A stretch of DNA of 42,912 nt, taken from assembly GCF_001194135.2 (NCBI RefSeq), contig NC_068987.1, forward strand, positions 4,361,500-4,404,411, in the 5' to 3' direction. A program made the position numbers and the translations under genes. This document shows positions 1 to 42,912 of the stretch, piece by piece; positions within the stretch are counted from its first letter, which is position 1, and the number at the start of each line of letters is the position of its first letter. The stretch is from Octopus bimaculoides (lineage: Eukaryota). The notes beneath the pieces are model-generated. The model was not told the DNA's origin, did no database searches, and saw only the letters and a program-made list of their open reading frames with translations.

Positions 1-205
1 TCCTGTTTCTGTTGTATCTGTATTTCAAAGGGGCCAGCCTTGTCACACTCTGTGTCACACAGAATCTCCCCGAAAACTACGTTAAGGGTACACGTGTCTG
101 TGGAGTGCTCAGCCACTTGCACGTTAATTTCACGAGCAGGCTGTTCCGTTGATTGGATCAACTGGAACCCTCGTCGTCGTAAGCGACGGAGTGCCAACTA
201 CAACA
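1..205 (+). mobile_element. 3' end of a retroposon (RTE-associated SINE or LINE tail), cut by the window edge
   Basis: Non-coding, moderately GC-rich block ending in short AAC-like repeats (GCCAACTACAAC). It resembles a recurrent cephalopod repeat from memory; only one copy is in the window. Confidence 0.35.
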
Positions 206-261
206 GAGCAGAATATATATTACAATACATTATTGTGCCTTAATAATATTTTCACGAATTA

Positions 262-365
262 GAGTTCAAATCCCGCCAGGGTTGGCTTTGACTTTTATCG
301 TCCTGGGATTGGGTAGGCTGATAGAATATGTACCAGTCATGTACTGAGGTAAATATCATCGACTT
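262..365 (+). mobile_element. SINE family A, degenerate internal fragment
   Basis: GAGTTCAAATCCCGCC B-box followed by a decayed TACCAGT...GTACTG segment shared with intact family A copies (e.g. 9455, 18543). Confidence 0.5.
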
Positions 366-519
366 AGATACCCCCCCCCCCCGCCATCAATACAGTTACA
401 TACACACAATTGTGCTATCTTGTGTCTATGTTAGAAATCAATATCTTTACGAGTTTCTAGTCAACGTGTCTGGCAACCGTGTGACGAGATATCGCCAGAC
501 CGTTGCTGGTAGTTTCTAT

Positions 520-625
520 CGTTGTTGTTGTTGTTGTTGTTGTTTTTGTTTAGCCCAATACCAACCCTGGCTGAACGGACCTATAATCAAAAGAATTCCT
601 GTGATGACCCCTCCCCCCATCTTTT
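520..625 (-). mobile_element. Family D retroposon 3' end with (AAC)n tail
   Basis: (GTT)n tract then TTTAGCCC...GACCTATAATCAAAAGAATTCC...GACC, matching the reverse complement of family D copies at 16436, 32958 and 39245. Confidence 0.5.
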
Positions 626-781
626 CGGGAGTGTTTCATCTGGCACTACATTATCCAATGTGTCATTCCTTGTTTAAGACAGACTTTTCCCTGTTTAGGT
701 TCGACGTGAGGGAGATTCGGCCGCTCTTTCTTGCATATCTGTCGCCTTCTTGTCATTGTCATTGTTGGTGATATTACTTAC

Positions 782-944
782 CTTTGGAGAAAATTCCGGC
801 GATTCTCAGAGCTTCTTCGCAAATCAATATATTTCTTGAGGAAAACAGCAGCCATTTAACAACAATATCCAACTGTGTTTCAAGATCGAAATCTATGTCA
901 AATGCTGAGAATTTATTTTCCAGATTCTTTGAACAGCATGCCAT
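782..944 (-). CDS. Candidate coding exon of an unknown gene continuing off the left edge
   Basis: Open frame MACCSKNLENKFSAFDIDFDLETQLDIVVKWLLFSSRNILICEEALRIAGIFSK ends at a perfect donor AAAG|GTAAGT (781-776) in unique, non-repetitive sequence. No recognisable domain; acceptor and start are uncertain. Confidence 0.3.
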
Positions 945-1339
945 TAACAAACAGCTTAATGGTTCAATGGTTCACCTCTTGTAAAAACATCCTTATCTCT
1001 TTTCTCTTAGACGGAATTTTTTTATAAATCCAAAATACCAAATTCAAAATTGCTGGAATTGATCAATCGAAAATCGAGGTTGGTCGGGTCATTTGGATGT
1101 CAGACTTCCGACCAAACAGCGAATGATTTGGAATCAGGAATGCAATGTCTATTCTAGGGCAAAGATGCAGCTTCAGCATCGATTTTCCGGACATCGATGG
1201 TCCGGAACTTCGTAATCTGCATTAATTTCCGAGCAGAAACTTCAAATTACTGCGACTACCACACTAGCTTCCTGAGCGACCCTGTTTACTGTTGTATATC
1301 TGGCACACAATGATATCAATAAACGTGTGTCATCAACAC

Positions 1340-2665
1340 CTGGGGTTCTCAACCATTTTTTTTTATCTATAGACCCCTTTGATTATTATCTTATTCTGGT
1401 GGACCCCATAACCATTCGATGTATAAAGACTAGATTTATAGAAACTTTATTTACATTCGACGGATATTTGTCCTCATCTTGTTTGTTGCTCGGCGGAAAT
1501 TGAACTCAGAACGTAACGCAGACGAAATACCGCTAAGCATTACGCCGGGCGTGCTAACGTTTCTGCCAGCTCGCCGCCTTATGAAATACAACTGAATATG
1601 AAGTTAGCACCTAGGAGCACCCAACCAGCATGGCTGACTTGCATAGATGAGAGTATTTATAACCCTGGCAGCTGTATATGCTGATCGACAAAGTGGACGT
1701 TAGTGCGACGAAAATTTTGGCGCTAAATGATAAATATTTAACTGAAGTTTACAGGTTTTGTGCATCTTGAAATGGCTAACAAGGGTCTCCCATGATATAC
1801 TTGTTTTTGTTTCCAAACAAGATCTCAGACGAAATCACTTGTCAGACATGTTCGTTAGTGGTATTAACGAAATAGAGCTGGACACAAAAGGTTGCCTTGA
1901 CGGAAACCACTTCCAAGCAGACGATATGGAAAAGAACTATTTTCAATATAAACAAATTAAGTCTTATTGGTGAAATAGTTCTTTAGCGAATTGATTATTT
2001 GTTTACTGAAATAAGATTGTATTATTTGGAGAGCTTCTGTGACTAATTGAATCAAAAGCCTTTGCGAAGTCTATATAAAGTAAATCCACTATATTGTTAT
2101 GAGATTCTTTTGTTTTAATATCAATATATAAAGTAGTTGAGTGATTGTTGAATGATTTGTTTGGAAGCCATGGTGATTAATTAATAAAAGGTTCTGTGTT
2201 AAATGATTTAAAATGTTTTCTTTAATTAGAGAATCTAGGTTTTACTAAATGTATTTAATAAAGTCATTAGTTCATAGTTTGTTTGTTTTTTACATCAGAA
2301 GTTAATTATTTGTTTTGTGTAGAGGAAACACTTTGGCGATTTTCCAAGCGGAAGGTAAAGCGTATTTAGTAAAAGACAAAAAGTAAATGAACGATAAGGG
2401 TTTATACCCCACGTGACTCGTGGGGTGGGGGTCTACATTACCCTTTGGAGTCCACATAACTTTTAGGGGTCCATGTAAGATTTCTTTACAATATATTGGT
2501 TATACTTTTGTAATAAACAAAATATATTCACAATGTTTTTATACAATTTCTAATAATATTTAATTATAAAAATATAAGAGGAATTTTTAAACATCAAATG
2601 GCTGTTGGGGCCCATCTAAGTACAATAGGAATCAAAGGGGTCTCCTGGTTTAGACGGTTTAAATA
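1340..2665. mobile_element. Degenerate hAT (Charlie/Buster-like) DNA transposon
   Basis: Left end C(T)GGGGTTCTCAACC...GACCCCTTTGATT...GGACCCC is mirrored by GGGGCCC...GAATCAAAGGGGTCT near 2610-2645; the outer right TIR is decayed. Same end family as the MITE at 2722. Confidence 0.55.
1489..1580 (-). mobile_element. SINE family A, tRNA-like head only (nested in the hAT element)
   Basis: Reverse complement reads GGCGGCGAGCTGGCAGAAACGTTAGCACGCCCGGCG...CTGAGTTCAATTTCCGCCGAG, with A- and B-boxes. Confidence 0.85.
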
Positions 2666-2721
2666 TAAATCTTTTAAAGACATTGTGTAGAATTCCGCGC
2701 GGATCAAGAAATGGTCTCCAG

Positions 2722-2980
2722 CAGTGGTTCTCAACCATTTTTTACCTAGAGATCCCCTTAATTCTTAGTTTACTCTAATGGACCTCCATAGCTATTTGAT
2801 GTATATTTAAAAAAATCTTACTGTATTTTAATAATTAAATATCAGAAATTGTATATAAAAAAAAATCAAAAAGATTTTATGTATTGTAGAATTAAAAGCA
2901 ATTTGTTGCAAAAAATGTTATCAACAAAATCTTATACGGACCTCTCTCAGAGCCATATGAGCCCCCGTTGAGAGTCACTG
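2722..2980. mobile_element. hAT-type MITE, about 260 bp
   Basis: TIRs CAGTGGTTCTCAAC / GTTGAGAGTCACTG; 8-bp TSD GTCTCCAG (2714-2721) / ACCTCCAG (2981-2988). Confidence 0.8.
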
Positions 2981-3149
2981 ACCTCCAGCAATAATAGCGA
3001 ACCTATACATGCCTTTCTTAGCTGTAACATAATGCAAGTTTTAAATGACCCACGGTGGACTACGAAACAAAGAAGCAATCACATGTTATAAAAAGATAAC
3101 TTATAAACCTTTCTTTTCTTTCTTAAGCCCTTCACTCCCTTTCAAACGT

Positions 3150-3590
3150 TGGCCATCGACAATTTTCCTCTTCTGTTCTCGACTCTGGACTGTTTTTTCC
3201 TGTTTTTTTTGGGGTTTTTTTCCAGTTGCCTCCCTACTTTTTCAGTTCTGCTTCAACTCCTACACCCGGTTATTTTTAGCGCGTCCTCGCTTCCTCTTCC
3301 CTTGTGAGCTCCAGGTCGTGTGTTTCCCCGAATGAAGGCCTTCCCCTCTCAAGTCTGGGTGATTTTGAATTGTCATCAATACTTCTGCAACTTTGCTCTT
3401 TTTCCTAGTTAAGGGTGTTGTCTCTACGCAGACCCCTTTCTACTTCTAGGAAGAAGTGGTCCATATTAACCTGGCCTGCATTCTTTGACCTGTCCAGCAT
3501 CGGAGGCCCTACCTCTCGAGGTCACTGAGGCATAACAGCCACCGCATTGCAACAAGAACTGGACCTTATGGTGGTATAAACAATTACCTA
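3150..3590 (-). mobile_element. Highly degenerate RTE-like LINE C-terminal remnant
   Basis: Minus strand encodes GKRKRGRAKN, like the GKRxRGRP motif of RTE ORF C-termini; the surrounding frame is broken. Confidence 0.4.
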
Positions 3591-3622
3591 AAACTAAAAG
3601 TCATCAATTGGCAAGAGAAACA

Positions 3623-3671
3623 AGGCTGCGGGCTGGCAGAATCGTTAGAACGCCGAGCAAATTGCTTAGCC
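3623..3671 (+). mobile_element. SINE family A head fragment
   Basis: GGGCTGGCAGAATCGTTAGAACGCCGAGCAAATTGCTTAGC matches the family A 5' end. Confidence 0.6.
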
Positions 3672-3715
3672 TTTTTTGACAGACGGAAAAAACCTTTGGG
3701 TCTATTCTTTCATAT

Positions 3716-3860
3716 GGCAGTCCCTACATAGCACTAAAGCAACGTGAAATGAAGTGTTTTGGTCAAGAACATAACACACCGACCGACCCGGAAATCGAAC
3801 CCACGACCTATCGATCTTGAGCGCAACACCCCAACGCCCAGGCAACACGTCTTCACCATT
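3716..3860 (-). mobile_element. SINE family B (CORE-like), 5' portion
   Basis: Reverse complement has the B-box GGTTCGATTTCC and TTGACCAAAACACTTCATTTCACGTTGCT, shared with the 8425 and 12253 copies. Confidence 0.75.
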
Positions 3861-3869
3861 CAGTGATTG

Positions 3870-4215
3870 CTGTGGTTCTGTTATTTCCATAATTCGTGCA
3901 GTAAAAGTAAACAAAAGAATGTAGGGGCTGATTTCTGATTTCTTAGCCATGGTGATAGAGTGACATCCTTTTCCGCCCTAGACAGGAATGTCAACAAGTT
4001 TTTCCCCCGTGGCAGAATTTGAAACTAATAAAACATATGTCAGTTATACACCCATCTTGCTGCCTACAACAGGGACCTGTACACCCGTAGCATTTATTTG
4101 TAGGTCCGTAGATTCAACTAATGATACTGAATCTATGCCACACGTGACAGCAGCAACAACACGCTGCGGATTTTCAGGTAACATGCAATGAATTTGGGAA
4201 ATAGGAAAAGTCACC
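3870..4215 (-). pseudogene. Possible hAT (Buster/Charlie-type) transposase remnant
   Basis: One frame with two stops reads ...SVSLVESTDLQINA...V*LTYVLLVSNSATGEKLVDIPV*GGKGCHSITMAKK. ESTD and SxATGE motifs are spaced like the (D)ESTD...NATGEEIF region of Buster-type transposases. Confidence 0.35.
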
Positions 4216-4399
4216 CTGAGATATTATGTCTTCAGAAGCTTATCAATAAACATTTTCTGAAAATTAAAATACATGTTTTGTTGTATTTTGGGAGGGTCAT
4301 TATGTCAATAATTAACACACGCACTGGTTCTGTTCTACTTCTTTACCATTAATTTGTCAACTGGTTAACCAATTTGTCAATCAGTTAACTAATTAAGTA

Positions 4400-4858
<459 letters not shown>

Positions 4859-5194
4859 TCAACCACACAGCGACCCCTACGCCATTTATTTTGGTTTTTG
4901 TGTTTCTCACACAGAACACATCAAACGGTGAATCCATCTTAATAATTTGACAACCTCCTCCACTAACTACTACGCCCATGGTATGGATAACCATGGATGA
5001 CTATGGGAGAATATACATGCATAATCCTAGTCCGGCAACGATAAAGCCTGACCTAACATCAAATAGTCACAAAGCAACAGCAACTTATTCTGTAACTACG
5101 ATCACCGCCACCGCCTGGCTATCATACAAGTGCCACCATCTAATCCACTACATCGTTGTCACCATCAGTCGCCATCATTGTACAGCTACATAAC

Positions 5195-5395
5195 TGCCGA
5201 ACCAACCGGCAGGAGACCTAGAGGTAGACCAAGAATGAGAGGGTTGGATAATATCCACAGTCTTAGCTGGTCATGCTTGAGACTCCAGTTGGAAAGAGTA
5301 ATGACGGCTGCTTCTGATAGGCTCCTATGGAGGGTATGCCTGGGGATTCTTCAGCCACTACCCTCCCAGGAATAGTGGATGGTAGAAATAGATGG
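5195..5395 (+). mobile_element. 5'-truncated RTE-clade LINE 3' end (Rex3/Expander-like), copy 1
   Basis: Encodes EPTGRRPRGRPRMRGLDNIHSLSWSCLRLQLERVMTAASDRLLWRVCLGILQPLPSQE*, followed by a TGGATG/GATGG tail; typical RTE C-terminus. Confidence 0.7.
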
Positions 5396-5484
5396 AGAGT
5401 CTTTATGCCTGAAGCCTACAAGCCCAAGAAACCTGAGTTCCTCTGGATTTTCAAAGAACAATGGCCGAAAGTACAAGACTTTTA

Positions 5485-5652
5485 CCTGAACGTGTCCGTT
5501 GCAAGATTAAACTCATTTTAAGCTGAGTGTAGTGGAGCAGCATAATATGAAGTGATTCTTAAGGACACTATGTACCGCCCAGCCCAAGTATCGAACTCAA
5601 GACCTAATGATAGTGAGCCCAAGACTCTAACCATTAAACCATGCACCTTCAT
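5485..5652 (-). mobile_element. SINE family B, degenerate
   Basis: CTCATTTT..GCTGAGTG..GTGGAGCA...ATGAAGTG...TCGAAC...AACCATTAAACCATGCACCTTCA is the reverse of the family B head plus CORE. Confidence 0.6.
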
Positions 5653-6119
5653 TATTTACCATTTACGCCATAGTAGATCCGGCACTGGTTGCTTAATCCG
5701 GGCTTGGTTGAAAACCTTTCGATAAAAACTAAAGTTGTTAGAATGGCTATCCGACATATTGCTGTGCCTCAAGACACTACGTCCTCTGACGATCCTTGGA
5801 AGACTAAAAAAAAAAAAAAACAATCATTAATGATAAATAACCATAGTAACAAGTAAACCATAGTAACAACAACAACAACGACAACAACAACAGTTGCGGC
5901 AACTCCATTAAAAACAAGTCTAACAATAATGTTCTCGAGAGAATCTGATTTTATTGAAAGTTCAATGTGATACGATGTCGGCAATATCATAATATTATAT
6001 CAGATATAGGTTAGAAGAGAGAGAGAGACCTACAGCAGTTCACAATTGAATATCAACCGAATATCAAATATCTTGCTATCATTTCACCAGTCGACAAAGG
6101 TCACCGGCGTGGCTCCCGT

Positions 6120-6234
6120 CCTCCCTCCCTCTCTCTCTGTCTCCTTACTACTACTACTACTACTACTACTATTGCTGCTGCTGCTGCTACTACTACTATT
6201 ACTACTACTACTACTACTACTATTGCTGCTGCTG

Positions 6235-6270
<36 letters not shown>

Positions 6271-6303
6271 CATCGCTACTACTACTACTACTACTACTAC
6301 TAT

Positions 6304-6334
<31 letters not shown>

Positions 6335-6486
6335 GTTCTTAATGGAGAGGAGGGAGGAGGAAGAGAGGGAATACAAGGGTGATAGGAGGAGGAGGAGGAG
6401 GAGGAGGAGGAGCAGGAAGAGGAGAGGTAGGGAGGAGGAAGAACAGGAGGAAGAGGGGAGGCAGGAGTAGTAGTAGTATTAGTAGA

Positions 6487-6518
<32 letters not shown>

Positions 6519-6525
6519 TAGGAGG
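6120..6525. repeat. Compound trinucleotide microsatellite (CTA)n/(CTG)n ... (GGA)n/(TAG)n/(CAG)n
   Basis: Directly visible tandem triplets. Confidence 0.95.
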
Positions 6526-6540
6526 AGGAGGATAACCATG

Positions 6541-6624
6541 GTATTTGAACTCAGAAGGTAAGGCCGGACGAAATGCCGTTAAGCATTTCGCCCGGCGTGC
6601 TAGCGATTCTTCCAGTTCGGCGCC

Positions 6625-6627
<3 letters not shown>
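6541..6627 (-). mobile_element. SINE family A head
   Basis: TTTGAACTCAGAA...GACGAAATGCCGTTAAGCATTTCGCCCGGCGTGCTAGCGATTCT is the reverse of the family A 5' end. Confidence 0.8.
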
Positions 6628-6658
<31 letters not shown>

Positions 6659-6702
6659 TGATAATAATAATAATAATAATAATAATGATAATAATAATAA
6701 TC
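6626..6702. repeat. (AAT)n microsatellite
   Basis: About 25 AAT/GAT units. Confidence 0.95.
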
Positions 6703-6703
6703 T

Positions 6704-6910
6704 CTATTGGTCACAAGTGCCGAACACAAAACAAAAAGGGACAATACAAAACAAGGGACAAGGGATTAACACAAAAATACGTGTATACAATAACAACAAT
6801 AACAATTAACAACAAAATTTAAGCAATAAAATTCCCCCAAAAGGGGGGGAATTCCATCCAGGGCCGATCAAGGAACTCCACACATCCTGGTTACCCCGAT
6901 CAACAAGGGA
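6704..6910 (-). mobile_element. Probable LINE (L1/Tx1-like) 3' UTR fragment
   Basis: T-rich UTR-like minus strand with a GGAATTCCCCCC/GGGGGAATT hairpin, ending in a polyA-signal-like CCAATAGAG that runs into (ATT)n. Clade assignment is from recall only. Confidence 0.35.
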
Positions 6911-6921
6911 TTATGGCTAGA

Positions 6922-7077
6922 GTTAGGGTTTAAGGTTTAGGAGTACGATTAGGATTTAAGGCTAGGGTCAGGGCTTAAGGTTAGAGTTAGGGTTAGGAGT
7001 AAGGTACAAGGTTAGGGTTAGGGTTAAGGCTCAGGGTTAGGATTATGGTTTAGGGTTATCGTTAGTGTTAGGGTTAG
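6922..7077 (+). repeat. Degenerate interstitial telomere-like (TTAGGG)n array
   Basis: About 25 hexamer-like units, with several exact TTAGGG and variants TTAAGG, TCAGGG, TTAGGA, TTAGAG. Confidence 0.8.
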
Positions 7078-7283
7078 ACTGCTCGCTAAAGTGAGAATGG
7101 CCAGGTAGAACGCACACTAAAGATGCACCGAACATATATTAAATGTCCGCTAGGAGACATCACATAATATTTGACCTATCTGGAAGCTTTGACTTTTCTT
7201 TTGTTTTGTTCCATTCCACATGATCTCTGGCGTTTCATCTGTTCTTAATTTCTTTGATTAATTGCAAAGATCACCTGATCTGA

Positions 7284-7315
<32 letters not shown>

Positions 7316-7756
7316 GGAACTTTATTTTATTAAGTGTTCCCCATCAAATATTAACCAAAATATTTGCAATTACTTAATTAACCGCATCAATCTAATCTAA
7401 TCATCACTTTCTGACCGACTTAACCCATTACATATAACAGCCATATCTTCCTCATATCGCATTTAAATAATGAAGGCCCTCATACACACACGCACACACA
7501 CACGCGCGCACAAACACACAAACACACACACACAAGCGCATACGCACACACACACCAGCGCATACGCAGAAACATATTTTTCAAATCTGATTTGAAACCA
7601 CTTTGATGAGTGCCAATGCATGAAACTCTCGGCCCTTCAGTCACTGTGACTTCTGCCGATTATTAATATTTTTAAAAAATGTTACGTATACTCACGTTTT
7701 GAGATCTATTTTCCTGCTTGCATCACCAAACGTAGATATGTATACATTCATACATA

Positions 7757-7793
<37 letters not shown>

Positions 7794-7884
7794 CATATAT
7801 ATATTTATAACCAAAAATGCAAGTTCTAAAACCTCTCGAAGAGATCACCACAGTAGTTGTTATAACAAGTAATGTTCGTAGCCA

Positions 7885-8010
7885 CTTTAACAAACCGGCG
7901 TTGGTTTGTTCATGTCCTCGTGACTTGGCTGTTGGGCAACAGATCCGATAGAAAAGATACCGGTTTCGATGTGGTCGACTAAATCCCTTCACGGCGGCGC
8001 CCCCCGCAAT
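7885..8010 (+). mobile_element. SINE family C 3' half, degenerate
   Basis: AACCGGCGTTGGTTTGTTCATGTCCTCGTGACTT...CCGATAGAA...GGTCGACTAAA..GGCGGCGCCCC matches the 3' half of the 26369 copy. Confidence 0.5.
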
Positions 8011-8035
8011 AATTGAAACAATTAAAACAGACATA

Positions 8036-8262
8036 ACATGGCAGTCCTGGTTTAGGATGAATGTAATTTAGGATGCTGTAATTTAGCCCCAGGAGACATT
8101 GTCTCCAGCTGGCTATACGACAGGATCTGTGTCCTTATATTTTCGAACAAGGGAATCTAGCACCCCTCATTCAGCTCAATGCAATATCTGTTTTGTCCCA
8201 GCAGACGATGTCTCCTGGGGCTAAATTACAGCAACATTCGTCCTAAACCAGGACTGCCATGT
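8036..8262. mobile_element. MITE with roughly 70-bp TIRs and TA TSD (Tc1/mariner-type)
   Basis: ACATGGCAGTCCTGGTTTAGGATGAATGT...GCTGTAATTTAGCCCCAGGAGACATTGTCT is inverted at 8199-8262; TA at 8034-8035 and 8263-8264. Confidence 0.85.
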
Positions 8263-8424
8263 TATGTTGGCAAACAGTCTTTACTACAAAGTACTGTTGC
8301 TGAATATCTCCTGTTATGAAATTTACAAATAGTAATTTTCTAAGTCTGATATAGTTATTTGGGACAGAAAAGAAAGCAAAGTATAACTATTGAGGTCAGC
8401 TACGCTGTAGATGTGAACATTTTT

Positions 8425-8652
8425 GTGGAGGCGCGTGGCTTAGTGGTTAGGGTGTCAGCATCATAATCGTAAGATTGCGGTTTCGATTCCTGGACCGGGT
8501 GACGCTTTGTGTTCTTGAGCAAAACACTTCATTTCACGTTGCTCCAGTCCACTCAGCTGGCAAAAATGAGTAACGGTGCGATGGACTGGCGTCCCGTCCA
8601 CCTGGGGAACACATACGTCATTGAAACCGTGAAACCGGGCCCATGAGCCTGG
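8425..8652 (+). mobile_element. SINE family B (CORE-like), young, 3' end truncated
   Basis: A-box TGGCTTAGTGG, B-box GGTTTCGATTCC and CORE-like body. Nearly identical to 12253-12519 but lacks the final CTAGGCTTTAAAAGGGCGCATTT. Confidence 0.9.
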
Positions 8653-8662
8653 GAGGTTCATA

Positions 8663-8720
8663 GCCATGATCGTCTAGTGGTTAGGACCCCACGTTGTGGC
8701 CGTGGTAACCCAGGTTCGAA
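8663..8720 (+). pseudogene. tRNA-His-GTG: tRNA-His(GTG) 5' fragment truncated in the T-loop
   Basis: GCCATGATCGTCTAGTGGTTAGGACCCCACGTTGTGGCCGTGGTAACCCAGGTTCGAA. D-stem GTC/GAC, anticodon stem CCACG/CGTGG, anticodon GTG at 8696-8698. Matches invertebrate tRNA-His except one acceptor-stem base; the 3' T-stem and acceptor strand are missing. Confidence 0.9.
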
Positions 8721-8968
8721 CAAGGAGTACTGTCGTAACCTGTTGCGGCGTTTGCGGGATGCAGTTCGTCAGAATTACATGCATCCAGTGAGTGGCGACT
8801 CCATCAGGACAACACATCTGCCCATTAGGCACAGCCCCTGCAGCAGTTTTCGGCCAAACACAACACTCCCTGTGTCCCACAACCACCATATCCCCCAGAT
8901 CTTGCCCCTTTGCGACCTTTGCCTCTGTTCAAAAATCAAATCCCATTTGATGGAACCCGTTTTACACT
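8721..8968 (+). pseudogene. mariner (DD34D) transposase catalytic-domain relic
   Basis: NKEYCRNLLRRLRDAVRQ / LHASSEWRLHQDNTSAH*AQPLQQFSAKHNTPCVPQPPYPPDLAP / CDLCLCSKIKSHL. There are 34 residues between the D of HQDN and the D of PCD; frameshifts and a stop. Confidence 0.85.
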
Positions 8969-8988
8969 TGAGTGGACTAGAACATCGG

Positions 8989-9104
8989 TGAAACGAAGTG
9001 TTTTGCCCAAGAACTCAACGCACCGCCTGGTCGGCGGGATTGAAACTATAATCGTTACAATCGTGCGCAGAACACCCAAACCACTAAACCACGTGCCTTC
9101 ACTG
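8989..9104 (-). mobile_element. SINE family B head, degenerate
   Basis: GTGAAACGAAGTGTTTTGCCCAAGAAC...AACCACTAAACCACGTGCCTTCA is the reverse of the family B 5' end. Confidence 0.65.
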
Positions 9105-9454
9105 ATTACGATTTCTACTGAATCAAATTCTTCCTCTCGACGCTGCTGATGTGATTCAAAAGCAAACACGGCGATCTCGTGACAATAGCAGACAAAGACA
9201 ATAGACAGAGTTAAACGACAGCCAGGTATTTCCTTCATTTTACTCGAACGCATCGATTTTGTTGATTCAAAGGAGGCAGAAGAAGACTGCCAGAGCGTTG
9301 AAGAAAATGCTTTCTAGTAAATATATAGTTACGGTTCAAATCCCGTTAAGGTCAGCTTCACCTTTCTCTTTTCTAAGAACAAGAAAATAAAAAAATAAAT
9401 ACCGAGTGTGATGGCAGAAAACACTCGTGACCATATTTAGACGCACCCGAGAGT

Positions 9455-9655
9455 GGCGATCTGGCAGAATCGTTTGCACACCGGGAGATGCTTAGCGGTA
9501 TTTCGTCTGTCGTTACGTTCTGAGTTCAAATTCCGCCGAGGTCGACTTTACCTTTCATCCTTCCGGGGTCGATTAAATAAATACCAGTTACGCACTGGTG
9601 TCCTTGTTTGTCCCCTCTATGTTTTGCCCCCTGTTGACAATGAAATAAATATTTA
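9455..9655 (+). mobile_element. SINE family A
   Basis: A-box TGGCAGAATCG, B-box GAGTTCAAATTCC and central GGTCGACTTTACCTTTCATCCTTCCGGGGTCGAT..AATAAATACCAG. Confidence 0.85.
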
Positions 9656-9750
9656 GACACACCCTATTTCACCAGCTCATTAGCGCATTAAAGCATTTAA
9701 TATGTGAAGGCATTTTGTCCGACGCGCTAAAAATTCAGCCAACTTATATA

Positions 9751-10140
9751 GGCGCTGGCGTGGCTGTGTGGTAAGAAGCTTGCTTCTCAGCCACATGGTT
9801 TCGGGTTCAGTCCCACTGCGTGGCACCTTGAGCAAGTGTCTCAGACCGACCAAAGTCTTGTGAGTGGATTTGATAGACGGAAACTGAAAGAAGCCCAACG
9901 TATATGTGTGTAAGTGTGTATGTGTGTGTGTGCGTGCTTGTGTATGTATTTGTCACCCACTACCGCTTGACAACCAGTATGGGTGTGTTTACGTTCGATA
10001 GATAGTCCGATAGAATAAGTACCCGACTCAACAAACAAACAAAATAGCCCTGAGGTCAATTCCTTCGACTAAAAATTCTCCAAGGCGGTTCCCTAGAATG
10101 GCTGCAGTCCAATGACTGAAACAAGCAAAAGATAAAAGAT
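9751..10140 (+). mobile_element. SINE family C, near full length
   Basis: GGCGCTGGCGTGGCTGTGTGGTAAGAAGC head, GGGTTCAGTCCC B-box, internal (TG)n and an AATGACTGAAACAAGCAAAAGATAAAAGAT tail. Confidence 0.85.
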
Positions 10141-10284
10141 CATCAAGATGTAAGTTGTAGTGGTGGCTGTCGTGGTTGGATTGGTACAAAACTCAGTGAA
10201 AAAAAAACTTTTATCCTATTTTAATAATGCAAAGAATATGGAGGAAGTGTGTATCTAAGTGGATTTCTTCTACAATATGGAGAT

Positions 10285-10400
10285 GTCCGTCCGTCTCTCC
10301 ATCTTCTCCAGCCACCATTTCTGTGAGGGTCACGGGAGTAGAATCCGCAGACCTTTCCTCCATAGGATCCTATGAGAAGTCACCTTTTAAAGTCTTTCCC
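10285..10400 (-). mobile_element. RTE-clade LINE 3' end, copy 2
   Basis: Minus strand GACTTCTCATAGGATCCTATGGAGGAAAGGTCTGCGGATTCTACTCCCGTGACCCTCACAGAAATGGTGG aligns with 5305-5395. Confidence 0.6.
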
Positions 10401-10758
10401 TATCCTCAATTATTAATGGTTGTTCCCTTCTGGGCTGACATCGGGGTCTGGGGGACACACCCTTTGTGCTCCCACCCCGTGCCTCCCAGAACATTCTGCA
10501 AGCTTACTGCTGGTTGTACTGGTATTGGATGGAAACTGCAATATATTTTTTCGGAAGGACCCCTCTACCTAAGTCCCGAATTTGTCCCCTGTTAACCGGC
10601 GCGACGGACGATGCGGTATTGTTGTTCTTTTGAACTCCTTTCATATTTTGCAGATTTTGGTGGTCTTATTTGCACCAGGCACCAAGTTGGTATTCGTACT
10701 TGACGTGCGAAAAACTAGGGAATACACAAGTACTAAAAACATACACCGTCGACCTAAG

Positions 10759-11010
10759 GTGGAGGCATGTGGTTTAGTGGTTAGAGGTGTTAGACGCCTG
10801 ATTGCAAGGTTGTTGTTTCGATTCCTGGACCAGGCGATGTGTTGTGTTCTTGAGCAAAACACTTCATTTCACGTTGCTCCAGTCCACTCAGCTGACAAAA
10901 ATGAGGAACCCTGTGACGGACCGGCGTTCGGTCCCGGGGAAAATATATGCACCACAGAAACTAGGAAACCGGCCCTTTGAGCCTATGTGACTCAGGATGG
11001 GACTTTTTAT
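10759..11010 (+). mobile_element. SINE family B (related 3' end variant)
   Basis: Same head and CORE (TTGAGCAAAACACTTCATTTCACGTTGCTCCAGTCCACTCAGCTG); diverged 3' part. Confidence 0.8.
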
Positions 11011-11141
11011 CCACTATCCTAACAACCTAACCCTAAACGAACCAGTGCGGGAGCAGAAGGGTAGCAACCGATGTCGTTGAATGCTCGAAATCAGGTGTAG
11101 ATAGACAACCGACAACTGATGAAGGGTCCTTTCTCTGTGTT

Positions 11142-11331
11142 TACTTGTCCTGTTTTCCATTTTCTCTCTCGTTGTTTGAGTACTTAACTCATTTGTTTAC
11201 GTATTTCATGTTGTTTACATATATGCTTATATGAGTACGGGGCGTCACCAACTGTGTAAACAACATCAAATATGTAAACAAATGAGTTAAGTACTCAAAC
11301 AACGAGAGAGAAAATGGAAAACCGGACAAGT
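11142..11331. repeat. Long inverted repeat (78/77-nt arms, 35-nt loop), possibly a foldback MITE
   Basis: 11142-11219 versus the reverse complement of 11255-11331 differ by about 3 substitutions and 1 indel; both ends carry TA. Confidence 0.9.
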
Positions 11332-11361
11332 ATACATATATATATGTATATATATATATAT

Positions 11362-11485
11362 TTTTCTCTCTCGTTGTTTGAGTACTTAACTCATTTGTTT
11401 ACGTATTTCATGTTGTTTACATATATGCTTATATGAGTACGGGGCGTCACCAACTGTGTAAACAACATCAAATATGTAAACAAAT
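11362..11485 (+). repeat. Exact direct duplicate of 11160-11283 abutting an assembly gap
   Basis: 124 bp identical by eye, ending at the N-run. Confidence 0.9.
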
Positions 11486-11984
11486 NNNNNNNNNNNNNNN
11501 NNNNNNNNNNNNNNNNNNNNNNNNNNNNNNNNNNNNNNNNNNNNNNNNNNNNNNNNNNNNNNNNNNNNNNNNNNNNNNNNNNNNNNNNNNNNNNNNNNNN
11601 NNNNNNNNNNNNNNNNNNNNNNNNNNNNNNNNNNNNNNNNNNNNNNNNNNNNNNNNNNNNNNNNNNNNNNNNNNNNNNNNNNNNNNNNNNNNNNNNNNNN
11701 NNNNNNNNNNNNNNNNNNNNNNNNNNNNNNNNNNNNNNNNNNNNNNNNNNNNNNNNNNNNNNNNNNNNNNNNNNNNNNNNNNNNNNNNNNNNNNNNNNNN
11801 NNNNNNNNNNNNNNNNNNNNNNNNNNNNNNNNNNNNNNNNNNNNNNNNNNNNNNNNNNNNNNNNNNNNNNNNNNNNNNNNNNNNNNNNNNNNNNNNNNNN
11901 NNNNNNNNNNNNNNNNNNNNNNNNNNNNNNNNNNNNNNNNNNNNNNNNNNNNNNNNNNNNNNNNNNNNNNNNNNNNNNNNNNNN

Positions 11985-12066
11985 AATACGTCCTGGGGTC
12001 GATTTGTTCGACTAAAAGTGGTGCTCCAGCACGGCCGCAGTCAAATGACTGAAACAAACATAAGAA
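11985..12066 (+). mobile_element. SINE family C 3' end
   Basis: GTCCTGGGGTCGATTTGTTCGACTAAA..GGTGCTCCAGCACGGCCGCAGTCAAATGACTGAAACA. Confidence 0.8.
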
Positions 12067-12069
12067 TAT

Positions 12070-12148
12070 ATAGGATGGGCTTCTTTCAGTTTCCGCTTTG
12101 GTCGACCCGAGGCTATAGCAGAAGACACTTGCCCAAGGTGCCACGCAA
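12070..12148 (-). mobile_element. SINE family C 5' fragment in opposite orientation
   Basis: GGGCTTCTTTCAGTTTCCG...GGTCGACCCGAGGCTATAGCAGAAGACACTTGCCCAAGGTGCCACGCA. Confidence 0.75.
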
Positions 12149-12252
12149 TAATTTACGAATGTCCATAGGTCCGCCGTACTCAGGGGCACCAACTCACGAT
12201 AGCTAACCGTTTTTTTTTCTTTTCTTTTATCACACTATCATACCACTGACTT

Positions 12253-12519
12253 GTGGAGGCGCGTGGCTAAGTGGTTAGGGTGTCAGCACCATGATCGAAA
12301 GATTGTGGTTTCGACTCCTGGACCGGGCGACGCGTTGTGTTGTTGAGCAAAACACTTCATTTCACGTTGCTCCAGTCCACTCAGCTGGCAAATATGAGTA
12401 ACGCTGCGATGGACTGGCGTCCTGTCCAGCTGGGGAACACAAACGCCATGGAAACCGGGAAGCCGGGCCCATGAGCCTGGCTAGGCTTTAAAAGGGCGCA
12501 TTTAAATTATATTTAAATT
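12253..12519 (+). mobile_element. Full-length young SINE family B (CORE-like) with 13-bp TSD
   Basis: TSD ATACCACTGACTT at 12240-12252 and 12520-12532; A/B boxes; short TTTAAATTA tandem tail. Confidence 0.95.
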
Positions 12520-12581
12520 ATACCACTGACTTATGGTATGGACACATTGGATAGCTACTTGGAGGCCCCACGAGTCAATTC

Positions 12582-12930
12582 TGTGGCTTGTTATCAATAA
12601 ATAAATATAATAGGGCCCAGTTATTAATTTACCCAGGGGTCCGCACGGGTCTGGGGCCTTAGTTCTGATCTCTGTATGCTGCAATTTGCTATCAATAAAT
12701 AAATACAACAGGGCTCAGTTCATAAATTTACTAAGGGTCTCACGGGTCTGGCAGTCCAATGCTAATTTATGTATGCTGCGGCTTGCTGTCAACGAATAGG
12801 GCCCAGCGCAATAATTTTCCCCGGGGGTCTCATAGGTCTGCGGGTCCATTTCTGATCTATGCCGCTTGCTGTCAATAAATAAATATGGGGCTTAATGCAT
12901 TGATTTGCCCAAGACGGCCCCGCAAGGTGC
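12582..12930. repeat. Diverged minisatellite, about 98-bp unit, 3.5 copies
   Basis: Units start near 12582, 12680, 12777 and 12862 and share GCTTGCT(A/G)TCAATAAATAAATA..AGGGCCCAG..GGGTCT..GGTCTG. Confidence 0.75.
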
Positions 12931-13259
12931 CTCAACTTTTGCAACACTTTGGGGGATATCCATAGGTTTACTGTACTCAGGTCCTTCGAAACCATCTGCT
13001 CACAATGACAAAACAGTTATGTCTGCCACAGAATCCTAATTATTTTCATATGCAACAGCTATGGTATCTCCTCTCCATGTCTTGAGTGAAAGTAGAACCA
13101 GGAAGAGACATCTTCACAGTTTCATTGTTTTTCCTTTCATGTATTTGCTTTTTCTGTTATTATTTTTTTTTAGAAGGACGCAGATATGTTCAAGAATAAG
13201 AAAAAATGCAAAAACAAAAGGAAAACAATCATAAAATTCAACAAAAACCGGGGGGGAAA

Positions 13260-13800
13260 TGCCATCGCATCGCTGAAAAAAATAAGAATTGCGTTGAGAG
13301 AGGAGCAATCGCGCGCATGCGCTGTGGAGTCAGAATCGACAGCAACTTCGTTCTATCGCGTACCGTGTTTTCGCTTTGTTGGTCAGGGGGACTGCGCTCT
13401 ATTTCTCTACGACAACTACTACTACTACCACCGCCACCACTATCATCATTATAAGCAGCAGTAGCAGTAGTAGTAAGACAGCTACTATAAAGCTCCGTCA
13501 TCACTACTGCTTCGTGTTCGACAACTACCACTACCACCACAACCACCACCACCACAATTACTACTAGCGCCGCCATCACAACACTAAGCGTTGGTTGGAT
13601 CTGCTCTTAGCTTTTTGTGGAAGCTGCCTACGACAACCACTGTCATACACACACAGTCAGATAGTCACGCGCACACACACACGGTCGCACGCACGCACAC
13701 GCGCACGCACTCACACACACGCAATTTTCACTTTCCTAAGCCAGCCAGTGAAGCTTTCACATCGGTAGTCAACTAATTCTGCTTCGTTTTTCCCTTCTCT
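13260..13800. promoter_or_regulatory. CpG-rich, promoter-like island
   Basis: Unique CpG-dense sequence with a perfect GCGCATGCGC (NRF1/Ewg-type palindrome, 13313-13322), GCCGCCAT (YY1-like core) near 13570 and an alternating CA/CG tract at 13665-13722. Confidence 0.35.
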
Positions 13801-13840
13801 CCTCTTTAACTACTGCTGCTGTTGTATACAGACACATATC

Positions 13841-13878
<38 letters not shown>

Positions 13879-14520
13879 CACACACGTACACTTATACACA
13901 CCTATTCATACATATATATATATTTACACATTTATATTATATAGTACTGTGTATCTGTCTATTCGTCATTCGCTCTCTCATTTTTCATACACACACACAC
14001 ACCTGACGACTGTTTAGCGAACAGATATTCACACAACACATATATATAATAATATAATATATAACAGTTTTTTTTTTCAAAACCGGCAAATATCTGCAAA
14101 TAGCAGAAAAAAAATAATATATTTTCCTTATATTCCTCAAAGTCGGAGATTTTGTCTTTAAAACAGGAGGTAAGTTTCAAGCACTCTTTATTATAAATGA
14201 TTATTAAAGCATTATCATTATTGTTAAGAAAGCATTATTATGTTAATAATTTAACAAGCGTTATTATTGGCCTTGTGCTATTATTGTTAATATTATTATA
14301 ATTGGTTTTGTTTTGGGGGTCAGTTTGTTGTTGTTTTTGTTTGAGAGGGTGTTGCATACTCTTATTTGTATAATTCCAACTGGTGTTGCTGTCACAGACA
14401 TTCTTCCAAAATCGCGTCATTCATTATTTCGGTGGCATCATAGAGAAAGGATTATTGCTGGAATTTTTCAAATCTCATACGTTGAGAAAAAGGGCTATTA
14501 ACAACATTCCATGTTTCTGC

Positions 14521-14525
<5 letters not shown>

Positions 14526-14567
<42 letters not shown>
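14526..14567 (+). repeat. Poly(A) tract of about 42 nt
   Basis: Directly visible. Confidence 0.95.
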
Positions 14568-14569
<2 letters not shown>

Positions 14570-15179
14570 ACCCCTTCCTCATAAAAATTCAATGAAATTA
14601 TTCCCTGATTTTGGTTTTCCCCATTCTTGGGACTGCTTTCGTTCCAATTCCTTGGCTTCTCTCAAAATGAATGAATGACTTAATTTTTTTTATTAATCCA
14701 CGGTTTTTTGCAATAATCTTTTTTTTCTTTCTCTATTTTTCTCTTTCATTCTCTATCCCCCCTCCCACCCATTTTTTTTTTTTTTTCAATTTCGAAATCT
14801 AACATTACAAGAATTTCGTTCCCACCAAAATTATATACATCGAAGCCTTCTGGTTTCTTTGCTTCTTTCACACACAAATATATTTTACAATTTTTCCTTT
14901 AGCACATCTTTCCCCTCTCTTTCTCTCTCCTAATTCCCTTTTGTCCCCTTAAATTAAATTCTTTACAATGTCTTACTTTGCCCTACGTTTTCTTTCTCCC
15001 ATCGTCGCTTTCGGTAATTTTTCTTCCCCCCCCCCACTATTTTCGGTGATTCCATCACTGGTGCCTTTATTCTATATTCTTCCCTTTCGTCTATTTTTCT
15101 CTGTATTGTAACCAGTATGGTTGATGTAAAGCTGTTAGATTCAAAGCCAGGAAAGAAAAATACGAGGGGGTAGGAAGAG

Positions 15180-15540
15180 CCATTTGATAGATTTAGATAT
15201 CGAGAAATGGCGACAGATAGAGATGCAAAAAGATGCAAAGATACATACACACAGATAGCTAGAGAGTCAGATAAATTGACTGTAATATAGATGGATAGGT
15301 GGACGGATGGATAGACGGACAAATGCAGAGCTAACTAGATGACAGAGATGGATAGAGAGCAACATAGATAGATAGACTGCGAGTAAGGTAGAGAGATGGA
15401 TAGATAGAAAGCAAGACAGAGAGGGATAGAATGATAGACAGATAGATAGACATAGATAGATAGATAGATAGAGATTGTCAGAGAATTAGATTGTCAAATT
15501 GATAGATCGATAGACAGATAGATTTGAGGTGATAGATGGA
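15180..15540. repeat. Degenerate (GATA/GACA)n low-complexity region
   Basis: Directly visible tetranucleotide repeats. Confidence 0.85.
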
Positions 15541-15853
15541 GAAATGATTGGCTGGTCTTTAATGCAAGAGTCGATAAAGAAAACGAAGCGAACAGAGATC
15601 GATACATAACGACTGAATTTATAGGATGAAGAGAAGACGGAGGGCGGGGAGAGGGCATAAAACAGCGCAAACTCCGAAAAGGAAAGCGATTACAAGAACA
15701 GCAGGTGCCCATTGGGGAGAGAGAGAGAGAGAGATTGTGTGATAATATAACTGGGTCGCTCACCAATCTGAAATGAGGGGGGGGGGAACTAAAGCTGCAT
15801 CTTCTACATTCGTTTCATTTCCACTTTGCTGGTTCTACATATCTGACATTTAC

Positions 15854-15963
15854 CTGGGGGTCGGAGGGTTGGGACATGCGGTGGAGGTGTTGGAGATGAG
15901 GGTGGGGATGAGGGGAGTGGTGGTGACGGTTACCGGAATAGTTTGTACAGGGTGACCCTTCAT
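15854..15963 (-). CDS. Weak candidate first coding exon, Pro/Thr-rich
   Basis: A-rich context AAAAAAATG; frame MKGHPVQTIPVTVTTTPLIPTLISNTSTACPNPPTP, then donor CAG|GTAAAT (phase 2). Could equally be C-rich low-complexity DNA. Confidence 0.2.
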
Positions 15964-16162
15964 TTTTTTTTTTTACTGCATCAACACCATCTCCCTACAC
16001 ACACACACACACATTCATAAATACACATATATGTTATGCATTTATATAGACATACGTGTGTGTGTGTGTGAGTGTGTTGGATCCTGGATCCAGTTCCGTT
16101 AGGATATCTTAAAAACGGTTGCAATTTTTACATATATTTATTTGTTCATTCACTCCTTTTAG

Positions 16163-16375
16163 TTACTACTACTACTACTACTTCTACTACTACTTCTACT
16201 ACTACTTCTACTACTACTTCTACTACTACTACTACTTCTACTACTACTACAGAACGAATGTCGTGATTACGATGACAACCGCCACTACGATCACTACTAC
16301 AACATTCATCACCGTCATCATCACCGTCATCACCATCGTCATCACCATCGTCATCATCATCACCATCGCAACTAA
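16163..16375. repeat. (CTA/CTT)n and (CAT/CAC)n triplet repeats
   Basis: Directly visible. Confidence 0.9.
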
Positions 16376-16435
16376 ACGTATTCTCGTGTCTTGCCGGACA
16401 TTGGTGGTGGTGGTTGATGGACGTGTTGGTGTTGC

Positions 16436-16610
16436 TGGTGTTGAGCTTCAGGTCAACATGAATTCAGTGAACCTATGATCAAAAATATATTCCAGTCGTG
16501 ACCATCACGCAGTTTTAAGGGTACCGGATGCGTCCGTCTTTTTATAAAGACAGCAGAATGAAATCTGCTGGATTTAGCTGCTTTTACTAGCATCTCGTCG
16601 AGCGACTGCG
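16436..16610 (-). mobile_element. Family D retroposon
   Basis: CAGGTCA...GAACCTATGATCAAA..ATTCCAGTCGTGACCATC...GGATTTAGCTGCTTTTACTAGCA is the reverse of the 32958 copy. Confidence 0.55.
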
Positions 16611-16634
16611 AAGATGCTCCCATTGTGTGTCGAT

Positions 16635-16840
16635 CAGTGATTCTCAGCATTTTTTAATATCTGGACCAGATCCAAAACCTGAATTTATTTTTTTTTTTAG
16701 GGGGCCGCACCGGGAAAAGGGAAACGCAAGTCAATGAAAGAGAAATTAATTATATTTAGAGAAGGTAAACTGTCGAGGGCCGCCGGAAGGATCCTTGAGG
16801 GCCACACTGCACCCCTGGGAGCTGCGGTTGAAAACCGCTG
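16635..16840. mobile_element. hAT-type MITE, about 205 bp
   Basis: TIRs CAGTGATTCTCAGC / GGTTGAAAACCGCTG; imperfect 8-bp TSD GTGTCGAT / GTCTTAAT. Confidence 0.7.
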
Positions 16841-17381
16841 GTCTTAATAGATTGAGACCCAGGGAGACAGACAGACAGACAGACAGACTGGTAGACTGGT
16901 AGATAGATAGATAGACAGACAGACTGATAGACTGGTAGATAGATAGACAGACAGACAGATAGAGAGAGACTTAGCGAACACGTTCACACGATCGACACCA
17001 CAGTCTCATACGACATTGTTTGACATACGACACACACACACACAGAATATACCATTATATCGAACCACTGAGAGGATCCATTTACAATCCATACCTGCAC
17101 AGATATTATTATTATTATTACTATTATTATTATCATTATTATTATGCAGCCTTTCTCGACGTTTTTCTGTTCAGCATGCAAACACCAAACCTCTTCGTTT
17201 CGCACGGAACCATTCACACGCAGCCACACAAGATGATCAACACATGCAAGAATACGCATTCCGAAGTCACATGCTCGACTCCCTCCCTCCCCCTCTCTCT
17301 CTTTCTTTTACACAAACGACACTCACTCATAAATGCATGTTCAAGAGCCTCTCTGTGTGTGTATATATATATATATATATC

Positions 17382-17417
<36 letters not shown>

Positions 17418-17759
17418 CATGTATTTATGTATGTATATATATACATGTATCTTGTATGTTTATAAGATCATTGTTTGACTATATACACACACACGAAATC
17501 CTGTGTATATATTTGTGTGTGGGGGGGTGTTTCCATGTTGGATCTTGTGAGTTTTACCTGTTTTATGTTCAATGTTCCACACATATATATATATACACGG
17601 ACCAGACTACCGGATGTTGTCACGCACTGCTGGTCACAATGCGCTTCCTCGAGTTGTTGTGGCTTTCGTATGATGCCATCCCAGTGACGAAGCGGGACGG
17701 GCCAACGTTGCCCGTTAGTATAACGTCAATCCGTTTCTTCATTTACAACGGAGTGGAGT

Positions 17760-17843
17760 GGAGTGTTTTGCTTAAGAACACAGTGCATCACCAATTTGGG
17801 AATCGAAACCACGGTCTGGCGATCTTAATCGCTGAGCTACACG

Positions 17844-17845
<2 letters not shown>
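17760..17845 (-). mobile_element. SINE family B head, degenerate
   Basis: GTGTTTTGCTTAAGAACACA...GGGAATCGAAACCAC...ACACGCCT. Confidence 0.5.

Positions 17846-17932
<87 letters not shown>
17846..17932. repeat. (CT)n microsatellite
   Basis: Pure tract of about 43 units. Confidence 0.95.
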
Positions 17933-17936
<4 letters not shown>

Positions 17937-18003
17937 GTATGTGTATGTATATATTTGATGTTTCTGTATCTGTAAATGCATGTGTATGTGTGTGTATATA
18001 TAT

Positions 18004-18163
18004 CAGGGGCGGACTGAGAGTATTAAGGGCCATCGGGCATAAGACTGTTTACCGGGCCCCGTTGAATGTATGTTTTAGTAGAGTTAACATGTAGAGTGCG
18101 GGCCCCTCAGAGCTCCGGGCCCTCGGGCAGTGCCCGATTGACCGACGCCTCAGTCCGCCGCTT
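18004..18163. mobile_element. hAT-type MITE, 160 bp, GGGCCC-rich
   Basis: TIRs CAGGGGCGGACTGAG / CTCAGTCCGCCGCTT; 8-bp TSD ATATATAT on both sides (low complexity). Confidence 0.8.
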
Positions 18164-18542
18164 ATATATATTTATATACGTACATACACGTATGTGTGTA
18201 TTTAGTTCGCTTTTGCGATATTTATTCTAGTTCACTTGGCTCTGAGTTCGATTCTCGCCGAGGGTGGCGTTACTCTTCATACTTTCGGGGTCGATGAAGG
18301 GCAAAACAAATGCTAGGTTAGAATTTTCTCATTTTCTTTTTTTAAGGATTCTTTCATCTTGTTTCTTTCCTTCTGAGAGAAACCCTCTCAAGTCCTTACA
18401 TGCACATGGATGTCACTCATGTATTATGCAACATGGACCTACTTGTATCCAAATTCATACAAACACAGATGCATTGTGTGTATGTTATTATTATTTTTAT
18501 TATTATCATTATTATTATTATTATTATCATCATTATGTTATA

Positions 18543-18757
18543 AGGCGGCGAGCTGGCAGAATCGTTAGCGCGCTGGACGAAATGCTTAGCGGTATTTTGT
18601 GCACCTTTATGTTCTGAGTTCAAATTCCGCCGAGGTCGACTTTGTCTTTCATCCTTTCGGGGGGCGTCGATGAAATAAGTACCAGTTACGTACTGGGTCG
18701 ATATAATCTACTAACCCCCTTCTCCCAAATGCCTTATACCTATAGTAGAAATAATTG
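18543..18757 (+). mobile_element. SINE family A (1st of tandem trio)
   Basis: Full head, central domain and TAGTAGAAA tail; preceded by (TAT)n. Confidence 0.9.
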
Positions 18758-18780
18758 TTGTCATTACGTTACCCAAAAAA

Positions 18781-18996
18781 GGGCGAGCTGGCAGAAACGT
18801 TAGCATGCCGGACAAAAGGCTTAGCGGTATTTCGTCCGTCTTTACGTTCTGAATTCAAATTCCGCCGAGGTTGACTTTGCCTTTCATCCTTTCGGGGTCG
18901 ATAAGTTAAGTACCAGTTGAACACTGGAATTGAGGTTATCGTTTATCCCCCACCCCTAAAAATGAGTGGCCCTTGCTAAAATTTGAACCAATATTA
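18781..18996 (+). mobile_element. SINE family A (2nd of tandem trio)
   Basis: GGCGAGCTGGCAGAAACGTTAGC...GGGGTCGATAAGTTAAGTACCAG...AAATTTGAACCAATATT. Confidence 0.9.
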
Positions 18997-18998
18997 TT

Positions 18999-19210
18999 GA
19001 CCTGAAAGAATTGTTAGCATGCCGGACAAAATGCTTAGTGGCATTTCGTCCGTCTTTACGCTCTGAGTTCAAATCCCGCCGAAGATGACTTTGATTTTCA
19101 TCCTTTGGGGGGTTAGTAAAATAAGAGCCTGTTGAGGTTTGGGGTCAATGTAATGTACTGACCCTTCACCCCAAATTTTAGGCCTTTTAACCTATAGTAG
19201 AAGCAGTTAT
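18999..19210 (+). mobile_element. SINE family A (3rd of tandem trio)
   Basis: GAATTGTTAGCATGCCGGACAAAATGCTTAG...GAGTTCAAATCCCGCCG...CCTATAGTAGAAG. Confidence 0.85.
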
Positions 19211-19314
19211 GCGTGCGTATATGTGTGTGTGTTTGTGTATTAAATATATTTACATATATGTGTATATATATATTTAAATTTTACTGGTTTCAGCCGGAGG
19301 CTGAGCTCATGTGT

Positions 19315-19480
19315 AGATGATAGATAGATAGATAGATTTGAATAGATAGATAGATTTAGATAGATTTGAATAGATAGATAGATTTAGATAGATTTGAATA
19401 GATAGATAGATTTAGATAGGTATATAAATAGATAGATATAAATAGTTAGATATAGATAGATGGATATAGATACATAGATA
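19315..19480. repeat. (GATA)n containing three copies of a 28-bp higher-order unit
   Basis: GATAGATTTGAATAGATAGATAGATTTA repeated from 19331, 19359 and 19387. Confidence 0.9.
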
Positions 19481-19519
19481 TAAGCAACAGACGTGACTGT
19501 TGTAATGCCATCCACTGTG

Positions 19520-19830
19520 CTATAGAAATGGTAGTAGTAGTAGTGTGTGGTGACGATAGTGGAGCGATAGTACTTGTTGTGGTAGTAATAGTGTCTCTGT
19601 CGTGGTAGTCATGGTAGTGATTGTGCAGTAGAGTGGAAACAGTAATTAACGGCGGTGGTGGTGGTGCAGCAATATGCATTTATAGTAGCGGTGTTTGTAG
19701 TGGTGCAATAGGGTGTAGATAGTAGTAGTAACGGTGGTGGTAGTGGTGGTGGTGGTGCAGTAATGTAGTAGTGTGATATAGTAGGGTTGATTCAGCTATA
19801 GCTGTTGCAGAAACGGTAGCAGTAGCACCT

Positions 19831-19887
<57 letters not shown>

Positions 19888-20192
19888 ATCATAGTTGCGG
19901 TAGCAACAGTAGTGGTGGTAGTGGTGGTGGTGGTAGTAGTAGTGGCGATGGTGGTGGTGGTAGCGGCAGCAGTGGTTGTGATGGTACTAATAATAATAGT
20001 TGTGGCTGCGGCGGCAGTAGTGGTGATGGTGATGATGGTGGTGGTGGTGGTGGTAGTAATAGTAGTAGTAGTAGTGGTGGTGGTGGTGGAAGTAGTTGAG
20101 GTGGTTGTGATGGCAGCAATATTAGTATAGGTAGTAGTAGTTGTAGGTGTGGTTGTTGTTGTTGTTGTTGTTGTGATAGTAGGCTTGTTAGT
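19520..20192. repeat. Long compound (GTA/GTG/GTT)n triplet region running into a gap
   Basis: Directly visible. Confidence 0.9.
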
Positions 20193-21069
20193 NNNNNNNN
20201 NNNNNNNNNNNNNNNNNNNNNNNNNNNNNNNNNNNNNNNNNNNNNNNNNNNNNNNNNNNNNNNNNNNNNNNNNNNNNNNNNNNNNNNNNNNNNNNNNNNN
20301 NNNNNNNNNNNNNNNNNNNNNNNNNNNNNNNNNNNNNNNNNNNNNNNNNNNNNNNNNNNNNNNNNNNNNNNNNNNNNNNNNNNNNNNNNNNNNNNNNNNN
20401 NNNNNNNNNNNNNNNNNNNNNNNNNNNNNNNNNNNNNNNNNNNNNNNNNNNNNNNNNNNNNNNNNNNNNNNNNNNNNNNNNNNNNNNNNNNNNNNNNNNN
20501 NNNNNNNNNNNNNNNNNNNNNNNNNNNNNNNNNNNNNNNNNNNNNNNNNNNNNNNNNNNNNNNNNNNNNNNNNNNNNNNNNNNNNNNNNNNNNNNNNNNN
20601 NNNNNNNNNNNNNNNNNNNNNNNNNNNNNNNNNNNNNNNNNNNNNNNNNNNNNNNNNNNNNNNNNNNNNNNNNNNNNNNNNNNNNNNNNNNNNNNNNNNN
20701 NNNNNNNNNNNNNNNNNNNNNNNNNNNNNNNNNNNNNNNNNNNNNNNNNNNNNNNNNNNNNNNNNNNNNNNNNNNNNNNNNNNNNNNNNNNNNNNNNNNN
20801 NNNNNNNNNNNNNNNNNNNNNNNNNNNNNNNNNNNNNNNNNNNNNNNNNNNNNNNNNNNNNNNNNNNNNNNNNNNNNNNNNNNNNNNNNNNNNNNNNNNN
20901 NNNNNNNNNNNNNNNNNNNNNNNNNNNNNNNNNNNNNNNNNNNNNNNNNNNNNNNNNNNNNNNNNNNNNNNNNNNNNNNNNNNNNNNNNNNAAATAAGGA
21001 AAAGTTCCTGCAGAATTTTATTTCTGTTTTGTGTTTTATAGGGACCTACAACATGCAGTGCTTTTTTTT

Positions 21070-21693
<624 letters not shown>

Positions 21694-22262
21694 NNNNNNN
21701 NNNNNNNNNNNNNNNNNNNNNNNNNNNNNNNNNNNNNNNNNNNNNNNNNNNNNNNNNNNNNNNNNNNNNNNNNNNNNNNNNNNNNNNNNNNNNNNNNNNN
21801 NNNNNNNNNNNNNNNNNNNNNNNNNNNNNNNNNNNNNNNNNNNNNNNNNNNNNNNNNNNNNNNNNNNNNNNNNNNNNNNNNNNNNNNNNNNNNNNNNNNN
21901 NNNNNNNNNNNNNNNNNNNNNNNNNNNNNNNNNNNNNNNNNNNNNNNNNNNNNNNNNNNNNNNNNNNNNNNNNNNNNNNNNNNNNNNNNNNNNNNNNNNN
22001 NNNNNNNNNNNNNNNNNNNNNNNNNNNNNNNNNNNNNNNNNNNNNNNNNNNNNNNNNNNNNNNNNNNNNNNNNNNNNNNNNNNNNNNNNNNNNNNNNNNN
22101 NNNNNNNNNNNNNNNNNNNNNNNNNNNNNNNNNNNNNNNNNNNNNNNNNNNNNNNNNNNNNNNNNNNNNNNNNNNNNNNNNNNNNNNNNNNNNNNNNNNN
22201 NNNNNNNNNNNNNNNNNNNNNNNNNNNNNNNNNNNNNNNNNNNNNNNNNNNNNNNNNNNNNN

Positions 22263-22350
22263 TGCCGAACCGCTAGTTACGGGGACGTAAACACACCAAC
22301 ATCGGTTGTCAATCGATAGTATGGGGTCAAAAAAGACACACAAATATATA
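22263..22350 (-). mobile_element. SINE family C middle fragment
   Basis: TGCCGAACCGCTAGTTACGGGGACGTAAACACACCAACATCGGTTGTCAA is the reverse of 26600-26650. Confidence 0.8.
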
Positions 22351-22380
22351 TATACATATTTATACTCACACACACACATA

Positions 22381-22494
22381 TATAGTTGGAATTTACAAAA
22401 AGACGAAGGCAGGTATGTAAACAACAAACAGGTATATAGTTTAACGCTCAGGAAGGTGAGAAAGTCTTTTACGTTTCGAGCCTTTGCTCGTCAT
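22381..22494 (-). mobile_element. Probable Penelope-like element terminal-repeat remnant with a hammerhead-like motif
   Basis: Minus strand ATGACGAGCAAAGGCTCGAAACGTAAAAGAC; the GAAACGT signature is typical of PLE pseudo-LTRs. Family call is inference. Confidence 0.4.
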
Positions 22495-22794
22495 ATATAT
22501 ACATATACATATATACACACACACACACACTTATATATGATGGCGTTCTTAAGGGTCATATGGACCCAGGTTGAGAACTACTGTTATTCCTTGTTCGATC
22601 TGCTAGAAATAGAAGCTAAATCTCTAAATCATATCCTATGTCTTTAAATGAGTATATATATATACATATATATATATTTAACGATGGAAAAGTAGATACT
22701 ATAAATTACGGGATGGGCATGGCTGGAAAGCTTTTAATCATAATCAGAGCTGAGCTGAGGCTAAACAACAGCAATCCCGTTGTTATTATCATCT

Positions 22795-22945
22795 TCACGT
22801 TCTGCGTTCAAATCCCGCCGAGGTCGACTTCACCTTTTATCCTTTTCGGGGTCGATAAAAGGAGTACCAGTTAAATACTAGGGTCGATGTTATCGGTTAA
22901 GTCCCTCCCGCAAAATTTGTGGCGTTGTGCCTATAGTAGAAAGGA
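22795..22945 (+). mobile_element. SINE family A, head decayed
   Basis: GTTCAAATCCCGCCGAGGTCGACTT..CCTTTTATCCTTTTCGGGGTCGATAAAA..GTACCAG...GTGCCTATAGTAGAAAG. Confidence 0.8.
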
Positions 22946-23270
22946 TCATCATCGTCGTCGTCGTCGTCATCTGAGATGTACACCTAACTTTAGATGCTGC
23001 AACGCCATCATCATCATGTCTCCTATAGCAACAGCCATGACAACTGCAATCATCGCAACCACCATCACAACCACCACCACCATCACAACGACTACCTTCA
23101 TTACCAGCGCCACTATCACCATAACAACGACCAGCAGCATCACCACCACCACCACCACCACCACCATCATTTTTGTCGCCGTCATCACAACCATCACATC
23201 CACTTTTTCACAACAAACTACCACTCAACACCATCGCAACTACACAACCACCACTATCGACCACCACCCA
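22945..23270. repeat. (CAT/CAC/CGT)n triplet region
   Basis: Directly visible. Confidence 0.85.
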
Positions 23271-24509
23271 TACCCCTGGGGGTTATTTCCTTTTCTTTGC
23301 CTAGTGTCTGTGTTTATGGGAGTGAGGTGGGGTTGGAGTGAGGGTAGCGGACACACAGACAAGACAGAAGTGGGGTACAGCAAAGTAGTTTGTCCCCCAC
23401 CTCACNNNNNNNNNNNNNNNNNNNNNNNNNNNNNNNNNNNNNNNNNNNNNNNNNNNNNNNNNNNNNNNNNNNNNNNNNNNNNNNNNNNNNNNNNNNNNNN
23501 NNNNNNNNNNNNNNNNNNNNNNNNNNNNNNNNNNNNNNNNNNNNNNNNNNNNNNNNNNNNNNNNNNNNNNNNNNNNNNNNNNNNNNNNNNNNNNNNNNNN
23601 NNNNNNNNNNNNNNNNNNNNNNNNNNNNNNNNNNNNNNNNNNNNNNNNNNNNNNNNNNNNNNNNNNNNNNNNNNNNNNNNNNNNNNNNNNNNNNNNNNNN
23701 NNNNNNNNNNNNNNNNNNNNNNNNNNNNNNNNNNNNNNNNNNNNNNNNNNNNNNNNNNNNNNNNNNNNNNNNNNNNNNNNNNNNNNNNNNNNNNNNNNNN
23801 NNNNNNNNNNNNNNNNNNNNNNNNNNNNNNNNNNNNNNNNNNNNNNNNNNNNNNNNNNNNNNNNNNNNNNNNNNNNNNNNNNNNNNNNNNNNNNNNNNNN
23901 NNNNNNNNNNNNNNNNNNNNNNNNNNNNNNNNNNNNNNNNNNNNNNNNNNNNNNNNNNNNNNNNNNNNNNNNNNNNNNNNNNNNNNNNNNNNNNNNNNNN
24001 NNNNNNNNNNNNNNNNNNNNNNNNNNNNNNNNNNNNNNNNNNNNNNNNNNNNNNNNNNNNNNNNNNNNNACACATACGCACACACACACGCGTCTACATG
24101 TAAACCCCAGCAGCACGTACACACGATCTGCTGTCAACCAGTCGCTTAAGATAATGAAAATAACTTTCATAATGATTCCTCCACCCCGTCCCCCCTTTCA
24201 AATGTTTCCTCCCCTCTCTCTTCTTCTCCTCATCCTTCTCCTACCTCCGTTCCTCCCCACCTCACCCTATTTCTTTCCAAGTGTTTCGTTGTCTGTCTGA
24301 TGTGACCTGAATTTCTCCTCCACCCCACTCACATCCATCCACACACACACACACACATGCACAGACAGACAGACATTATCCACCCCTTTCTACCTTCATA
24401 ATCCCATCACTCCACCCGAAAACCTGCCCCTCTCTAGCATTCCTATTATGACACCACTTACAACAACCTACACACCACTAACACACCACTATTTGTATTA
24501 TTAGATTTT

Positions 24510-24665
24510 ACACTCTGAGTTCAAATCCCGCCGAGGTCGAATTTGCCTTTCTTTCTTTCGGGGGTCGATAAATTAAGTACCAGTTGCGTACTGGAATCGA
24601 TCTAATTGACTGGCCCCCCTCCCCCAAAATTTCGGGCATTGTGCCTTGAGTAGAAAACAATATTT
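24510..24665 (+). mobile_element. SINE family A, 5'-truncated, young
   Basis: CTGAGTTCAAATCCCGCCGAGGTCGA...AAATTAAGTACCAGTTGCGTACTGG...GAGTAGAAAACAATATT. Confidence 0.9.
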
Positions 24666-24704
24666 GCATTATTAGGGGGGAGGGGNNNNNNNNNNTATTT
24701 GCAT

Positions 24705-24897
24705 TATTAGGGGGGAGGGGGGGGTCAGTCGATTAGATCGACCTCAGTATGCAACTGGTACTTAATTTATCGACCCCGAAAGGATGAAAGGCAAAATCGA
24801 CCTCGGCGGAATTTGAACTCAGAACGTAGCGGCAGACGAAATACCGCCAAGCATTTCGCCCGGCGCGCTAACGGTCCTGCCAGCTCGTCGCCGCCTT
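24705..24897 (-). mobile_element. SINE family A, young, inverted relative to 24510-24665
   Basis: CAGTCGATTAGATCGACC..CAGTATGCAACTGGTACTTAATTTATCGACCCCGAAAGGATGAAAGGC...CTGCCAGCTCG. Confidence 0.9.
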
Positions 24898-25419
24898 ACG
24901 TTACTACTCTTATTACACCACTCTCTACAAAATCATTGCTGTCAACACTTTAATCTGACACTATACCTTCCTATCGCTACCGTAGCCATCATCGCTATAA
25001 TTGCCACCGCATACAACCAAAACAACCAATTTCCATAACCACCTTGCAACCCGAGTGTGTTCACTCGCCCTTCTAGAAACAGCAGCCAAATCTTCGCTTT
25101 ACCACCCCTTGCTCCTCAAAATCACAGTTTAATACTTAAAAAGAAAAAGAAAGGACATATTACTAACTGTAGTTTGTTTTTTTTTAGATATAAAGAGTCT
25201 GAAAAAAAACGAGATGGTTACGGTTGGAATATCTTTGATCAGAGGTGTGATCAAAATAAACATCAGTACTTCTGTCACTGTGAGTTAACGAGGCAACCCC
25301 TATGTGGTTGGTTTGTCTGCTAGAAATAGTAGCACTCAAATCATAACATCGTTTTTAAAAGACATAACAGATTTTATATTGTAGTTTCAGATAGGATTGT
25401 GTGGCATCTTGGGCAATAA

Positions 25420-25865
25420 CCCTCAGGTCGACCAATGCTCTCTTTGTCTGTGAAGTTGGTTGATGGAAACTGTGTAGAAGCACGTTGTATGTGTGTGTGA
25501 TTTTTTTCTAACAGGTGAACTTGAAGTAGATAGAGCTACAAATAAAAACGCGTAAATATTAGGCAAAAGATCCCTTTGCCTTTGACTTTTCTCATTTATA
25601 GCTTTATCTACCTCGAGTTCAATCGTTAAAAACGAATGATGTCACGTTCGCTCGAAGTTTCTAAATTCGTATGACGTAAACAACATGGTTGCGTTTCTCT
25701 ATGTTTATGTTTGTGTCCTCCTCCACTGCTTGACAACCAATGTGGACTTGTCTCTATAACTTAGTAGTTCGACACAAGAAACCGATAGAATAAGTAACAC
25801 TACTTTAAACACCTTCAAGGCGGTGCTCCAGCATGGCTGTAGCCAAAGGACTGAAACAGGCAAAA
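25420..25865 (+). mobile_element. SINE family C, old and interrupted
   Basis: 5' piece (GGTCGACCAA...GATGGAAACTG..GAAGC) and 3' piece (GCTTGACAACCA...CCGATAGAATAAGTA...GGCGGTGCTCCAGCATGGC...GACTGAAACA) separated by other sequence. Confidence 0.5.
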
Positions 25866-26368
25866 GTTAAATAAATAAAACGAGGCTGAAAGGTTTTGGG
25901 GTCATAAGTCTACGTGGATCATAGCTGCCCTTAGTTAAACGGCATCATTCTTGATTACGATCGCAAGTGAAGGAGTCTCTATACTTGGTCGACTTGTTAA
26001 AAATAGCAGCCGAATCCCTCAAGCAGCACCTTACCGCCTTTATAAAAGGTACATTAGATATTGTGATACTTATAAAATGAGACGAAATGGTCATAGGTCT
26101 GCTCTATCAGAGCTGGCTTGGGGGTTAAAAAGGGGAAGAGAAAGAAAAAAACAGAACACCGCCTCCATCATATATATAATGTTGTGGAGTCTGTTGTCGT
26201 GAACGACAAATGAGAGTTCCGCCACTTGTTGCTGAACAAGCTGCTCAGGGGATTTGCTTATAGTGTTTATGTTGTACATTAAGCTCTCACTCCTTCTATC
26301 AAGTGTCAATAACAAAACTCTCGGTCCTTGAGTCACTCTGCTGATTGCTACACACACACACACACATA

Positions 26369-26770
26369 GGCGCAGGAGTGGCTGTGAGGTAAGTAGCTTG
26401 CTTACCAACCACATGATTCCGGGTTCAGTACCACTGCATGGCACCTTGCGCAAGTGTCTTCTACTGTAGCCTCGGGCCAACCAAAGCTTTGTGAGTGGAT
26501 TTGGTAGACGGAAACTGAAAGAAGCCTGTCGTATATATGTATATGTATATGTATATATATATGTATATTTGTGTGTCTATGTTTGTCTCCCCACCATCGC
26601 TTGACAACCGATGTTGGTGTGTTTACGTCCCCGTAACTAGCTCTTCGGCAAAAGAGACCGATAGAATAAGTACTAGGCTTACAAAACAATAAGTCCCAGG
26701 GGTCGATTTGTTCGACTAAAGGCGGTGCTCCAGCATGGCCGCAGTCAAATGACTGAAACAAGTAAAAGAA
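26369..26770 (+). mobile_element. SINE family C, full length, young
   Basis: Complete head (GGCGCAGGAGTGGCTGTGAGGTAAGTAGC), internal (TA/TG)n and 3' end GACTGAAACAAGTAAAAGA; sits directly after a (CA)n tract. Confidence 0.95.
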
Positions 26771-27017
26771 AAAAAAAATACATATGCATTTATGTATATA
26801 TGTCTCTCCCTTCCCTCTCCTCGCCTCTCTCTCTCTTCCTCTTCACACACACAACACACACATGCATGCTTGACTGGTCACAGGGCACAATATTTTTGCA
26901 TGAGTGAGTGCACACACAAAAACACACGCGTGCACACACATACACTTGTTAACAGACCAACAGCTTTGCATTTTCACAAATACACACTGAAGCATGAAAC
27001 ATTGTCACAGAAAACCA

Positions 27018-27050
<33 letters not shown>

Positions 27051-27172
27051 ATGTTTGTCTATACCACCCCACCTCTCCTCTACCCTCTTGATAGTGCAAT
27101 CTAGCATAAATTAACGTGCACTATGCACACAACCATTTTACACATTAGCTAAGCAAGCTCTGGAGTCATATA

Positions 27173-27398
27173 CGGTAATGCCTCGACTATCGCGGGTGTT
27201 ACGCTCCAACCCCCGCGATAGGTGAAAATCCGCGAAGTAGAAACAGTACTGTATATATATATATATATATTTGAATTATTTTTATAATTTGTATATATTT
27301 ATTTTATTTATAAATGCAAAACACCACCACGGAGGAATCGACGTAAGCTTAAATGATAAACCGCGATAAATGAATAGCGATATGGTTAGGGATTATTG
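27173..27398. mobile_element. pogo/Tigger-type MITE
   Basis: TA TSD (27171-27172, 27399-27400); imperfect TIRs CGGTAATGCCTCGACTATCGC / GCGATATGGTTAGGGATTATTG; repeated CCGCGA(T)A subterminal motifs. Confidence 0.8.
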
Positions 27399-27402
27399 TA
27401 AA

Positions 27403-27550
27403 TTCGACTGCGGCCATGCTGGAGCACCGCCTTCAGTCGAGCAAATTGGCCCCAGGACTTATTCTTTGTAAGCCTAGTACTTTTTCTATCGGGCTCTTTG
27501 CCGAACCGCTAAGTTACGGGGACGTAGACACCAGCATCGGTTGTGAAGCG
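27403..27550 (-). mobile_element. SINE family C 3' half running into a gap
   Basis: GACTGCGGCCATGCTGGAGCACCGCC...GTAAGCCTAGTAC...CCGCTAAGTTACGGGGACG. Confidence 0.85.
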
Positions 27551-28526
27551 ATGTGGTGGTGGTGGTGGGGGGGGNNNNNNNNNNNNNNNNNNNNNNNNNN
27601 NNNNNNNNNNNNNNNNNNNNNNNNNNNNNNNNNNNNNNNNNNNNNNNNNNNNNNNNNNNNNNNNNNNNNNNNNNNNNNNNNNNNNNNNNNNNNNNNNNNN
27701 NNNNNNNNNNNNNNNNNNNNNNNNNNNNNNNNNNNNNNNNNNNNNNNNNNNNNNNNNNNNNNNNNNNNNNNNNNNNNNNNNNNNNNNNNNNNNNNNNNNN
27801 NNNNNNNNNNNNNNNNNNNNNNNNNNNNNNNNNNNNNNNNNNNNNNNNNNNNNNNNNNNNNNNNNNNNNNNNNNNNNNNNNNNNNNNNNNNNNNNNNNNN
27901 NNNNNNNNNNNNNNNNNNNNNNNNNNNNNNNNNNNNNNNNNNNNNNNNNNNNNNNNNNNNNNNNNNNNNNNNNNNNNNNNNNNNNNNNNNNNNNNNNNNN
28001 NNNNNNNNNNNNNNNNNNNNNNNNNNNNNNNNNNNNNNNNNNNNNNNNNNNNNNNNNNNNNNNNNNNNNNNNNNNNNNNNNNNNNNNNNNNNNNNNNNNN
28101 NNNNNNNNNNNNNNNNNNNNNNNNNNNNNNNNNNNNNNNNNNNNNNNNNNNNNNNNNNNNNNNNNNNNNNNNNNNNNNNNNNNNNNNNNNNNNNNNNNNN
28201 NNNNNNNNNNNNNNNNNNNNNNNNNNNNNNNNNNNNNNNNNNNNNNNNNNNNNNNNNNNNNNNNNNNNNNNNNNNNNNNNNNNNNNNNNNNNNNNNNNNN
28301 NNNNNNNNNNNNNNNNNNNNNNNNNNNNNNNNNNNNNNNNNNNNNNNNNNNNNNNNNNNNNNNNNNNNNNNNNNNNNNNNNNNNNNNNNNNNNNNNNNNN
28401 NNNNNNNNNNNNNNNNNNNNNNNNNNNNNNNNNNNNNNNNNNNNNNNNNNNNNNNNNNNNNNNNNNNNNNNNNNNNNNNNNNNNNNNNNNNNNNNNNNNN
28501 NNNNNNNNNNNNNNNNNNNNNNNNNN

Positions 28527-28570
<44 letters not shown>

Positions 28571-29694
28571 GCGGGTTGGAGAGGTAAGACACGAGACAAA
28601 AGTTTGCAGAAAATAATGTAACGAATCAATGAAATCGATCCCAGAAAAATGACAGGTATAAATATTTTATTGATGTCGACTGAACAGATGGCGGACGTCC
28701 GTCTTGCAGTCGGTACGGGAGACTGCAATACTCTGCAGTTTTGTTTGTTTGTTTTTTATATGCAACATTTTTAGAAGTTAGGGAGAAGATCGAGATAGAG
28801 TAGGCATGAGTACACCGAAGGACCCCAGAGACTGATACACGGGAAGCAGAGGATAATGTGTAGCCATTAAGTCTATAACCCAAGCAGAAGCTTTCGGTTA
28901 CACGTTAAGCTTTTGTTGCAGAAACGTAGTCCATTAGAGTATGAGATACGAACAAGAACAAACGGACGTATATTGGGTACACACACATATACACACACAC
29001 ACAAACACCACACACACACACACACACACATACACACACACACACACGCATACACACACACATACACACACACACATACACACNNNNNNNNNNNNNNNNN
29101 NNNNNNNNNNNNNNNNNNNNNNNNNNNNNNNNNNNNNNNNNNNNNNNNNNNNNNNNNNNNNNNNNNNNNNNNNNNNNNNNNNNNNNNNNNNNNNNNNNNN
29201 NNNNNNNNNNNNNNNNNNNNNNNNNNNNNNNNNNNNNNNNNNNNNNNNNNNNNNNNNNNNNNNNNNNNNNNNNNNNNNNNNNNNNNNNNNNNNNNNNNNN
29301 NNNNNNNNNNNNNNNNNNNNNNNNNNNNNNNNNNNNNNNNNNNNNNNNNNNNNNNNNNNNNNNNNNNNNNNNNNNNNNNNNNNNNNNNNNNNNNNNNNNN
29401 NNNNNNNNNNNNNNNNNNNNNNNNNNNNNNNNNNNNNNNNNNNNNNNNNNNNNNNNNNNNNNNNNNNNNNNNNNNNNNNNNNNNNNNNNNNNNNNNNNNN
29501 NNNNNNNNNNNNNNNNNNNNNNNNNNNNNNNNNNNNNNNNNNNNNNNNNNNNNNNNNNNNNNNNNNNNNNNNNNNNNNNNNNNNNNNNNNNNNNNNNNNN
29601 NNNNNNNNNNNNNNNNNNNNNNNNNNNNNNNNNNNNNNNNNNNNNNNNNNNNNNNNNNNNNNNNNNNNNNNNNNNNNNNNNNNNNNNNNNNNNN

Positions 29695-29751
<57 letters not shown>

Positions 29752-30529
29752 CATACATATGTGTTTGTGTGTCCCGTAAAAAAATATCACTGGTAACAAG
29801 CATATCAAACATACAGTCCTATCATCAGCTACCTAATGGTTATCATTATGATTTCGACACCTTTGCAGTGGTTCATATCTGATGCAGTCTACACTATATT
29901 TTTATATCTTTCCCAGATCGATAAAATAAAAGTACCGATCAAGTACTGAGATCAGTTTGTACTTTTATAATGTATCTTACTTTCGAATGGAATCATAAAT
30001 CATTAAAGATTTCTTGTGAATGAAACCACAAGAAACCAAATGTTTTTATTTCAAATTCTTTCGTTAATCTACTTGTAGATAAAAAAAAATTGTCATTTGG
30101 CATTATACCAGTAATATTTTGGGATCGATTTTAATTAACTGTTCAAAATTATTTCCCCGACAAAGGAAATAATTTTTCAATGATGAATTGTAAACACCAA
30201 CAGGTAATGTAGTGGCAGCAGAAATGGTCATGTTATGAGCCTGAATGTTTTTGAGGTATCTGGTACCTTCTGGCTCCATTTTTCTAGTTTCTGAGTTCAA
30301 TTACAATCAAGGTTGACTTAATTTAATTTTTTTTATCCCTACGAAATTAATAAAATAAATGAGTCTCACTCTCGATACAATTAACTCAATGTGCCTATAA
30401 TAAACTGTATGGCCTCATGCCAACGTAGGACATTCAAAATTGCCATTATCCCCCATTATCACGATTATCTTCATCAATTCCCTAATCACAATTATCGGCA
30501 TAAGATCGTAATCACCGTTGCTGCTGCTA

Positions 30530-30533
30530 CTGT

Positions 30534-30580
<47 letters not shown>

Positions 30581-30719
30581 TTGCTACTATTATCACAGAT
30601 ACTGTTTCCCCAACTAGTCTAATGAAATTGAATTGGTCCAGGGGAAAGTAATCTCTTGACTCTCGTCTGATTCCGACAATTTTCTTGGCTATCATTCCTC
30701 TTCATCATATTTTTTCTTC

Positions 30720-30767
<48 letters not shown>

Positions 30768-30810
30768 TTCTCCCTCTCTCTTTCTCCCTCTCTCTCTCTC
30801 TCACCTCACT
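30530..30810. repeat. (CTA)n and (CT)n microsatellites
   Basis: Tracts at about 30532-30578 and 30718-30800. Confidence 0.9.
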
Positions 30811-32749
30811 CTCCTCACTCTCCAAAAGTTATTCTCCTTCCATCTTTTGCATCTTATGTCTTCCGCTTCAAATATCTTGCTTTTTATTCGAGTCATTCAC
30901 TGTAAACTTTCGTTTGCTAACATTGTTCAATTTTTCAATAAAATAGCAGTCATCTTTCACTATCTCTTTATTTTTTGTCTCTTTCCTCCCCTTCAAGAAC
31001 ATTATTTTGGTATTTTTCAATCATAAATAATAATGATTGCCTTCTCGGTAAGATTCTGCAGTTTTTCATTAAAAAACGTGCTCCTCTAACAAAAAAAAAA
31101 AAAACAGAAAAGTATTCTTACTCACTATCATAGTTTAATGGTGGACGTTTCTTCTTACATGTATTACATTTAATCTGCCTCTCAACGAAAATTATGGCCC
31201 CATTTTCTCTTTCGCTGGTAAACCCTATGTTTTCACCGTAAACGATAACTACATGCCCAGTATGAAAGAAATTCTACGAGGTCGCTGTCAACAGCAACCA
31301 AACGTCCCTCAAATCACACGCTTTCTTCTAAAAGAAAGGACACATTTTTTAACGTAATCTTAGATACACTGTCGGAAAAAAAGATGGGAGGGTTACGGTT
31401 GGACTAGTGTTGTCCCAGTTCTCTTGGATTAGTGATAATCTGGAACTAAATTTACATCGACAACAACTCGTTACCACAATCTTCAGTAATGTTCTTCGAA
31501 ATTTCAATGAAAATTGTACATCTATATTCCAGATCCAATTTCCAATTTATTAATTTTCTCCAATTTCGCTACCATTTTTTCGTTCACCTTTTTACTGGTT
31601 GTCTTTCATTGACCAAATTTTCTTCACTTCTTTTTTGAAAACAATGGCTCCATTTTCTCGTTCAATTGCATTTAACCGATCTTTGAACGAAACTGATTGT
31701 TCACTCTTTAGCAACTGTTAATCTTCAGTTTTTCAATGAAAATATAGGTTACATTAATATTTTCCATTCTCTAAAACTATTACGTCATTTCCCTTCCTGG
31801 CTAATGTTTCTCTCGTTTTCCATTGAAGTCTGTGGATCAACTATCGTCCCTAAATTTCTTCATAGTAACTCTACTCTCCCACGCGCGGTTAGGCTTTCAG
31901 TATTCCTACGGTGCCTGATTTCTAATGGACTATAACATAAAGGATTAAATCGTTGAAACCCTGTAATGAAAAAAATGTGTTTACATTCACAATTAACCCC
32001 TAAATATGTATATATGTAAGAAATATGATGCTTAAACACAGTTAGAAACTACGCAGAAATGTAACAAGATTCAAATTGTCCGAAAACCCCAGACTTCTCC
32101 AATTCATTCATTGTAATTCGTTACTTCCGTTCTTATATTTTGTAATAAGATAAGCCTTTTTCTCTCTGTTCTTTCAGTTAAATTCCAATCTTCTTTACGC
32201 TGACTCCGTTCTTTGGTTCAGTTGAATTTCTCAGTCTCTGAAAAAATATCAGTTCTATTTTGTCGTTCTTTGAATATATTCCTACATTCACCAATATTCT
32301 GTAGTCTTGCATAGAAAACATAAATTCGTTTGTTGCATTCCTTGTCATTCTTTAATTTTCCTCTCTGTAAAATGGCTCCATTTTCTCATTCATTTCTATT
32401 TCTCTTTTACTTTCGTCTTCCCCTCAAAAAATCTTTGGTTTTCTCATATTCTTCGATGGCTGTTTCTTTTCTTTGCTACGTAAATAGACTGAAGTCCCTA
32501 TTTTTGCTGAAACCAATACGAGTGATTGATTGGTTAAATAACGTCAATTTGTTATTCCTCTGTTCTCTATCAGAAATCGATATTTTCCTACTCTTTCCCC
32601 CAACGATTGCCCTCCCATTTTAAAATCTATAAACTTCCAAATTAACATTCGTAACGAAACATTATCGAACTTTATTTTTCATTTTAATCAGATTCGAAGT
32701 TTTAGTTCTCTGTTGTAAATGTGATATTTCTCAAATTTGACAAAAAAAT

Positions 32750-32906
32750 CTACCCATCCATCTTTTCCGCCCTGTATTCCTGGGAGTGTTGTAAGGGACA
32801 GAGACCTCAGGCACCTCCTCCATAAGGTCCTATCAGAAGCAACCGTCATACTTTCCGGTTGGATTCCCAGGCGTGACCAACTGAGACAATGGATATAGCC
32901 AATCAT
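32750..32906 (-). mobile_element. RTE-clade LINE 3' end, copy 3
   Basis: Encodes GYIHCLSWSRLGIQPESMTVASDRTLWRRCLR..., then CTCCCAGGAATA and a GATGGATGG tail; aligns with 5250-5395. Confidence 0.75.
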
Positions 32907-32957
32907 CTCGTTCTTGGTCTAATAAAAACTGCATTTCCTGCCACGAAAGCAGTCTCT

Positions 32958-33145
32958 ATGTGGTTGCTTGGCTTGTTAGAAATAGCAGCCAAATATCCCT
33001 CAACTCGCACACTCCACCATCTCAGAAAAGGACACGTTAGGCAATGCAATCCTGGATTAACTTTACCCATACGAAGAAAGAGGTGGGATGGCCACGTTTA
33101 GAATGCCTTTGATCAGGACTAATCTGGGGCCAAACAACATCAATC
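32958..33145 (+). mobile_element. Family D retroposon, most complete copy
   Basis: GGTTGCTTGGCTTGTTAGAAATAGCAGCCAAAT..CCCTCAA...GGGATGGCCACG...GAATGCCTTTGATCAGG...GGGGCCAAACAAC. Confidence 0.65.
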
Positions 33146-33212
33146 ACTACGGCCCTTAATATTCTATCTCACAGCCATACACTTCTTTCATAAGTCGTGG
33201 GGGGGGGGGTTA

Positions 33213-33434
33213 CGAGGGGGTGCTTGAAAAGTTCCTGGCTTTGGGGTAAAAGAAAATACAGGAGGATCAGTTAATTATGATTTTATTCATTACATTCCCC
33301 TCTNNNNNNNNNNNNNNNATGAATCTAGTTTTCGTTCATCAGCATAGTATAGTTAAAAAAAAACTCGGAATTTGGGCTTCCAACCATGCCCTTCGCGACA
33401 TTCTTTGAGCCTAGAGCTTTTCGGTACCTTCTCG
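33213..33434. mobile_element. mariner-type non-autonomous element (spans a short gap)
   Basis: TA-CGAGGGGGTGCTTGAAAAGTTCCTGGCT left TIR and GAGCTTTTCGGTACCTTCTCG-TA right TIR. The true length is unknown because of the N-run. Confidence 0.55.
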
Positions 33435-34524
33435 TATGTGTGTGTAAGCGTCTGTGCGCGCGCATGTTTCACTGTATACTTGTGTATGTATCTCTGTGTG
33501 TGATTAGTTACCAAAAGTTAATTTCATTAGTCGGCGTATGATTGTTTTCTAAACAATTGGTTTAAGTTAATTGAATAAAATATATTTATACTTTGGTGTA
33601 GGGGTACAAAGTTTTGATCTTTAAGGAAAAGATTCGAGTCTTTCTTGTTTTGTTTTTTTTTTCGTTTTGTTTTGTAAAGAATTCTAAAATAAAATAAGTT
33701 GTAAATAAGCGCGTGTGTATGTTACACACGCGCGTATGTATGTGTCTGAGTGTGTCTGCGCGCGCGTTTGCCTCTGTGTGTATGCATATGTACGTGTGTG
33801 TGTGTGTGTGTGTGTGTTTAGAAAGCGAAGGGTGGGGGGAAGATAAGAAAAAAGAATGTGACGAGCGGTGGGAGGAGACAGGAGAATGGTTGCTACAGAA
33901 AAGGTGCAGACGACATGTCATGTGACCATCAGACAAGAAAATTATATTGGTTTGTCTTGACGCGCTTATAATTTAATATTTATCATAGTTTGATATATAT
34001 ATATATAAAGACTTTCCGTATTCCCGAGCGTCATACTAATACATCCTTTTGTTGTTTACACCACCTGTCCTCGTCTGTTGTTGTTTTTTCGTACATTCTC
34101 CCATATATATATATATATATATANNNNNNNNNNNNNNNNNNNNNNNNNNNNNNNNNNNNNNNNNNNNNNNNNNNNNNNNNNNNNNNNNNNNNNNNNNNNN
34201 NNNNNNNNNNNNNNNNNNNNNNNNNNNNNNNNAAAAACAATTTTACATTTAAGCTAAAGGATTACTCAATACAGTTGGTAAAGTACAAATTTGCTAATTC
34301 ACTAATAAGGATAGTATTGACAGTGACTTCGAAATTTCACGTTGTTAAGCCATCGTCGGATTAAACATATGAACATCAATGCATACACATATGCGTCAGT
34401 GCACGAAATTTTTGGCCCTTGAGTCACTTTGTAACTTCTGCCGGTTTATTAGACAGACAGACAGACACTATTTTCCTGTTTGTATAAAATAAAATTTTAA
34501 AAAAAACGAAACATATACATCCTT

Positions 34525-35125
34525 TTTCTAGTTTTATTATTTGGACTGCGGCCATGCTGGAGTACTGTCTTCAGTTGCTTTTACACGATCTTATCGATCA
34601 CAGTAATGATTTCAATCATTTTGCGTGATTCATCGATCTTTATTTATCGAATGGCTCGGTTAACATTTATCGACAATCGGAGACAACTCGACTCAACGGT
34701 AAACAAACACAGTCAATGACACACACACACATTACATATATATACATACACGTACGCACACACACACATGCATACATATATACGCGCACGCACGCATACA
34801 TACATATATGCATGCAAGCACACATACTTACATACATACATATATATATATATATATACACATGCACGCACACATGCATACGTACATGCACACATATATA
34901 CAAGCATGTAAGCACACTTACATACACACATACATGCACACACACACATATACATACATTCACAAGCGATGGGTTTCCGTACAGTTTCTTTCTACCGAAT
35001 TTTACTTTAAAGGCAATCGTTTTGAACTGAGACCTATGGTGGACCTATGCACCGCCGAGTGGAATCGAACACAGAACCATTTGGCTGCAAAAACCAGCTC
35101 ACTGACTACAACTGCTCGGCTGCAC
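34525..35125 (-). mobile_element. SINE family C, old, with about 250 bp expanded internal microsatellite
   Basis: 3' part (GACTGCGGCCATGCTGGAG) at 34543 and 5' part (CAGTTTC..CTACC...GGAATCGAACACAGAACC) at 34965-35125 flank a CA/TA tract. Confidence 0.6.
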
Positions 35126-35129
35126 TCTC

Positions 35130-35340
35130 TGCTGCATGCATGCGCGTGAGCGTGTGCGCGCGCACGCGTGCGGACACGTTCGTACATATTATGTTAATCG
35201 CTTGTTCTGTAATGGAAAATGATGACGTAATATCGCTGTTGAAGACGGAAAACTCGAGTCGCTTGACTTTTTGTGAAGTGTCGCAGCGAAATTGTCAAGC
35301 GGCCCCCATAATGTGCGTCTCGCATTATAAATAAACCCTT
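35130..35340. promoter_or_regulatory. CpG-rich island with CRE-like and TATA-like motifs
   Basis: GCATGCGCG and an alternating purine-pyrimidine tract, TGACGTAA at 35223-35230 and TATAAATA at 35326-35333. Confidence 0.25.
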
Positions 35341-35944
35341 GTGTTTTCTCTTTGTCTCTATCTGTCTATCTTTCTTTCTGTTTATCTGTCTGTCTGTCTG
35401 TCTGTGTATGTTTGTTTGTCAACTCTTGCAGCGAAAGAGAGAGAGACGTGTGAGAAACTGTCATATGATACTAGAAATGCAGACAAGACACTAACAGGGA
35501 TCTTAGGGTTGATTACGTACACACACACGCACATATCTACGCATACACTCACATGACAGGCTTCCATGTAGCTTCCGTTTACTGAATCCACACACAAGGC
35601 ATTAATCAGCCCGGGGCTATAATGTGTGTTTGTATGCACGCGTGCGTGCACATACACAAGCGTTCTATTCCGTGCATCAACATTACAGCGATCCGTTGTT
35701 TGCCCGCCATGTTGTCTGGTTTTTTTTTTCTCGTAGGGGTGTAGAGGGTTTTAGTCTACAAGATGATAAAAGTTTAGTAGCTTCTCCCCACCTCCCACTC
35801 GCTCAAATTTCCTCCGTTTCTTGGAGGGGCAACCACCCCTCCCACTGTGAGCGACTTTACTCCATCACCATTTCACATTAACCGATTGAAGACAGAAAGA
35901 GACCGAAGTGAAGGGAATAATCTTGTCCAAAAAGATGGTTTTTA

Positions 35945-36145
35945 GTGTTGGCACAAGGCCGGCACTTTTAGGCGAGGCAGGTAAATAGATTACATCAACC
36001 CCATTACTCTACTAGTATTTATTTTATTGACCCTGAAAGGTAAAGTAGATCTCTATGGAAGTCGAACTCAGAACGTAAAGTGCCTGAAGAAATAGCGCTA
36101 AGCATTTGGTCCGACGGGTTAACGATTCTGCCACCACGCCATCTT
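35945..36145 (-). mobile_element. SINE family A, older
   Basis: GGCACAAGGCC...GTCGAACTCAGAACGTAAAG...CTAAGCATTT...AACGATTCTGCCA. Confidence 0.75.
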
Positions 36146-36221
36146 ATCTTGTATGAGATAGAAATATATTATTTTATTAGATTGTAGCAATATATTATTA
36201 TATTAGATTTCGAAGTCTATT

Positions 36222-36440
36222 AGGGCAGCGAGCTGGCAGAATCGTTAGCACTCCAGACAAAATGCTTAACGGCATTTCGTCCGTCTTGACTTTCTGAGTT
36301 CGAATTCCGCCGAGGTCGATTTTACTTTTTATCGTTCCGGGGTCGATAAAATAAGTACCAGTTGAAGACTGGAGTCGAGGCAACTGACTTGCCCCCTCTC
36401 CCGAACTTGGTGGCCTTATGCCAAAATTTGACACCGATAT
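36222..36440 (+). mobile_element. SINE family A, full length
   Basis: GCGAGCTGGCAGAATCGTTAGC...GAGTTCGAATTCCGCCGAGGTCGA...AAAATTTGACACCGATATT. Confidence 0.9.
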
Positions 36441-37069
36441 TTTAAAGTCTATTGCTCCTGGCCTTGATTTGGAACCAATAACTGGATTCCTCGAGAACTG
36501 TAGTCTTTTTCTGTTTATCCTCCAACCAGGAGATTTCCAGACAGAACATAATTATTTAGAACAACCTCAGTTAATTTATAGAATTGGGCTAAATCTTGAA
36601 TGCACTAAAATACCAGGTCAAACCGAACAAAAAACGAAACAAAACAAAAAAACTTGTAGCTGATCCTGACATCTCAGCCAACAAATAGAGATCTATGATT
36701 GTTCGAGATGGCAATCAAATGCCCTTATTTATAAATAGCATCACCTTAAAATAAGTAAATTTGTTAAATAATGGGGTCTGAAATACTTCTAAAATGGCTG
36801 GATGGCTATAGCTGGACTACCTTTGATGCAGAGACGTATCGTGGGAAGTGCGACCCGTATAGGGCGGGGGAAATGGGAGGGGTGATAAACTTATGTTGAG
36901 GGCATGTTACGGTTAAGGAAGAGGGCAGCCAATTTGGCTCCGACACAGGTCGACCAAAACCCACGCTAAGCCACTGCTTTAGTGATTAGATAGTTTAATC
37001 CCAAGATGGACCCACAGGCTCTAAACAACAACAACAACAACTTCACTGATTTGGAAAATCCTCACCCCT

Positions 37070-37686
37070 ATCTTTCTGTCTTTGTCTGTCTCTATCTATT
37101 TATCTGCCTGTCTACCTGTCTCTGTCTACCTGTCTCTGTCTAACTGCCTCTGTCTGTCTGTATCTCTTTCTCTCTCTTTCTATCTTTCTCTTTCTATCTT
37201 TCTCTTTCTATCTCTCTTTCTACTATCGCTTAGGCTTCTATCTATTTCCCTCTATCGTTTAGACTTCTATCTCTCTTTCTATTCATCGCTTAGACTTCTA
37301 TTTCTGTAGACTTCTACCCAGTAACGAGTAAAATAAAATAGAATGGAATAAACAAAAGCCACACCATTACATCAGATTGTCACCTGAGCACGACATTGTC
37401 ATCCATTGTCCAGTGAAAGATGAAGGATGGCAGCCACTGTTTTGCAGGTGGATAAAATGTTTTATTTAAATCAATTGTTATTCACAATTTGATGGTTTCA
37501 ACCACTCCCCACCACTGCCTCTTCTTCTTTCATCTTCCCTTCTCTCTCACCCCTCTCTCTCTTTCGTAGTCCTTTTATCTTTCTCTTTCTCGTTGATGAT
37601 TCCCATCTCTTTGTATCTCTTTTATCTCTCTTTTTCTCTCTCCCTCTCTATCTTTTTCTCTCCGTCTCTCTCTTCCACCACTATCC

Positions 37687-37720
<34 letters not shown>

Positions 37721-37950
37721 ATAAACCTTTTCATCTTTCGTTATCTTATTGATTGTCCGATTGTGTCTCTCTTATCTCTCTCTCTCTCCCCCCCTCTTTC
37801 TCTCTCTCTCCCTCTCTTTCTCTCTCTCTCTTTCTCCTCCTCTCTGCTTCCTTTCAGCCATACCTTGGCTTTCTCCTACGCTCTCTCTTTCTCTTTCTTC
37901 CCATCTCTATATCTTTCTCTCTCAATCTCTCCCTCTCTCATATTCTTTGT
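37070..37950. repeat. Pyrimidine-rich (CT/TATC)n low-complexity blocks
   Basis: Blocks at about 37070-37310 and 37510-37950, with (CTAT)n at about 37681-37718. Confidence 0.85.
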
Positions 37951-38039
37951 CTTCTCCCCCCCCCACAGGACACTGCTGCAACAAGTTATTACATAGAACC
38001 TCTCTAATAAAATCAATACCCTTCATTTTTTTTCTCATC

Positions 38040-38180
38040 TACCTGTTAGAAATAACAGCCAAACCATCCTCAATCGTCTTCAAAACAACAACAAACATCA
38101 ACAAAGCATATTAGACAGTGTAGTCCACGATATAATCCTAACGAGGAGAGGTGATCATGGCTGGAACGGCTTCGAACAAC
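38040..38180 (+). mobile_element. Family D retroposon, degenerate
   Basis: CTGTTAGAAATAACAGCCAAA...CCTCAA...GTGATCATGGCTGGAA. Confidence 0.55.
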
Positions 38181-38269
38181 ACAGCAGACCTACTACAACA
38201 AATACCACTGTACTACTACTACTACTACTACTATACACATTGTCGCCACACAATCACATTCGCTTTGTC

Positions 38270-38306
38270 TTTCTTTGAAACCCTCTCTCTCTTTCTCTCT
38301 CTCTCT

Positions 38307-38351
<45 letters not shown>

Positions 38352-39110
38352 CCATTGTCTTACCCTTTTCTCTTTCTCACACGACACACACAGACAAATG
38401 CATATATATACACGCATACATACGTGCGTGCGCATATGCATACACATACGCATGGTTGCATGCATGCACGCACGTATAAATGCATATATACATATACACA
38501 CGTCTATACACACACACACACACACACAAACGCACACACACGCACACACACGCACACACACATCGTCGTGTACCAGTTATTGCACAGATAGAAGCGAAGT
38601 GCCAGGTCAAAATGTGGATGAAAGTGAGGGGGGGGAGTGCACCGCCACCACCACCATCATCATTGTCACATCTGTCAAATACAGTTACACACACACACAC
38701 GCACGCACACGCACACTGTGAGAAAGAATGCATGCGCACACATCCTTGCATACGCGTACAGATTCAACAGAGAGAGGGGGAGGAAGAGAGAGAGAGAGAG
38801 AGAAAGAGTAACAAAGAGGTACACGTGCCTGTCAATGCACGTTCGCGTAATCAACAAGCATTAACAAATGGAGAGAGTGGGATGTGTGCGTGTGTGTGTG
38901 TATGTGTGTGTGTGTGTGTGCGTGTGTGTGTACGAGAGAGAGAAAGAGAAGGGAGAACTATGCAGACAGAAAGAATAGAATATAGACAGTGAAAGAGAGA
39001 GAGAGAGAGGGGGGGTATAGACAGAGTAATAGTTTGAATATGAGAGGAATAATGGCGAGTGTGCTAGAGTGAGAGACACACATACACCTGTGTGTGTGTG
39101 TGTGGTGTTG
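38270..39110. repeat. Mosaic of (CT)n, (CA)n, (GA)n and (TG)n microsatellites
   Basis: Directly visible. Confidence 0.9.
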
Positions 39111-39244
39111 CCGAATGCAAGTACATAATTTCTTATGTTAATTCATGCTTCGCATGCTCTATCGATGTTGATAATCATATACAAGTTCTCTCTCTGAGCT
39201 AATGGTAGCTCCTGTATCTACGTTGTGTGAATCGCTGCTTATTG

Positions 39245-39320
39245 TTTATTTTAGCTCCAGGTCAGTCCTGATCCAGTGAAGCTTATTAACCCAACGCGTT
39301 CCAGCCGTGACTATCGCACC
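39245..39320 (-). mobile_element. Family D 3' fragment
   Basis: TTTAGCTCCAGGTCAGTCCTGATC...TTCCAGCCGTGAC. Confidence 0.5.
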
Positions 39321-40527
39321 AGATTTAGCTATTATTCTTAGTAGATAAAGTGATTCGGTCGCGACGTCATGTGAAAGAATTCGCAGGAATCGCGTGCGTT
39401 TAAAGAGTAGCAGTTCTTGGAAAAAGAAAGCCGAAACGAAGTGTTTTTAAGTACACGACCTCAATTGGAGTACAAGGAATAAAAGAGCCAGCATAATTAA
39501 GGAGACTCCTAAATGGTCCCATATAAAAGAATAGAGCCGTGTAGTTTTTTTTTAGCTTTTTTTTTACTACTAAGAGGTTCTGGGTTCGAATCTACCGTAC
39601 TGTACCCTGGGGCAAGTGTCTTATTTTCTAATTTGACTAATGCCGAGTAGAAATTAATGCATGGATATTATAGAANNNNNNNNNNNNNNNNNNNNNNNNN
39701 NNNNNNNNNNNNNNNNNNNNNNNNNNNNNNNNNNNNNNNNNNNNNNNNNNNNNNNNNNNNNNNNNNNNNNNNNNNNNNNNNNNNNNNNNNNNNNNNNNNN
39801 NNNNNNNNNNNNNNNNNNNNNNNNNNNNNNNNNNNNNNNNNNNNNNNNNNNNNNNNNNNNNNNNNNNNNNNNNNNNNNNNNNNNNNNNNNNNNNNNNNNN
39901 NNNNNNNNNNNNNNNNNNNNNNNNNNNNNNNNNNNNNNNNNNNNNNNNNNNNNNNNNNNNNNNNNNNNNNNNNNNNNNNNNNNNNNNNNNNNNNNNNNNN
40001 NNNNNNNNNNNNNNNNNNNNNNNNNNNNNNNNNNNNNNNNNNNNNNNNNNNNNNNNNNNNNNNNNNNNNNNNNNNNNNNNNNNNNNNNNNNNNNNNNNNN
40101 NNNNNNNNNNNNNNNNNNNNNNNNNNNNNNNNNNNNNNNNNNNNNNNNNNNNNNNNNNNNNNNNNNNNNNNNNNNNNNNNNNNNNNNNNNNNNNNNNNNN
40201 NNNNNNNNNNNNNNNNNNNNNNNNNNNNNNNNNNNNNNNNNNNNNNNNNNNNNNNNNNNNNNNNNNNNNNNNNNNNNNNNNNNNNNNNNNNNNNNNNNNN
40301 NNNNNNNNNNNNNNNNNNNNNNNNNNNNNNNNNNNNNNNNNNNNNNNNNNNNNNNNNNNNNNNNNNNNNNNNNNNNNNNNNNNNNNNNNNNNNNNNNNNN
40401 NNNNNNNNNNNNNNNNNNNNNNNNNNNNNNNNNNNNNNNNNNNNNNNNNAAAGATTCCTCTTGTACATTTACCACGCAGCGTAAGTGTCATTGACCAAGT
40501 TGTGGGTGTTTGACAAATGTTTGACAG

Positions 40528-40573
<46 letters not shown>

Positions 40574-41150
40574 GCCTTAACAAAAACAAAAGTGAATAGC
40601 TATATATATATATAGGTATGTATGTAGGTTTCAAAGAACCTCTCTGCAATTGTCGTACGATAATATGTAATTGTTTCAACACATGATCACAGGATTGTCA
40701 GATTAATTTCACTAAAACTAGCACAAATGTGATAGGAAGTAAAACTGCGGTGGAGATTTTTGCTGTAATAGATAGACTGACAAACGGGATGGATGGATGG
40801 ATGGATGGATGCTGAGAGAGACAGACAGACAGGCTGAGAGAGACAGATAGACAAATAGACAGACAGACAGATGGGCTGAGAGAGACAGAAGGATATAAAC
40901 AGAGATAGATAAACGATATGACTCCTGGTCGAGACGCAAAAACAATTTGAAAAATCAAAATCATGTAATTAAAATAGGATGTACGTGTCCTCATTGAAAT
41001 ACACACACGCTCTCTCTCTTTCTTTCTTAGATCNNNNNNNNNNNNNNNNNNNNNNNNNNNNNNNNNNNNNNNNNNNNNNNNNNNNNNNNNNNNNNNNNNN
41101 NNNNNNNNNNNNNNNNNNNNNNNNNNNNNNNNNNNNNNNNNNNNNNNNNN

Positions 41151-41270
41151 GCCCGCCAAACCCGCGATATACTGAAGAGTCCGCGATATAAATTTACATA
41201 TATTAGCCAGAAAAATCCGCGATGTTCTGAGTGCGCGATACGTGGACCGCGATATGGCGAAGGGTTACTG
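41151..41270. mobile_element. pogo/Tigger-type MITE right end (left end in gap)
   Basis: Repeated CCGCGATA motifs and TIR CCGCGATATGGCGAAGGGTTACTG followed by TA; same family as 27173-27398. Confidence 0.75.
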
Positions 41271-41300
41271 TATGTATATGTACACACACGCATACACATA

Positions 41301-42755
41301 CAGGGGTTGGGGAAAATAATGAAAACACCTTGTTAAACGGAAGTCTTATTATCTCATACTCTGTCCACCCCGTTTGGTATTAATCTACTTTAATACGACT
41401 AGTCAGTCTCCAGGTAAAACTTGCTTTAGCTCTTCCTGCGACAATGGTGGAAGGAAGCGATTCTTCATTTGCTGCTCCAAAATGCTCCATATACGTTTCC
41501 TTAGATTGAGATCTGGTGATTGTGGGGCCAAGCCGAATGGTGTACTTCCTTGCTGTGCTCGCCATAACAATTTTGAAAAACATTAGCCATGCGAATCGTC
41601 CTGGAAGATTGCGCTGCCGTCAGGAAACAATGTTTGTAACATAGTGTAACAGAAATATGTAACGCTTTTATCACGTTTGGTTGTTTAAGCTTAAATACTG
41701 CAGAATAGGTTCAACAGACCTTTTCTTTCCATTGAGTCACATGATCCAGTGGCTTACCAAATTAGTTGCATGTATTGGTCGGTTACTAACTGTCCAATCG
41801 CGTGTTTGCAGCAGTTTGTTCTCAACACGTGAAAGACCACTTTGTCTCTGGAACCAACCCAATGCCTCTCTTGGTCTTTGACAGCAGCCAATGACCACGC
41901 ACCCCACGTCTCTTTGGACCAGCGTCGATGAACAAGAAATCCAGCCTTTCTCACAACTTTCTTCAGCCAGCCTTCTCCGGTCTTCATCGTTACCGCAACA
42001 GACCCAGCGGAACTGAAGCCATTTAAATCCTTGTCCCAAACAAATATGATTAGCATTTCTCTTTTGGCACTTTGTAGCGAGTGGAATAAATCGTCGTTTA
42101 TTCAACTTATTCAAATATTATAGTTTGCTACTTTTTTCCTCGCTAAAATAGGATGGATATGATTCAGCAAAAATACTCGGGTAATCCTTGGCGTTAACTC
42201 TGCCTTATAGAACAACTAAAAGGCCAAGAGAATGCTATCATATGGCTGCCCAAATCCTTACAGAGGCATCTGTTTTACAGCAAGGAATAGAAAAAGTCAG
42301 GACTGAAGGTTTCTTTATGAAGTCTCCAGGCATAAACTCGTCCCGAAGCTGAATAAAGAGTAACTGATGATTCTTCAGAGATGACAATGTTCCGCTGAGC
42401 CATCGACCATTTCTGATAGTGCAGACACCCTCCTCTGTTGATAGAGAACAGGAGAGGTTTCGCAATTGCGGCCCTTCCATAATATTCAGCTTTATGGGGC
42501 TCACCACTCACGATTTTTGTTGACACCTGGTTGTCAGGGTAAGGGTTAACCTCTGCTGCTACTTTTGCTGCCGTACTTCAATGATTTTTAGACACTGTTC
42601 GTAGGTAGCTTCCCTATTTTGCGGGACCCCTCTGTAAGCTTTGCCCTGCGTTCAGACTTATGCTCTCCAGAGCTGGTTTTACCTTGGTTTTGAAACGCCA
42701 ACACGATTTTAGACGAAACATTAATCGCAATGAACATAATGAACGTTGTTAAATT
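41301..42755 (-). mobile_element. Decayed Tc1-family transposon with transposase relic (interrupted)
   Basis: TA-CAGGGGTTGGGGAAAATAATGAAAACACC terminal repeat. The minus strand gives QGKTSSGEHKSERRAKL...TAAKVAAEVN...VSTKIVSGEPHKAEYYGRAAIAKPLL...ISEESSVTLYSASGRVYAWR...SVRIWAAI...GRVNAKDY...LQTLFPDGSAIFQDD...PQSPDLNL..IWSILEQQMKNRFLPP, with stops and frameshifts. Confidence 0.85.
41645..42143 (-). mobile_element. 5'-truncated RTE-like LINE inserted in the Tc1 element
   Basis: Splits the Tc1 HP(M/I)L codons. 8-bp TSD TAACATAG (41637-41644) / TAAAATAG (42144-42151). Residual ORFs resemble an RTE C-terminus (..FRWV..; GWLKKVV..RRWSKETWGAWSLAAVKDQERHW). Confidence 0.55.
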
Positions 42756-42760
42756 ATATA

Positions 42761-42800
<40 letters not shown>

Positions 42801-42912
42801 AAGACAGATAAAATCGTAACTAATGCATTTAGTTCAGTGGAGGTGTAGGTGATGAAGAAAATGTCTAACTTTTCACTTCTGTATAATCAGTCACACAAAT
42901 ATAAGCTATACT

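What the first reader, a model, noticed from the sequence alone, without database searches (positions are those of the whole stretch)
8654..8745. tRNA-His 5' fragment cut at the T-loop, fused between a SINE and a mariner relic (tailless-retropseudogene-like)
Seen: 58 nt of an almost perfect tRNA-His(GTG) stops at GGTTCGAA, has no poly(A) tail, and joins directly to mariner codons (AAC AAG GAG TAC, NKEY). An imperfect 9-bp direct repeat brackets it: AGGTTCATA (8654-8662) and AGGTTCGAA (8712-8720), the second being the tRNA's own T-arm. The upstream family B SINE loses its last ~25 nt at the same spot. Known: tailless retropseudogenes, described mainly in mammals, arise when a LINE RT primes internally on structured RNAs using target microhomology. 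Inference: this is such an event in a mollusc-like genome, or a new tRNA-His-headed chimeric SINE with a mariner-derived body, or a deletion junction. The left repeat could also be a diverged SINE tail.
Basis: partly seen in the sequence, partly recalled or inferred. Interest (0 to 1): 0.7.

Follow-up and report, generated by a model that had tools for sequence, protein, structure and literature searches.

The report
Dead tRNA-His fragment at repeat junction
A 58-base front piece of a histidine tRNA sits as a lone, non-functional patch between a broken SINE and a decayed mariner transposon; it was probably copied from RNA when a DNA break was sealed, and nothing here shows a new mobile-element family.

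Summary
Window 8663-8720 matches 57 of 58 bases of an intact eukaryotic tRNA-His(GTG) gene. It starts at tRNA position +1, stops in the T-loop (canonical A59) and has no A-tail. It joins a mariner transposase relic directly at the codons NKEY. The SINE upstream lacks its last ~28-30 nt and its 3' target-site duplication (TSD).

Three tailless-retropseudogene hallmarks are met: complete 5' end, truncation in a loop, no tail. The defining TSD is not. The 7/9 repeat lies wholly inside the tRNA, is only marginally above chance, and is not followed by the rest of the SINE. There is no A-rich target.

No second copy of either junction was found in the window or in any searchable collection. The host genome itself could not be searched, so the new-SINE idea is untested and unsupported.

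Best reading: a one-off patch of tRNA-His at a deletion or rearrangement junction, most likely reverse-transcribed. A DNA-level remnant of a resident tRNA-His gene remains a serious rival.

Ordinary genome debris; low interest unless a genome-wide census finds many such fragments.

The parts
8425..8660 (+). tRNA-derived SINE copy ('family B'). Its 5' end is complete. Its 3' tail (~28-30 nt) and 3' TSD are missing.
   Evidence: 92% identical over 230 nt to the copy at 12251-12480 and 79% to the copy at 10759-10984. In the alignment homology fades after ..GAGCCTGG GAGGTTCA, while the full copy at 12251 runs on through ..AAAAGGGCGCATTTAAATTATATTTAAATT to a perfect 13-bp TSD, ATACCACTGACTT. No match to the focal 5' flank was found downstream.
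8661..8662 (+). Two bases (TA) that cannot be assigned. They could be the end of the SINE, non-templated bases, or the tRNA leader/flank.
   Evidence: Alignment of SINE copies. The intact gene on L001 also has ..TATAA just before +1.
8663..8720 (+). tRNA-His(GTG) 5' fragment, canonical positions 1-59: acceptor 5' strand, D-arm, anticodon arm, variable loop, T-stem 5' strand and T-loop T54-A59. The last two A's (8719-8720) could equally be the mariner AAC codon, so the tRNA part is at minimum 8663-8718 (to G57).
   Evidence: 57/58 identical to the intact gene on L001, with identity lost immediately afterwards. Typed His/GTG by ARAGORN when completed in silico. Partial Rfam tRNA match. No other copy in the window.
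8719..8963 (+). Mariner (Tc1/mariner, PF01359) transposase relic, from ..NKEY.. to ..PPYPPDLAP..KIKSHL..GTRF. It is dead: at least 3 frameshifts and 1 in-frame stop.
   Evidence: E=1.9e-13 to P0001. BLASTP/tblastn alignments. Frame map (frame 3, then 2, then 3, then 2, with TAG inside ..SAH*AQ..). No mariner similarity was detectable left of the SINE or, above control level, right of 9103.
8964..9102 (-). Second SINE copy in inverted orientation. Its 5' end is complete and it is cut in mid-core (~140 of ~270 nt), abutting the mariner relic. The two SINEs have heads outward and broken tails inward.
   Evidence: 76-79% identity to the family B copies over SINE positions ~6-136. Alignment A2 shows homology ending at ..CCACTCAAGTG. 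Inverted-repeat pairs I2, I16 and I18. No supported TSD.

Best explanation
This is a single, dead patch of tRNA-His sequence (positions 1 to 57-59) at a rearrangement junction. An event removed the SINE's 3' tail with its TSD, whatever lay between, and the 5' half of an already decayed mariner. The two broken ends were sealed with a 56-58-nt copy of tRNA-His between them.

The patch most likely came from RNA. A reverse transcriptase began copying tRNA-His inside the T-loop, at or just 5' of A58, and ran to the RNA's 5' end. The copying could have started by internal priming on a DNA end, by a template jump, or on a T-loop-cleaved tRNA fragment. The cDNA was then joined to the SINE-side end.

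Shown: the anatomy, the identity of the three pieces, their breakpoints, and the absence of a tail and of a TSD. Inferred: the RNA origin, the single-event history, and the enzyme (a LINE reverse transcriptase or break-repair capture). The piece has no function. It lacks the 3' third of the tRNA and cannot fold as a tRNA.
For: 1. The 5' boundary lies within 0-2 nt of tRNA +1. This is expected if an RNA was copied to its end and is a coincidence for a random DNA break.
2. The 3' boundary is in the single-stranded T-loop at G57-A59. This is the class of site where tailless retropseudogenes end (PMC5322556). By established knowledge it lies next to m1A58, which blocks reverse transcriptases, and it is where tRF-3 cleavage occurs.
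3. There is no tail, and microhomology at the mariner junction is at most 2 nt (AA).
4. The fragment carries 1 change in 58 nt, at a CpG, whereas the adjoining mariner has at least 3 frameshifts and a stop in 245 nt. So the patch is younger than the mariner's decay.
5. The SINE's tail and 3' TSD, and the mariner's 5' half, are absent on both sides. A deletion or rearrangement is therefore required whatever the origin of the patch, and one event with filler is the most economical history.
6. Normal copies of the same SINE in the window have full tails and a 13-bp TSD, so the focal junction is not how this SINE normally ends.
7. Truncated tRNA pieces co-inserted by LINE machinery are documented in mammals (PMC5322556; bioRxiv 10.1101/2025.02.02.635956).
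Against: - Base -1 is A, not the G(-1) that mature eukaryotic tRNA-His carries (established knowledge: Thg1 adds it after transcription). An A at -1 is what a genomic tRNA-His flank looks like; L001 also has A there. This fits a DNA origin, or an RNA intermediate that was not fully mature.
- The SINE tail is variable and only two other full copies are available. The SINE/tRNA boundary could in principle lie up to ~12 nt upstream of +1, which would weaken the 'exact 5' end' argument.
- There is only one locus and no empty site, no reads, and no LINE relic in the window.
- No TSD of any kind supports TPRT.
Confidence: 0.5

Rival explanations
1. DNA-level remnant or DNA-templated filler. Either a tRNA-His gene once stood here and was trimmed by two unrelated breakpoints (a SINE-side rearrangement just upstream of +1 and a deletion from the T-loop into the mariner), or a stretch of a tRNA-His gene elsewhere was copied in as filler DNA during break repair. 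No reverse transcription is involved.
For: Base -1 is A and the bases before +1 (..CATA) resemble the A/T-rich flank of the intact gene on L001 (..TATAA). There is no G(-1). The locus shows another plain truncation junction (inverted SINE cut in mid-core against the mariner), so deletions clearly happened here. No TSD or tail points to retroposition.
Against: It needs a breakpoint within 0-2 nt (at most ~12 nt) of +1 by coincidence, plus a second one in the T-loop. There is no other tRNA gene or tRNA-gene flank in 42.9 kb. The fragment is much less decayed than the mariner beside it.
Confidence: 0.27
2. Classical tailless retropseudogene. A LINE endonuclease nicked the SINE tail at AGGTTCATA, the tRNA's T-arm AGGUUCGAA annealed to the nicked strand and primed reverse transcription, and a 9-bp TSD resulted.
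For: Complete 5' end, loop truncation and no tail. The anchored 7/9 repeat (6/6 perfect AGGTTC) is rare by chance, at 0.26% of complex positions. Target/RNA complementarity of 2-18 nt is the family's signature (PMC5322556).
Against: - The right repeat has the tRNA's sequence, not the target's. After TPRT both copies should carry the target sequence, so two later substitutions in 9 nt would be needed against 1 in 58 in the fragment.
- What follows the right repeat is mariner, not the rest of the SINE tail, so a SINE/mariner junction would already have had to exist at exactly this spot.
- The target is not TT/WAAAAWW and the priming site is not A-rich.
- The family is so far tied to relaxed L1 in therians and anole, with a few cases in maize, and was not found in chicken or platypus.
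Confidence: 0.1
3. A copy, or the founder, of a new composite SINE with a tRNA-His head and a mariner-derived body; or one multi-part chimeric retrocopy (SINE + tRNA + mariner transcript) made by serial template jumps of a LINE reverse transcriptase.
For: All three pieces lie in the same orientation, and both small-RNA-type pieces have complete 5' ends, as in template-switch chimeras (the mechanism is invoked for mollusc SINE modules in PMC4758252). The A box is intact and the B box reads GGTTCGAAC (9 of 11 consensus positions). A T4 run at 8847-8850 could stop Pol III.
Against: - No second copy of the fragment or of the mariner piece in the window.
- Only one distant protein relative of the mariner piece in 5.8 billion proteins.
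- The junction is absent from every searchable collection.
- No LINE-like or A-rich tail, and no TSD around the composite (the best candidate, 13/15, was matched by 52 of 500 shuffles).
- B-box positions C61 and C62 are lost.
- The 3' side ends at an inverted truncated SINE, not at a tail.
Confidence: 0.06
4. Assembly artefact: a chimeric contig or gap-filler error joined a tRNA-His read to repeats.
For: This is a draft assembly with 11 N-gaps and extreme repeat content.
Against: No gap lies within 2.7 kb. The junctions share no long k-mer that could mislead an assembler: at most 6 nt on the left and 2 nt on the right. The flanks are unique in the window.
Confidence: 0.05

Closest known systems
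Tailless retropseudogenes (Schmitz et al. 2004; Noll et al. 2015, PMC5322556)
   Same: A small-RNA copy with a complete 5' end, truncated at the 3' side in a single-stranded loop, with no oligo(A) tail. tRNAs, processed or unprocessed, are classic sources.
   Different: No acceptable TSD. The target does not continue on the far side. The target and priming site are not A-rich. It is a single locus, and the host is not a therian or lizard with relaxed L1.
LINE-1 chimeric insertions that carry truncated tRNAs or other small RNAs (Buzdin-type template-switch chimeras; bioRxiv 10.1101/2025.02.02.635956)
   Same: A tRNA piece fused to other repeat-derived sequence in one block. Truncated tRNAs predominate. 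Same-orientation parts fit template switching or RNA ligation.
   Different: Those chimeras end in a LINE 3' end with poly(A) and have 9-19-bp TSDs. Their tRNA parts are mostly halves (1-37) and antisense to the LINE. Here there is no LINE part, tail or TSD, and the break is at positions 57-59.
Filler or templated insertions at double-strand-break repair junctions, including endonuclease-independent retroelement/cDNA capture (my own knowledge; not checked in the library)
   Same: A short foreign patch sits exactly at a deletion junction, with 0-2 nt of microhomology, no TSD, no tail, and loss of flanking DNA on both sides.
   Different: A tRNA source that starts exactly at +1 is not a described hallmark. 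Nothing here shows that a break occurred, other than the missing SINE tail and mariner half.
Modular ('jigsaw') SINE evolution in molluscs by reverse-transcriptase template switching (PMC4758252)
   Same: A small-RNA-derived head joined to unrelated body sequence, in an invertebrate repeat landscape rich in tRNA-derived SINEs.
   Different: Those are multi-copy families with LINE-related tails. This is a single copy with no tail.

Membership tests
Tailless retropseudogene | Copy of a small RNA with a (nearly) complete 5' end | tested here: met
   8663 is tRNA +1. SINE homology runs to ~8660, leaving 0-2 unassigned bases.
Tailless retropseudogene | 3' truncation at a loop or other single-stranded region, with no oligo(A) tail | tested here: met
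   Ends at T-loop G57-A59 and is followed directly by mariner codons, with no A-run.
Tailless retropseudogene | Flanking target-site duplication, with the target sequence continuing on both sides | tested here: not met
   Only an imperfect 7/9 repeat whose right copy is pure tRNA sequence. There is no match between the left flank and the DNA after the fragment (at most 6/14). Downstream DNA is mariner, not the SINE tail.
Tailless retropseudogene | Target consensus TT/WAAAAWW and A-rich internal priming site | tested here: not met
   The site reads GGG/AGGTTCATA and the RNA end reads GGTTCGAA. Consensus taken from PMC5322556.
Tailless retropseudogene | Recurrent genome-wide copies with shared breakpoints, and an active relaxed LINE partner | not testable with these tools
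   The host genome is not in any searchable collection. There is no LINE ORF in the window.
Template-switch chimeric retrocopy | Parts in the same orientation, with 5' partners complete at their 5' ends | tested here: met
   SINE head at 8425, tRNA +1 at 8663 and the mariner sense strand are all on +.
Template-switch chimeric retrocopy | The 3' partner ends in a poly(A) or LINE tail, and the whole block is flanked by a TSD | tested here: not met
   The mariner piece ends against an inverted truncated SINE. The best flank match (13/15 at 9140-9154) was equalled by 52 of 500 shuffles.
SINE (new tRNA-His-headed family) | Internal Pol III promoter (A and B boxes) | tested here: inconclusive
   The A-box region is intact. 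The B box reads GGTTCGAACAA against the consensus GGTTCGANNCC, so C61/C62 are lost (consensus from established knowledge).
SINE (new tRNA-His-headed family) | Multiple dispersed copies sharing the head-body junction | tested here: inconclusive
   None in the window, the protein database, ORF look-ups, or the metagenome, viral and prokaryote collections. The host genome itself could not be searched.
SINE (new tRNA-His-headed family) | LINE-derived, A-rich or microsatellite 3' tail, plus a TSD | tested here: not met
   No tail and no TSD.
Functional tRNA-His gene | Complete cloverleaf with acceptor and T-stem 3' strands | tested here: not met
   ARAGORN finds 0 genes and Rfam finds nothing at gathering score. 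Identity to the intact gene is lost after position 58 of the fragment.
Tc1/mariner transposon (the right-hand neighbour) | Transposase_1 (PF01359) homology including the ..PPYSPDLAP.. region | tested here: met
   E=1.9e-13 to P0001. 55% identity over 64 aa to P0038.
Tc1/mariner transposon (the right-hand neighbour) | Intact ORF, terminal inverted repeats and a TA duplication | tested here: not met
   Only ~245 nt survive, with at least 3 frameshifts and 1 stop. No mariner similarity in the flanks. Terminal inverted repeats were not sought beyond this.

The most novel reading that the evidence does not exclude
The fragment is a true internally primed ('tailless') retrocopy, or a product of reverse-transcriptase template jumping, in an invertebrate, possibly cephalopod, genome. 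That would mean a LINE reverse transcriptase outside the relaxed-L1 lineages of therians and lizards can start on structured small RNAs at loop positions next to m1A58. Such events could be the raw material from which new tRNA-headed composite SINEs with transposon-derived bodies arise.
Probability: 0.12. Interest if true: 0.55.

Novelty: new member of a known kind. Interest (0 to 1): 0.25.

Why it matters
On its own it matters little: it is one dead 58-nt tRNA scrap in repeat-rich non-coding DNA.

If a genome-wide census showed many such +1-to-T-loop fragments, it would extend tailless or internally primed retroposition beyond vertebrates with relaxed L1. It would also say something about the template requirements of invertebrate LINE reverse transcriptases, and it would give a concrete picture of how SINE heads get fused to new bodies.

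The locus is also a useful caution. A microhomology that lies inside the inserted RNA can look like a target-site duplication.

Tried and rejected
- **TSD for the whole SINE + tRNA + mariner block.** GCTGTAGATGTGA (8402-8416) and GCTGCTGATGTGA (9140-9154) looked promising by eye, but 52 of 500 shuffles and 99 of 408 real 30-mers score as well. Rejected.
- **TSD for the inverted SINE.** AATCAAATCC and AATCAAATTC flank it, but this is no better than shuffles (304 of 1000). Rejected.
- **Mariner continuing after the inverted SINE (9103-9400).** Only weak matches, no better than a reversed-sequence control. Left open, not used.
- **Mariner to the left of the upstream SINE.** Nothing on the + strand. 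There is a weak minus-strand mariner-like match at 8153-8287 that belongs to a separate foldback.
- **tblastn extension 'PGS--NKEY' vs 'PGQTINKEY' into the tRNA T-arm.** Read as coincidence, because the bases after CCAGGT are the tRNA's TCGAA, not mariner.
- **Apparent similarity between the mariner piece and the 3' part of the SINE at 3738-3856 in a MAFFT alignment.** Not supported by BLAST. Rejected.
- **Twin priming.** Rejected on geometry: the SINE heads face outward, and twin priming puts RNA 5' ends in the middle.
- **tRNA as an LTR-retroelement primer.** Rejected: that leaves the tRNA's 3' 18 nt, or tRNA joined to LTR sequence, not positions 1-59 joined to a DNA transposon.
- **Exact-ORF look-ups and collection scans for either junction and for the SINE core.** All negative. 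These collections are unlikely to hold the host genome.
- **Literature search for the SINE core sequence.** No hits.
- **Rfam permissive scan of the whole window.** Only microsatellite-driven miRNA-like noise and no other tRNA-like piece.

Full report
**1. What is there**

Reading 8200-9400 shows, on the + strand, five pieces in a row.

- A tRNA-derived SINE starts at 8425 with GTGGAGGCGCGTGGCTTAGTGG.
- A 58-nt stretch follows at 8663-8720.
- Mariner-like coding sequence starts with AAC AAG GAG TAC.
- A second SINE lies in inverted orientation at about 8964-9102.
- Unique sequence follows.

ARAGORN finds no tRNA gene anywhere in the window. Rfam finds nothing at gathering score. A permissive Rfam scan of the region gives a weak, partial tRNA match covering model positions 10-63 (16.9 bits). 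A permissive scan of the whole window yields only microsatellite-driven noise. The nearest assembly gap is at 11486, so both junctions lie inside contiguous sequence.

**2. Is it tRNA-His?**

I completed the missing T-stem and acceptor 3' strands in silico, and ARAGORN then called tRNA-His(GTG). For a real yardstick I scanned the metagenome collection with the fragment, allowing R at position 4. This recovered one contig, L001, with an intact tRNA-His(GTG) gene.

- The gene has no encoded CCA and is followed by a T5 run.
- The focal fragment matches it at 57/58 positions.
- The single difference is G4->A in a CpG.
- The next 14 bases match only 4/14.

In canonical numbering the fragment ends at T54-T55-C56-G57-A58-A59 of the T-loop. 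The last two A's can equally be read as the first two bases of the mariner's AAC (Asn) codon. So the tRNA-derived part is 1-57 at minimum and 1-59 at maximum, and junction microhomology is at most 2 nt.

**3. The right-hand neighbour**

A frameshift-corrected translation of 8719-8990 hits one protein, P0001 (PF01359, Transposase_1), at E=1.9e-13 and 48% identity. The match begins at that protein's ..TINKEYC.. motif. A second search from P0001 gave 1278 mariner/SETMAR-type relatives, which I used as tblastn probes.

- The relic is confined to 8719-8963.
- It changes frame at least three times and contains one in-frame stop.
- No mariner similarity is detectable to the left of the upstream SINE on the + strand.
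- To the right of 9103 there are only weak matches, no better than a reversed-sequence control.

The mariner is therefore an old fragment whose 5' half is missing at the tRNA junction.

**4. The left-hand neighbour**

The SINE at 8425-8660 is 92% identical to a copy at 12251-12480 and 79% identical to one at 10759-10984. In the three-way alignment the full copy at 12251 continues past the focal breakpoint through ..AAAAGGGCGCATTTAAATTATATTTAAATT and is flanked by a perfect 13-bp TSD, ATACCACTGACTT. The focal copy stops about 28-30 nt short of that.

The focal bases GAGGTTCA (8653-8660) align with the SINE bodies of the other two copies. No match to the focal SINE's 5' flank exists in the next 1.5 kb beyond chance. 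Its 3' TSD is gone together with the tail.

**5. The proposed TSD**

AGGTTCATA and AGGTTCGAA match 7/9, including a perfect 6-mer. A repeat anchored in this way, just before the start and at the very end of a 58-nt segment, occurs at 0.26% of positions in complex sequence and 1.4% window-wide. That is suggestive, but the length was chosen after the fact. There is no classical duplication between the left flank and the DNA after the fragment.

The geometry fails on two counts.

- In target-primed reverse transcription the right copy is the target's own DNA, so both copies should read alike. Here the right copy is perfect tRNA.
- After the right copy the target should continue with the rest of the SINE tail. 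Instead mariner follows.

A pre-existing SINE/mariner junction at exactly this base would have to be assumed.

**6. Other structure in the locus**

The downstream SINE (minus strand) has a complete head at 9102 and is cut in mid-core against the mariner, again without a supported TSD. The two SINEs therefore face each other with heads outward and broken tails inward. This rules out twin priming and shows that the locus has suffered DNA-level truncation.

**7. Is it a family?**

- Neither the tRNA fragment nor the mariner piece has another copy in the window.
- The first protein search found only three candidates in 5.8 billion proteins. So no close paralogue of this mariner piece has been called as an ORF anywhere in that collection.
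- Exact-ORF look-ups for both junction-spanning ORFs found nothing.
- The tRNA-mariner junction is absent from the metagenome, viral and prokaryote-genome collections, and the SINE-tRNA junction from the viral collection.

These collections are unlikely to contain the host genome. The family question is therefore untested rather than refuted, and nothing positive supports it.

**8. Mechanism**

*For an RNA origin*

- The start lies within 0-2 nt of +1.
- The end is in a loop, next to A58. From established knowledge, m1A58 is a hard stop for reverse transcriptases, and the T-loop is the tRF-3 cleavage site.
- There is no tail.
- The fragment is far less decayed than the mariner.

*Against an RNA origin*

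- Base -1 is A. Mature eukaryotic tRNA-His carries an added G(-1) (established knowledge), and the intact gene on L001 also has A at -1 in its DNA.
- The SINE/tRNA boundary could be up to ~12 nt less exact than it looks, because the SINE tail is variable and only two comparators exist.

Whatever the origin, the SINE tail with its TSD and the mariner's 5' half are missing, so a deletion or rearrangement is needed. The most economical history is one break-and-join event with the tRNA copy as the patch. I put this, with RNA as the source, at about 0.5. The rivals are:

| Explanation | Confidence |
|---|---|
| DNA remnant or DNA-templated filler | about 0.27 |
| Textbook tailless retroposition with a 9-bp TSD | about 0.10 |
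| New composite SINE or multi-jump chimera | about 0.06 |
| Misassembly | about 0.05 |

**9. Comparison with known classes**

Tailless retropseudogenes (PMC5322556) are defined by:

- a complete 5' end;
- loop truncation;
- no tail;
- TSDs;
- target/RNA complementarity of 2-18 nt at a TT/WAAAAWW site.

They track relaxed L1 in therians and anole lizard, with a few in maize and none detected in chicken or platypus. The focal piece meets the first three features and fails the TSD and target tests.

L1 chimeras carrying truncated tRNAs have LINE tails and 9-19-bp TSDs, and their tRNA parts are mostly antisense halves. None of that applies here. Module swapping by template switching is accepted for mollusc SINEs (PMC4758252), but it concerns multi-copy families. 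The piece works most like a captured cDNA or filler at a repair junction. That comparison rests on my own knowledge.

**10. Verdict**

The kind of feature is ordinary: a dead tRNA-derived fragment at a repeat junction. Interest is low unless a genome-wide census shows that it is one of many.

Noticed in passing
window 8031-8104 and 8203-8267: A foldback: two ~70-nt arms that are 97% complementary, separated by ~98 nt. The arms carry weak mariner-like coding similarity (..NLAPGD.., minus strand 8153-8287, E~0.1 to several PF01359 proteins). It may be an inverted duplication of a mariner fragment or a MITE-like hairpin, about 160 nt upstream of the focal SINE.
   Followed up: partly
window 8964-9102 (minus strand): A SINE copy with a complete 5' head, cut in mid-core (~140 of ~270 nt) directly against the mariner relic. 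It is inverted relative to the upstream SINE (heads outward, broken tails inward) and has no supported TSD. This is a second 3'-truncated Pol III-type element at the same locus.
   Followed up: partly
window 12251-12520 and 10759-11020: Two full-length copies of the same SINE family. The copy at 12251 has a perfect 13-bp TSD (ATACCACTGACTT) and an (ATTTAA)-like tail. This shows what a normal insertion of this family looks like.
   Followed up: yes
window 9455-9600, with copies near 1489-1575, 18547-18696, 18782-18927, 24745-24887, 36228-36376 and others: A different, more abundant short repeat family (83-88% identity between copies) occurs at least 10 times in the window, in both orientations. 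A further repeat at 9748-9895 matches 26366-26526.
   Followed up: no
window 3738-3856, 5511-5651 and 17753-17823 (all minus strand): Diverged SINE copies that share only the tRNA-like head and the conserved core (..GCAAAACACTTC.TTTCAC..) with the focal family, and have different 3' parts. This suggests a SINE superfamily with a shared central domain.
   Followed up: no
whole window: 11 N-gaps totalling 5119 bases, very dense (CT)n, (CA)n, (TA)n, (ACT)n and (GATA)n microsatellites, and no credible protein-coding ORF or LINE ORF of 130 aa or more. The permissive Rfam scan gives about 130 spurious mir-297/466/3149-type hits on the microsatellites.
   Followed up: partly
L001 1144-1215 (minus strand): A metagenome contig (Ga0194135_10233360) carries an intact eukaryote-type tRNA-His(GTG) gene, with A at -1, no encoded CCA and a T5 terminator. 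Its first 58 nt differ from the focal fragment at one base. The organism is unknown.
   Followed up: partly
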